Positions 1 through 64,000 of a DNA stretch of 64,000 nt are shown piece by piece. A program made the position numbers and the translations under genes. Each line of letters begins with the position of its first letter. The first letter of the stretch is position 1. Origin of the DNA: Monocercomonoides exilis PA203 (taxonomy: Eukaryota > Protista > Preaxostyla); the NCBI GenBank assembly GCA_001643675.2, contig LSRY02000027.1, forward strand, positions 1,116,001-1,180,000, given 5' to 3'. Under the pieces are notes generated by a model. It was not told the origin of the DNA, made no database searches, and saw only the letters and a list, made by a program, of their open reading frames with translations.

Positions 1-2345
1 CATGCTGCTCCGTGAAATAATTCACATATATACAAGAAAATTGTTTGAGATTTTGGTTGTCATTCAGAAAATTACTTAAAAAGTATTTGTTCCTGAAGTG
101 AGGGCCAGAGTCTGAAAAAATTGTCAGAGTTGATTGAAGTGGGTGTGATTCCGATATATGTTTTTCAATAACAATGTTCAAGCATTCAATGGCGTATCTG
201 AAATCATGAGTTAAACAATCCGAAATGAAGTGATGACATGTTTTGTGAAGTGAATTATTTTGCTTTGTGTATGAAATAATGCACAGGTCAGACATTTGTT
301 TTTTTGTGTAAAAATCTTTACTGATTTCTCTTCTTGAAAGCGGAAGCTGCCAATTCTCTTTGAAGTCTAGCAGCAAAAGAAGATCTCCATTTTTCAATTT
401 GCTCTTTGAATCAACAAATGATTGTTTTTGGCATTCTGCCCATTTGTTGTGCTCCGTTATGTATTGCAGCTCTTCATTTTCCTGATCACTGAGTTGTCTA
501 TTTTGAGATATTTTCTGTAAATATCTTGCCCTTTCACAAATGGAGCACAAGTCAGTTCTGTTTCTAGGTTTTGTGATGATTCCTTGTGTTTTCTTGCAGA
601 AATATGAGTAGGACATATTGATTCCTGTTTTTAACACCAATTCACTGTGAAGTTGTTTTTTTGTTTTATAAGTTGTTCTGTTAACTCCACCACAAAACAT
701 AGAATCATTCATATTGTTTTCGGGTGCAATGTTTGAACTATTTGAATCATTGCTGAAGTGATCAAAAGATGAATCGAGAAAAACAGATTGTCTTTGAGTT
801 TCTATTTGAATAAATGAACTTTTAACGTAACATATAAAACTTGTTTTCCATCCGTTTGAACACAACTCTTCATATTTATTTTTAATTTCAAGATCATTAA
901 CAACTTCCACATTTTCATCGTTGCAGATTTTCCAATGGAAATTGTATTCGTTGCTGTTTTCGATTTGTTCAATATGGGATAATGTAATACAAATGAAATG
1001 ATGGATTGTTGGATTAAACAAAATTATGGAAAGAAGATTGTATTTCTCTTTCTGAGTTGAATCTTGATCAGTGCATTGCATGCTTTTGGCAACTTCAATT
1101 ATCCATGATGATTTGTTCAATCCAGCTACTTTTTCGTTTTGTTCATTTGAAGAAATAGAATTATTCTCACATCGAAATAACAAGAAATCTGAGTTGTTTG
1201 CATATTGAGTTTGCTGAATCACTCCACCAATCGATCTGCACAATGGACAGCTCAATTCTTCGTTCTTTCTTTGAGATTGAAGGATTTGAAACTCGTTCAA
1301 TGACTGTTCAATTGAATGACCTTGTAGAATGATAATATCAACTTTTTGTGGCATTTCAAAAGATGCATATCCACACATTTGGCAAATGATATTATCTGTT
1401 GAATGACAACCCAAATTGTTCATTGCAGTAGGAGATTGTTTGCGAATTATTTTCAGTAACCATTCTATTGCATCATCCGATTCGTGCTCCTCCATTTTTG
1501 AAATATCATTTTCATTGTTCCATTTTTCGTAGAACTCTTCGTTCCAGTAAGATTCAATATTCTCCTGTTGATCATTTATTGATTTGCAAATATTGATGAT
1601 TGTTGAAGAAAGAATATCTTTCGTTTCTTTCTGAAATTCCCTCGAATGGAATTTATTCATTGATGCAAACATTTGAATAGCTGCAGCTAAGTAACAGCTA
1701 TTTCCTAAATTTTTCAAGCCAACTGGTATTGATGAAGAACAAGGATGCAATTCATGCGACTTCTGCACATTGACAATCAATTGTGGAACGTGTGGAATAG
1801 ATGCCTTAGTTGATTCATCGTTATTTTGAATGTCTTCGTTGGAATACTCATCATCTTGACCGTCATAACCTGTAGGAAAACGATTTTCGCACAAAATGCC
1901 CCAATTATCATCATTGTCAAGATCTTATTTTGAAAAATAAAATACAAAATAATTAACAGAAAATAAAAAAAATATATAGACCTTCAGAGTCATGGAGACT
2001 ATTTCTGACTTTGTTTTTTCTTTTTTGAAGCTCGGAGGATTCATCTGTGTTATCGAACAAAAACTTATTCACTTTTGCAAGTGATTCTTCATCGAGATAA
2101 TGCCTTTTTTTGCATCTTCTATCTTCACAATCACTCTCCTCATCCAAATAATGAAGGAGTGATCCATATTTCGCATAATTGTATTGTCCCTGTGTAATAT
2201 CGTAATGGTAATCTCGCAATTGTGAATAAGAACAGTAAGTGCTCAGATTTTTAAGTAATTCAACTTGCATTTTATTCTGAAGCTTTGGAAATATTGAACT
2301 CAAAGAATTCATCACTCCATCAAGTTGATCTATTAAATAGAACAT
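1..2345 (-). CDS. USP (peptidase C19) deubiquitinase fused to Sola-like DDD transposase; 3' end beyond the window; exons about 2345-1982 and 1923-<1
   Basis: Manual translation: a GT..AG intron at 1924-1981 joins ORF 1953..2345 in frame to a stop-free frame running to base 1. USP motifs: GLKNLGNSCYLAAAIQ (Cys 1694-1696), DDAIEWL, CQMC and CPLC, KYNLLSII..HHF (995-1003), WKICNDENV. Transposase motifs: DLCSIC..H, LLDFKEN (D 365-367), IFSDSGPHFRN (D 110-112), YFTEQH(G) at the edge. True start uncertain. Confidence 0.85.
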
Positions 2346-2838
2346 GTATACATTAAAAAGAGTTAAACGTTAAGATTTCTATTGTTAACGAAATGTTCTA
2401 CACACCATTTGATTTTTTATATAACGAATCTTTGATTTCCTTCATTTTTCGAAATGAAAAAATGAAATAGTCAAATAACTCGAAAATGTTATCTCCAGAA
2501 ATGGAGGTGGCATATTCCCACAGCTTTCTGGACCACTTGCTCAGAGTGTATTGTTTTGGTTGCATTTGTATGTTTTCTGTCTTTAACGTTGAAAATATCT
2601 TTCACAGAAAGATCGATCCCTTTATAAGCTTTGCGAATGACATTCAAATAAAAAAAGAAAAGAAAAAAAATAGTACTTTTCAAATCACATTTGAAACGAC
2701 TGAATAAAGAAGAACCAGTAAATGTTTCACATTTTGAAAATTAAAAATTGATTTTGCTCATTCAAAAGTTTCAAACTATAAACTCGTTCAGGAATTCACA
2801 TGTTCACATTTTCTATTATTCTGCTTAAATCTATTTGA

Positions 2839-3900
2839 CTAATTTAATATCCCCATCTTCTCTCGCTTGCTGAATTCTTCCGTTAGCTCCTGGTTCTTTT
2901 TCTGTTCAACGCTGAGATTCTCGTCTTTCACAGCTAGAATGCCTTTCATTTGCTCATTGATCACTTCCCCATCGAGTGTGATTCCTGCTATCTCCAGCAT
3001 AGTAACCAAATTGATCAGATCTTTTATCAGATGCTGCTTTTCATTTAACTCTTTTTCCATTTCCAGCGCAATCTCTTTTTTTGGATCACTTCTCTCTTTC
3101 CTTATTATCCGATATTATTTATTTCTCAAATTCACCTTATTTATTTCCTTTTACTTCCAAAACTTCATCGTTTCCTTTTTCCTTTTTTCTATTATCTCTT
3201 TCAGCCTCATCTGCATTATTTTTATGACATCTCTTTCTTCTTCTTTGACTTCAAATATTTAATATTTTCCTTTGCGTTATTTATAGATTAATCAAATATA
3301 TATTAATTTTCTGTTTCTTTTTGGTATCTATCTCTTATTCTTGAAGAAATCTTCATGATGTGTTCTCTTTGTCTCCATCAGAAAAATTGTATCTTTAGCC
3401 AATGACCTTGCAGATGTAGCTTTTATATTTATCTCAATCTGAAACACTTCATCTCTTTCCATATCTGTTCTTTTTGTTTTTCTTCTGTCGGTTTAACTTC
3501 TGCATCCTGTTGACGTTTGCAAAAGATGTGTCAATTTCTGTAGTCTTTCAGATCTCTTCATCTTTGCAATCATTGTTTTTAACAGCTGCATTTTCTTTCG
3601 CATTTGTTGAAGCATTTCCTTTCCTTCTTTTCTTTTTCCTGTATTCTTTGTAATGATGTCTACTAAGCACTTCAACTTCTTCATTTTCTTCACTGGAGCA
3701 GCACGCTCATTTCATACTCGATTCATGCATACTTGATTAGCAAAGAGAAGAAAATCGAAGAAGATAAAAAGTCATTATCAACATCTGTGTCTGCAATTGA
3801 CTCATCGGATGATTCAGATGAATTGTCATAATATTCAGCAGCAGTGAAAAACAACATAGAAAGACGGCTGCAGATTGTGTTGTCTGTTGCGGCTGGGATG
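2839..3900 (-). pseudogene. Lys/Glu-rich coiled-coil gene fragments, unknown function
   Basis: ORFs 2839..3060 and 3493..3693 with charged composition, separated by frame breaks or introns. Confidence 0.35.
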
Positions 3901-4830
3901 TTAGAAAATCACAGATAGTTGTTTCTGAGGGAGTAACAGAAACTTCGATGGATGTGTTGTGCAGCGGTGGGCTGCGCTGTATGGAGGTGTTATGTGTGCG
4001 TATAATGCAGTGCTTTCTGCGATGCTTTCAGTTACGCTGGTGGAACCGCTTCCATCGCTTGATGCATCGGAAGGCACGAAGTTGGGGAGCAAGCGGATCT
4101 TTGTGGAAGCAGATGTGAATTAGTTCCCGTCGATCTACGATCTGTTCGACCCGTCGCTGCAGAAATGGCGATTGTCTTAGTTGAAATATTTGGTGGTGAA
4201 GATGGACGATGAAGTTATATGAGAAGTGATTGGAGTATGCTATGAATGGAAGAATTAGGAGATAGCACTGGAGGCTGCGGGGGTGAGGATGGAGGATGTG
4301 GTTCTTTCTCCAGCAGCGATTGCGTTGTTGAAGCTTGAGGAGCGATAAGAAGCAGAGGAAGGTGAAGGGAATGAGGAGAAAGGCGGGTATCTGACAGCGC
4401 ACAGAGAGTTTGTGGAGAGAATCAAAGAGAACCAGGGAAAGCTGGAAGAAGCGATGGCGCCGCTGGTTGTGGATGCGCTTGGGCTGAGTGGGCTGAGGTT
4501 TGCGAAGGCGGAGACTGAGGCGGGGCATGAGCAGGCAAGCTGCATTCAATAGAAGCTGAAATATGCAGTTCTCTGCCAGCCGATTGCTTTCAACTGGAGT
4601 TTTCAAGAGCAGAAGAAGAAGCAGCAGATGGGTCTTTGGGTATAGCTTCAGATGGAAGAGAAGAAAATGTGGGGAAAGATGAGGTACAGGTGGAAATGAA
4701 TTCGAATGATTTGGGGATGAACGAGGAGCAAGGAAAAGAGGGTAGTTCGAATGATTTGGAGAAGGAAGAAGGAGAGGAAGAAAAGGAGGAGGAAGAGGAA
4801 GAAGAAGGAGAAGAAGAAGAAGAAGAAGAA
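3780..4830 (+). pseudogene. Fragment of a repeated lineage-specific gene family (paralog of 60950-62601)
   Basis: Reads EEGEGNEEKGGYLTAHREFVERIKENQGKLEEAM...GKEGSSNDLEKEE, closely matching 60990-61420 at DNA and protein level; in-frame stops. Confidence 0.7.
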
Positions 4831-4859
4831 GCTGTTTTTGGTGTGCGGAACTGTTTTGG

Positions 4860-7800
4860 CTTTGGTGACACACGCAGATTCATCGGCTGTGTCTTCTTCA
4901 TCAAAATAGGCGCCTTCAATATTTGTATCTGCTTTGCACTGCTTTCTTCCTTTTCTCCTTTTCTTCCTGTTCTCCCGCTGCTCTGCATTCCTCCTTCTTT
5001 CCCTTCTTTCCCTTCTTCACAACAACCTGATTCTCAACTTCTATCTGTCAGTTCACTTGCACCTCCTTTTCCACTTCTTCTATCTCCTTCTCTTTCTCCT
5101 CCTCCTCCTCCTACACTTCCATCCATCTTTCTCTCACTTCCATTCTTGGAGCCTCCTCTCCCACCTGAAAATCCTTCCAGTGTCGATGCAATGAATCCCT
5201 TGTTGATCGCATGAAGACCAACTCCGCTGACATTCGACACGCCCAACTTGCTTCTGTCCAGCCGGATGGAGTTCTGTGTGTCTGAGGCTGCTGCATAAGA
5301 AGCGCTCGAAGATGAAGATGAAGACGAAGATGATGTTGCAGTTGATGATGTTGTTGCACTGGAAGGTCTGACTCGTTTTGCAGGCTGCAAGTAAATCCCA
5401 CTGGCTGCTTTGTCTTTCGTGTCTCTTCTGCTGCCAACAGAAATGTTGTTTGTGGATGAGCACCGTTGAAAATGCCTTGTTTGAGACGAATGAGAACGAA
5501 AAACAGGAGAGGAAGATCCATCTTGTGGCGTTTGTTTGGATTTTGTGGTGCTTCTGACAGATGAAGTGGAAGAAGTGAGTGAGTTGTGGGTGGAAACAGA
5601 ACAAGAAGAAGAAGATGATGATGTTGATAATGAAGGCGTAGTGTTGGAGGAAGAAGAAGAGGAAGAAGAAGAGGAGGAGGAAGAGGAAGCTGAAGTGTTT
5701 GAAGATAATGGCATTGTTGCTGCTGAAGAAGAAGATAAAGAAGCCACATTAATACGAGGAGCCTAACGAGATCTTGTCATCGTCCTTTTGATTGGAAGAG
5801 AAGAAACTGGCCTTTTGTTGAGAGACGATTGAAGTGACATATTTGAAGATTGTGATTGTTCTGCTTGTGAGTTTATTGGCACTGAAGAAGAAGGAAAAGA
5901 AGAAGGTGAAGAAGAAGAACAGGATAAAAAGAAAGAAGAAGTGTAAGAAGAAGAAGAAGAAGAAGAGGAAGAGGAAGAGGAAGAGGAAGTGGAAGTGAAA
6001 GATGCGCAGGTTGCAGAAGGAGCAGTGTCAAAGGGACATCTTTGAGGAGCAGAGGAAGAAAAGGAATAATATAACGTTGATGAAGCAGTTGACGCAGATG
6101 AAGAAAACAAAATCAACGACACAACCAACATTGCCAAATTAGCTGAGGACGCGAGCTCAGCAGCTTTCGAAGAAGAAGGAAAAAATTATCACCAGAAGGG
6201 GAATATTCACAAGATGTTGTGAACGAATCTGTTTTCTGTTTGTGTTTGTGCCTGAAACTGCAATTGCATCTTTTCATCAGCTAGCGCATGTGCCTCTCCT
6301 GGCTTTTGCAGTTCGTTTCGCGTGATCTTTTTATGTTCAATTGCTTGCTTATCAAAACCAGTTTTTCGGAAAATGGTGTGAAGAGAGGAATTGACGGACC
6401 GTTCAATGAGTTGTGATAATCGTTGCCTTCGTTTTAATTATTGCTGTTATTGCCTTCATTGGATGATGAGAGAAAGAGCTCAAACGTCTTATCGAGTGAA
6501 TATATCTTTAACTTTGAGAATATAATCATTTCATCACGGACAGAAAAGAAGAGTTTTTTTGTCTCAAAGTTCTCTGTCGACAACTATGCAGCAACGTCAT
6601 TGATATCTGTGAAGTCATTAAGTTCATCACATCTGACAGCTTCTCCATTGTGGAGTCGAGCAGGTGGATGATGTGATATCGTCATAGAGGTAGATATCGG
6701 GGGATGGTGAGGAAGATGAAAATGATGATAAAAATGAAAAGAAGAATGTGTTGTTGATGTTGGACAAATTGATGTCAAATGAACAGTTTTTTCTTGAAAG
6801 CGATGAAGATAGGTCTGATTGAAAGAGTTTATCAAGGCAGAAGAAGAAGAAGAAGAAACAAAAGAAGTTGAAGATAATCGCCCACAACCTGGTGAACCCA
6901 TCATCACCGCTTTTTTTAATGCTCCAGCTGAAGATGCAGAAGAAGCAGAAGATATCAAAAGTGAATCCAAAGAAAAAGTTTGTGGTGAATTTGTTTTTGC
7001 CTTCGATCCAAGTGCAGAATTAACATTCGAAGGCAGGCTGTTTTCAATCGCAAGCATTTGTTTTTTCTCCACAAGAAAGAGGGAAGCCTGAACTATCATC
7101 TGACAAGACCTAATGGTAAATAGCAGGTTTGTCAGAGGAACATTCATTATCTCCCTCTCTGCATTCTTCAATTTCTCTTTCAGCTTTGAAAAAAAAAGTC
7201 GAAATCGCATCTTTGTTTGTATATTCATTAACCTGCATGGCATGCATGTTCTGCTTAATCTGCCACCTTTGATTAAAAAACAGCCTTCTTTCGTCTATCA
7301 TTATCATCATCGTAGCCTTCAGGTTTTCCTGAAACGTATCTTCTGTCTGCAATGTGGGGGGGGGCTGTTGAGCAAGAGCCTTCATCATCCCACTCAACTC
7401 TTTTTTGATTAGGATTTGCTTGCCTTCAGCATGCTCAGCTTCTTCACCAACGCTCCAAACGTCTCCAGACACAAGGAGACTTACGAGCCAATTGACATAT
7501 CGCGTCACACACTGGAAGAAATCTTTTCACTTGCACATATCTTCTTTGCTCCACTTTGGCTGCGAGGCAACGCTGGATAAGTGACTTCAATGTCTTTTGG
7601 AAATTGCGATATTGCGAAAGGAAAAAGTCCAAATTCTGGTATTATTCGAACCAAGTGCTCATGGAGTTGGTATCGGTATCGGAGTTTTGAGAGACTTGTG
7701 TGCTGAACGATTTAGCTTCCTGAAACTTGATGACAAGAGAGACATACTCATGAAGGAGGACAGGTTGTATTTAGGTTGTAAGGAATAAGACGTGTGAAGA

Positions 7801-9030
7801 CCGGTGCACCGAATAGGTCTTGGCTGAAGAACTCGAAGTGCGAGAGCCATGAGCGAAGTGGTTTGTTGATGTGATGAACAATGGTTGAGTGTGTCGATGC
7901 GCGAAAAGAGCAGTAGTTCAGATTGAACTGCGATTCTTTATTGTAATTCCAGTTCATCAGTCCCACAAGGAGCACTCCTTCTTTGAAGGCTGTGCTGGTA
8001 AAGGCGGGGGAAATGTCAAGGGATATTCAAGTGAATGATTCAGGAGAAGAAGAAGAAGGTGATGATTATGATATTGATAATGAAAAAGAATATTATTGAA
8101 TTATGTGATCCTGGCGAAGAAGAATATCTCTATGGAAATATGCAAGATAGATCCAAAAGAGCAGGAGAAGACGAGTTTGAAGGCGCAGACGAGGAAAGAG
8201 GTGTGACTGTAATATAAGAAAAAGGGAAAGGGGAGCTTCTTGAAGAGAAAATGGCACTGGAATAGGCTCTTTCTTTCTTTCTTTCTTTCTTTTTTAAGTT
8301 GTTTTTAGAATGCATGCAAATTCTTTTTGAGTGAGATATGTGAGCTGAGGAAATGATTTGAAAGGATTTGCGTTCAGTTATTGATGAAGTGGATGTGAGG
8401 CGAAGATGTGTGCGAAAGGATAAGAAGAATAAGAAGAGCAAATTCTGAATGTGAAAATATCACTTGCCGTTTAGTTGCACTCTTAAAACTTTGAAGAAAT
8501 TGATATTGGCGCAGGTGCATGTTGGTAAGACTATCTTCTTGTGAAGTTAATGAAAAGTTCATTGTTGAAATTACGAACTTTCGAGGAGATAATCGGAGAA
8601 ATTTCGTTGAAAAGAGATAATTAAAAGAAAGGTTTGTCAATGTTGCATATGTTTGATGAGGAGAACGTATAACTTTGGTTGCATGTGTTGGATTAAATGA
8701 GACTTTCTCTACGTAGTAGTTATTCTTCTGTTTGATTTCGTGCCTTCTTTAAAGTGACTTTAAAATTCTCTAAAATCACTTCCTCCTTTTTCACCGCTTC
8801 TGCACCTCTTCTGCACTTCGATGCAGCATGTACACCATCTTTTCTCATTAAGAACATTCTGCTTCTCTTCAGCCTCCGGCTTCAAGTGAATCAGCAGGCT
8901 GGTCGGTCTCGCTTCTCCGATCACTTGTTGAGTGTGGAGAATGACTCAAAAAACGATGTTCCATTGAGCTTATACCAATGCATGTGATTGAGCTTATCTC
9001 TCTGAAGCAGAACATTCTGAGCATCAATCA
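4860..9030 (-). pseudogene. Long Ser-rich low-complexity gene, frameshifted
   Basis: Consecutive minus-strand ORFs (7659-7850, 7444-7632, 7110-7508, 6584-7243, 5763-6137, 5034-5747) in shifting frames; no recognisable domain. Confidence 0.45.
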
Positions 9031-9618
9031 ATTTTGCGGTAAATTTTGTATTTTGAGTGATCTCATTTCCAACAGGTGTGCCAAACATACCAATTTGTAT
9101 TTCTTCTATTCCAGTAATCTCACACAGAACGGGTCCTCTTTTTGATAATCACTATTCTTTTCATATTTCAAGGTTATGTTTCAAAAGGAATGGTCACGTA
9201 TCCGTTTGCATTCGGTTTTTACAGATACTAATAAACAGTTTGATGGTGCGAAAGTCAGATCTGCAATAATGGAATTATTCAAAACTACTGAATAAGAATC
9301 TTCAGATAAAAATTTGAGGCCTGAAGGGTTAAGATTCTTTTGGGGGATTAAACTCAAATTCACCATGTTGATTGATCCGCTTTGAAGATGAAAAGGAGTT
9401 ACCGATTTTTGACTGGAAATGCAGGAATCCATCATCAGAGTTGAGCATTCTGTTATTAGCACAAATGGCGAAGATGAATATTCAAGTGCCACATTTTTCA
9501 GTTCTACTGAAGAATTGAAAAATCTCAAAAATAAATTTTTTTCCGCAGAAAGACCTGGCTGCAATCTTTTAACTCCTGAAAATGTGATTCGCTGAAATAA
9601 GTTATTATTATCAGCCAT
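9030..9618 (-). pseudogene. N-terminal fragment of a putative beta-helix/pectin-lyase-like surface protein
   Basis: ORF 9181..9618 with repeated beta-strand pattern (NSSVELKNVAL, CSTLMMDSC, GSINMVNLSL, YSVVLNNSII); premature stop. Fold assignment is inference. Confidence 0.4.
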
Positions 9619-10167
9619 TGATAGAAATTGCGAGTCATCAGTATAGCCTTGACAAAATTAATTACAATTATTTCATATATATATGAATTGTTAAGAGCCT
9701 CATTGTTTTTCAATGATGTATTTCAAGAGACATCTTGTCGTTTAAATGTCTCTTCTTTTAGAAAATACTCCATAAAACAACAAATTCAATTTCAATAGAA
9801 AATAAAATTTTAAATTGATCATTAAATAACATTAAAAAAAATATTAAAAAGGAAATGCTATTTGAATAAATTGATAATTTTTTATCAAATAAACATTCAT
9901 AGAAAAATGCACAGATTTTTAATAAATGATAGTTTTAAAGTGTTTTTAAATTTAACTTCCATGGGAGAAGATTTTGATCTATCGTGACTTTTCATTAAAA
10001 AAAATACCCAAATTACACTTCAAACATTTTATTTATATTTATATGAAATGATTTTTAATATTTTAGTTAATATTTCGAGTTATTGAATTGTTTATTGAGA
10101 AGGGCATAATTTGCAAATGAAAATGTATTTAATCCTAAATAATATCCCATATTTTTTGTTTAATTAA

Positions 10168-10307
10168 TGATCAAGAGACCCAGAATTGAAAGCATCGGAT
10201 GTGACTGAGTCACTTCCAATTTGACTGGGTCTCAATGGCATTAGATCGATCTTATTGGATGTTGACCGATCTAATGCCACTTGATGAAGTCAAATCAATC
10301 AAGTTCT
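10168..10307. mobile_element. Right end of a PHIS-type element (element 0); left end not found
   Basis: About 140 bp colinear with 12496-12633 and 13754-13890, ending AAGTTCT followed by AGT. Confidence 0.65.
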
Positions 10308-10310
10308 AGT

Positions 10311-12633
10311 AGACGTTTTTCGAATCTTGAGCAAAAAATAAATTTGATTTTATAACATAGATGTCAACCTCTTTTTTTGGAATTGATTCAATCAAATTGG
10401 AACTTTCTCAATCTCACTTGGTCCAAAATAGGAATTACGAAATGTTTGAAAAACTGATCTTATTATTTTTTTGTTTCTTATTTTATGTGATTCCTTCGTT
10501 TCGATTATTCACAAAACTTTGATATTTTATGCATCTATATAAAATCCATTGTGTTTTGATCTGTTTTCAGCAAATTTTGAGTATTTTTATAGTTCAAAAG
10601 GTTTGCATTTATTTTTTATTCTTTCACATGATATCCTTGCGATTGAGCATTTATATTAATTCTTATGATTATTTTCATATGTTTTAAGCTATTAACAGCT
10701 GTGACGTTTTATTTAAAATCAGGATCATTAATAACACTTTTTCAACGTTTATTTCATATAAAACTCAAGGGGAAACAACGATTTTTGTTTCATTTCAATA
10801 TTTTTCATAAATATTTTATGACATACATACAATAAGTTATATTTTTTATTCTCTTATATTTTTTTTTTTTAAAAAAAGGTGAATGATTGAAAAATAGAAA
10901 TAATAAAAGAAAAAACTAATTTCTTTGTTCCAAAAGAAGCCTTAAAGGACTTGGCGTAATTCTTTTCGCCTTTTCTGCTTCTGATGAACGTGGAGTTGAA
11001 GGAAAAGGAGATGAAGAAGATGCAGAAGAATGTTGGATTGATTTCCACTGACCTGGTAAACACCAGGCCATAGAATTATCATCTTCGTCACTATCATTTT
11101 CTTCCAAATCAATCCTTTTCGTTTCATTTCTATCTTTTTCTTCTTTTTCTTCGATTTTTCGCTTTTCTTTCTTTTCTTCTTCACATTTCTTTTTCAGTGC
11201 GCCTTCCTTTTCATTCTGTGAAATATCTGAATAAAAAAAAGAGAAAATATAATGGTTGAAAGAGTTATCAAAAAAAAATCAAATAAAAGATAATGAATAT
11301 AAATATGGGTAAAGCAATGAATAATAAACTGTCTATTTGTGCGTGTAAAGTAGTTATTGTGGGTGTAATTGACAAGCTCGGATTCAATCTATTTTTCAAT
11401 TTTATTCGATATCTCTCATTCGCTATTTGTCTTGCTTTTTGTTTTTGTAAATGCTCCGTCCACAAGTTGTCCAAAATACGCTGATTTGCTTCCCCGTCTG
11501 CTCTTGTCAATGGATTTCGTAATATATGAAAATTGGTCAAACAGCAAGCCACATTGAAATAGTCAGCAATTCGATCAATTTCGAATATCCATGGTTTGCG
11601 AAAGATGGAGAAGAGCGTTTTCATCCTTCCAAAGAACCTTTCAACTATTACACGATGGGAAGCAAGCTTCTGTGTGCCAACGGGCTTTGTTATGATAGCG
11701 TCAAGGTTTGGTCTGGCACCAATATATGCAGAATCAGCTAGAATTTTGGATCCCTCCAGTTTCGATTCAAACAATGGATAATGCTCTTTGAGTATAACAT
11801 AGTCATGCGTGGAGCCTGAGTAAATAGCGCTAATGGTGCTTGCTGTGCCAACCTTTGGGTTAACACCCACTTCTGCCTTGACACAGTAAATATGGTGTTT
11901 TCCACTAAAGAACTTTTTTCCATATTCCAATCGACCCCCTGGTCGGTTTGTCGGAATCACAGTGCAATCAAGCACTATTCCAACATCCTTCATGCTCTCT
12001 ATTCTGTCTTTGCGGAACGACAGAAAAAGATCGGCCAAAGGCGATCGAAGCCGAGACACAATGGAATGAAGTAGTCTGACAATTGCACTTTGAGAGTCGA
12101 GTTTTTTTGATGCAAGTATGTTTGTGAGGGTGCAAGAGCCGTGATGGAGAACATTCAAAAGCAAAAATAATTGCTCTTCCAGTGTGTTAATTGCTTTTGC
12201 CTTTCCCCGATGAGGAAGTGAATCATCTGGAAGCAGTTATAGTAACATGTCAAATTCTGATCGCACAAAGACCGTGAGTCGAAAGAATGCACGAGATGGG
12301 TCCTTCACATCTTTGCATGCACATTCGATAAGTGATAGGTTTTCTTTTCTTTTCGTTGATTCAAAATGTTCAGGAATTGCGTTTCTTCTTTCAACACATT
12401 CCAAAACATCCAAAAGTGGAGATTGTGACATCAAAAAATTTTTCAACAACAAAAAAAATTGATCAAACCCATATTTTTGAAAATATCTGAAGAAAGATCA
12501 CAAACCCAGAATTTGTTAAATTGGTCATGACTTAATCAAATCGGTTTTGAGTCGATCTTTTTGGTATTATGAACCACTTTTTGGTCTTAGTCGAAGCTAA
12601 TACCGCATTGCTTAATAATTTCGTTTTAGTTCT
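10311..12633 (-). mobile_element. PIF/Harbinger/ISL2EU-type (PHIS) DNA transposon A with imperfect TIRs and AGT on both sides
   Basis: Starts AGACGTTTTTCGAA, ends TTCGTTTTAGTTCT; AGT at 10308-10310 and 12634-12636; contains a DDE_Tnp_4 transposase gene. Confidence 0.8.
10870..12431 (-). pseudogene. DDE_Tnp_4 (IS5/Harbinger-like) transposase with a single in-frame TAA; intron about 11229-11330, then a K/E- and S-rich tail
   Basis: N-terminal FFRLT..SEFDMLL helix, VLDCT, FSGKHH..K, GSTHD, LADSAY, VERFFGRMK.LF, CCLTNFH; ORFs 12237..12452 and 11268..12164 share a frame. Confidence 0.85.
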
Positions 12634-12636
12634 AGT

Positions 12637-13890
12637 AGACCTTAAACGAATTGAGCTGGTCAATTCGAATTGATTAAGTCAAAACGTTTTTTGTCTATTT
12701 TAATGGTTTTGACTCAATCAATTCGGTTTTACCTCAATCTTATTTGTGATCAAAAATACAAAAATTATATATCAATTTTGATCATAATTCTTTGAAGATT
12801 TTTGTGTTTTCTGTCACAGAGCTGTTTGCTTTTATTAATTTTTCAATATGTGTATCATTAATGTATAATTTATATATTTGCGTTAAGTATTTTTATGATC
12901 ATGAAAAATTCATCGAAATTTTTGACACAAGTTTTTTTTAGTTATTTTTGATTTAATAATAAGTTTTTAATGTTCAAACTGTTATTAATTGTTTTGATTA
13001 TGAAGTTAGTATTCATTATTTCGTTGGTTTTGTTTCAGTTTTATTTTGAAAAGATGTTATTTGTTGAACTATTGTTTTTTCATAAAACTTTGTCTGAATT
13101 ATGAACTTTATAATCTATCTTTTTTATTTTTTATATGGGTGATTATTTTTGAAAGCATATTTTTTCATTCAAAATTTTCGGTTTAAAAATTTCTCTTGAA
13201 TATGAACCAGTGAACATTGAAAAGTGAAAAGGATTATCGAAGACATTTTTATCTTTGATTCGGTAATAACATTTATTTTTGAAACAGTTGTGATAATTCA
13301 ACAATTTGAATACAAAAAATCTTCCCAGTGACAAACAACGTTTGAAAAATCGATACCCCGAAAAAAGTTATGATTTCAAAAATAATCACCCATATAGAAA
13401 AGAATTGGTTAAGTGATAAGTGGTTGAAAAATTTTTCAATTCGAATTTCTATCATTGTTTTTTCTGTTTTTTTAAATTTCGTTATATGTTTCCGATTCTT
13501 TTTTGATCATTGAATTTTTTTCTTCAAATCAATCAAAATTTTACAAAATATAAAAAATAAAATGTTTTTAATGAAAAATTTGTTAAAACAAAAAATTAAT
13601 ATTGAATAAAGAATTTTAAAAAAAATCAAAACATAGAATCTTTCGTTTTTTTAAATAAAAAAACATTCACATTATAATATATATGAAATATAATTCATTT
13701 ATTCTTTTAATATTGAAAGATATGAACAACTTAATTTTTGAAACTTTCTATTGATCATGCACCCATAATTGAATCAATTGGTCTTGACTCAATCAAAACG
13801 GTTTTGAGTCTAACTTTTTGGTTTTATATGTCACTTATTGGTATTAGTCGAAGCTAATACCGCATTACTGAGTCATTTCGTTTAAGTTCT
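12637..13890. mobile_element. Non-autonomous PHIS element B
   Basis: TIRs AGACCTTAAACGAA / TTCGTTTAAGTTCT, AGT on both sides, both ends homologous to element A, no coding capacity. Confidence 0.75.
13134..13394. mobile_element. MITE family M1 (261 bp)
   Basis: TIR TATGGGTGATTATTTTTGAAA / TTTCAAAAATAATCACCCATA with TA on both sides; copies at 35139, 36321, 47849. Confidence 0.85.
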
Positions 13891-15587
13891 AGTGAGGGAG
13901 GAAACCCGGGCCGGGGAGGAAATCCAGGCCAGTGATCAGAATAAAAATTTCAGAATATTAATATATGATTTATCCAAAAAAAGACTTCCTTGTTTATTCA
14001 AAATAAAAATATGGATAAAACATATCGAAAATTATTTGGAATGATTGATTACGAAAGTTATGAATAATTATCCACAGGAAATGAAAGAATTAAAAGAAAA
14101 GTCAATTACAAAATTAAAGAAAAAAACATTAAGCAAAAAGTTAAGAATCAGAATCAGAAGCCTTTTAAATCGCTCCGAAATTACTTCCTTCAGGCGCTTT
14201 TGTTGGCTCCACAGAATTCTCGGCACAAGATGGTGGATTTTCCGGTAAATGCTTGAGAACAACTGATTTATCTAAAGGCCAGAGCCCAGTAACTTTCCAC
14301 GATGAGATAATTGTGCTTGGATAGCTGGCCGCTGCCAACCCATCTCGAAGTATTGTTGTGAAAACTTCTCTTTTCTGTGAGGCTGTCGTTGTCTGTCCAC
14401 TTTCTGTTTCTCTAGCAAATACTCTTTTCATATTGGCGAAAATAAACTGATCATTCGGTTGAATGATATGCGATGTGTGAGATGGCAATTTAATCAAATC
14501 CACAAGATTATCTTTACAGAGTCTTTTCATTTCTTCAGTGAAATGTCCAACACAGCCGTCCATAATCAACGCTGCATGCCTGTATTTCTCCCCAATGGCA
14601 ATCCTTTTTTTGATAATTTCTGGAAGAAAGCAGATTCTGAATAATTCAAAAAACAATGATGATGTGACATGTCCAGTTGTCGATGGGAAGAATACTTCTT
14701 GTGAGGTTGTGGCCAACTTGTACTCATCCGGCAAAGTTTTATATGGAATGACTATGGGAGTTAAATATCTGCAGCCATCTGCGCTGCACATGAAGACGAT
14801 TGAAGTTGCAGTTGGAAGAGATGTTTCTGGTGTTATCACTGAAGGCGAGGATGAAGATGAAGCGACTTGATCATTTTTTCTTTTATGAAAAAAGGTTGAG
14901 GTTTCATCGATATTGAATAACAATTGAGGAATCGGTTTTTCCTCGTTAAGATACGATTCGTATAAATCGAAAAAAGGTATTAAAACCTTTCGGCAAGAAT
15001 GAGCGGCCCTTCCGATTGGAAGAGCCTTTGGCTTTGCAAACACAATCTCTGGATGTCTTTGCAAAAACCGTTCCGTCCAGTGCTTGTCCACTGATTTGCA
15101 TTCTTCACCTTCATTCCTTTTCTTTTGCAACATTTCATTTGCCTGTAAATAGAAAAAAATTAAAAAAAAAAATATAAACACATCCATAACAAACCGTTTG
15201 AGTTATGTATTTTTTTGTTGGATATTTACCAATTTTTATTTCGTCAAGAAACAACTGTTTCATTTCCAACTCTTCAGCTTCGTCAAATAATGTGGGCCTA
15301 CCACATTTCCCAATGCTTCTGCCATTGTCCCTTGCTTTGATCGCTTGCTGCAGTGAAGATCTTTTTTAACAAGCCGCTTTTATCAATCTGTCTTTCAGAA
15401 TATTCAAGAATATCGTGAACGTACAAGGCTTTAATGTGTGGATCTCCCAGTGATCTTATTTCACTCGTTGCGTTGACGTGCGTTAAGGAGGGTTTTGTTT
15501 TAAACATTTTGATCTGTAACTTTTTTTATATTTTTTGATCAAAAATGGTCCGGATTTCCTCCACGGCCCGGGTTAACTCCCTTACTA
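13890..15587 (-). mobile_element. pogo-like (Tc1/mariner, DDE_1) transposon P1 with about 41-bp TIRs
   Basis: Left TAGTGAGGGAGGAAACCCGGGCCGGGGAGGAAATCCAGGCC versus reverse complement of right TAGTAAGGGAGTTAACCCGGGCCGTGGAGGAAATCCGGACC; TA follows the right end. Confidence 0.9.
14165..15507 (-). pseudogene. pogo-like DDD transposase: exon 1 frameshifted, intron about 15144-15190, exon 2 open
   Basis: GRP motif, W.ERFLQRHP, FNIDET, LIMDGCVGH, LPSHTSHIIQPNDQ. Confidence 0.9.
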
Positions 15588-16099
15588 TATATTGCGGGTC
15601 TTATACCCGGGAATAATTCCCTTTTTAATTATTATATCAGATCAAGAAAAAATAAATCCCATTTTCATTTTTAAGAAAAACGTTCTTTGTGAGTTTTCTT
15701 GCATATATAAACAAATTTGAGTGAAACAAGTCAAATCTCAACAGTTCATTTGGGTGTTAGTTATATTCTTTCTTTATTTTATTTGCTAACTTCTTATTCT
15801 TTGATAATTGCTTTTTCATATTTTTCTTACAATAATTCGATGAATCCAAACTAATGCAATAATAATAGATGTGAATATTCATCATAATTCATGTTGGAGA
15901 ATGCACAAATAAGTATTTGCGAAAAAAAACAAGTTTATTAAGTTTTAATTGTTTTCATATCATTATTAAGTTTGGAATAAAATATTCTCATTGATAGAAA
16001 AATATTCGCTTATATAAATGTTTTTATTGATTTTTTCGTTACGAATTCTTTCCAGTTTTAAGCAATCAAAAGTCTTTACTGAAATGTGCTAGCGGGAAA

Positions 16100-18632
16100 G
16101 TTGAAAATCCAATATGCGATCATTTCGCCTGTGAGATAACAAGTCTCTTAATCATAAACACGTTATTGTGCATGACCCATCTCAACATCATCCCTCTCGG
16201 CTGTTGTCCACTCCTCACTGTCCAACACCACTCCGCTGCCTCCATCTGCTCCTCCACTTGCACCTTCCAACCACCTTCACTCAACAACTACAATCACAAA
16301 CACCACTCACTCTTCCTCTCTGCACACAGCTCTCTCTCCCTCACGAACTTCTCCCTCCTCATCCCTCAACCGGCCATCCTCTCCTTCCCCTTCTTCTCCA
16401 CCCCAAACAATCTCCTCCCGGATGCCCATTCCCTTATCCCTGCCTCCTTCTCCATCTCCCACTCCTCTTTCTCCTCATTCATTCTCTTCTTCCACCTCTT
16501 CCTCTTCTTCTGCCATCTGTCCCTCTTCTTCACTCACCCCATCTCCCGGATATGCTGACAGCCACTTTTCCTTCACTCCCTCTAAGCAGTCAAACTAACA
16601 CAACTTTCACTCTGCCTTCCTCAGCTCCCTCTCTGCGTATAAGTCATTCTCTGTACATGCTGCTGCATCTCATATCAGAAAATCTGTGGATTCTTATTCG
16701 TAAAGTTGGCTGCAGCCAATCCCTCCAACACCTTCAGACAGAATTGAACGCATTGACGGAGCAGTGGCAGTTTTCGAGAAACTTAGCGAGGTCAACGAGG
16801 CACGAAGTCCGTGTTTAAAGGCACGCACAAAACAGTTAGATTATTAATATGAAAAGATCACAACACTCTCTATGCTTTCAGCAGAAGATGGACATTGCAG
16901 TGTAGATAGAAAAAGAAATTCTTCTTCATCATCATTCAATACATCATTATCACTTCCTTATTAACCTATTTGTTCTCTGACCTTTTCTTTTCATCAGATT
17001 TGAGAGCTGTTGGTGATACAACACAAGTTCTGAAACACAGGTACATATGCAGCTGTCTCTGCCACAACTTCCCTGCCTCTGTCTGTCCTCCTCTCTTCCC
17101 CCGTCATCTGTCAGCCTGCCCTCTTCCCTCTCCTCTCTCCACTCGTCAAGGATATCGAGCTGCTGGTCACTCCAATCCTCTCATTTGCATCACAGCAGAA
17201 GGAGAGCAGAGCAGGCAAGACAGCCAAGTTGCACGGCATGAACACCACAAACAGTAGCCAGCTGCCCTCTCAGCTGCTCAGCAGTGCTGGCTGGATGCTC
17301 ATCGGCGACTGCATTCGGAAGATCAACGAGGTGGACAGCGCAGCCCCATCGTCTCTGATGCCGACGATGATGGACGAAGGTTTCATCACAAGCTGCCCGC
17401 AGAATGCATTCAATCTGCAGGTCGATGCAATCAACCAGATACTGTCTCCACTTGCATTTCACAAGGAGATGACTTCTTTGGCACAGAAGAGGCTGGCGTT
17501 GAAAAGCAGTGCTTTGGGTTATCCACAGCCTGCTTCATCATCTTTATCTCTTCCACAAACAACGATGTATCTTCCACTTTTTTCTTTTAATGCTCTTATC
17601 CCCTTTTTCAATTTCACATTCATTTCCCAGTACTGCTCCATTTCTTCTGTCCGTGACATCCTCTTCCTCCTCTCCAACTCTATCAAACAAGCCTCCTTCG
17701 AGCACAGCATCATCAGTGCTGCCAAAAAGAGGAGCTTTCCTGCTTCCGTTCTTCCTCCTGACATGCTTTCTCTCCTCGACACAGAAGGTGACTTTGCAGA
17801 GAGAAAGGACTTTTTCTCGACTGAAGAAGAAGGAGAGCTTAAAAGAGCACTTTGAAATGAAGATTCACTCTTGTTAAATTTGCTGTGAATGTCCTCAGAA
17901 ATTATGGTGTGCGATTCAGATGAAAATGGATGTGACTTCATGTGCTCCCACAATGTCTGTGGAGTGAGAAATTTCCATTCAAACCCCACTCTTTTCAGTC
18001 AAAAATGCAATTCACATCAAACAAATAAGAATCAAACAGGAAGAAACAATTCTTCATCTGAGATGAGCATCAATCCATTTTCTGATCCCTCCAACGAGAT
18101 TATCGTTCCCTCTGAGTCGCAGAAGCAGCCTAAAGGAACAGTCGGAAGCTTTCTGTTTTTGGCAGACAAGAATGGAATGGACTGATTTCGCAAAGCGGCT
18201 GTAGTGTCAAGGCAGCAGATGATGTTCATGGAGCAAATAACAGTGAGTGTGAACTATGCGGATAGGAGAACACGCTCATCATCTTTGCCTCTTTCTTCAC
18301 TTACACCTCATTAGGAGCAGAATTCTGTATCTTCATTGAGTGCAGTCCAACAGAAATCAGATGCTGTTTCATCATCATCAGCAGCAGTTGAGCTCTCATC
18401 TTTTTCTGTACCAATTCCACCTCCGCTCACTTCTGCTGACACCTCCACCCAATCTACTCCTTCACTATCTCTTTTGGCACCTTCTGTATCTCCTTCTTTA
18501 TCTCCTTCTCCTCCACCTCCTCAGCTTCCTTCCTTCAGCTCTTCCATCAACCAGCTGGCTTTGCAGCTTCTGAACCCTTTAAATCCTTCTGTTTCAAACC
18601 CAGTTTCATTCACCAACGAAAATTTGTTTTAG
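16100..18632 (+). pseudogene. Ser/Pro-rich multi-exon gene or pseudogene, unknown function
   Basis: GC-richer segment with successive plus-strand ORFs (17229-17855, 17889-18185, 18336-18632), putative introns and stops. Confidence 0.45.
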
Positions 18633-18799
18633 TGAAATGTGTTAATCATATTTATCTGTCAAAGTTTTCCAAAGAAATTTGCAGAAAACATGAACACTTC
18701 TTCAAGTTGAAAAATGAAAATTATCGATTGGAATTTTCTTTCAACAAGAATTATTGAATTATTTCTATGGAAACGAATAAAAGAACCTTTATCAAATCA

Positions 18800-20571
18800 T
18801 TGTTGATATTCCACCTTTGCTTTGTTTTTGTGATGATGAAAAAATGGATGAATATTTGGAAAAGGAAGATCGTGGAGAAGATTCAAGCCAAAAGGCTGTG
18901 GAAGGAGAGAATGATTCAATGACGCTTGATAACCATGACATTGTAATCAATGCAGTCGACAGGGAGGAGAAGTTGCTTGAATTGTTGGATGCAATGGAAT
19001 CGATGAAGCTTAGGCCTTCAGATTTATTCAAGAACGGATTAGTTTCGAAAAGCAGCTTCTGTCGTGCTGCAAAGGCAAGGAAGGAAGGAAGGTACATTTA
19101 CAGAATAGGAAGACCCCCCAATTCTGAACAATTGATACAAAACTACATTCTTCTCTAATTTTAAAGATAAAATACAACTTAGTGCCTTTCCGTGTGCAAG
19201 ACAAGTGAAAGACTTAGTTGGATTTTTCTTTCTTTCTTTTTTTTAAGTTTTGTGTTCATATATTTTTGCTTGTATTTATAAGGCAATCGAAGTGATAGCC
19301 GAAGATCAACACAAGCCAACTCAGAGCTTTCATGTGTGCCGCACTTTGCCATATTCCTTTATCAAGTCGAATGAGGACCTTTTCTTTGTTCATCCCATTC
19401 ATTTGCCAGCAGCGAGAGCTGCTCATTCCACAAAGGAATGTCTTTTTCCTTGGTTTGAAAAAGTTCGACATTTGTATTATGAGCATCAGTTCAAATCGGA
19501 ACTTATTTTTAATCTGGACGAAGTGTTTATTACAACTCCTGAAGTCAAGCCAAGCCTTGTTGTTGCTTCAAACAAAAATGATGTATGCATGACGCCAGAG
19601 CCATCGCTCCCAGCAGGCATCTCAGGGCTCTTCATGGTTTCAGCAGATGGAGTAAGTTATCCAGCTATTTTCAAAATCAGAGCAAAAAAACTACCAAAGG
19701 AATACTCTGACGCTACTGAACACTCATTACGTTTCACGGTTGATGACACTCCCTCAATGACTGCAGAAAGCTCCGGTTCTTTTTCGAAAAAGCGATTGTT
19801 CCGTTTATGATCCAAAGAAGAAAATTCGTCAAATGAAAAGAAGAGCATTGTTTACTATTCATGGATTCACTTGCTGCATATTTGTCAAGGAATATCATAC
19901 AATGTGCGAAGGACAACAGAATTGATCTATGCTTTCCTCCTTCACATACTTCTCATTTTATTCAACCTTTGGATCTCTACGTCAATGCCAATTTTAAAAA
20001 TTCTCTCAGAATAACTGATAACGAAACTCATGAACCTAATGCGAGTAGTGAAAGGAGAAACTTTGTTTAAAAACTGAGAAATGCATTACATGCTGCATTT
20101 AGTCCCTCCACAATCACAGCTTCATTCAGAGATGCAGGCATCTTGCCTTTCAACCCTGATATTGTGCTATCCAAGCTTCCAGAGAAAAAGCCTGAGTGGG
20201 CAAGAGTATCTTCAAAAATCATGGTTCCTCAATTGCTTTATTTCAATGGAAGAATTTTTTAATCAACAGACCCAATGGCCCCTTATGATGAAGGAGTTCA
20301 TCCATATTTTTTTTAATTTTCATGTTTAATAACATTTTCAAACTGTATTTTTTTTTTATGTTTAATAAATATTTTTAATGTTCAATATTTTGTTTTAATG
20401 TTTTATATTTTATAATGTTTTATTTCAATAAAAAGAAAACAAATGACAGTTGATTTTTTCTCATTTGTTTTCAGAACAGATATCGTTCATATTTGAAATA
20501 AAATCAATTATTAAATAACGAAAAAAATAAAGTTCCGGGTTTATGACATGTCCCGGATTTTTTTCACACTG
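18800..20571 (+). mobile_element. pogo-like element P2 (frameshifted transposase, right TIR about 20533-20571)
   Basis: IGRPP, FNLDE, FMDSLAAY, FPPSHTSHFIQPLD; end ...CCCGGATTTTTTTCACACTG. Confidence 0.85.
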
Positions 20572-20577
20572 TTATAT

Positions 20578-23488
20578 GGAATCAAAACGATATGGGAATA
20601 TCATAAGGTTTTGCAAAAATCAAAGCATTTTAGATCTTTCTATTTCGTCGTGATTAATTCAAAACGGTTGTGGTTTTATCTCGACGGGCCGTATCACGGA
20701 TTTATGAAAATAATGTTTGTTGATCACATATTTTTTTTTTCTTTCCATTTCTTTTAAATAACGTTTCAAATATATGCAACATTAAGATATGTTTTATGTT
20801 ATTGTGTTTTGGAAAAATAAAAATGATCATTAAACTCATGTTTTTTTCAGATCTTATGATTTTTTGAAGACATCATTTTTTTCACTTAAAAGGACGAAAA
20901 CATCATCTTTAAGCGGAATTTAAATTAAATTTGCTTTTTTAATGAAAGTGTCTGCGAAACAGAGATTTTCAGCAATGTTTTTTACCAATAAAAAACTTTT
21001 GCTTTGGATATCACTAATAACATTTTTTTCATATCATTTTTGGTTCTAAACGTGCAATGAAGTTATATTTTTTATGTTATTTTTTCTAACAATAATCGTT
21101 TTTTAAAATAATTGTTTGTTGTTTATTATGTTAAATAATTGATGAAAAATATTCAAAAAAAAGATGGGAAAACTTTTGGAGAAAAAACAAACGTAATTCA
21201 TAAAAAAATTTATGAAAAGAAATTAATTCCGATAAAAAATATATAAAGGACAATTTTTTTAAGAACTGTTAACATTCAAAATACATTCGAGAACAGTTTG
21301 CTTGTGTTGGTATTGTTTCGAACTGGGCACTTTTTGGTTTTTGCAGGATTTTGCTGGTGCTTTTGCAATACACAAACAATCGTTATCAGGAGTCTGGCTG
21401 TGTTCTGTTTGATTTAACTAAGTGGAAGAAGGAGGATGGATAGAGGAAGTGTGATAGGGTTTTATTCTTTGAAGGCATTAATTGTTCCAGATTGAGAGAT
21501 CGTGGTTGCGATAATGAACTTGAAGGTTTTTGCTTTCCCATTGTTGGTTGAGACGAATGAAAACTTGGATGAGTTTCAATTGAACTTGACGTTGATGGAA
21601 GAGAAGAAATTGAAGTTGGAGAAGAAGTTAATTGAGAGGTATTAGTGGAAATTACTCCCTCATTCATAAATGTTTCTTGTGATGATTGTAACTCAGATGA
21701 ATGAGAATGTGTTGTTTGATCCGAAATAAGAATTGTTATTGGAGGTTGTGGAAATGCAGATGAAGCTGGTTGAGTTGTTGGTGAAGATGAGGTTTCATTT
21801 GAAGAAGAAGAAAGGTTTTGTATAGGTGGGAATAGAACAGAAGAAGAATTAGCTGATGCTAAAGTTCAAAAAGAAGAATTATATGAAGAAAAAAGTTGCT
21901 TGGGTAGACTTCCATTGATTAGGAAGCAGCCATTTAAAAGAATTATCAATATCATCGGAAACAAAACCTTCATCGCTTTCAGAAATCGATGAAATTCGAC
22001 TATCTTCATTCATTGCAAAAACAACTTTCTGATCTTCGCTGCTTTTGCCTTTTTTCTCTTTGATCTGTGTTTGAGGTTCAGTTGTTGCATCAGCTGAATA
22101 AAAAAATTAATATGGTATGTGAAAAAAATAAAAATGAAATTGTTCATATAAAAAAAAGTCAATATGGGAAAAATATAAAAATTCAAACTATCTTCAAGTG
22201 CGTGAAAAGATGTTACACTTGAAGAAGGAATTGAACTGGGGTTCAATCGATAAAGCAATCTGGCTCTGTATTTTTCATTTGCTTGTTCCTTTTTCTGTCT
22301 TTTTTCCTCAACTTTTGTAATAAGATCAGAAAGGAAAAGTTGATTAGCCTCAAAATCTGCCTCCGATAATAGATTTTGCAGTATGTGATGATTTGTTTAA
22401 CAGCACGCAACGTAAAAGTGTTCAGCAATTGAAGAAATTTTTAAGGGCCAAGGTCGACGAAATATTGTAAATAATGTTTTCATACGACCAAAAAAGCGTT
22501 CGACGATTACTATATGTGCTGCAAGCTCTGGTGTCCCAACAGGTTTGATAATTATTGCTCCCAATTCACTTTATGCACAAATAGAAGCCGAATCTGCCAT
22601 GATTTTTCCTCCTTCCAAACGTACTGCGAACTGAGAGAAATGCTCACAAAACACGACATAGTCGTGAACTGCTCCGCCATGAACCTTGCTGATAGTACTT
22701 GCAGTTCCTGTTTTTGGATTCACTCCCACTTCAACTTTAACACAATTAATTTTGTGCTTTCCACTGAAACAATCACTTCCACAATTAAATTCTTTTCCTG
22801 TTTTGTTTGCCGGTAAAACTGTACAGTCTAAAACAAGTGCCACCTCCTCCATTCCACGAATTCTGTCTGGTCGAAACGTGAGAAACACATCAGATAAAGA
22901 AACTTTGATAGATTTCAAGATCGAATAAATTGGATGAAGAGTCGCATCTTGCGTTAAAAGAAAAGATGAGGTGATGAGATGAGAAACAGTTGGTGATCCA
23001 AAATGAAAATAATTAAATAACAAGAAAAAATGATCGTCCAATTTTTCTATAACTCTGCGTTTTCCCGGATGAGGGTATATCTCAGGTTGAACAAGACGAA
23101 CAAGAAGATCAAACTCACTCTTTGTGATACCAGTCATTCTGAAAAAGCCCAAATCTTTGTTGGTGAATTTGGACAATGCGTTTTCTATCAATGACAGTTT
23201 CTTTTCTTCCTCTTTTTGGTGAGTAATTTTCGGAAGAACATTTCTTTCTTCGACATGAGCAAAATTTTCCAAAAAATTAGGTTGACTCATTTTCAGAATA
23301 AGATAGAAAGAATTGATCGAATGAATACATTATTTGGAAAAATTTTTGTGATCCCATTGTCCCACTTTTGATTTAATTCATTGTGAACAAATCAAAACGT
23401 TTAATCTTTGACTTTTTTGTTTTAGCACTTGATAAAAAGAGGTTGATAAATACAATTACTATTGACGATAACACAACGTTTAAGTTCT
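20578..23488 (-). mobile_element. PHIS element C with transposase pseudogene (about 21380-23290)
   Basis: ORF 22571..23290 with FFRMTG, VLDCT, GAVHD, MADSA; VERFF in a shifted frame; right end CGTTTAAGTTCT+AAT; degenerate left end GGAATCAAAACGA. Confidence 0.8.
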
Positions 23489-23489
23489 A

Positions 23490-25150
23490 ATGTTTTCATT
23501 TAACCGGTTATTTGTTTTTTAATGGGAATATTGATTTAAATGATCTACTGATTAAAATGAACATTTTGTTTTGGTTTATTCGGAATTTTATGATCAATCA
23601 AAAGTTTTGTTTTACATGAGCATGGAAGAAGATCGAGATGGTTTGAGTTTTATTTTTCTTTGAAACTTGATTATTGTTTTTAAGTTGATTTTTCGAGAGT
23701 TATTAAGTTGCTTGAAGATGCAGAATACAGTCGTTATGAAAACAAAATCGAATGATGCGCACACATATTTATTGATCATGGAATAAAGAAACGCATAATT
23801 GTTTCGGCAGAATTAATAAACAGAAGCGCTCTCAATAGAGCAATTGAAGCTGTCAAAGATGGGAGAGATTGCTTTGTTAAAGACAGGCCTCCTGCTTTGA
23901 ACAAAGAAAAAACTGCAATATTCAAAGAAGAACTTTCTAATTTCTTTAGGGACGATAAACACAAAACAATGAAGGAGGCTCGATTGTTGGTTTGGGTTAT
24001 TATGTGTTTTAGGTCTTTTATTGTCACAAAATTGTTTTTTTTTTCAAACTGATTTTTTTTTTATTGTCTTTCAGGCTTCAAGCCTTATTCAAAACAAACC
24101 AAAAGAGGAAATTATTGACCATTCAGTTTGTCGCTCTTGGGCTTACAACGTTATCATAAAAAGTGAAGATCTATTATTTAAAACACCTGTTCATATTCCA
24201 GCGGCACGAATTGCTCACAGCACTCAAGACTGTATTGGAAGATGGTTTGATCGAATGGAAAAACATTATAACGATCACAATTTCCTTCAACAACTCGTGT
24301 TCAATCCTGATGAATGTTTTATTTCAAGCGAAGAGAGAAAAATTCCAAAAGTTAATTCAATGACCGATGCTCTTTCACCAATGCAAAGGCCGCAATCACA
24401 TCCCTTAAATACATCTTTATTGATTATAATTGCAACAGACAGAACTCAGCAAAGGACATGAATGATACTTTTTGGAAAAGATGTTCTTAAGGAATGCAAA
24501 ATGGTGAACAATTGAGAATTGTTCATTATTCCTGCTGTAAGTGCTTTTTTGACAAAATAAAAATTTAAAAATATTTTTTTGATTCCGTCATTCCAGCAAT
24601 CAAATATAGAAGAAGAGGAATTGAAGAAAAATTAATAAATGCGTTTATTCATATGGACTTCATTCATTCTCATGAAACTTCATTTATGATTAGCTTGGAA
24701 TCAAAGCATTGAATTGATTTGGCTCTTCCTCCTTCGCATTCATCTCATCTCATTCAACCGTTAGACAAATATGTTAACTCCAACTTGAAAAGCAAAGTGA
24801 AGATAGTGATAATGATATTTTCTTGACTTTGCAGAAGGAAGAAGAACACATTTTATCTTGAGGCTGCAGATCGCATTGCATCATGCGTTGTCCCCTGCAA
24901 CAGTCATTGCTTCTCGGAGGGATTCAGGAATGTGGCCACTTAACATAAAACTCGTGTGCGATTCCCTTCCATTAAAAAAACCTGACAATGTTATTGTTTC
25001 TCCTTTCTTTATGGACAGAACAAAAGAATCTTTTCGTTGAAGAATTTGTTTATCTTCAAATCCATTTACCCCATTTTCAAATGGATTAACTTCATTCATG
25101 ACACTTTAATTTATCTTTATCTTTTTTTCATTTCATATATGAAAATAACT
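23490..25150 (+). pseudogene. pogo-like element P3, degenerate
   Basis: DRPPA, AARIAHST, FNPDE, LPPSHSSHLIQPLD, SGMWPLN; many frameshifts. Confidence 0.8.
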
Positions 25151-25360
25151 TAGTTGAATTGTTGACAAATATTGAATAACAAGTTTTTTTATAAATTTTT
25201 TTCTTGATTATGAAAAGATTCTCTGTGAAAAAAATTGCATTATTTAATATATTTCGATACAAAGTATCACACAAAGTTGGAATTGTAATTTCAAATCAGA
25301 ATGCCCATATGCAAATCTGATGTTCGGTTTTTTGAAAATGTCCGGATATTTGAAAGACTG

Positions 25361-27254
25361 TAGTCGGGGAGTTAACCCGCTCAGAAGAAGTGGAAAAAAT
25401 GGGAATAAGAACACAAAGCTGAAGTTGATGAAAAAAACTCAAGTTGCAAGATTGGCAGCATCCAGCGAAGCCAGACCGTTGCATGATCTTCACAAAAAAG
25501 GATAGAAGCTTTTCTTGGTTATCAGTCTTTCCATATCCGCCTTTGAAAAAATCAAGTGATCTATCTGCTATCATTAAAAAGTATGGGAAAAACACATAAT
25601 TGTGGAAGATTCACATGAAAATATGGAAAACAATTGATTTTTTTAAAATCAGAAGAAATGCGAATTGTCACGAAGATAGAGGTGGATGCAGAAAAAGGGA
25701 TTTTTCATTAAATGAAACAATTTGCAGGAATTGTGTGTTTCGAAAAGAAATATTGCTGATATTTTATTTTTCCTTTATTCCCATGCAAACGAAATTAGAA
25801 TGGAAAAGAGAAGCGATGGAGATGAAATAAAATGTGTTGACAAACAATGGCCAAAAAGGTTTTTATCGAGTTATCCTGATCTTAAGCTTAAGCGTCCAAC
25901 AACTCTTCCAATTCATCGAGCTCTTCAAACTTCAAAAGAATCAATTTCTTCATTCTTTGACATGGTCTCAAAATTTTTTGATACGACTGAGGTCATTCCT
26001 CAGTTGTTTTTCAACTTGGATGAAACTTCCATGATTTTTTCAGAAAATTATTCATCAATTATTTTCCCATCGTCGTCCACAACTCCATCAATAATTCCTG
26101 AACCATCTCTCCCAATGTCAACAAGCATTATGTTTGTGACAAGCACTGACGGCGTCAGATATATAGCGCCCTTAATTATTCCATATTCAAATCTTCCAGA
26201 AGAATACAGAGAAACTTCGACTGAAACTGAATTTTTTTTCCCCAGCTCCAATGGTCATCTATCAGTAAGCGGCTTTGCAGAAGTTTTCCAAAAAGCCATT
26301 TTGCTTTGTATGAAAAAAAATATTCAGAAATCGGAAAAGCTGAGAAACATTTTATTTTGATTATGGATCGAGGAACGTGCAATTTTGCACCAGATATTTT
26401 GAAGATATGTCTAAATTTTTTTGAAAAGTTTTTTTTGTTTAATTTTCAAAAAATTAAAAAATTTCATGTTTCGATCAAATTTATATTTCCATTCACCAAA
26501 TATCTCTGTCATGAAAACAAAATTTTGACAATGTTTGTATTTCCCTTCAAGTGAAGTTTCATAAGAGAGAACAGAAATTTGATGGAAACAAGAAATTCTA
26601 ATTTTATTAGAAAATTAGATAAAAGGAACTTTTAATAAGAATAAATTCATATGGAAAGATAAATAATTGATAAATTCAACTTCCTTCACATACCACTCAT
26701 CTAATTCAACCAAATGATCAGTACATTTTCGCGAATATGAAGAAAAGTTTCAGCAAAGCAACGAATTGTGGAACATCAGCTTATGCAAAAGACAGAAAAA
26801 AACTATTTGTCGAAGCTTTGAAGGATGCATTGGCAATAGGATCATTTTCGTCGACCATTCGAGCGAGTTGGAAAATCACAGGGTGGAATCCATTTAACCC
26901 AGAGATTGTTTGGAGCATCATCCCAGATAAACCCCCAGAATGGAGCGAATCTATCAAAACATCTACCAAATGCATTGCAAATTCGAGATCTGGAAGAATT
27001 TTTACTAGCTCTGATGATTTCTTTGAATTAACTAAATAAAATAATGAATTAGAGATTTGTTACATTTGCATCTAAGTTTTCTGATTTTCACTCTGTTTCT
27101 ATAGTATTTCATTATTTTGTTTTTGAAATAAGACTTTATTGATTGCCTTTTTGTTTTTTCTTCATTTTTTTTAACAAACAAATCAAAAAATGCTTAAAAT
27201 ATGAACTGATCATGTGAGCGGTTTTCTCCCCTGAGCGGGTAAACTTTCCGACAA
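25361..27254 (+). mobile_element. pogo-like element P4 with TIRs; MITE inserted in the transposase
   Basis: TIRs TAGTCGGGGAGTTAACCCGCTCAG / CTGAGCGGGTAAACTTTCCGACAA; FNLDET, LIMDRG, LPSHTTHLIQPNDQ. Confidence 0.85.
26406..26651. mobile_element. Palindromic MITE family M3 (about 246 bp)
   Basis: Long imperfect inverted arms; removing it restores the P4 transposase alignment; copies at 29108 and 49074. Confidence 0.7.
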
Positions 27255-27259
27255 ATAGT

Positions 27260-29700
27260 TGAACTTTTTCGAATTGAGTACATATTTTTTGATTTGACTC
27301 AATCAATTTGCATTGAGTCGATATGATTTGATTTGACTTAATCAAATCCGATTTGAATAGATCATTTTTTGATCTTTTTTGAAAACAATTATGAGTCAAT
27401 TTCAATCAAGATATTGACTTATTTTATCAAACTCTCTTCCTTGTTTGCAGATCTTAAAAATACAACAAGTTTGTGAATTCTTTTTTTGATTTTTATAAGT
27501 ATTTTTTGTTTATTTTCAACATCTCTTCTTCCGATTCAAAACATAATGAACAATTTGAAACTTACGTTTTTAACACGAGCGAGAGATGATCAACAGTTGA
27601 AATTTTATTTACATCTGTATTTCAGAAAAACATAAAGCTCCTTAGATCCAATTCTGTTTTCTTTTAAGTTTTTGTTGTTTTTGTTAGGTTTTTTTCTCAT
27701 TTCATTTTTATTAGTGTATTTTGGATAAAAAAACTTACAAATATATAATAATTTTTAAAATAAACACAATTTTTGTTTTTCATTCAAAAATAAAAATTCA
27801 GAATTGGAAATATTAATTATTTAAGATTATTATAAAGATGAGATGGTTGTTTAAAAAAGTCAAAGAAAAATTTAATGGAAATCACTTTTTATTCAGCAAC
27901 GATTGGAGAACAAATGAAGGCGAATTTTGTTTTGAATCAACAGAAGAGGAAGAAGAAGCAGTAGATGAAGATGATGATGAAAAGGAAGAAGAAGGTTGCG
28001 TTTGTGAAAATGAAGGAAAAGGCTGAGTTGAAGATGGAGAAAAAATACTAATAGATATCCATTGCTGTAGCAGGTGCCAAGCTTGTGAATTATCACAATT
28101 TTGATCTTCATCAAAATCTTTTCTTTCTTTTTGCAAAACCTGTTCCCTTTGCTCGCTTCTTTGTTCGAAAACTTCGCAGTTCGCTCTTTCTCTTCTTTCT
28201 TTCGCTTTTTCTGCTTCGTACACCCTTTGATCTTCATCAAAAGCATCTAAAAAAAAATAGGAAGAATGACGTTTATAAAAATGAATAAATAGTAAAAGAA
28301 AATAAAAAATAATGGTATAGAAGTGAAAGATAAGCCTCCTGTTTCTGCCAAAATTGTAGTTATTGTGGGTGTCAGGGTATTTTCTGGATTGAGTTTATTT
28401 TTCATTTTGGCGAAATATCTGGCATTGGCAACCTTCTTTGTATCAACTTTTCTCAAGTGACTTGAATATAACTTTTCAAAAAACAATGAATTAGCTTCAA
28501 AATCCTTATTTGTCAGTGGATTGTGCAAGATATGAAAGTTTGTTAGGCAACAAGCCACTGAGAAATAATCCCCAACACGCTCCATTTCAAAAACCCATGG
28601 ATGACGGAAGACAGAAAAGAGAGTTTTGAGTCTTCCAAAGAATCTTTCAACAATAACACGATGAGATGCAAGCTCAGGAGTTCCAACGGGCTTTGTGATA
28701 ATCGCCCCAAGCTCTGGTTTCGCTCCTATGTAAGCGGAATCGGCCAAAATCTTTGCTCCTCCAAGCTTTTGAACAAATGTGGGGTAATGTTCTTTGAAAA
28801 TAAAAAAAAGCATGTGTTGAACCGGTGTGAATGGAGATTGTTGTGCTTGCAGTCCACGCCTTGGAGTTCATTCCCACCTCTGTTTTGACGCAGAAAATGT
28901 GATGCTTTCCTGAAAAGATTTTTTTCTAGACTCTTGCTTTCCTCTCGGTGAGTTTATTGGAATGACAGCACAATCAGCAACAATTCCCACATCTTTCAAC
29001 TCCTCCAAATGATCAGGATGAAAAAATGGAAAAAATTCTGTCATCTGATGTTTAATGGATGTTGCTGATAAGTGATTCAAACGAACAACCGCACTTTGTG
29101 TTTTATGTTTGGGTAATTTTTTTTGAAAAGTCGACATTGTTTAATTTTCAAATAAATCAAAAATTTCATATTTTGTTCAAATTTTTGTTAACGTACTCCA
29201 AACTTCACTAATATGGAATCTATTTCTAAACAATGCTGTTTTCACTCATTCCAAAGAAGATTCGTGAGAAGAAACAGAAATTCATGCAAAATATGAATTT
29301 TTAATTTATATGAAAAATTAAACAAATGCGACATTTCAAAAAAAATAACCCATTTGGATTTCGCAAACAACAATGTGATTGTGAGTGAGCCATGATGAAA
29401 AAAATTAATTAGTAAAAAAAGTTGCTTCTCCAAAAAATCAATTGCTTTGACGTTCACACGATGAGAGAATGCCTTATTTGAAATAAGTTGAGAAAAATAA
29501 CAAAATATCGAATGACTGAATTTAGTCAATTTGAAAAAACACTTTTGTTGATCAAATATTTTCGAACACGCTTTTTCGATCACTATTCGTTTTTTCAACA
29601 TGCAAGACAAAATCGTTATTTGGAATGTTTGAAGTGCTCAATGAATTGTCAGATGGATGGAGCGCTTGAGCGAAAAACCAGGATGTTTTTATTTTTATCT
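27260..29700 (-). mobile_element. PHIS element D, transposase pseudogene, right end lost
   Basis: Left end TGAACTTTTTCGAATTGAG preceded by AGT; LADSAYIG, VERFFGRLK, VADCAV motifs in ORFs 28247..28813, 28868..29137, 29242..29610. Confidence 0.8.
29108..29354. mobile_element. MITE M3 inserted in PHIS D transposase
   Basis: Inverted arms TGGGTAATTTTTTTTGAAAAGTCG / CGACATTTCAAAAAAAATAACCCA. Confidence 0.75.
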
Positions 29701-30039
29701 TAAAACTAGTCTTTCTCAACAAATTTTGTTTCTTTTCCACAACTTTTCTTTTCCTTTCTTATTTCGTTTGCCTGAGAATGAATAATTTTTAAAAGATCAA
29801 AAGAAATTCATTTCGAAACGCACAATTTCTGCAATTTGTTTCATTGAAAGATGAATTCATTTTTTTGTATTCACCTGCCTCAAAGAGTCAATTTGCAGTT
29901 CATTTATTTTTGTAGAATCAACCGCTTTCCATGTTTTCCTGTGATTCCTGCACTGCAAAATGCATCATCAACAATATTCAAAAAAATTTGAGATATTTCT
30001 CCCCCTTCTTCAATAACCTAATTTGAACGAGAGTAAACA

Positions 30040-30096
<57 letters not shown>

Positions 30097-30260
30097 ACAA
30101 TTCTTTCTCATGAAGATCTTTCATTTTCAAATCTTCGTTTGAAACTGCAGATTTTGAGGCTTGTGGTTTTTGAAACGATGAAATGCGTGTATTCATTATC
30201 CATATTTTATCTTTTTTTTCCGATCAGGATAATTTCCTAAAAAAGTTCACTCCACAACTA
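29700..30260 (-). pseudogene. 5' fragment of pogo-like element P5 with TIR
   Basis: Homologous to exon 1, intron and ANEIR start of P4; TIR-like TAGTTGTGGAGTGAAC on the minus strand ending at 30260. Confidence 0.55.
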
Positions 30261-30319
30261 GTAAGTCTTATGGAAATACTATATAAGGTCTAAATACGAC
30301 TCTTTTTGGATAAAAATAT

Positions 30320-31750
30320 ATGATGATTGTTTGTTTCTTTATCATAAAAACAAAATGATCTTCAAAATGAAAAAGCACAAACTGCGAAAAGCGTTTCAAT
30401 TGGAGAAGGAATTATCAAAGCGTTTTATGTTTTTGAAATCTTGCAGTGCTTTGAACAAGAAATTGAAAGATGTTGTGCAATATCAAGAAGATATTTAGCA
30501 AGAGAGTGAAAAAGCAAAAAAAAGGAAAATATTAAAAAAAAAAAAGAAAGACCAACATAATTTTCAAAAGCAGAAGAAGATGAGTTTTTAAGAGAGGATT
30601 TTGGAGGACAGAAGGATAGGAATTAATCACACAAAACGAAATATTTAACAAATGGTGTAAAAACCAGCGTTTTCGTCATTTTTTTAACTATTTTTGTATT
30701 TCAGTCAAATGAATTGCTATACAAAAATGGAAGCTAAGGAAAGGAAATTTGGACTGCAGATAAGCATTGGGTTGATCTATTTTCGTTTTAACAAAAAAAG
30801 AAGAAATCGACTTTCAAATGTCGAAATAACTGTTTGTTGAAAGGATTGCTCATTCATGCAAAGCAGTGTTTATTGCCTTTTTCGACGACAACTGAAAATA
30901 TTTCCTAAAGGTGAAATCGATATTTCAATTGATGTTCAATATTGATAAAACATCTTCAAATTATTCGTTATATTTGAATAACAAATCGCTTCATCATTTT
31001 CTGTTCCTTCATCAATCACTTCCGAATCATCTCTGCCAACCCCCACATCAATCATTTTAATGACTAGAACTGATGGGTGCAGATTCCTTGCACAAGTTTT
31101 TAATTCCCTTCAAAACAATTCCCCCCGAGTGTTTTCTTTCTGCGACTGCAACAAAAGTTTTCATCCCAACAATATCATTTTATTAAACATCAACAATATT
31201 CGCTGAATTGTTTGAAAAAATATCTATGTCAGAAATTAACAAAAATCGGTGCACTATTGGTAAGCAATATGATCATGCCATGCTGGTTGTGGATGGAGGT
31301 GTGGGTCATTTCTGCGATGAAATTAAAAAAGTTTGCAGTTGCAATTTTTCGAATTCAATTATACTTCCTTTTCACACCTTTTATATTCTTCCGCCCAACT
31401 ACCAAATTGTATTTGAAAGTTTAAAAATAAATTTCATAGGAAACGGAAAGTTGGAAGGGTTCTATGGCTGAGAAAATAAGAAAAGCATTTATTTATTTTT
31501 TTTTTCAAAAAAACCGACTATCAGCCGCAAGTTACCCCTCATCGATTATTGTTTAATGGAGGTTTTGTGGTTTTTTTCCTTTAGCCAAAAATGAAGTTCT
31601 GAAACATTTGCCTGAAACCCCACTTCAATGGGCAGCAACAGAATAAAACCATTCAAAAGTGTCTGAAAGTGCTTTATTTGGAGAACACAATTCATCAAAA
31701 GAGAATCATCAACTCTTTGTGAAAAAATAAAAATTTAATAACAATTTCAG
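30320..31750 (+). pseudogene. pogo-like element P6, highly degenerate
   Basis: ADKHW, FNIDKT, MLVVDGGVGH, ILPFHTFYILPPN; colinear with P1. Confidence 0.8.
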
Positions 31751-32751
31751 AAAATTATCCGATTATTTGAATTTCTTTTTGAATTAATAAAGATTTTTAT
31801 ATTGTCCAGTTTTTTTCTTTAAACTAAAAATTTTTCAAATAAAAAGAATAAATTTTGGAACAATAACAGAAACCGTAACGAATTCAATCAAAAGCCGTCA
31901 TTTTTTATTCTAATTCAAAAAATTCACAAAAAAAACTTTGAATAAGTAGATTGGTTCAGGTTAAAAAGTTTGCGTGATAGTTCGTGCGTTTAGTGAAATG
32001 CTCCCACTTTCCTTTTAAAGGTTTGCACAAAATAAATTTTTCCAAGGGAGATTGAATGAGTTAGGACATCGTTATATTCAATCTGAAAATAAAAAAAAAA
32101 AGGTTGAGCTTTGTCTCGCTCAGTGTTTACAGGAGCGACCTCAACCTTATAAATTCTCATTGTCAAATGTATTGAATTCGACTACTGCAAATGCTAATTA
32201 TTTCTTTTATTTTTTCAATTTTCATTCATTGAATGATTTTCATTTCGTTCTTTGCAAATAAACACATTTGTATTTTTTTATAAAAAATAACGATTTAATA
32301 AAAAAGAAAATATTTTTTTTACAATAAAAACATGAAGAATTTTTGTTCAATGGATTGTGTTTCCTTTTTGACAAGAAAATTGAGAACAAAACTTTGAACT
32401 GGTTTCAACTTGATAAAGTTGAGACTCATCAATTTCTCTTGAATTGCGAATAAGAATAATTATTGTACGAAAATGATCGGGTTACAAAAAACTCTTCAAA
32501 ATAAAATTAAGTTTCGATGTGTTGTGCAATGAAAGTGCAGTGAATCGGATTTTGCAACCAATTGTGTTGAAATATTCCTCTTCAGACATTTTCATTGAGA
32601 AATTATAAACTTTTGACACTCTTTTTGACAGCGAAAATTCTCAACAAAATTCGTTCGTTTTTTTTGAAATACGTGGTAAGACACAAAACACCACATAATG
32701 ATATTATTTTCATCTGCTCGTTGTTGTGAAAATCCAATATATTTTTTTTAA

Positions 32752-33024
32752 TATGGGGAAAAATATTTGACTTCAAGCATATTCATTGAAAAATTATGCA
32801 CTTTTTATTTTCTTATTTTGATCAAAAAATCCAAGCAAAATTTCTTTCCTTATTGAAATATTTGTGATGAACAAAACATTTTGTCATTTCATCAATGATG
32901 TTTGTTTACAGTGATGAAAATCAAATTTATTTTGTCATCTGAAAACGTTTAATTATGTTATCAGTGAAACAATTTTTTTATGCTTTGTGCATAAAAAGCT
33001 TGAAAGTCCGTATATTCCCCCATA
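32752..33024. mobile_element. MITE family M2 (about 274 bp)
   Basis: TATGGGGAAAAATA...TATATTCCCCCATA; six full-length copies in the window. Confidence 0.8.
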
Positions 33025-33029
33025 TGAGA

Positions 33030-34260
33030 AAGCCAAAAAAAGTTATGAGTTAAACATAGTTTAAATAATAAATGCTTAAAAGCTTGAAAGAATGTGCTTT
33101 CACCCAATTGTTTTGTGAGAGGTCTTGATAGGAATCAAAACATTTCTCTATCAACTTTTTGCAGAAAAAAAAATGCTCTTGAATCTCGAAGAGTGCCGGG
33201 TAAGAACGGACTCCAAACAAAGCTCAAAGGATAGAAGAAGCAAAATTTGTAGTAGAAATAAATGTGAAAATCAGAAAAGAAAGCTCACTAACATTAATAG
33301 AAGTTATTGAAATGATTTGTCAGTTTTTTGAGTGTTCATTTTTTAAATATTGTGAGTGAAAGGCTGTCGACTTCAATCAGAAACATCTGGATTGTGATCC
33401 GAAGTTCATAACATTAGCATAAACGTGGAGGAAATTATAACTGAAAAGACATTCAGAATATCATCAAACATCACCAACTCCTCTTCCACATGCCAGAGCC
33501 GCTCATTCAACCAAGGATTGTTTGGAACCTTTTTTTGCAAATGTCAAAAAGTTCATCGAAGTGGAAAAATATCCATCTTTTTTAGTGTTAAATTTGGATG
33601 AAACATCCACATTCTCTTCGGATCAACCTCCAACATTGGTGATATCAGACGAATCTTCCAGCTCTTCTCCAACTGTGCCAGAACCTGCAATCCCGACTTC
33701 GACTACTCTTCTTTTGATGACTTCTGCAAATGGGGACAGATGCAGGGTGATAATTGTTATTCCATTTCACTCTCTTCTCACAGAGTATATTGCAGCATCC
33801 AATCAGTCGTTGTTATTTGTTCCTTCAGATACAGGACATATGACGTCAGCTTTGTTTCAAAAAATCTTTTTTTCATCTATTGTTCCAGACATCGTCGCAA
33901 AGAGTGCAGCTGTTGGAAAAAGTGGAATGCATTCATTGCTTATCATGGACAGCGGAGTTGTTCACTTTGATGAAAACGCATTGAAGTGTGTGAAAGATAA
34001 TTTGCTTGAAGTTGTTTGCATTTCATCAAGCACATCACATCTTATTCAGCCAAACAACATGCTCCTAATGAAAATTTGAAGAACTCTTTCAAAAAATGAT
34101 GACAAACTTCTTCTGAATTGATAGCATCATCAAAACGGAAGACTTTTATGCAAAATGTGAAAAAACTCTTTGTCTTCAGCTTTGAGCCCAAAAACTATTG
34201 AGATTTCAAAAAGAGTTTTTGGATAAAATCCCTACGAATCATCGAAAATGTTAATAATAA
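33030..34260 (+). pseudogene. pogo-like element P7
   Basis: ARAAHSTK, LNLDET, LIMDSG, SSTSHLIQPNN. Confidence 0.8.
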
Positions 34261-34869
34261 CTTTATTTTGTTTATCTAAATAATTTATATATTTTTAAAT
34301 AACTTTCCAAATAACATTGTTCAATGAAAAACGAAGTAATTTATTATTTATTTTGAATGAACATTCTTAATTTTTATAGAAAAAATGTTAATATGTTAAT
34401 ATTTGGCATTTCTTAATTTCTAACTTCTTTTTCTCTTTCTCTTTCTCTTTCTCTTTCTCTCTCTCTCCCTTTTTTTCTTTTCTTTCCTTTTCTTTTTTTG
34501 TAGTTGACAAATTATAAATTTTTTGTCATGTCACAGATGAATGATTGAAAAATTCAAATGTTTGAGTATTCCTGTTTAAAAAAATATGATACAAAAAATA
34601 AAAATTATCACCTTCACATGTCTTTAATAACCATTTTTGAAGTTATTCTTTATTGAACTAAAAAAAAAGAAAGAAAAAGAAAAAAGAAAAAAAAAAAAAG
34701 TTAAAAATATGAATATTACGTGCCAAATGGTTATGTAATATTTAGCATTCAACATTTTGACATAATAATTGTTTTCGTGAATTTATTTTGCATTTTTTTT
34801 TAACTTTTATTTTGTGATTGTTCTTTAGGTGTTGATAATAATTTCATTTATTAAAAAAAAAAAATTTCA

Positions 34870-36170
34870 ACCTATACGAAAAAAGTTGTTTTTGAACAAA
34901 AAAGCAATTTGAGAACAACTTTTTCATCAACAGTTGAGTTCGAAACAATTTTGTCAAAACATTGTTGGGTACAGATTCTGTTTGAACTTTTCATTGATGA
35001 TATGGATTCGATTTTTTTCTCTGATGGAACTTGAACACATTAGAAAATACATTCAATTATGAGAATACGAATTTCCAAACTGAGTTGATTTTATTTAAGC
35101 TGTTATTCTTCATTCTTAAAAACGAAATCTATTCAAAATACGGGTGATAATTTTTTAAAATCAAAACTTTTTTCTGGGAATTGATATTTCAAAGGTTGTT
35201 TATCTTTGACTGAAAATATTTTTTTTCAAATGAAAAATGTTTTGCATTTCTTTTAAGAGCCAATGTTTGAGATTTGTTCATAGCAAAATTTTCAACAAAT
35301 GGAAGATGATATTCTGGTATTCATTTGATTATACACAATGCAAATTTTTTTCCGAAAACTTTTATAGAAATAAATTTGATATCAAAAATAACCACTGATG
35401 TTCAACAAGCCCGTTAACACTCAGTTGAATATAGAGAAAACAGTCTTGTTAATGAAATGAAAGGAGACAAATCCTTGAAGCAAAATGACAACGGGAAAGA
35501 ACCTTTGATGACAATTGATGTGAAATACTTTGTTCAAAGCATACCAGATTTTTTCACGTCAAAAGCTGAGGAGTGCTCTCTTTTTCTTTTCGCACTTCGC
35601 ACTGGAGCCAGAGACATCACATGCGGAAATGTGAGGCTCTGTGACATAAGACTCGTTGTAATTGAAGATGATTCCATTTTTTTTAAAGATTCGACTAATG
35701 AGAAATAAAGGAAAAGATAAGTGGAATCACGTTGTTCTTCCCGAAAACCAAACAGAAAAAAACAAATTACTTGATGCTGTGTATTGGATTAGACAGCACA
35801 TTCTTCAAAAGTTTGGAAAAGACTTATTTCATAAAGAAGAATGGCCTTTAAAAAAAAAATCAGAGGAATTTTTCTGGAGCTGGAGCTCAGATACAATGAG
35901 AACCAAATTAAAGAAGAGTCCGGAGCTTGCTGGTAATCCTTCAGAAAATATCTGCCTTCATTCTTTTAAAAGTGGTTTCATTTGCTCTTCTTTGACGAAT
36001 GCTGGTTCGAATAAAGAGAAAAGGAATTCAATTCTTGAGACATGTGCATTAATTGCTGTATGGATGACATTCTCGATGAATCAAATGGCATATGTGCAGA
36101 AATGAACATCTCAGAATTTCATTGCTTTTTGTGCATCAATAACGAGCGTTAATAAGAAAAAGAAATCATT
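34870..36170 (+). pseudogene. Tyrosine recombinase YR1 (subtype I), Crypton-like; MITE M1 inserted at 35139-35400
   Basis: LFALRTGAR (R), RNKG (K), LHSFKSG (HxxR position), IAVW, QMAY (Y); frameshift in a T run. Confidence 0.85.
35139..35400. mobile_element. MITE M1 copy
   Basis: TACGGGTGATAATTTTTTAAAATCA...TCAAAAATAACCAC; interrupts YR1 relative to YR7. Confidence 0.65.
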
Positions 36171-36320
36171 GAAAGATCAAAAAAGTATTCAATGGAAAAT
36201 TTTCTCGATTGAACATTTGGATAAATAAATCGTTTGATTGTATTCTTTTTGTGAAATTTTAACTTTGAATGCTGTGAAAGCTGATAATCGAGAGAGAATA
36301 AGCATTTTATTCACTGTGTA

Positions 36321-36581
36321 TATGTTTGATTATTTTTGAAATCATAACTTTTTTCAGTGTGTTGTTTTTTCAAAGACAGTTTATAGTTTGGAAGAAATAT
36401 AGTAGTCAAATGCCATAATCACCCCAATTGTTTTAATAACAAATGATTTTCCCGAATAAAAGATAAAATTGTTTTCAATTATCCTTCTTTCTTTTCAACG
36501 TTCATTGGTTAATATTCAAGAGAAATTTTTGAACAGAAAATTTTTTATGAAAAAATATGATTTCAAAAATAATAACCCATA
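36321..36581. mobile_element. MITE M1 copy (261 bp, inverted relative to 13134)
   Basis: Same length, TIRs and internal sequence as 13134-13394. Confidence 0.8.
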
Positions 36582-37100
36582 TCCACTTTATCTGCTGAAG
36601 AATTTCAAAAACTTGGAGGAATGAATACTATTGTTGAAATAGATGAAGCGATTATTAGAAAAAGAAAATATCACCAACCAAGAAAAAAAGCTCAAATTAG
36701 GTTTTTTGGAATGATCAAAAAATCAGCGGTTGGAGAAAAAGGTGAATGGATACCAAAAAAATTGAGAGATCAAAAGAAAAGCACTTTTATTCTAATTATT
36801 CAAATGAATGTTATTGAGAGAATTAAAATATATTTCGATAAATGGAAATACTATTCAAACTTAGAAGAATAAGGATATCCTCATTAAACAGTTTGCCACA
36901 AATACAACTTCAAAGACACTACAACAAGAGTCCACACAAACTTTATTAAAGGAAGTTGGAACATGTTGGTATAAAGCTTTTTTCACATTTGAAAACACGA
37001 TTTATTCATTAATGATTATTTTCTGAGCTTCTTTATAGAAAGAGAAAAAGAATTATCAATTTTTTAAGCAATATTCAGAATACATTCAACAATCCATTTT
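36582..37100 (+). pseudogene. Merlin / ISXO2 (IS1595-like) transposase remnant
   Basis: LGGMNTIVEIDEAIIRKRKY, FFGMI, FDKWKYY..L..GYPH.TVCHKYNFKD..T.VHTN. Confidence 0.85.
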
Positions 37101-37383
37101 TTCTTCGAATTCGAAATGTTCAATAAAACTACTTTTTTTAAAGTTGTTCAATTTGAATTTTGAATGACTTGTATTGTGTGTGTGCATCGAATTTTCGAAC
37201 TCAATCATTATCAGAAAACAAAGTCAATTCATTCGGTTCGACCTTGACATTTTGCATTTAATCCAAATTACACGTTCAAGCAATTCCACTTGTAACAGAA
37301 TAAAAGTTAACTTTTTTCTCATTTTTCTTTTTCTATCAATTTTTCTCTTTCAATTCAAGATCAACAATTTTTTCAAATCCTGA

Positions 37384-38950
37384 TTATCCAATTCCATGTT
37401 TTTTTGATCCATTGCACATGTATCTATTTTTTTTTTTTTTCGCTTCCTGCACTCTCTCTTCTTTTAAATACTTTTTGATCCTATCAACCACAAAACCTTT
37501 GAAAACTTCACACTGAACTTTTTCTTTCTGCTCCTTCTTTTCAAATGCAATCCCATGAAATGCCTCCACTCCCAACAACGCGTCATCCATAATTGCTAAA
37601 TTTTCTCCGTCTTCATCCTCATTAATCAATCGTGATGAAACAATCGCACGTCGTGCCACCTTCTTTATATATTCCAGCTGCGCAAGTTTAAAGGGAACCC
37701 AGCCTGCAATCAATGCTGTTCGTTCCAGAACAGCGTGCTGCGTATCAGGGCCTGCTCCAGCTTTCACAAGAGCGGAGCAGATTAAGCCGTCTCTGAGAGA
37801 ATGGAAGCTGAAGAACTTCCTTGGATTCCCTGCAGCCTCTGAGCGGAATTTGAATCTTTCCCTCATTGAATCGGTAGACAACTGCCAAATAAGTTAATTT
37901 GTATCAAATTCTTTCTTTTTGTTTTTCCATTCGCTTTATTTCACTCCTGTTTTTGATTCTATCTATATAGATAGCCAATAGACAGGATTGTTATCCTGTG
38001 CGTTTTCCTCATTTCCTTCAATTGTAACTACATGATTCCAGCATTCGTTTCCTTTTGTTCGATTAAAAAGAATAATAACGAGCAGCTTCTTGGATGTCGA
38101 GGAATGAATTACTCATGCAATGTCTCCATAGTGGACATTAACAAGTGTGATTACGAGCGCGCCTGTGTGAACGGATGTCAGATAAAGAGAAGCTTCCAAA
38201 GCTTTTGATGAATAATTCTCAGGAATCATAGACACAATCCTTTTAACATCTGCTATTAACGCTAGCTCTTTTCCTTCACCTCTATTTTTCATATTTCTAT
38301 TAAACTGCAGGAATCAAAGGGCTTCTCTCATTGCAATGATTGTCTTCTTGATAAGTTTCTTCCCTCTTTTTTGTCGGCCGAGCCTTTAAAAAGAAGGAAC
38401 AATCACGAGAGAAATTGATGTTAATGGATAATGATATCTCTTTCCCTGAAAGAGAACAAACCCTTTTGCAAAACTATGGTGTAATGGCTTCGGCTCTTTC
38501 TCAACTTTGTTGGCCCAAGTTTGCAAAAGTCATCTTACCCATGCATGCTTTCTTTTGGTCACTTCAGACCATATTGTTTCACTATTCAAATATTTTATTG
38601 CTTCTTCTTTTCCTATCTTTTCTATTTCTTTATCAAACATCGTGAAGTGTCTGTATATTAAAGGAGAAAAAACGCTAACAAAAGAAGAGCTGGCAGAAGT
38701 AGTGAAGTTGAAAAATGAAGAAAGAGTTCTATCAAATTCTTCGTTGATCATGGAAAATTTCCATTTTTCAAATACTCGAATATTCTCAATACCGCATAAC
38801 TCATTATTTGCTTCATCTTCGTCAAAGTATTTTCATCCAAATCTTCTTTGTCTGTGGAATTAATCTCTACTTCAAAACTTTTATGTGAATCCTCGCGAAA
38901 TTTAACTTCATCAAAACGAATTGAAAATTCACTTTTGCATTTGCTTTTCA
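37384..38950 (-). pseudogene. Tyrosine recombinase YR2 (subtype II)
   Basis: ELALIADVKRIV, SLYLTSVHTGAR, FHSLRDG, IAGW, QLEY. Confidence 0.85.
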
Positions 38951-39089
38951 TTTGCTTTCTTCTTTTTCAAAGTTTATTTTATGAAATGTTTTCATTTTTA
39001 ATTTTTTCTTTTCTAATTTAATCTTTTAATAAATATAAAATATTATTATTATCATAATAATTATTATTATAATTGGAATTTCCCAACAA

Positions 39090-39600
39090 AACTGATTCCT
39101 TACGCTTTCAATTACGATTGTGCATTCAACGTTTTAAGGATCTCAAAAATGACACTTGCAGCTCACAGTTAAACATGTATTTCCCATTTCCTCGAAAGAG
39201 GTGAAGGCGTTCCATTCATCCCTCTGAATTGTGTTTCTAGGAAATAAATTGGATTTGATGATAGAAATAAATATGTTCTTTTTCCTATTTGGTTCACTTA
39301 GGATAAGGAATAGCCCTTGTTTTCCTTAAGCATTTCTCTGAACTGCTCCAAATAACCAAATATGTTTGATAATTCGAACTTTATTGATATTTTCTTTTGT
39401 GAAATATCACCTAGTCAATTTCCAAGATAGAATTTGGACCACCAAGAGGTTCAAATGAATTTCCTGGAATTTTCTGCATGGAAGCTTCAGCCAAAAAATA
39501 ATAAAAACTTGCATTCTTTTTTTGAATTCAGAAAAGAATAAAAGTTTTTGTTATTGATAATTAAATGAATTTGTTTTCAAAGATTTGGATGATTTTGTGG
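39090..39600 (-). pseudogene. Second Merlin / ISXO2 transposase remnant
   Basis: Manual translation: EPLGGPNSILE, IWLFGAVQR, TIQRDEWNAF..EEMG..CLTV..HF.DP..VIES. Confidence 0.7.
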
Positions 39601-39666
39601 TAATCAATGTTCTGATTCACAATAAATAAATTGAAAAGAAGACTTTAAGTGTTATTTCGTTGGTAA

Positions 39667-40126
39667 CATGGGGAAAAATACGGACTTAAAAGCTTTTTAT
39701 GCAAAAAGCATGAAAAAACTGTCTCACATTCAACATTTTTGAACTTAGCCAGATTTCAAAATAAATATGATTTTCATATCTGTGAACAAACATCATTGAT
39801 AAAAAAACAATATGTTTTGCAACCTCAAACGTATTTCGAAAAACAAACCCATTTGTTTCAAATTTTTTGATATAAGAAAGTCAATGAAAAGTGCATAATT
39901 TTTAACTGAAAATGCTTGAAGCCAAATATTTTGCCCCATATTTCAAAATAAATATGATTTTCACAACTAAAAACAAACATCATTGAAATAATAATAATAT
40001 GTTTTGCTTTCTCAGTCGTATTTCCAAAAACATACCCGTTTATTTCAAAAATTTTGATAACAAAAAATTCATCTGAAGTGCAAAATTTTTCAATGACAAT
40101 GCCTGAAGTCAAATATTTTGTCCCAC
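39667..40126. mobile_element. MITE M2 (39667-39940) plus a tandem partial copy
   Basis: Closely similar to 44719-44992; internal segment repeated at 39941-40126. Confidence 0.75.
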
Positions 40127-40699
40127 ATTGTGAATATTTTTAATTTGATTTCTTTTTTCTTTTTTCTATCTTTCTTTCTTTCTTTCTTTCTTTTTTCTTC
40201 GATATTGAATGTTTTCTTTATATCTGATTGTTTTCATACAAGTTTTTAACCAATTTCATGTGTCATCAGCACAATGGAACGTATTGTTAAGTTAACATAT
40301 TTTCATTCATCATTTTTTATTTTCATTGAAATTTTTGGTGATAAATTAAACTTATCAAATCAAAAACAAAGGAGATCACACACAAAATGAAAAATCTATT
40401 AACGATTGCGATTAATTATTTAAAAGTTTTATGTACAAATCAATTAAAAAAATATAGATGTTCAAAATGAAAATTCTTTCGTTAGTTGTTTTTGCATAAG
40501 GATGATTTCTTTTTTGCTAACAAAACTTGGGATATTTTTTTCTCCTATAAATAATCAACACTTTTTTCATTTTCTGAAAGAACTTCTCATTTATAAAATC
40601 TCCAAATTACAGCTTTCTCATTTATTGAAACTGTTTCAAATAAACTGTCTTTAAGAAGTAACTGTATCACATTTATTTCTATTATCGAACACAAAATTT

Positions 40700-41790
40700 T
40701 TTAATGAAATTTGTGAATCCAAAAGAGTTCATTGAAGCATTCCGTTCATTTGGTTCGTTTTTGAATTCGAACACGCTTAGCTCCTTTATCCAATCCCCAC
40801 ACACGCTCCCACACTATCTCCTCCAAGTTCCATTTATCAAATTGAACAAAAGAAAATACGAATTCTTGAACAATATACACTTCAGATCACCGCACAAAAT
40901 ACAAACTTAGCTTTTGACATATATCTCCTTCCAAAGGAACACAATGATTGTTCATTCTTTCATTTTTGCTGCATTACAAAAAATATGGAACTTTCGCAAA
41001 AGAAGAATCAGATTTTGCAAAAGCACACATAATATCTTTCAATTTGATATTTGCACATGTGATACTTCTGGAACCTGTTGAAAGTGAGGAAATAAAGAGT
41101 GAAGCTTCTTTTGGCTTTTTCACAATCAAATTTGGAATAGAAGTGATAATCCGATCTAAATCACCAATTATAAGTTCTTCTTTTATTTTTTTGTCGCAAA
41201 ATAATTGGCACCTCCTTTTGTTTTCAAATTGAGTTTGAACATTTTCATTACTGAAGTTTTGAATTCTCTATTTTCTTGCCCAACTTCAAAACAAACAGAA
41301 GAACGAACATGATGTTTTGAATGAGTTTCTGAGAGATAATATAAACTGGGAATGATTGAAGATTTAATTGACTAAATAGAATATCTTAACCCAATTCACA
41401 TCAACTTCAAAAATACATAAACTGGCTTATCCTTCAACTGTCATGCTTTGTATTTCATTGCTTGACAGAATAATGTGAACATTTTCATTTCCCATTCATG
41501 TGATCTTGTAGTGTCGTCACATGAGTGAACACCTCGTTTGAAATATTTCCAAATTGTTTTCTTTCCATATGTCCTCAGAGCAATTGACAAAGAAGATGGT
41601 GAATCGTAAATATGCCTTGGTGTTTTCAAAACAGGAGTTTTGCTCCTTAGTGAAACAAAATAAAGTGGTTTGAGTTCATTTTCATCAACACCATAAAGAT
41701 CTTTTTTTTTCAAATTGCACAATCGAAATGAATCATCAGTCGTGATTTTTTCGACATCTGTGTATGGTTTCTGTTTTGATTGCAATATTT
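40700..41790 (-). pseudogene. Tyrosine recombinase YR3 (subtype III)
   Basis: PRH..SPS..LRTYG N-terminus; KPKEASLF..LSTGSRSITC, NHCV.LEG, DKWNL, WGL.K; truncated near the HxxR motif. Confidence 0.75.
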
Positions 41791-42191
41791 TTCATATCAA
41801 AAATTTTGTGTATTCCTCAGAATAATGAACAATCACTCGTTGAAAAGTGAAATTAGTAATTTTGAATGTTTATCGCATTTTAGAACTTCCAAGATTATCC
41901 ATTTTCAAAATGAAAATTTTGATAAACATTTCATTCATGCAATTTTTCTGTTCATCAAATGTTTTTAATATTTTCTTTTAGAATATTGATAATTCAAATG
42001 AAATTCGAACACAAAAAAAGAGTTATTAAAATTTCGTATCATTTGAACATAATTAATTCACAACAATAAAAGAAAAATAATCTTTTATTTTTCTTTTTTT
42101 CCGTTTCAAATCATTCTTATGCAAATAATTTTTCAAAAAAGTTCATTTTGTTTAATTTTCATATATTAATAAAAAACAAAATTTTTCATCA

Positions 42192-42465
42192 TATGGGGGG
42201 AAATATGGATTTTCAAGCATTTTTTGCACAAGGCATTGAAAAAATGTTTCGCTCATAACTTTATTTCGCTCTCTCAGATTTCCTAATAAATTTGATTTTC
42301 ACATCCTTAAACAGGTATCATTGAAATCTTAACATGAAGTTTCCCAACATTTCACGAATGTTAAAAAATGGACCCATTTTTATTGTGTTTTTTGATATGA
42401 AAAAGTCAATGAAAAGTGCATAATTTTTCAATGAAAATGCTTGATGAAAAATATTTTGACCCATA
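42192..42465. mobile_element. MITE M2 copy, flanked by M3-like arms
   Basis: TATGGGGGGAAATA...TATTTTGACCCATA. Confidence 0.8.
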
Positions 42466-43039
42466 TGTCAAAATATATTTAAAAAGTTCCTTTTGCTAAA
42501 TTTTCAGGTTAAAATGAAAAATGAATATTTTCATCAAATTTTCATTCCAACTCACAAAAATTCACCGTCATGCAGATTAATGCTTGATAATGTTTTTATT
42601 CACATGCTGGTGAAGTTTCGTGAATTTGAATAAAAATTTGAAAAAATAACTTTTATTTCATATTTCTTGAGAATCAAACAAAAGAAACTTTTCAAACAAA
42701 GACATTTATTTTCTCACACATTTTTATCAATTCATTTTTTTCACTTGTTTTTCACTCCTTTTCTTTAAAAAACAAATCAAAATAATGATAAAAAGTGTAA
42801 AAATAATAGTGATTCAAATAATAACTTTTACTGGATAACAAGTTGGAAAATTTGTTAATGAAGAAGAATCCAATTTAACTGAAAGATTTCCTAAAGAATA
42901 ATTGAATTTTGTATTTCAGAGAAAAAATACTACTAAACTGACATTTGTACAGTTCAATCATGAAAAATAATGGGGATATCATCGTTGCTGGAAAAAGTTA
43001 TTTTGTCCAAATTGAAAAACATAAAAATAAAAATACTAA

Positions 43040-43246
43040 CCCTCGTTAATGATACAAATCAACCAACTTCAAAGAATGCAGCATAAAAATTTGTAAAATG
43101 AAAGAAATCAAAAAGTGTTGCTTTTCACAACACAAATAGTTTTATACGACATTTAGAAAGAACAACTAGGTGCTTGGGTTAAATGAACACTTTGCAAAAG
43201 ATATAGATTCAATACAATTTCCAATTGAATTTGAATGTGGTTGTAG

Positions 43247-43278
<32 letters not shown>

Positions 43279-44350
43279 AAAGACTGTCATTGTTGTGCAG
43301 GTTTTGTTCAATCTGTTGTCGTTTCATCAATTTTAATAACTCAAACAAAAACAAATGATTGACAAATTAATCAAAAACAAAACAAAAATATTTATACTAT
43401 TGTGAGCTTGCTTTTGATTAATAAAAGCCTTAAACAAAAAGGTTAAAGAAAAGAACAATTAGTCACATTTGATATTCAATATTTGATTAACAGCATACCA
43501 GATAATTCCGAATTTAAAGTGTGCGATGCGTCGTTGTTTCTTTTTGCTTTGCGAACTGGTTTACGAGATGTTTCTTGCAGTGGTATCAGATTGTGTAATA
43601 TTCGTAATGTTATAATTGAAGAAGATGGAACAATATTTTAAAAAAATCAGACAAATAAAAATTAAAAGAAAAGAAAATTTGAACCATGTTGAAACATTGG
43701 AATATCAGAATGAAGAAGATGTTGATTTGAAAGTCATCTGTTGGATGAGATAACATTTTTCAAACAAATTCAAAATGGATTTGTTTGATAAAGATAAATG
43801 GCTGGTTGAGGATGAAAGGAAGGATTTTATTTGGACAAGCAAAACTGATGTGATAAGGACGAGATTGAAGAAAAGATTGGATCAATCTGGATTTCCTTCG
43901 GAATCATTTGGATTTCATTCATTGAGAAGTGTATTATTGTGTTCGACTTAAATGAATGCATGTTCAAACAAAGGACTGAAGAAATTGATATTGGAAACTT
44001 GTGCAACTGTTGCAGGATAGATTCCATTTTTTTTTTCGTAAATTGCATATATCAAGAAAGCTACATCTCAAACTGCAATGGTTCCTCGTATTATTATTAT
44101 CAACAAAAACACACCGAAAAAAACGTTTATTGATGACAGATTGCTAAAAATAGAATCTTTCTATAAATTCAAATTGGAATCACAGTCATGCAATGGAGAA
44201 ATTATCTTCTCAAAATTCAATCGTGATATTGTGAATTTATTGAAATAATTAAGAAAAGGACAGAAAAATGATCAGATAACAAATACATATGTATTTCGAA
44301 AGAAATTGTGAAAGTTTGCTGAGGAAAATGAGGAGTTGAAAGAAAAGGCC
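43040..44350 (+). pseudogene. Tyrosine recombinase YR4 (subtype I), absent from the ORF track
   Basis: Manual translation: KSLKQ, SIPD, SLFLFALRTGLRDVSC, NHV, FGFHSLRS; colinear with YR1. Confidence 0.8.
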
Positions 44351-44718
44351 AAATAAAAATACTTTCCAAAGCTTTGAAAGGCTTTCCTGTTTTTCATAAT
44401 TCAATCAAAGATCATATCAGAGATGATATATCCAAAAAAAAAAATTTTTTTTAAATAAAATAAAAAATACCAAAAAAAGTGAGAAAGAGAGGGATGGATA
44501 GTTAGAAATAAAGTTATATTTGAGTTCCTTTCAAATTTATATTTTCTTTTCAATAAATTCGCAATAATAAGTATATCTTTTATTAAATCCATCGTAAAAA
44601 GAAATGCAATGTTTTTTTTCAAAGAATATGATTGTTTTTGAAATCATAACTTATTTCGGTGTACTTATCATAATGAAAATTCATTATCATTTGCTTTTAA
44701 ATTATCATCCATATATTA

Positions 44719-44992
44719 TATGGGGGAAAATTCGTTCTTTCAAGCTTTTTATGTACAAAGCATGAAATAACTGTTTCACTTATAACATTTTTAAACTTTA
44801 TCAGATTTCAAAATAAATATGATTTTCATATCTGTGAACAAACATCATTGATAAAAAAACAATATGTTTTGTGACCTCACATGTTTTTCAAAAAATAAAC
44901 CCATCTGTTTCAAATTTTTTGATCACAAAATGTTCATCTGAGATGCATAATTTTTCAATGAAAATGCCTGAAGAGAAATATTTTGTCCCATA
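44719..44992. mobile_element. MITE M2 copy
   Basis: TATGGGGGAAAA...TATTTTGTCCCATA. Confidence 0.8.
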
Positions 44993-45414
44993 TGTTTATC
45001 AATCTTTTCAAAAGCCAAAGTTTGAAATGAAAAAATAGAAAAAGAAGAAAAAAACAATACATTAACTTCACGATAATCATTTGCAAGGATATAAAACCAT
45101 TTTCAGACCAAATTTTTTGACAGCAATAATATGACATTGTAAATAATCACCAAAATGAATAATCATTGTGTTTTCAATCTGTGTCCAATTTTTTTTCTGA
45201 GAAAAGTTCATATTTAGTAATTATATTTCCGAAAATTTATTGAATTAGAGTTCAAAGCCTTTTCTCTCGATTCTTTTTTTCGATATTTTTTTGTGACTGT
45301 TTATTATCAAGTTGCAATATAAAACCGAGTACGTAATTTTATGAAAAAAAGAGATTTCATTTCGATATTAATTTTTAAATTTGAAAATTTTTGTTGTTTC
45401 CAAATCAATGAATA

Positions 45415-45470
<56 letters not shown>

Positions 45471-45699
45471 CTATTCCTGATTTCTTTGTTTTCAGTTCAT
45501 CTATTGCATTAGCTTATTGATGAATTGAAAAGTATTTTTCATTAATAAAAAATCAAACTTTAAATGACTTTTTTCATTTCAAAAATCAACACTCAAAAAA
45601 ATTGTTTTATATTGATTCAATGATATCCTGATTTTTTTATTCAACAATTTGTGTCTTTTTTTTTTTTTTTTTGTTTTCATTTTGGTTCGTTTGAATGTG

Positions 45700-46620
45700 G
45701 TTTATCAGGTAACAACAAACATCGTTGCTGTCTTCTCAAGCACTGCCTTCTTTGAATCTTCATTTTTTCCACTCTTTATGAGGGCGGAGTATATGAATCC
45801 ACTTCGAATAGAGTGGAAGCAAAAAAGATTCATGGGATATCCTGCATATTGGTCCTTCATTTTGAATTTTTCTCTTATTACGTCTGTCGAGATTGGCCAA
45901 ACAGGCCTTTCTTCATCAACTTCCTCTCTCTTCATCATCCACTCACTCAATCTGGCACCAACGCTTTTATTCAAATGCATTGAAAGCCAATAAACAGCAT
46001 CATCATCACGGCAACTCTCCTCCTCTCCTTCCATTGAAACATGATGGTTCCAACGAGAGGAACCTTTTTTCCTATTGTAGGAAAGTATTACAAGAAGTCT
46101 GTTTGTTTCTTTCTATTGAACAACTCCTTTAATGTGACACATTTTAAGGCCAGATAACGTTATTGCTCTTGCGCAAGTTTGGACGCCTACAGGATATAGC
46201 GAGACATCCAAATATTTAGAGTCCAGCTCATCACGGAGATAATGGACAATACGAGCAAAGTCCGAAATCAGCGCAGGTTCCCTTTCTTTTACTTTTTTAT
46301 TGACTTCTTTACCTTTCCTTAGACTTCTGATTGCTTCATTAATTGTTGAATTAGTTATGCTATTTATTTTCTTTCCCATTTTTTCTATATTTATTCTTTT
46401 GATTGATGTGGTAATGACGTATGCAATGCTTGTCAATGAGAAGTAACATTCTTTTCTGTGGAAAAGAATGAAGCCCTTCGCAACAAGAGGATGAACAGTC
46501 CGTATTTTACGCTCCACAAGCTAACTTAATGATTGAAGAAACCTCTGGACGCATGCGTTTTTTCATATCCAAGCTTCTGACTTCAAAAGATTGGACTTCA
46601 CGCCCTGAAGAACCTTATGA
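45700..46620 (-). pseudogene. Tyrosine recombinase YR5 (subtype II)
   Basis: EPALISDFARIV, SLY..VQTCAR, STDVIREKFK, FHSIRSG, AVLEKTA. Confidence 0.85.
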
Positions 46621-46846
46621 TTTCCAACTTTAAAAAGTCAAGTTTATTAATTTATTTATTTTTCGAAAAAAAAAATTCACATTTGCAGTTCAAAATTCAT
46701 GAAATAATATTTTTATATACAAATATCTTTTCACCCGAAGAAATTTTATTGAAATGGAGGAAAAAGTCTTGATAAGAATTTATTTCCATTTCAGTTTTTT
46801 CTCATAAATGCATTCGCTTTTTTGAAAAAAAAGAAAAATTTAATTA

Positions 46847-47119
46847 TATGGAGGAAAATACAGAATTTCAAGCATTTCTTGCACAATGCATTGAAAAATA
46901 ACTTCGCTAATAACTTTATTTCACTTTTTCAGATTTCAGAAAAAATTTGATTTTCACATCCTTAAACAGGTATTATTGAAATCGAACCATAAAGTTTTCC
47001 AACATTTCACGAATGTCAATAAATGGACCCATTTTAATTATAATTTTTGATCTCAAACAGTCATGAAAAAGTACATAATTTTTCAATGAAAATTTTTGAA
47101 ACAAAATGTTTTTCCCAAA
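46847..47119. mobile_element. MITE M2 copy at the truncation point of YR6
   Basis: Closely similar to 42192-42465. Confidence 0.75.
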
Positions 47120-47575
47120 ATGAATAAACTAACGCAATCCCAATAAATTTCACAAATCCATACATGGATTTTGCGTCAAGCGGAAAAGGTTCATAATGAT
47201 ATGCTTGACAAAACAAAATGTACATGACAAATGACCACCGATGAGATTTGAATGTTTCTCGAGAAGTTGGAATTCCACGTTGAATGTATGGATTGAAAAC
47301 ATTTTCTCCAAACGTTCTCAATCCACGACTGAAACGGCTTGGTGTTTCAGAAAAATGTCGAGGAGAAGAAAGAAGATGAGTTGAAACTGTTAATGATGTT
47401 AAATCAATAGATTTTAACATTTTCTCATTCACATTTCAATAAATGTCTTTTTAATTGTGAACAATTTTTAAAGAATCATTATCAGCAACTTTGTCGTTAA
47501 AGATTGTGTGTTCATTATTTTTTTCTTAAAGATGATTTTTCAATGATAAAAGTTTCATTTTCTGTTTTGGAGACA
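47120..47575 (-). pseudogene. N-terminal part of tyrosine recombinase YR6 (subtype III)
   Basis: SPRHFSETPSRFSRGLRTFG..RG..SHRW..MYILFCQA aligns with the YR3 N-terminus. Confidence 0.7.
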
Positions 47576-47848
47576 TTTTGAATTTTATTAAAAAAACATT
47601 CTATTTTTTTTTTTCTTTTTCTTTTTTTTTTTTTTTTTAGTAGTTTTAAGTTTTTAACACTTCATCGTTGTTTTGAAAATCTGCAATAGAAGCAAAACTT
47701 TTTTTTTTCAAAATAAAAATCCAATAAGAGCTTATTTTTATATCTTCCATTTCAACAAATTTGTTTCTGTTATAATTTAATTTTCATTTCAGATATACAT
47801 TGATTTCTGAATTCGCTTAGATTATCGTTATATTTATATGAATGTGTA

Positions 47849-48107
47849 TTTGTGTTTATTTTTTTAAATCAATTTTTTTCGTTGAAAAATTTGACTTGAA
47901 AATATATTTTGCATTTTTGTCAGTGAACATTGAAAAGTGATTACACCGTCTACAAAAAAAAAGTCATTTATGAAGCTCAAATGTGTGCTTTTTTGAACAA
48001 TTGCAATTTTTTTTATACTCGAATGATAATTTTCAAGAAATTGACAAACGAAAATCAAAAAATCGAAACTCCGAAAAAAGTTATGATTTCAAAAATAATC
48101 ACACAAA
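47849..48107. mobile_element. MITE M1 copy
   Basis: Ends CCGAAAAAAGTTATGATTTCAAAAATAATCAC as in 13358-13389. Confidence 0.7.
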
Positions 48108-48129
48108 TATTCATATCAAAAACACAATT

Positions 48130-49500
48130 TCTGCAATAGGGAACGAATGGAGAAAATACAAGGACCGGTCTGCAGCACTTGAAGAACAAAATGTGTCATT
48201 GGATAGAAAAAGAACAAAGCCAACATTTTTGGAAAATGCGTTGAACGTGGTCAGCAAAAACAGAATAAAAAAATATTTTGATGAGCCACGTCACTATTCC
48301 AATTCAACATAAAAAAAACACACTTGAATTTTTCGTTTGAACAATTCATTTGCACAGTGTTTTGATTTTCATCCATTTCCAATGAATAAAAAATGTGTGA
48401 CAGGATTTTTGCATTTTATGGTTAATGATTGCAAATACTGCGTTTTTTCAATAGAATATGCTATTTTACGATCTTTGAAACGAATTCAACAAAGAATGTT
48501 CAACAAACCATTGGATAAGGATTCGACAGTGTAATCAATTGAATTGTCAGAGAGCTGAAAATGAACAAATCATTGAAGCAAAGATGTGAAGGAAAACAAC
48601 CTCTTGCAACTTTCGATATGAGTTATTTAATCCACAGTATCCCAAATTATTTCACTGACAAAGCTTCAGAAGATTCTTTGTTTTCATTTGCTTAACATAC
48701 AGGAGAAAGGGCAATAACTTGCTGTAGTGAAGGATTATGCGATATTATAAAATTCAGGGAGAAAAATGGAAGTTTATTTGTTTATGAAAGATTATTGAAA
48801 TGCAAAAGGAACTTCGTATTAGAATCCTCCTTTCACATTGGAGAAATAATCTGAAGAAAATATATCTCTTAATGTTGTGTATAAGTTGGTGAAATTAATT
48901 CAGAAAAAATTTTCTTTGGATTTGCATAATGAGGAGTTCTGACCTGTAAATGAATATGGAGATAAGTTTCTTTTGCCATATAAAATTGCTATGATGCGAA
49001 CGAGATTTTATAAAGACTGGAGTTTTCAAACTATCCTTTGCAAGAGTTTGGATTTCATATATTTGGGAAGCGATCTGTCAAAATTGTTTCGAAAAGTTCC
49101 TTTTAAATAATTTTCAAATAATGAAAAATATTTGACAATTAGATAAAATTTCTGTTTTCACTCATGTAACTTCACTAAAATGGAAATATAAATATTTTCT
49201 CGATTTTGTTTTCATTACAGCGAAGTTTCATGAGTGGAAACAGAAATTTTATCAAAATATGAAATTCATATTTTTATAGAAAATTAATCAAAAAGAACTT
49301 TTCTAAAAAATTAAGTCATCTCTATTCTCAGTTAAATAGGACACAGTAGAAAATATTATTGAAAGAGTTGTCTCGTTGGAAACAAGTGCTTTAATAGCTG
49401 AGCGAATTCCTTATTCAAAGACTGAAATGATTAATGACAATAAAGTTGCATCATAAAATTTCATCGGAAACAAGAAAGAATATTCATCATTTATTGAAAA
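48130..49500 (+). pseudogene. Tyrosine recombinase YR7 (subtype I); MITE M3 inserted about 49074-49320
   Basis: NKSLKQ..GKQPLAT.D..Y..SIP, TGERAITC, FGFH, LETSALIA. Confidence 0.75.
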
Positions 49501-50125
49501 GAAGACAATTCAAAACAAATAATTAATGCTGTATCAAACATATTTCACGTTTATTGAATGACAAACTCATTTTGTTCAAATTCGATCATTCGATATTAAA
49601 TTTCTTTTATTTCATAAAAAATGTTATATAAAATTGAACAACAATTTGTAATTTTAATTAATTCTGTCTTTTTCCAATCAATAAGAAATAGAAATTGTCT
49701 GTAATAAAAAAGATTCTTAACAAAAAGCCAAGTCCAAAAACCCTTAACATATTTTTTTTATTGAATGTTCCTTTTGAAAAATTATCATATAAAATGAATA
49801 ATTCATATTTTAATCAAAAATGTTGTTCGCATTCATGGATCAGCATTTGAATAAATGAAATTGTTTTGTTATTCATTTATTCGTATTGATGTTATGTTTT
49901 ATGTGTGGGAACAAAAATTTTATCAAGGTTTGAAATTATTTTTTTATTTGAAAAATATAACAACAAGTTTATTATGAAAATTCATTTATGCCAAATAACA
50001 ATTAATTCAATAATGAAAAATCCATTAATAAATAAATGAACAAATTATTTTTAAAATTAATAAATCAATAAATTTATGAATGCATAAATAAATAATTTAA
50101 TAAATAAATAATTAAATAATTAAAT

Positions 50126-50179
<54 letters not shown>

Positions 50180-50189
50180 GGGTTGATCA

Positions 50190-51350
50190 AAAGGATCCAC
50201 ACAAAATTATTCACACCTTCCAACACTTCATCTGGATTGTTTATTCGATTTGCAATAATTGTACTTTTTCTTGTTTTATCAACATAATTCACCTCCACTT
50301 GCGATCCTGATTTCCATTTCGTAACAAATGCTGCTGTTTCAAGAAAGTTTTCTTTGAGTTCAGGTTTATTTCCAATTTTCAAAAATGCTGAACTGATAAA
50401 ACCTGATCTCAAAGAGTGAAAACCAAATAATTGTGAGGGGTACCAAGTTTGGAATGATCTTTTTTGAAGCCTTGCTCTCATCGCACACTTCCTCAATCCC
50501 CACAAAAATTGCACCCCCATCCTTCCTAAATTCCATTTGTCGTATTTTGTTAGTGATAATCCATATTCTTTAACAAGAAACTCCTCCAGCCACCAGACAA
50601 CATTCAAAGTGTGTTTTTCTGTGATATTTCCTTCAACTGTTACACAATGGTCGTCATTTCTTACCCCTTTTCCACATGCTAAATTAATTGTTACCTTCAC
50701 AAATGTTGATGAATAATTTACATACACCTTCACAATATCCATTAGTCTTATTTTTGAACATGTGTGGCTTCGCACCCCTGTGGACAAAGCAAAAAGAAAC
50801 AAAGAAGCCTCTCTTGGTTTTTCAACAAACCAATCAGGAATGCTCGAAAGTATCACATTCAAATCAGGAACAATTAGTGGTTCCTTATGTTTTGACACAC
50901 ATTTTGCTTTTCAAATATGCCCCTTCTCAAACATTTCATTTCGTTGAAATTGCACTTCAGACTCCTCCAAAAGAACAAGTTTTCTGACAACTTAATATAC
51001 AAATGTGTTTGTTCTATTCCAAGACAAGAAGCATTGCAAAGGGATTATAGAATCTCTAATGCTTTTCAATGAATAATTCAAAGCAGTCAATATTAACTTT
51101 TCAAAACCATACGTTGCTTCTCCTTCTACAGGCAAACGTTCTTTTTTGTATCTATTTCAAGATAATGGGAACCATGGATTTGAAAAGAGAATAATCACTT
51201 TTTTTATTCATAATTGATTTACAATTATTTCGAAAATTGACAACTATTTTTTGGTTTTCATATTGTGATTTCAGAAAAAAAACAAACCAATTTTCAATGG
51301 GATTAAATGTGTTTAACTCTTGGAAGTACTTGATTTTCAGTCTGAACAAT
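50190..51350 (-). pseudogene. Tyrosine recombinase YR8 (subtype III); catalytic domain open, N-terminus broken
   Basis: LFALSTGVR, CGKG, FHSLRSG, VTKW, VNY: full R-K-HxxR-W-Y set in ORF 50074..50898. Confidence 0.88.
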
Positions 51351-51393
51351 TATGTTAAATCATAGTATTCATTGTTGCAATAAAAACAATTTA

Positions 51394-51667
51394 TTTGGGG
51401 TAAAATATTTGACTTTAGGCACTTTCATTGAAAAATTGTTCACTTTTCATTGACTTTTTTATATCAAAAAACACAATAAAAATGGGTTCATTTTTTGACA
51501 TTCGTGAAATGTTGGATAACTTTATGTTTCTTTTTCTACGATGCCTGTTCACATATATTATAATCCAATTTATTTTGCAATCTGATTGAGTTTAGTAAAG
51601 TTATGAGTGAAACAATTATTCAATGCCATGTACAAAAAAAGCTTGAAAGTCTATATTTTCCCCCATT
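51394..51667. mobile_element. MITE M2 copy (inverted)
   Basis: Reverse-complement match to 42192-42465. Confidence 0.75.
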
Positions 51668-53013
51668 TATATTTCTTTCCCATTTTGGTGATTATTTTTG
51701 TAAACATAATAATTTTCGGAATGATAATTATTTTGCAAAATTTATTGTCATTTGTGAAATATTTATCTTTCGAATTTCAAATGTTTATCTATCGTTTAAA
51801 AAGCCTAAGTTTGACTTTAAAAAAGCAGGAGAGGTTTTTCAAATAAGATAATTCACTTTTCAGGGTTCATTCATGAATATTCATAACATATTATCAAAAT
51901 AGAAAATAAGACAGTAAAAGGTTTCAAATATTATCTCCCAACTTCACCAAGAAAATAATCATGATTTCTATAATAATTACACAAATCGAATACAAAAAGA
52001 AAAAAAGAAAAAAAATTGTTTGGAAAATAAAAATTTCACCATCAAAATTCGATTTTAAATGGTTCAACAATTTTGTATGAAAACACACAAATTAAAAGAT
52101 AGAAATATAAAAGGATTTCTCTATGACGTTTATCTTTTTTTTTTTTTTTTTTTTTTTAATTTCAATTTATGTTGTTTCATGAAAAATCTTTTATGTGGTT
52201 TTTTTCAACAAATTTTCTCTTGGATGATCCCTTGCATCAGATGATATTTCTATTATATGCAAATAAAAAAAGATATTAAAAAACAAAAAATTATATGTAG
52301 AAAAAAATTTATCCCATTATCACTTCATAATAATTAATTGATCAATAAACACCATAAACAAAAAAAAGAAAAATTTTTACAGAAAAGAATATTATATATC
52401 AGCTTCTTTTCACTTATTAAAAGTGAAGACTATGCTCATTAAAATTGTTTTTCATGTGTTTCTCGAACTCTCGTTTTTCCTTTCTTTTTCCTTTCTCTGA
52501 AAAATGAGAAGAATCTTTTTTGTAACATTGCAAATTTTTCAAAAAAAAAAGTGGGATAATGACCAGATAAATGTAATCGCTATAGCAAGAAGAAAATGAA
52601 GAGTAAGAGGAAGAGGAGGAGGAGGAGGAAGAAGAAGAAGAAGAAGAAGAAGATTATGAAGATTATGAAGAAGAAGAAACAGAAAAAGAGGAAGAGGAGG
52701 AGGAAGAAGAAGAAAAAGAAGAAAAAGAAGAACAGAATATGAAGAAAAAGAAAAAGAAGAAGAAGAAGTTGATCTTTTAGCAGGAATAAACTGAAATTGA
52801 GTGGATAATATAGGAGGAGCATTATTTGTGTTGGAATTAGAAGAAGAAGAAGAAGAAGAAGACGATGATGACTACGATAATGAAGATGATGACGATGGTT
52901 GAACAGCAGACAAAGAGGAAAGAGTTGATGTGAATATAATCGGTCTCTTGCATTTTCTTTACCACATCTGTGCCATTTCCTACATCTTCATCATCTTATC
53001 CCATATACTCTTC

Positions 53014-53358
<345 letters not shown>

Positions 53359-53399
53359 CCTCGATGCCGAGCATCTCATCAATCGCATGTCCCACAAAA

Positions 53400-55520
53400 C
53401 TCAATGAAAGCTGATTTTTTTCCCCCTGTTATCCATGAGCTCCATCTCCAAAACTCTCAATGGCTCCAATTTCTGTTTCGCTCTCTGCTCACACGTCTTC
53501 AATCAGCAGCGCAACAGAATTCACCTCAAACGCATCTTCATTCATAGCTCGCGCAAAATGGTTGCCCTGGTTTCTTCCAAAATGGCGAAATTTCCACTCA
53601 TTTTTGTGGAAGAGAAAGGCGATTTTCTTTTTCATCATTTCTCACGCCGACGAAGAAGACACTCAAACTTCGCTTCCATTTGCCTCGATCGGTGCAACAA
53701 TCATCTTCTACTCTTTTTGTTCCACCTTTCAGCCATTTGCATTCTCTGCTCCTTTGATGAAGATGTGGCCCTGTTTGCATCCAATTATTCCTCACAAATT
53801 GTCTGTAGCTCTGCAAATTCCATCCAAAAACGAGCACAAAATGAAAACAAAATGCAAACAACGCAAATGAGTGATGTGGCTGTTGGTGACGAAGAGATAG
53901 CCGAGGCGCAATCACACGATTCGCATTGTCTCTAACATCGATGGGACAACAGTAAAAAATAGAAGACGATGATGATTGAAGAAGATGGCTTCAAGTGAAA
54001 TTATTTCGAAGAAAAGGAGAACCGATGGAGAAAAGAAGGAGAAGAAGAAGAAGAAGAAGAAGAAGAAGAAGAAGAAGAAGAAGAAGAAGACGGAGAAGAA
54101 GATGATGAAGGAAATGATGATGAGAAAGAAAAAGATGAAGAGTGAATTCATTGTTGAAACACAATAATTTCGACGTGATTAAAGAACAATAAAAGTGATA
54201 TAACACACATTTATTACTCTTTTGCAAAATGAGGAATTTTCAAGTGCTGCGGGGAAGATTGGAATTTTGAAAAAAATTAATAGAAGAAGAAGAAGAAGAA
54301 GAAGGCGAAGGCGAAGGCGAAGGCGAAGAAGACAAGGAAAAAGAAGACGAAGACGATGAAGAATTTTTGAATGTTGTTGTTTTCGATGTCTGCAAGGTGT
54401 TCATCACGAAGCAGCTCAAATGCAGAAAAGAAGGAAACTTTTCATCTGAAAACGATGTTGATACAAAAATGATGGATTGTTGAGACATTCGAAAAGAGGC
54501 CCTTTCATTCTTCAACACATTTTCATCGCGCTAATATTGCTGAAGCAAAAAGGAAGAGTTTCTGAATAGCCTGATGAATGCCTCATTTCTGCAAGAGCAT
54601 CTTCCTTGAGAAAACAGAAGTGTTTGCCATTCATCTTCATTCTGATGGAGCAGAAACTGAAATGTCGGCCAATTCCTTCCATATCTACAACGCCAATGCT
54701 TTTGGTCTCTGAAGAATATGAATAACTACTTATGCATTTTTTTCATTGCTCCTTGGCAGCAGAGTCGTCTCCAAATAATTCCTTTTCCAATCTCTTTTCA
54801 TCCGAAAGCAAATGCATTTTGCAACCAATAATGCTCAATCATTCGAATAGAAAAGGACGAACAAAACGCATCACCGAACTCTTATCAAGCGCAAAGCCAG
54901 GCAGCTTGGCCAGTGAAACCAATTTTGATAGATTTGACTCAAATAATCCATTTTTTGATGACCCATGATGCTGTTGCAATTGAACCATCCAACCTTGTTC
55001 TTCTGCCATTCGTTTGGTTTATTTTGTAAAGAATTGCAATTGACGTTTTGCTTGTTTTATCCATTTCGATTTTGGAACTTTTCGCTTCTTTTGTCTTCAG
55101 CAATCACTTCAATCCTTTTCAATGAAATCAGAAACTGCAAAATAATACAACCAACGAGGTCCTTCGAGAATGCAAACATTGGCCATTCTTTGGCTTTCGA
55201 CAAAACAATCAGGAACTCAAAAAAGTCATGAAACTCTTCTTCTCAATCCTTTTGCTTCATTGCAGCTGTCCTCTCCCAACAAGTTCCATTTTTGTATCGT
55301 GAATTAATTCTGTTCCAAAAGGGGAAGAAATCGATTTCATGGAGCATCATGAATCGAATGGCAATTCTCCATTTGCTTTTGATGAATATTTGTTGGTTTG
55401 ATCAGCAAGAAACAAAAAAACTGCCATTTCTTGCCTCGCTCAGCCAATCAGGCTGCTTTCATAGAAATCGTTTCCAAATCTTTTTTTATAAAGCAAAACA
55501 ATTTGGATAGCGACTGTAAC
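53400..55520 (-). pseudogene. Degenerate gene fragments of unknown families
   Basis: Coding-like composition with many stops and frameshifts; (AAG)n at 54041-54088. Confidence 0.3.
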
Positions 55521-55622
55521 CTTCTCAATTTATTGGATCGTGAACGATGTTTGATATTTATTTGATTTTGCTTAATTATTGGGTATATTCGTTGCGAATG
55601 GAATGCACTTTAAATAAACAGA

Positions 55623-57055
55623 ATGGAAGAATTCATTGATGATAAAATAGAAGACGGAAATCGAGAGATGGCCCCAAAGGAAAAGTTTTCAAGTTTGTTC
55701 ATTTTTCACCGTTTTTTCAAAGGCTGATGACTTTTATCATTTGGGGGAAATTTGTTTCTTTAGAGCTGTTTGATGAATTGAAAAGCTGCAGCGTTTCGGA
55801 ACAAAAAGAGAAAATTGAAGAAATGAACAGAATGATTGATGAAATGAATAAAGAAGAACTTTATTCAACATTCACAAAAGAGCAGTTCGAGAAAATCGAT
55901 AAAATGATTGAAGAAGAGAAACTGACGATGGGAAATGCAATCTTGCTATTGAAGCACATGGGGTATTGCAACATTTTGAAAAGCATATACATTGAGGACT
56001 TTTTCTTTTCTTCATTTAACGGAAGATTTGAGGAGATGATTGTTGATGAAGAACAGAATAAAGAGAAGAGAAAAGAAAATCTTCTTACTGGACTTTGTGA
56101 ATGCTACCTTTTGTTGAACATTGGGACTTCATCACAATTGATATCTGATTGCGCGCCCTGTCTTCTGAAAGCTGCGTTGAAAAAAGAGGAAAACGAGGAA
56201 GCTCAAAAAGAAGTGGAAATGGCTCTTTTAGCTCTGAGTTGCATTGACGTATGTAACGTATGGGCATTTCTGTTTCCTTTTTGACTTTATTGATATTTTT
56301 TCATATTTTTTGAACAGATCATTGAAAGAGATCTTTTCCTGAATGAAATCAAAGAAATCATCCAATATCATCAGAAACGTTGCAACCTGACACAACTTGC
56401 CTATCAGTCTGCTTGGGGGTTTTTGATAAAAAGATTTGAGTTAGACAAAAGCTTGGAAGTTGTTATTGCGAATGAGCTGCATTTTATAAGAGAGGCAAGA
56501 AGAGAAGTGGAAGAGTTGTGGAAGAGTGTGGATTGGAAGAAGAAAGAAGAAGAGATGGGGAAAACAGAAAGGAAAGCAATGGATATTATTTTGAGATGGT
56601 TCGGCCCAATTGGTGATTACTTCTACTCATGTCATTTGTGGAATGAAGAATATGTTGGACTTCTCCGCAGCATTGTTGACGTGCTTCTTGCATCAAGAGA
56701 TAATCACAGTGAAATATGCGAGGAATGCGTTCGATTATTTAAAGCAGCAGCAGAAAACAGAGCTGTGAAACTTGTTGCCTTGCTGAAAAGTGGTGCCATT
56801 GATGCTGCTTTGGAGGAGATTCCAAAATCGACATTGAATAGAAGAATGACATATGAATTTATTAATTTTTTTCATTTGATTTCAATGCGTTTCAAAGGAA
56901 AGGGAGAAGCGAAAACTACGGAGGAGGAAAGAAAAGAGTTGAAAAGGAAAATATTTGAAAAGCAAGAAGAAGAGGGATTCGAAGATATCATTGTTAGATT
57001 TCAAAAAACGAATAGATTCTATTATGCTAATGATGCCATATTCATTCATCTTTGA
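55623..57055 (+). CDS. Member of an expanded helical (possibly ARM-like) lineage-specific family; 3 exons
   Basis: ATG 55623; introns 55693-55763 and about 56258-56317 (GT..AG) keep the frame; EQKEKIEEMN, EVEMALLALSCI, LAYQSAW, LLKSGAIDA motifs shared with the neighbouring paralog. Confidence 0.85.
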
Positions 57056-57432
57056 ATAATTCACACGTATTTTTTTAAGTCTTGAAAAAACGAAAAGCTT
57101 TGTATTTTGTTACTCAAAATTTTTGTTTGACTCTTTTCAACATTTCACAATTCAACAAACAATTGAATCATTATTTAGGTTTCTTTTAAAACTTCTTTGA
57201 AATGGAGCTGAATCAAAAGAATAATTATTACAATAATAATAAAAAAGAAAAAAGGAGAAAACAAGAGTCAATCATTTTTTGAAGGCTCAACTTTTTTGGA
57301 TCGATCAGATCCCCGCAGAGAATATCAATCAAACGGTTCAATTGTTTGAGTGGAGATAATAAATGAAGCTAAAAAAAGGGAGGAAAGAAAAATGAAAAGT
57401 TTGAGTTACAAAACACAAAGCATTTCATTTCC

Positions 57433-58857
57433 TCAGGCATTTACAAAATAATCAGAAATATTCAATGACAATCCGAAATGATATTTTTTGTTAAGAAAAT
57501 CAAATATTCCATGAAAACTTATGATGACATCTTCGTATCCTTCTTCTTCCATCTTTTCAAAAATCTCTTTTTTTGTTGCCTTTCTTTTCGCATCTTTTTT
57601 TTCATCTTTTTCCTCTTCTTTCAATCTCCTTGAAATTGCATCAAAAAATTGCAAGATTTCATATTTTATTTCGTCATCTACCGTTGGTTGCTGAATTTCC
57701 TCTAAGACAGCATCAATGGCACCACTTTTCAGCAAGGCATCAACTTTCACAACTCTTTTTTCTGCTGATGTTCTTAACAAATATATGCATGTTTTGTAGA
57801 TTTCTCTGCGATAGTCATTCGCTGCTCGAAGTACCTGAACAATACTCTCAACAATCCCCGAGCATTCTTCATTCCATTTTCTGCATGTGACAAAGAAATT
57901 ATCAAACATTTGCAGCCATCTTTTCAAAACAAGTTCTTCATTCTTCCCTTTTCCTTTTATTTCCTCTTCTTCTTTCTTCTTCCAATCCACGCTTTGCATC
58001 AGCTCATCCAATTCTCTTGCTGCCTCTCTTTCAAAATTCATCTCATCCACAATAACTTCTATTGTTTTTTGGTCGTTGAATGATAGAATAATCAAAAACC
58101 ACCAAGCAGACTGATAGGCAAGTCGTGTCAAATTGTGACGCTTTTCATGATATTGGATGATTTCTTTCATCTCGTTCAGGAAAAGATCTCTTCCTATGTT
58201 CTGTTCAAAAATAAGAAAAATTAGAAAATATTTCAAAAATAAAAAAGAAATGTTCAAACGAAATGCGAGAAAATGCAACTCAATGCCAGAAGTGCCATTT
58301 CCACTTCTTTTTGCGTTTCCTCGTTTTCCTCTTTCTTCAATGCAGCTTTCAGAAGACAAGGCACACAGATTCCATACAATTCTTTTGGAAGCGTTAAAAA
58401 AAGATGGCTAATTAGAAAAATGCATTCGCAAAGATCAGCCATAAGCTTTTCATCCTTTCCTTCTTTTTTCTCATTTTCATCAATGATCATCTTCTTAAAT
58501 CTTTTGTTCAATGGAGAACTTTCAAAGAATAGAGTCATAATTTTTTTCAACGCTTTACAATAACCCATGTGCTTCAACAGCAAGATTGCATTTTCCATCG
58601 TCAGTTTCTCTTCTTCAATCATTTGATCGATTTTAATGAACAGTTCTTTTGTGAATGTTGAATGATTTTCTCTTCATCCATTTCTTCCATCAATCCAATC
58701 ATTTCTTCAATTTTCTGTTTTTGCCTTTCCTTGTTGCAATCTTCAAGCTCAGAAAACAATTCTTCAAAAAATAAAATTAAAATCGTAACTATCAAGAATT
58801 CGAATTCAACAATGAGCATAAACCATTGAACCTTTCAGTTCCACCCGTTGTCTGCAT
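57433..58857 (-). pseudogene. Convergent paralog of 55623-57055 with one frameshift near 58665
   Basis: Same exon structure and motifs; ORFs 58619..58819 and 58254..58622 are out of frame (could be a sequencing error). Confidence 0.75.
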
Positions 58858-59849
58858 TTTTGAAAGCGCATTGCATCCAGAAAACAACGAACATTCGTCA
58901 TTTGCATTGAATAAGGAAATCATTGGAAAGAAGAAATTGGGGCAAAATATAAACTTAAAATAATCATGAAAACATAAGTTGTTATACCATTCTGCGTTGT
59001 TAGTGTTATTTGACAAGTCGTTACAAAGAAAGAAAGAAAAAACGATTAATCTTTTTTATTGTTTGCAGTAATGGATATTTAGATCATTTGATTTGAAAAA
59101 CCAAAAATATTTTTTGTTGAAATGAGAGATCGGTGAGCGAACATTTTTCTAAGAATAGGCAATATTATTATTTGTGTCTGAGGAAGGCAATGATGGAAAC
59201 GCAACAATGATGGAATTGGGGGAGATGATTTAAATGATCAGCATTGTCGAAGGAAATTCATTTTCCAAAATAACATATGAAAAATGTGATGTGTGCATTT
59301 TTAATTGTTCTTGTTCATTTTAAAGATATTTTTATTTGTTGCCTTTTCAGAGTCCAGGAATCTGAAAAATTATACAAATGGCCATTCTTTTGCTTTTCTG
59401 AGGAGAACATGAGAAGAGTGCTGGATGGCGAGATACATTCAGCAGATGGGAATTGCAAATTTTTTGTATTCAATTGGAACAGGGGAAGAAAAACAAATTT
59501 GATTTCAAAGCATTTGGATAAGAGAGGAAAAAGAAAAATGTCCACAATTTAACGGCTCTTGGAAAGAATAGAATTCGGAGATATTTTTTTCAGAAAAAAA
59601 ATTGGATGACAACATTGAAAGCAGGATATTTATGAGGGATAAAAGGATGATGGAGAAAGCAGCACAGGGAAACAATGGAAAAGGAGAATGGCAGCATCAG
59701 CGATTGAACAATCTTCTACTTTTGCAATAGGGAGGGTGTATGTGTTCTTTTGAAGAATTTTTATAATCAATTCAAAACTAATTATTTATATATTTTTTGA
59801 ATATTTTTTCTTCCAGCCAACATTATTTTTTATGTTGAGCGTCATTCTC

Positions 59850-60944
59850 AGAGAAATTTCAGTTAAAGCAGCATTTTTGCGAATTGTGTTGTTTCTTCTC
59901 CTTCTCCTTCGATCTCTTCATTGATGATATTTAATGCTTGGTTGTGGAGAAGAGCAGCTTCATCTTATTTGAGAATTTTGTTGTTTGAATTACCATCATA
60001 TTCTCATGTTGCAACACAAAATAAATCAACCTTTTCTTGCTGCTGTTTGCTGATATGAAATTCGTAACTGTCCATTATGCCTTCATTTTCTTCAAATGAG
60101 TCTTGTTCGCCTTTGTCATTCAGCAGCCCTTGAAGAGTTCATCTTGATCATTTCATTTCATTTGTTATTATCAACAACATCTTCTTCTTCTTCCATTTCA
60201 CTTTTCTGCTTCTGCAATTATTGCACTCCATCCAACAAACAAGTTTGTGGTGGAGAAGCAACACGCCAACATCATCATGAAGATTTTCGTCTCTTCTTCG
60301 AAACAGCATTGTTCATTCCATCTGAACATCTGCAGATGTTGCAAAAGCAAATTCGACAGAATCAAGTTTTGAGTGAGTTCTGATGAGCCAACAAACAATT
60401 GCCACACAACAAATAGAATGCAACAGAATTGTGTCTCAAGTGCTGGGGAAAAAATTGGAAGTGTTGTTGGATGCTGAATATGAGGCTGCACATTTTGAGA
60501 AGAGAAAAGAAGAGTTTGATGATGAGATGGGGAGGGGATATTGTGCGTTTAAAAGGGGAAACAAGGTGAATGCTATTCTGTTCGAATTCTATTTTTGTAT
60601 GGGAAAGACACAAAGAAAGAGAGAGAGAAAGAGAGAAAGAGAGAAAGAGAGAAAGAGAGAGAAACTGAGGAAATATTTTGAATGACGGAATTAATTCGAA
60701 TAAAATACCTGTTTTCATTTCATTCAAATCGATCAACATAAGCATCAATGTCATCATCATCATCTTCTTCTTCTTCTTCTTCCTCTCCTTCTCCATTATA
60801 TTCTTCTTCTTCTTCTTCCTCTTCTTCCTCTTCCTCTTCTTCTTCTTCTATTTCTTCTTCTTCTTCTTCTTCTTCAACTTCAACTTCATCATCAGCTCCT
60901 GCAATTGTCCATTCGGATGTTTCGGCAATGGTAGCATCATCCAC
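59850..60944 (-). pseudogene. Acidic low-complexity gene fragment
   Basis: Poly-Glu/Asp ORF 60720..60944 plus broken downstream frames. Confidence 0.3.
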
Positions 60945-60949
60945 ATCTG

Positions 60950-62601
60950 CAGCGATTTATCTGGCGGTGCTGGAAGAGCGAGAAGAAATAGAGGAAGGAG
61001 ATGGGAATGAGGAGAAAGGCGGGAATCCGACAGCACACTGAGAGTTTGTGGAAAGTATCAAAGAGAATCGTGGGAAGCTGGAAGAAGCGATGGTGTTGAT
61101 GATTGTCAAAGAGCTTGAGATGGGTCGACTGAGGTTTGCGAAGACTGAGGCGGGTAAAGACAAGCAGCATTCAGTGAAACCTTACATGAACAGATCTTCA
61201 TCAGCCAATGGCGTTCAACAGGAGAACAGGAGATCAGAAGAAGAAGTAGCAGATGAACCTTTGAGCATAACTTCAGAGGGTTGTGAAGGAAGTGTGGAGA
61301 AAGATGTGGAACAGGTGGAAATATCGACGAATGGTTTGGCAACAAATGAGGAGTCAGGGAAAGAGGGTAGTTTGATTGATTTGGAGAAGGAAGAGGAAGA
61401 AGAAGAAGAAGAAGAGGAAGAGGGACAGATTCTGGATGTGGAATCGCTGCTGAGTGTTCCTGCGCACCCGGAGTGTGTGACGCTGGTTGACGAGAGTGCG
61501 TATGGGAGCTGGAGGGACTATCTGGTGACGATGACGGTGACGGGGGCGCTGGTGGAGCTGTGTGCCTAGCGGGAGCGGATTGTGGGGAAGCCGGTTGTGG
61601 AAGGGATGACACAGCCTGACAGGACAATGAGCGTCACGTTCATTGGGGAGAGGCTGTTTGTGAGGAGAAAGAAGAGAAGAGAAGGGGGTGGGGGTAGGGG
61701 TGGGGGTGGGTGTTTGGCATCAGATGGAGTGTCGTTGCATTTGAACTCGGACAGGCAGAGAGAGAGGATGGACGAGTTTGTTGCGATTGGGGCAGTTGTG
61801 CCGCAGGAAAGTGTACCGCTGATAGTTCTGCGGGATGCGACGTATGTTATCAGGAAAGTGTGCCACTGGAAAGGGATGATTGAGGTGTTTGGTGTTTTGT
61901 ATTGTGTGTTTGTGGACAAATGGGAGTTGCTGAAGGATTCATCAGCATTCCTGTGAATGTTGTATTTTCTGCTATAAGGCATCAAGATAGCGCCTGGAAA
62001 CTACCTCCTTACGCACAACGCAGGAACTGCTGCTTTGCATATGTGCGCTCCTTCCTCTGATTCTGCGCATTCGATGTCTGCTTTGCTTCTGGCTTCTTCT
62101 CAATCTGCACAGGCGTGTGCCTGCCTCTCTCCAGCAGCGACACGCAGCTTTGTGATAGTGCAGCCATTCTACCAGCCGGAGCTGTTGTGTATTCCGTACG
62201 AGCAGTTCTTTTTAAAAAGTCACTAGCACAACATCACGTTTGACTTTGATGGGATGTGTAATGTTCTGTTCCAGCTTGCGGGGCATCTCATTGCGGAAGT
62301 TGTGGGGTTTGTTGCGTGCGAGCGGTCGGAGGAGCTTGCAGCGCGGACAGCAGCGCGAGCGCTGGAGAAGGTGGCTGTGCAGATGTTGCACTGTGCGTTT
62401 GTTTCTTCGCCGAGCTGGGAAGACAAGAAAAGAGATGGGAAAAGTGGGTGCATGGGGAGAATGGGGCAGTGGCAAGAGGGAAGGCGATGGAGAGGTAGAA
62501 CTTTGTTGGAAATGGGCATGAGAAAAGCGCGCGAGAGAAAGGAGACTTGGCAAAAGCTGGTCTTAATGACCGGTCGCGCATTGACGATGCAGTTCCTCTG
62601 A
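60950..62601 (+). pseudogene. 3' part of a repeated lineage-specific gene family (paralog of 3780-4830)
   Basis: ORFs 61048..61569 and 61582..61956 in one frame split by a single stop, followed by 62254..62601. Confidence 0.7.
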
Positions 62602-62779
62602 AAGATTCCATTTGTTCGATTTTCAAGTTTGCTTTATTTTCTATCTGTCAATCTTTCTTTCTTTCTTTCTTTTTCGATTCACTTACATATTATTTTGTAT
62701 TTTTATTGATATTCTGTTTATGTTTTATTTTTCTGTTGAGATATTAATTAATGGAATTCAAATTATATTTTTTTATATG

Positions 62780-64000
62780 GCAAATTTTCAAAATAATTAG
62801 AAATAGATGCAAATACATGGAGCATAAGCAGCTGAAATGAGCGAGGATGCCGTTGAACGTCAAAAGCGAAAAAGAAACAGTTGCATTGAAAGGCAGTGCG
62901 CTCAATGGGTAATTGTGGAATGATAGCTTGCAGAAGAATAATTTTACGATTTCTTGAAGAAGTCAGTGCTTTGGATGGCTTTTGAAAGGATTGTATAAGC
63001 TGATTAAAAAACACAGAGCAATGTTGATCTGAGGAACCTAGAATCTGCGCAGCTGTGTGGAAAGGAAAGAAAAAGGGAATATTGCAGTTATTCATCAATG
63101 CTGGGGACAAATTGGCAATGTGCTATGATATTTAATGGTTCGGATGACGTTTTGTCGTTTTTTTTCATTGAAGCATCAGGGTTGATGTGCCAATCATTTT
63201 TAAGTTCATACAGCTGAATTTCTTTGATCTTGTGCAAAGTTGAGGGAATTTTTCTGGAGACTGCTGCTAGATATTTGGCATGTTGCATGAGGACAGACAT
63301 TGGAGAGGAAGGCATAAGTGATGAAAATACAGTTGGGGTGCATAAAGGTTGATCTTTGCTGCATTGTGATGGATTTGGACATCCAGCAGAAGTTCAGTTT
63401 GGAGTTTGACAAGTCTGATAAGTGGCAAAGAAAAGCAGAAAAAGCGTTTTTGATTCATAACAGTCAAGCTGGGCGTGAGATGGCGCGTTCAGTTGAAGTG
63501 TGAATTCGCATTTACAAATGATTTATTTGTTATTTTTATTTTTATTTTCATTTATATTTATTGTGGAATATTCCATCATCTTCTTTTTCAACGAAAGACA
63601 TTCTTGAAGCAGGCCATGATATTCTTTTGAAGTGCCGAATTCGATGAAGAACTAGTTTCTTTGAAGCAAGCGCAAACGAACAACAAATTCGTTGATTCTG
63701 TTTTGAAGAATATGTACCACAAGCTGAAAAGGGAAAGCTCATCGAGAAATTATTCAAGAAGTTTCAGCTAAAGATGCGCATGTGTTTGCATATTGAATTT
63801 TCCAGTGAATAAGGCTGACAGATCTCCAATAAAGCATGCAGCAGAAATTTTGCATTTGAACAGATTTTTAAAGTCAAATGTGAACAATCAATAATAAACG
63901 CTACAAATTTATTCAATTGATCGTATGAGGGAGAGGAAAATGGGGAAACAATGGGGGAGGTTGGAGGACTGATCGAAGAGAAGAAAAGATGATAATGGAG
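62780..64000 (-). pseudogene. Degenerate gene fragment, unknown family
   Basis: Overlapping short minus-strand ORFs in shifting frames. Confidence 0.3.

Follow-up and report, generated by a model that had tools for sequence, protein, structure and literature searches.

Do three subtypes of tyrosine recombinase genes that succeed one another along a chromosome of Monocercomonoides exilis travel together as one mobile unit? A three-recombinase transposon, if true, would be a new class of eukaryotic mobile element, and a preliminary description of the stretch analysed here, a window of 64 kb on C22 of the published ONT assembly (82.3 Mb, 101 contigs; PMC8767320), had proposed such a unit. The evidence speaks against it: the region probably holds fragments of single-gene YR-Myb DNA elements of M. 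exilis, stacked at an internal site and since decayed.

Eight fragments of Cre-like tyrosine recombinase (YR) genes lie at 35.4-51.2 kb of the window. A family-core profile of 525 columns, made from 8 intact genome copies, gave exactly eight matches in the window (E 1e-11 to 1e-112) and none in the rest of the 64 kb, and the count was still eight when the window search was repeated with a relaxed threshold. The density, 8 copies in 16 kb as compared with ~130 matches in the 82 Mb genome, is far above the genome level. Since short-read contigs (four DNA runs, one sample) covered the unique parts and the R/YR6 junction with zero mismatches, an assembly artefact is unlikely, as had been presumed. 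The features are the following (C followed by a number refers to other parts of the genome):

32570..33066, minus strand: R MITE of ~274 bp, bounded by terminal inverted repeats (a full copy at 32751-33023 and incomplete pieces); left edge of the array
33441..34076, plus strand: pogo-like DDE transposase fragment (weak Pfam match to DDE_1, E 0.005, below family cut-off)
35398..36170, plus strand: YR1, clade I core fragment (profile ~185-425; placed by tree); second catalytic Arg replaced (HSFK); 82% DNA identity to C92/C34/C76 copies; ends sharp on both sides
36576..36869, plus strand: IS1595/Merlin-like transposase fragment, situated between YR1 and YR2 (Pfam match to DDE_Tnp_IS1595, E 0.0025, below family cut-off)
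37399..38745, minus strand: YR2, clade II pseudogene in 5 pieces (profile 77-510); first catalytic Arg lost; 83% amino acid identity to C60:458390
39668..40128, plus strand: R MITE, 1.7 tandem copies
40749..41764, minus strand: YR3, clade III pseudogene (profile 41-365); 61-66% identity to C59:43089
42193..42696, plus strand: R MITE (42193-42466), then palindromic MITE-like repeat (42478-42696)
43149..44439, plus strand: YR4, clade I pseudogene; 79% DNA identity to the telomere-adjoining copies at both C25 ends, to which it is sister (100/100)
44720..44993, plus strand: R MITE
45723..46629, minus strand: YR5, clade II fragment (profile 108-408), within the block common to C40; 80% DNA identity to C1:2689115 and 86% to C40:581604-582035
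46848..47122, plus strand: R MITE abutting the truncated end of YR6 (junction spanned by short-read contig 47006-47300)
47118..47432, minus strand: YR6, clade III, N-terminal (core-binding) domain only (profile 68-171)
47852..48114, no strand: dispersed repeat of ~250 bp within the C22/C40 shared block; many genome copies, very high depth in short-read contigs
~48115-49064 and 49361-49513, plus strand: YR7, clade I pseudogene, interrupted by a palindromic MITE of 230 bp at 49082-49312 (tblastn extension 49376-49513); 85% DNA identity to C48:25139
50191..51153, minus strand: YR8, clade III fragment, open over 278 codons; all six catalytic residues (R, K, H..R, W and Y) retained; abuts an A50 run at 50130-50180; 92% DNA identity to C12:1585214-1586171, both ends sharp
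51393..51666, minus strand: R MITE; right border of the array

The number of eight given in the preliminary description thus stands, but these are not genes: all are internal fragments or pseudogenes of elements of 3-4 kb, and an open frame is kept by YR8 only. The N-terminal region and the C-terminal Myb domain were absent from all eight; a tblastn search with 28 long ORFs found no C-terminal part in the window, and no fragment reaches past the core. After trimming, fragments measured 0.3-1.3 kb and were limited sharply on both sides to the core, the 92%-identical YR8 included. At 145 kb from the end of its contig, the array is internal, and neither (TTAGGG)2 nor a degenerate telomere tract occurs anywhere in the 64 kb window.

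In a tree of 51 rows (IQ-TREE), the fragments nested within clades of chromosome-end copies: YR1, YR4 and YR7 in clade I, YR2 and YR5 in clade II, YR3, YR6 and YR8 in clade III, with 100/100 support for each clade. The three subtypes are therefore as claimed, as are their fixed strands (clade I all plus, clades II and III all minus) and their order (I, II, III, I, II, III, I, III); the quoted subtype motifs are all present in the translations.

What kind of element do the fragments derive from? In every clade, the intact relatives stand alone as elements with a single ORF (900-1300 aa), each carrying its own Myb domain and its own short telomere tract. Pfam analysis of five intact ORFs (847-1263 aa) gave only Myb, found in clades I and IV and weak in clade III, and a weak integrase match; neither reverse transcriptase (RT) nor RNase H was detected. 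Sequence-only searches were weak (Cre, E 0.04; Pfam PF00589, E 2e-4), while with an AF2 model of the intact C12 core (pLDDT 68) the 29 best PDB matches were Cre (E ~1e-5, TM by target 0.54-0.58, ~365 aligned columns). The residues R265, K299, H383, R386, W417 and Y427 (R-K-H..R-W-Y) were invariant in 14 of 14 intact cores. The modelled fold places the family in the Cre-like tyrosine recombinase superfamily, with a predicted helical core-binding domain and a catalytic domain. No RT-like piece was seen among the scanned ORF pieces of the window array either, as already remarked for its neighbourhood, and the lack of RT and RNase H in these pieces and in intact relatives excluded DIRS, Ngaro and VIPER elements. 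Protein database matches were oxymonad proteins (MONOS_* of M. exilis) and one metagenomic protein, and our literature search found no publication on a telomere-associated YR-Myb family of M. exilis.

The family comprises at least four clades (I to IV, 100/100 each). Nearly all its intact members are at chromosome ends, where they pile up on the distal side of a short telomere-repeat tract. Some copies are cut by telomere-healed breaks (C21L, C26R, C48), and in the subtelomeric stacks at C8R, C9L and C1b the older parts are already reduced to short core pieces of the same sort, with no telomere tracts.

Orientation at chromosome ends was clade-specific. In a hand tally from search tables, covering those contigs of which the ends are known, clades I and IV pointed inward in 13-14 cases and outward in 1, clades II and III inward in 3 and outward in 41 (Fisher p ~2e-9 on the 13/1 count); of the four exceptions, three cluster within a single block, C25:9.9-22 kb. 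Transcription thus runs away from the telomere in clades I and IV and towards the telomere in II and III. Elements of both orientations have short telomere tracts proximal to them, as for II/III at C24R, C26R, C1b and C19L and for IV/I at C6L, C21L and the C25 right end. The polarity of the window array (I plus, II/III minus) is that of a left chromosome end, and its fixed strands follow this genome-wide rule relative to the telomere; they do not stem from a unit. Stacking comes about because every clade, at a chromosome end, adjoins telomere-repeat tracts that persist at element junctions. The suggestion of Crypton-like families targeting each other's ends comes near to this in spirit only. 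The array polarity points away from the nearer contig end and no mirror-image array adjoins it, which tells against a simple end-to-end fusion.

We then consider where the window copies come from. Every one is sister to a copy outside the window and never to another window copy: YR1 to C92/C34/C76, YR2 to C9/C60, YR3 to C59, YR4 to C25, YR5 to C1, YR6 to C6mid/C40, YR7 to C48 and YR8 to C12. This bears directly on the idea that a segment of three fragments was triplicated in tandem here long ago and has since diverged. The periodic order and the similar start-to-start spacings of successive R MITEs (2525, 2527 and 2128 bp) speak for it. But YR1, YR4 and YR7 as an exclusive clade were rejected by the AU test (delta lnL 203, p 3.5e-5), and each copy is far closer to its relatives elsewhere, mostly intact chromosome-end copies (77-92% identity; YR3 61-66%), than to same-clade copies inside the array (~40-57%). 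Moreover, the fragments span different gene parts in each supposed unit, and no DNA-level similarity links the window copies: the units share only MITEs, with R copies 70-84% alike, no closer than unrelated genome copies. A triplication is very unlikely, and refuted unless massive gene conversion from chromosome-end copies overwrote every fragment; a recent segmental duplication had rightly been discounted.

The composite mobile unit of I, II and III, RIT-like and integrating in tandem, is least credible of all. Its order with fixed strands is matched by only 8 of 560 orders (0.014, in a post hoc test), a convergent I-then-II pair recurs at C92 and divergent III/I pairs at C48 and C76. Against it, identity between same-clade copies is no more than 44-57%, and each has a sister of its own outside the window; intact I, II and III are separate ORFs with Myb domain and telomere tract of their own; copy numbers outside the window are unequal (~9 clade I, ~30 clade II and ~40 clade III, roughly 9:30:40). 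The complete trio was found in none of ~25 other stacks, the subtypes occurring singly and in random order. Finally, a block of 45.7-48.1 kb of the window (YR5-YR6) is 86-91% identical to C40:580010-582626 (within it, 47131-48108 matches C40:580010-580958 at 86% DNA identity) and extends past the limits of homology to intact elements. The C40 block holds YR5 and YR6 and neither YR4 nor YR7, and hence cuts across the proposed unit, which is largely refuted.

This block also favours a mosaic: subtelomeres and internal arrays would have exchanged sequence, chiefly through ectopic recombination, gene conversion or block duplication, the fragments never having inserted here as elements. Identity along the fragments is patchy (64 to 99% per 100 bp): in YR8 it is 94-99% in the centre and 79-85% at the edges, and in YR7 it drops from 98% to 76%. 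Simple decay of full insertions does not predict core-only limits on both sides, and these sharp limits, present on every fragment, may point to patchy gene conversion or fragment capture. Nonetheless, that all eight fragments agree in their clade-specific polarity (1 in 128 by chance) is not explained by this alone unless whole oriented blocks moved, and a single shared block has been shown so far. We thus regard a mosaic as rather unlikely, although it overlaps with a fossil stack and does not exclude it. Somewhat less likely still, polarity, near-periodic order and the C40 block might together reflect an assembly rule: telomere tracts at junctions would act as integron-like recombination sites, elements or blocks being excised and re-integrated internally and at ends, with the three clades landing preferentially beside each other's ends.

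We therefore favour, from the clade polarity rule at chromosome ends, a fossil stack of one polarity. The recombinase would join the attachment site of the element to the asymmetric TTAGGG repeat, perhaps guided by the Myb domain, and the orientation of each clade would be fixed by its own attachment site. From its one coherent polarity we infer that the array was built on one telomere-repeat context, either at what was once a chromosome end or at a telomere-like tract within a chromosome. As the window retains no telomere remnant, this link is drawn only from the polarity and the habit of the family. Later, fragments would have been trimmed to the core, telomere tracts lost and MITEs inserted, and at least one block would have been exchanged with another internal array, on C40. 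A stack does not explain the near-periodic order (nominal p 0.014), which is probably fortuitous: the I-II-III periodicity most likely arose by chance upon a weak general tendency of clade II to lie distal to clade III.

These results describe a telomere-associated recombinase-Myb family of at least four deep clades with fixed polarity, opposite between clade pairs, as expected from site- and orientation-specific recombination into an asymmetric telomere repeat. Its elements probably also form fossil stacks in chromosome interiors, and these stacks are passed between loci in blocks. Such arrays may be traces of former chromosome ends or of telomere-like tracts in the interior, and so offer a route to the history of the karyotype in a protist estimated to have 40-50 chromosomes.

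The window array resembles the chromosome-end YR-Myb elements of M. exilis in protein family, in Cre-like core layout and in its stacked and truncated copies. It differs in being internal, with no Myb part, telomere tract or intact copy, and in mixing three clades in one polarity, riddled with MITEs. Bacterial RIT genes are usually described as co-oriented, present strictly 1:1:1 and moving as one unit. The window likewise has three distinct recombinase subfamilies side by side, but with mixed orientations and unequal copy numbers, each gene being its own element and the trio not recurring; the + - - orientations, the independent origins and the C40 block speak against a RIT-type unit as well. 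Endogenous nimaviruses of crustaceans, viral genomes of 200-360 kb in (TAACC)n, have telomere-repeat-specific tyrosine recombinases (PMC10871703). They are likened here by location alone, as a eukaryote-associated YR family with elements in telomere-type repeats, whereas the M. exilis elements are single-gene, of 3-5 kb, and lie in (TTAGGG)n. Oriented stacks at chromosome ends with truncated older copies are shared with the telomere-specific retrotransposons HeT-A/TART of Drosophila and SART/TRAS of Bombyx; these move through RNA with a reverse transcriptase, which the YR-Myb family lacks. In Cryptons, which are eukaryotic DNA transposons, a tyrosine recombinase is the sole enzyme and often carries a DNA-binding domain at its C-terminus (Kojima and Jurka 2011, PMC3212892). 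By gene content the M. exilis elements are similar, being DNA elements with YR as sole enzyme and neither RT nor long terminal repeats. Cryptons are dispersed and, to our knowledge, neither telomere-specific nor stacked in oriented arrays, whereas the M. exilis elements sit at telomeres, in oriented stacks.

The array of eight tyrosine recombinase pieces (YR1-YR8) is most likely a fossil stack of independent members belonging to three clades of telomere-seeking recombinase elements. A core profile of the family (525 columns, made from eight intact genome copies) detected precisely eight copies and nothing further across the 64 kb of the window, even when the threshold was relaxed. This search upheld the number, strands and order of the eight genes reported in the preliminary description, except that the copies are fragments rather than genes. 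The window spans C22:1116001-1180000; as contig C22 measures 1,312,184 bp, the cluster lies ~145 kb from its right end.

Recombinase copies in the window (coordinates, strand, profile positions; sharp limits from comparison with the nearest relative, for four copies; clade; closest copy and amino acid identity)
YR1: 35442-36102, +, 204-425; limits 35398-36170; clade I; C92/C34/C76, 79%
YR2: 37399-38706, -, 77-510; clade II; C60, 83%
YR3: 40752-41755, -, 41-365; clade III; C59, 61%
YR4: 43450-44233, +, 222-483; limits 43149-44439; clade I; copies adjoining the telomere at both ends of C25, 78%
YR5: 45723-46517, -, 144-408; limits 45727-46629; clade II; C1:2689115, 77%
YR6: 47118-47429, -, 68-171; clade III; C40, 82%
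YR7: 48043-48692, plus a piece at 49376-49513 past a 230-bp palindromic MITE, +, 32-254; clade I; C48, 82%
YR8: 50197-51153, -, 143-451; limits 50191-51147; clade III; C12, 88% (92% in DNA)

Only short frames were present in the region under the standard code, and since alternative genetic codes restored no long ones, the fragments are truly broken. YR8 alone among the eight window copies has kept an open frame, and the N-terminal region and the C-terminal Myb domain are absent from all eight. Both sides of each fragment are sharply bounded relative to its closest relatives, and identity along the fragments is uneven (64-99% per 100 bp). Short-read contigs (four DNA runs, one sample) covered the unique parts and the junction between YR6 and R, a 274-bp MITE, with no mismatches, which argues against an assembly artefact, as had been maintained. 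Breaks in these contigs coincide with pure A or T runs, at about 45.65, 47.6 and 50.1 kb.

A tree of 51 rows (IQ-TREE) resolved four clades with 100/100 support each; the window copies split among clades I, II and III, and clade IV has no window member. The three sequence subtypes of the preliminary description were thus confirmed, and all the motifs quoted for them were found in translations of the array. The further proposal, that I-II-III forms a three-recombinase mobile unit, did not survive. The sister of every window copy is a copy elsewhere in the genome and never another window copy; same-clade copies inside the window are merely 40-57% identical, and an AU test rejected the grouping of YR1, YR4 and YR7 (delta lnL 203, p 3.5e-5). 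The DNA shared between the proposed units consists of MITEs only. No second I-II-III trio was present among ~25 stacks outside the window, tallied by hand from search tables with the contexts on C40, C60 and C92 taken from search coordinates. In ~10 cases clade II was the more distal of II and III, against 4-5 cases with the reverse arrangement, a difference that is not significant. The neighbours of clade I also differ: II is next at C92 and III at C34, clade I comes after III at C48 and C76, and it adjoins another I at C25. Copy numbers of clades I, II and III outside the window are roughly 9:30:40. Taken together, the lack of a second trio, the varied neighbours and the unequal copy numbers show that the subtypes occur singly and in random order elsewhere, the outcome that the preliminary description itself had named as refuting the unit. 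Of 560 possible orders, 8 are as periodic as the one in the window (0.014, in a post hoc test), and we found no rule behind it.

The window block at 45.7-48.1 kb (in order YR5, spacer, R, YR6, spacer and a 250-bp dispersed repeat) has a paralogue on the opposite strand at C40:580010-582626, with 86-91% DNA identity. YR4 and YR7 both lie outside this shared block, which therefore cuts across the proposed trio. The C40 match runs on beyond the limits of similarity to intact elements. At least part of the array was therefore moved or copied as a block between the internal arrays of C22 and C40. The possibility that YR5 and YR6 are halves of a single gene interrupted by R was rejected, as both cover profile positions 144-171 but differ there in sequence, and C40 shows the same two-piece arrangement. 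At C60:455937-458878 and C40:580654-582626, a clade II copy has immediately upstream, and co-oriented with it, a fragment of a clade III N-terminal domain; this layout matches window YR6-YR5 and YR3-YR2, with a true paralogous block at C40 and the C60 case read from search coordinates.

The fixed strands of the array follow a genome-wide, clade-specific polarity rule. Search tables were tallied manually for copies lying ≤60 kb from contig coordinate 1 or from a known contig end, lengths being known for part of the contigs. Transcription runs away from the end in nearly all copies of clades I and IV (13-14 of 14-15) and towards it in nearly all copies of clades II and III (41/44; Fisher's exact p 2e-9 for the 13/1 vs 3/41 table). 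Of the four exceptions, three cluster at C25:9900-22000, with clade III on +, clade I on - and clade II on +, which suggests one inverted subtelomeric segment. With clade I on + and clades II and III on -, the window has precisely the polarity of a left chromosome end, obeyed by all eight fragments (chance 1 in 128). In a telomere-pattern search for all contig ends, C1 was the sole contig among the matches listed. A clade I or IV copy is frequently the terminal gene, with no other between it and the telomere; examples are C6, C21 and the two C25 ends.

At the ends examined, a short internal telomere tract is always centromere-proximal to the element, whichever the gene direction: ~560-1100 bp 5′ of the ORF for clades II and III (C24R, C26R, C1b, C19L) and 0.4-1.3 kb 3′ of it for clades IV and I (C6L, C21L, right end of C25). 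Copies cut at telomere-repeat-healed breaks were found at C21L, C26R and C48. At C48:25083-25162 (L030:700-780), the N-terminal domain of a clade I copy is truncated exactly at the telomere-like remnant AACCCTAACCTAA, directly after which the copy starts. This clearly illustrates the healing of a break by added telomere repeats, at a place now 25 kb inside the contig. Neither telomere repeats nor degenerate traces of them occur in the array itself. CCCTAA and TTAGGG hexamers number 0 and 1 in the window vs ~5 expected each, but as other CTA-containing permutations are equally scarce, these counts lead to no conclusion. Older, more internal stretches of real subtelomeric stacks (C8R, C9L, C1b) are alike, with short core fragments and no telomere tracts.

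R carries terminal inverted repeats ATGGGGGAAAATA...TATTTTGCCCCAT and has seven copies or part-copies in the window, all confined to the array and its borders.

R in the window (coordinates, strand, location)
32570-33066, -, border
39668-40128, +, internal
42193-42466, +, internal
44720-44993, +, internal
46848-47122, +, internal
51393-51666, -, border

With >1100 dispersed candidate copies in the genome, this MITE was ruled out as forming the ends of the recombinase elements. It was also seen in other decayed arrays (C15:1029-1035 kb and C26:1186 kb). Palindromic MITEs are likewise found between the fragments, and the array debris includes two weak fragments, one IS1595/Merlin-like and the other pogo-like. 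A dispersed repeat of ~250 bp (47852-48114 and 48058-48109, also 36319-36370 and 44629-44662) is probably another MITE family; it bears a very abundant 50-bp end motif, where short-read contig depth reaches ~39,000. Pure A or T runs of ~30-50 nt stand beside fragment ends (45418-45470, 50130-50180, also 43245-43275). Poly(A)-tailed retrocopies were ruled out, the A50 run beside YR8 being on the wrong strand for a YR8 tail.

The stack most likely formed within a single telomere-repeat context, which would have been a former chromosome end or an internal telomere-like tract. We propose that insertion would involve recombination of an element site with the asymmetric telomere repeat, to which the Myb domain might guide the element. 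The stack would later have been trimmed, mutated and invaded by MITEs, and partly shuffled via block duplication or gene conversion.

Since a Pfam search of the window fragments gave nothing useful, family identity was taken from the intact relatives, each of which is one open frame of roughly 900-1300 codons, such as L002:3075-6863 (92% identical to YR8 in DNA). Protein-database homologues are annotated 'uncharacterized protein MONOS_* [Monocercomonoides exilis]'. The published ONT assembly paper of M. exilis makes no mention of recombinase elements (PMC8767320), and our literature search found no paper tying Monocercomonoides to tyrosine recombinase elements. Family relatives were observed in another oxymonad, Blattamonas nauphoetae (P0009, annotated 'Tyr recombinase domain-containing'), and as an unnamed metagenomic protein (P0008, 31% identical). 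R, K, H-x-x-R, W and Y are invariant in all 14 intact cores. Cre matches were weak in a sequence-only PDB search; with an AlphaFold core model (pLDDT 68), the 29 best PDB matches were Cre recombinase, both domains aligned. Near the C-terminus Pfam recognised a Myb domain, clearly for clades I and IV and weakly for clade III, and it showed no reverse transcriptase in the intact relatives, in agreement with the preliminary description. Judged by these predicted features, the family members are Crypton-like DNA elements and not DIRS-type retroelements.
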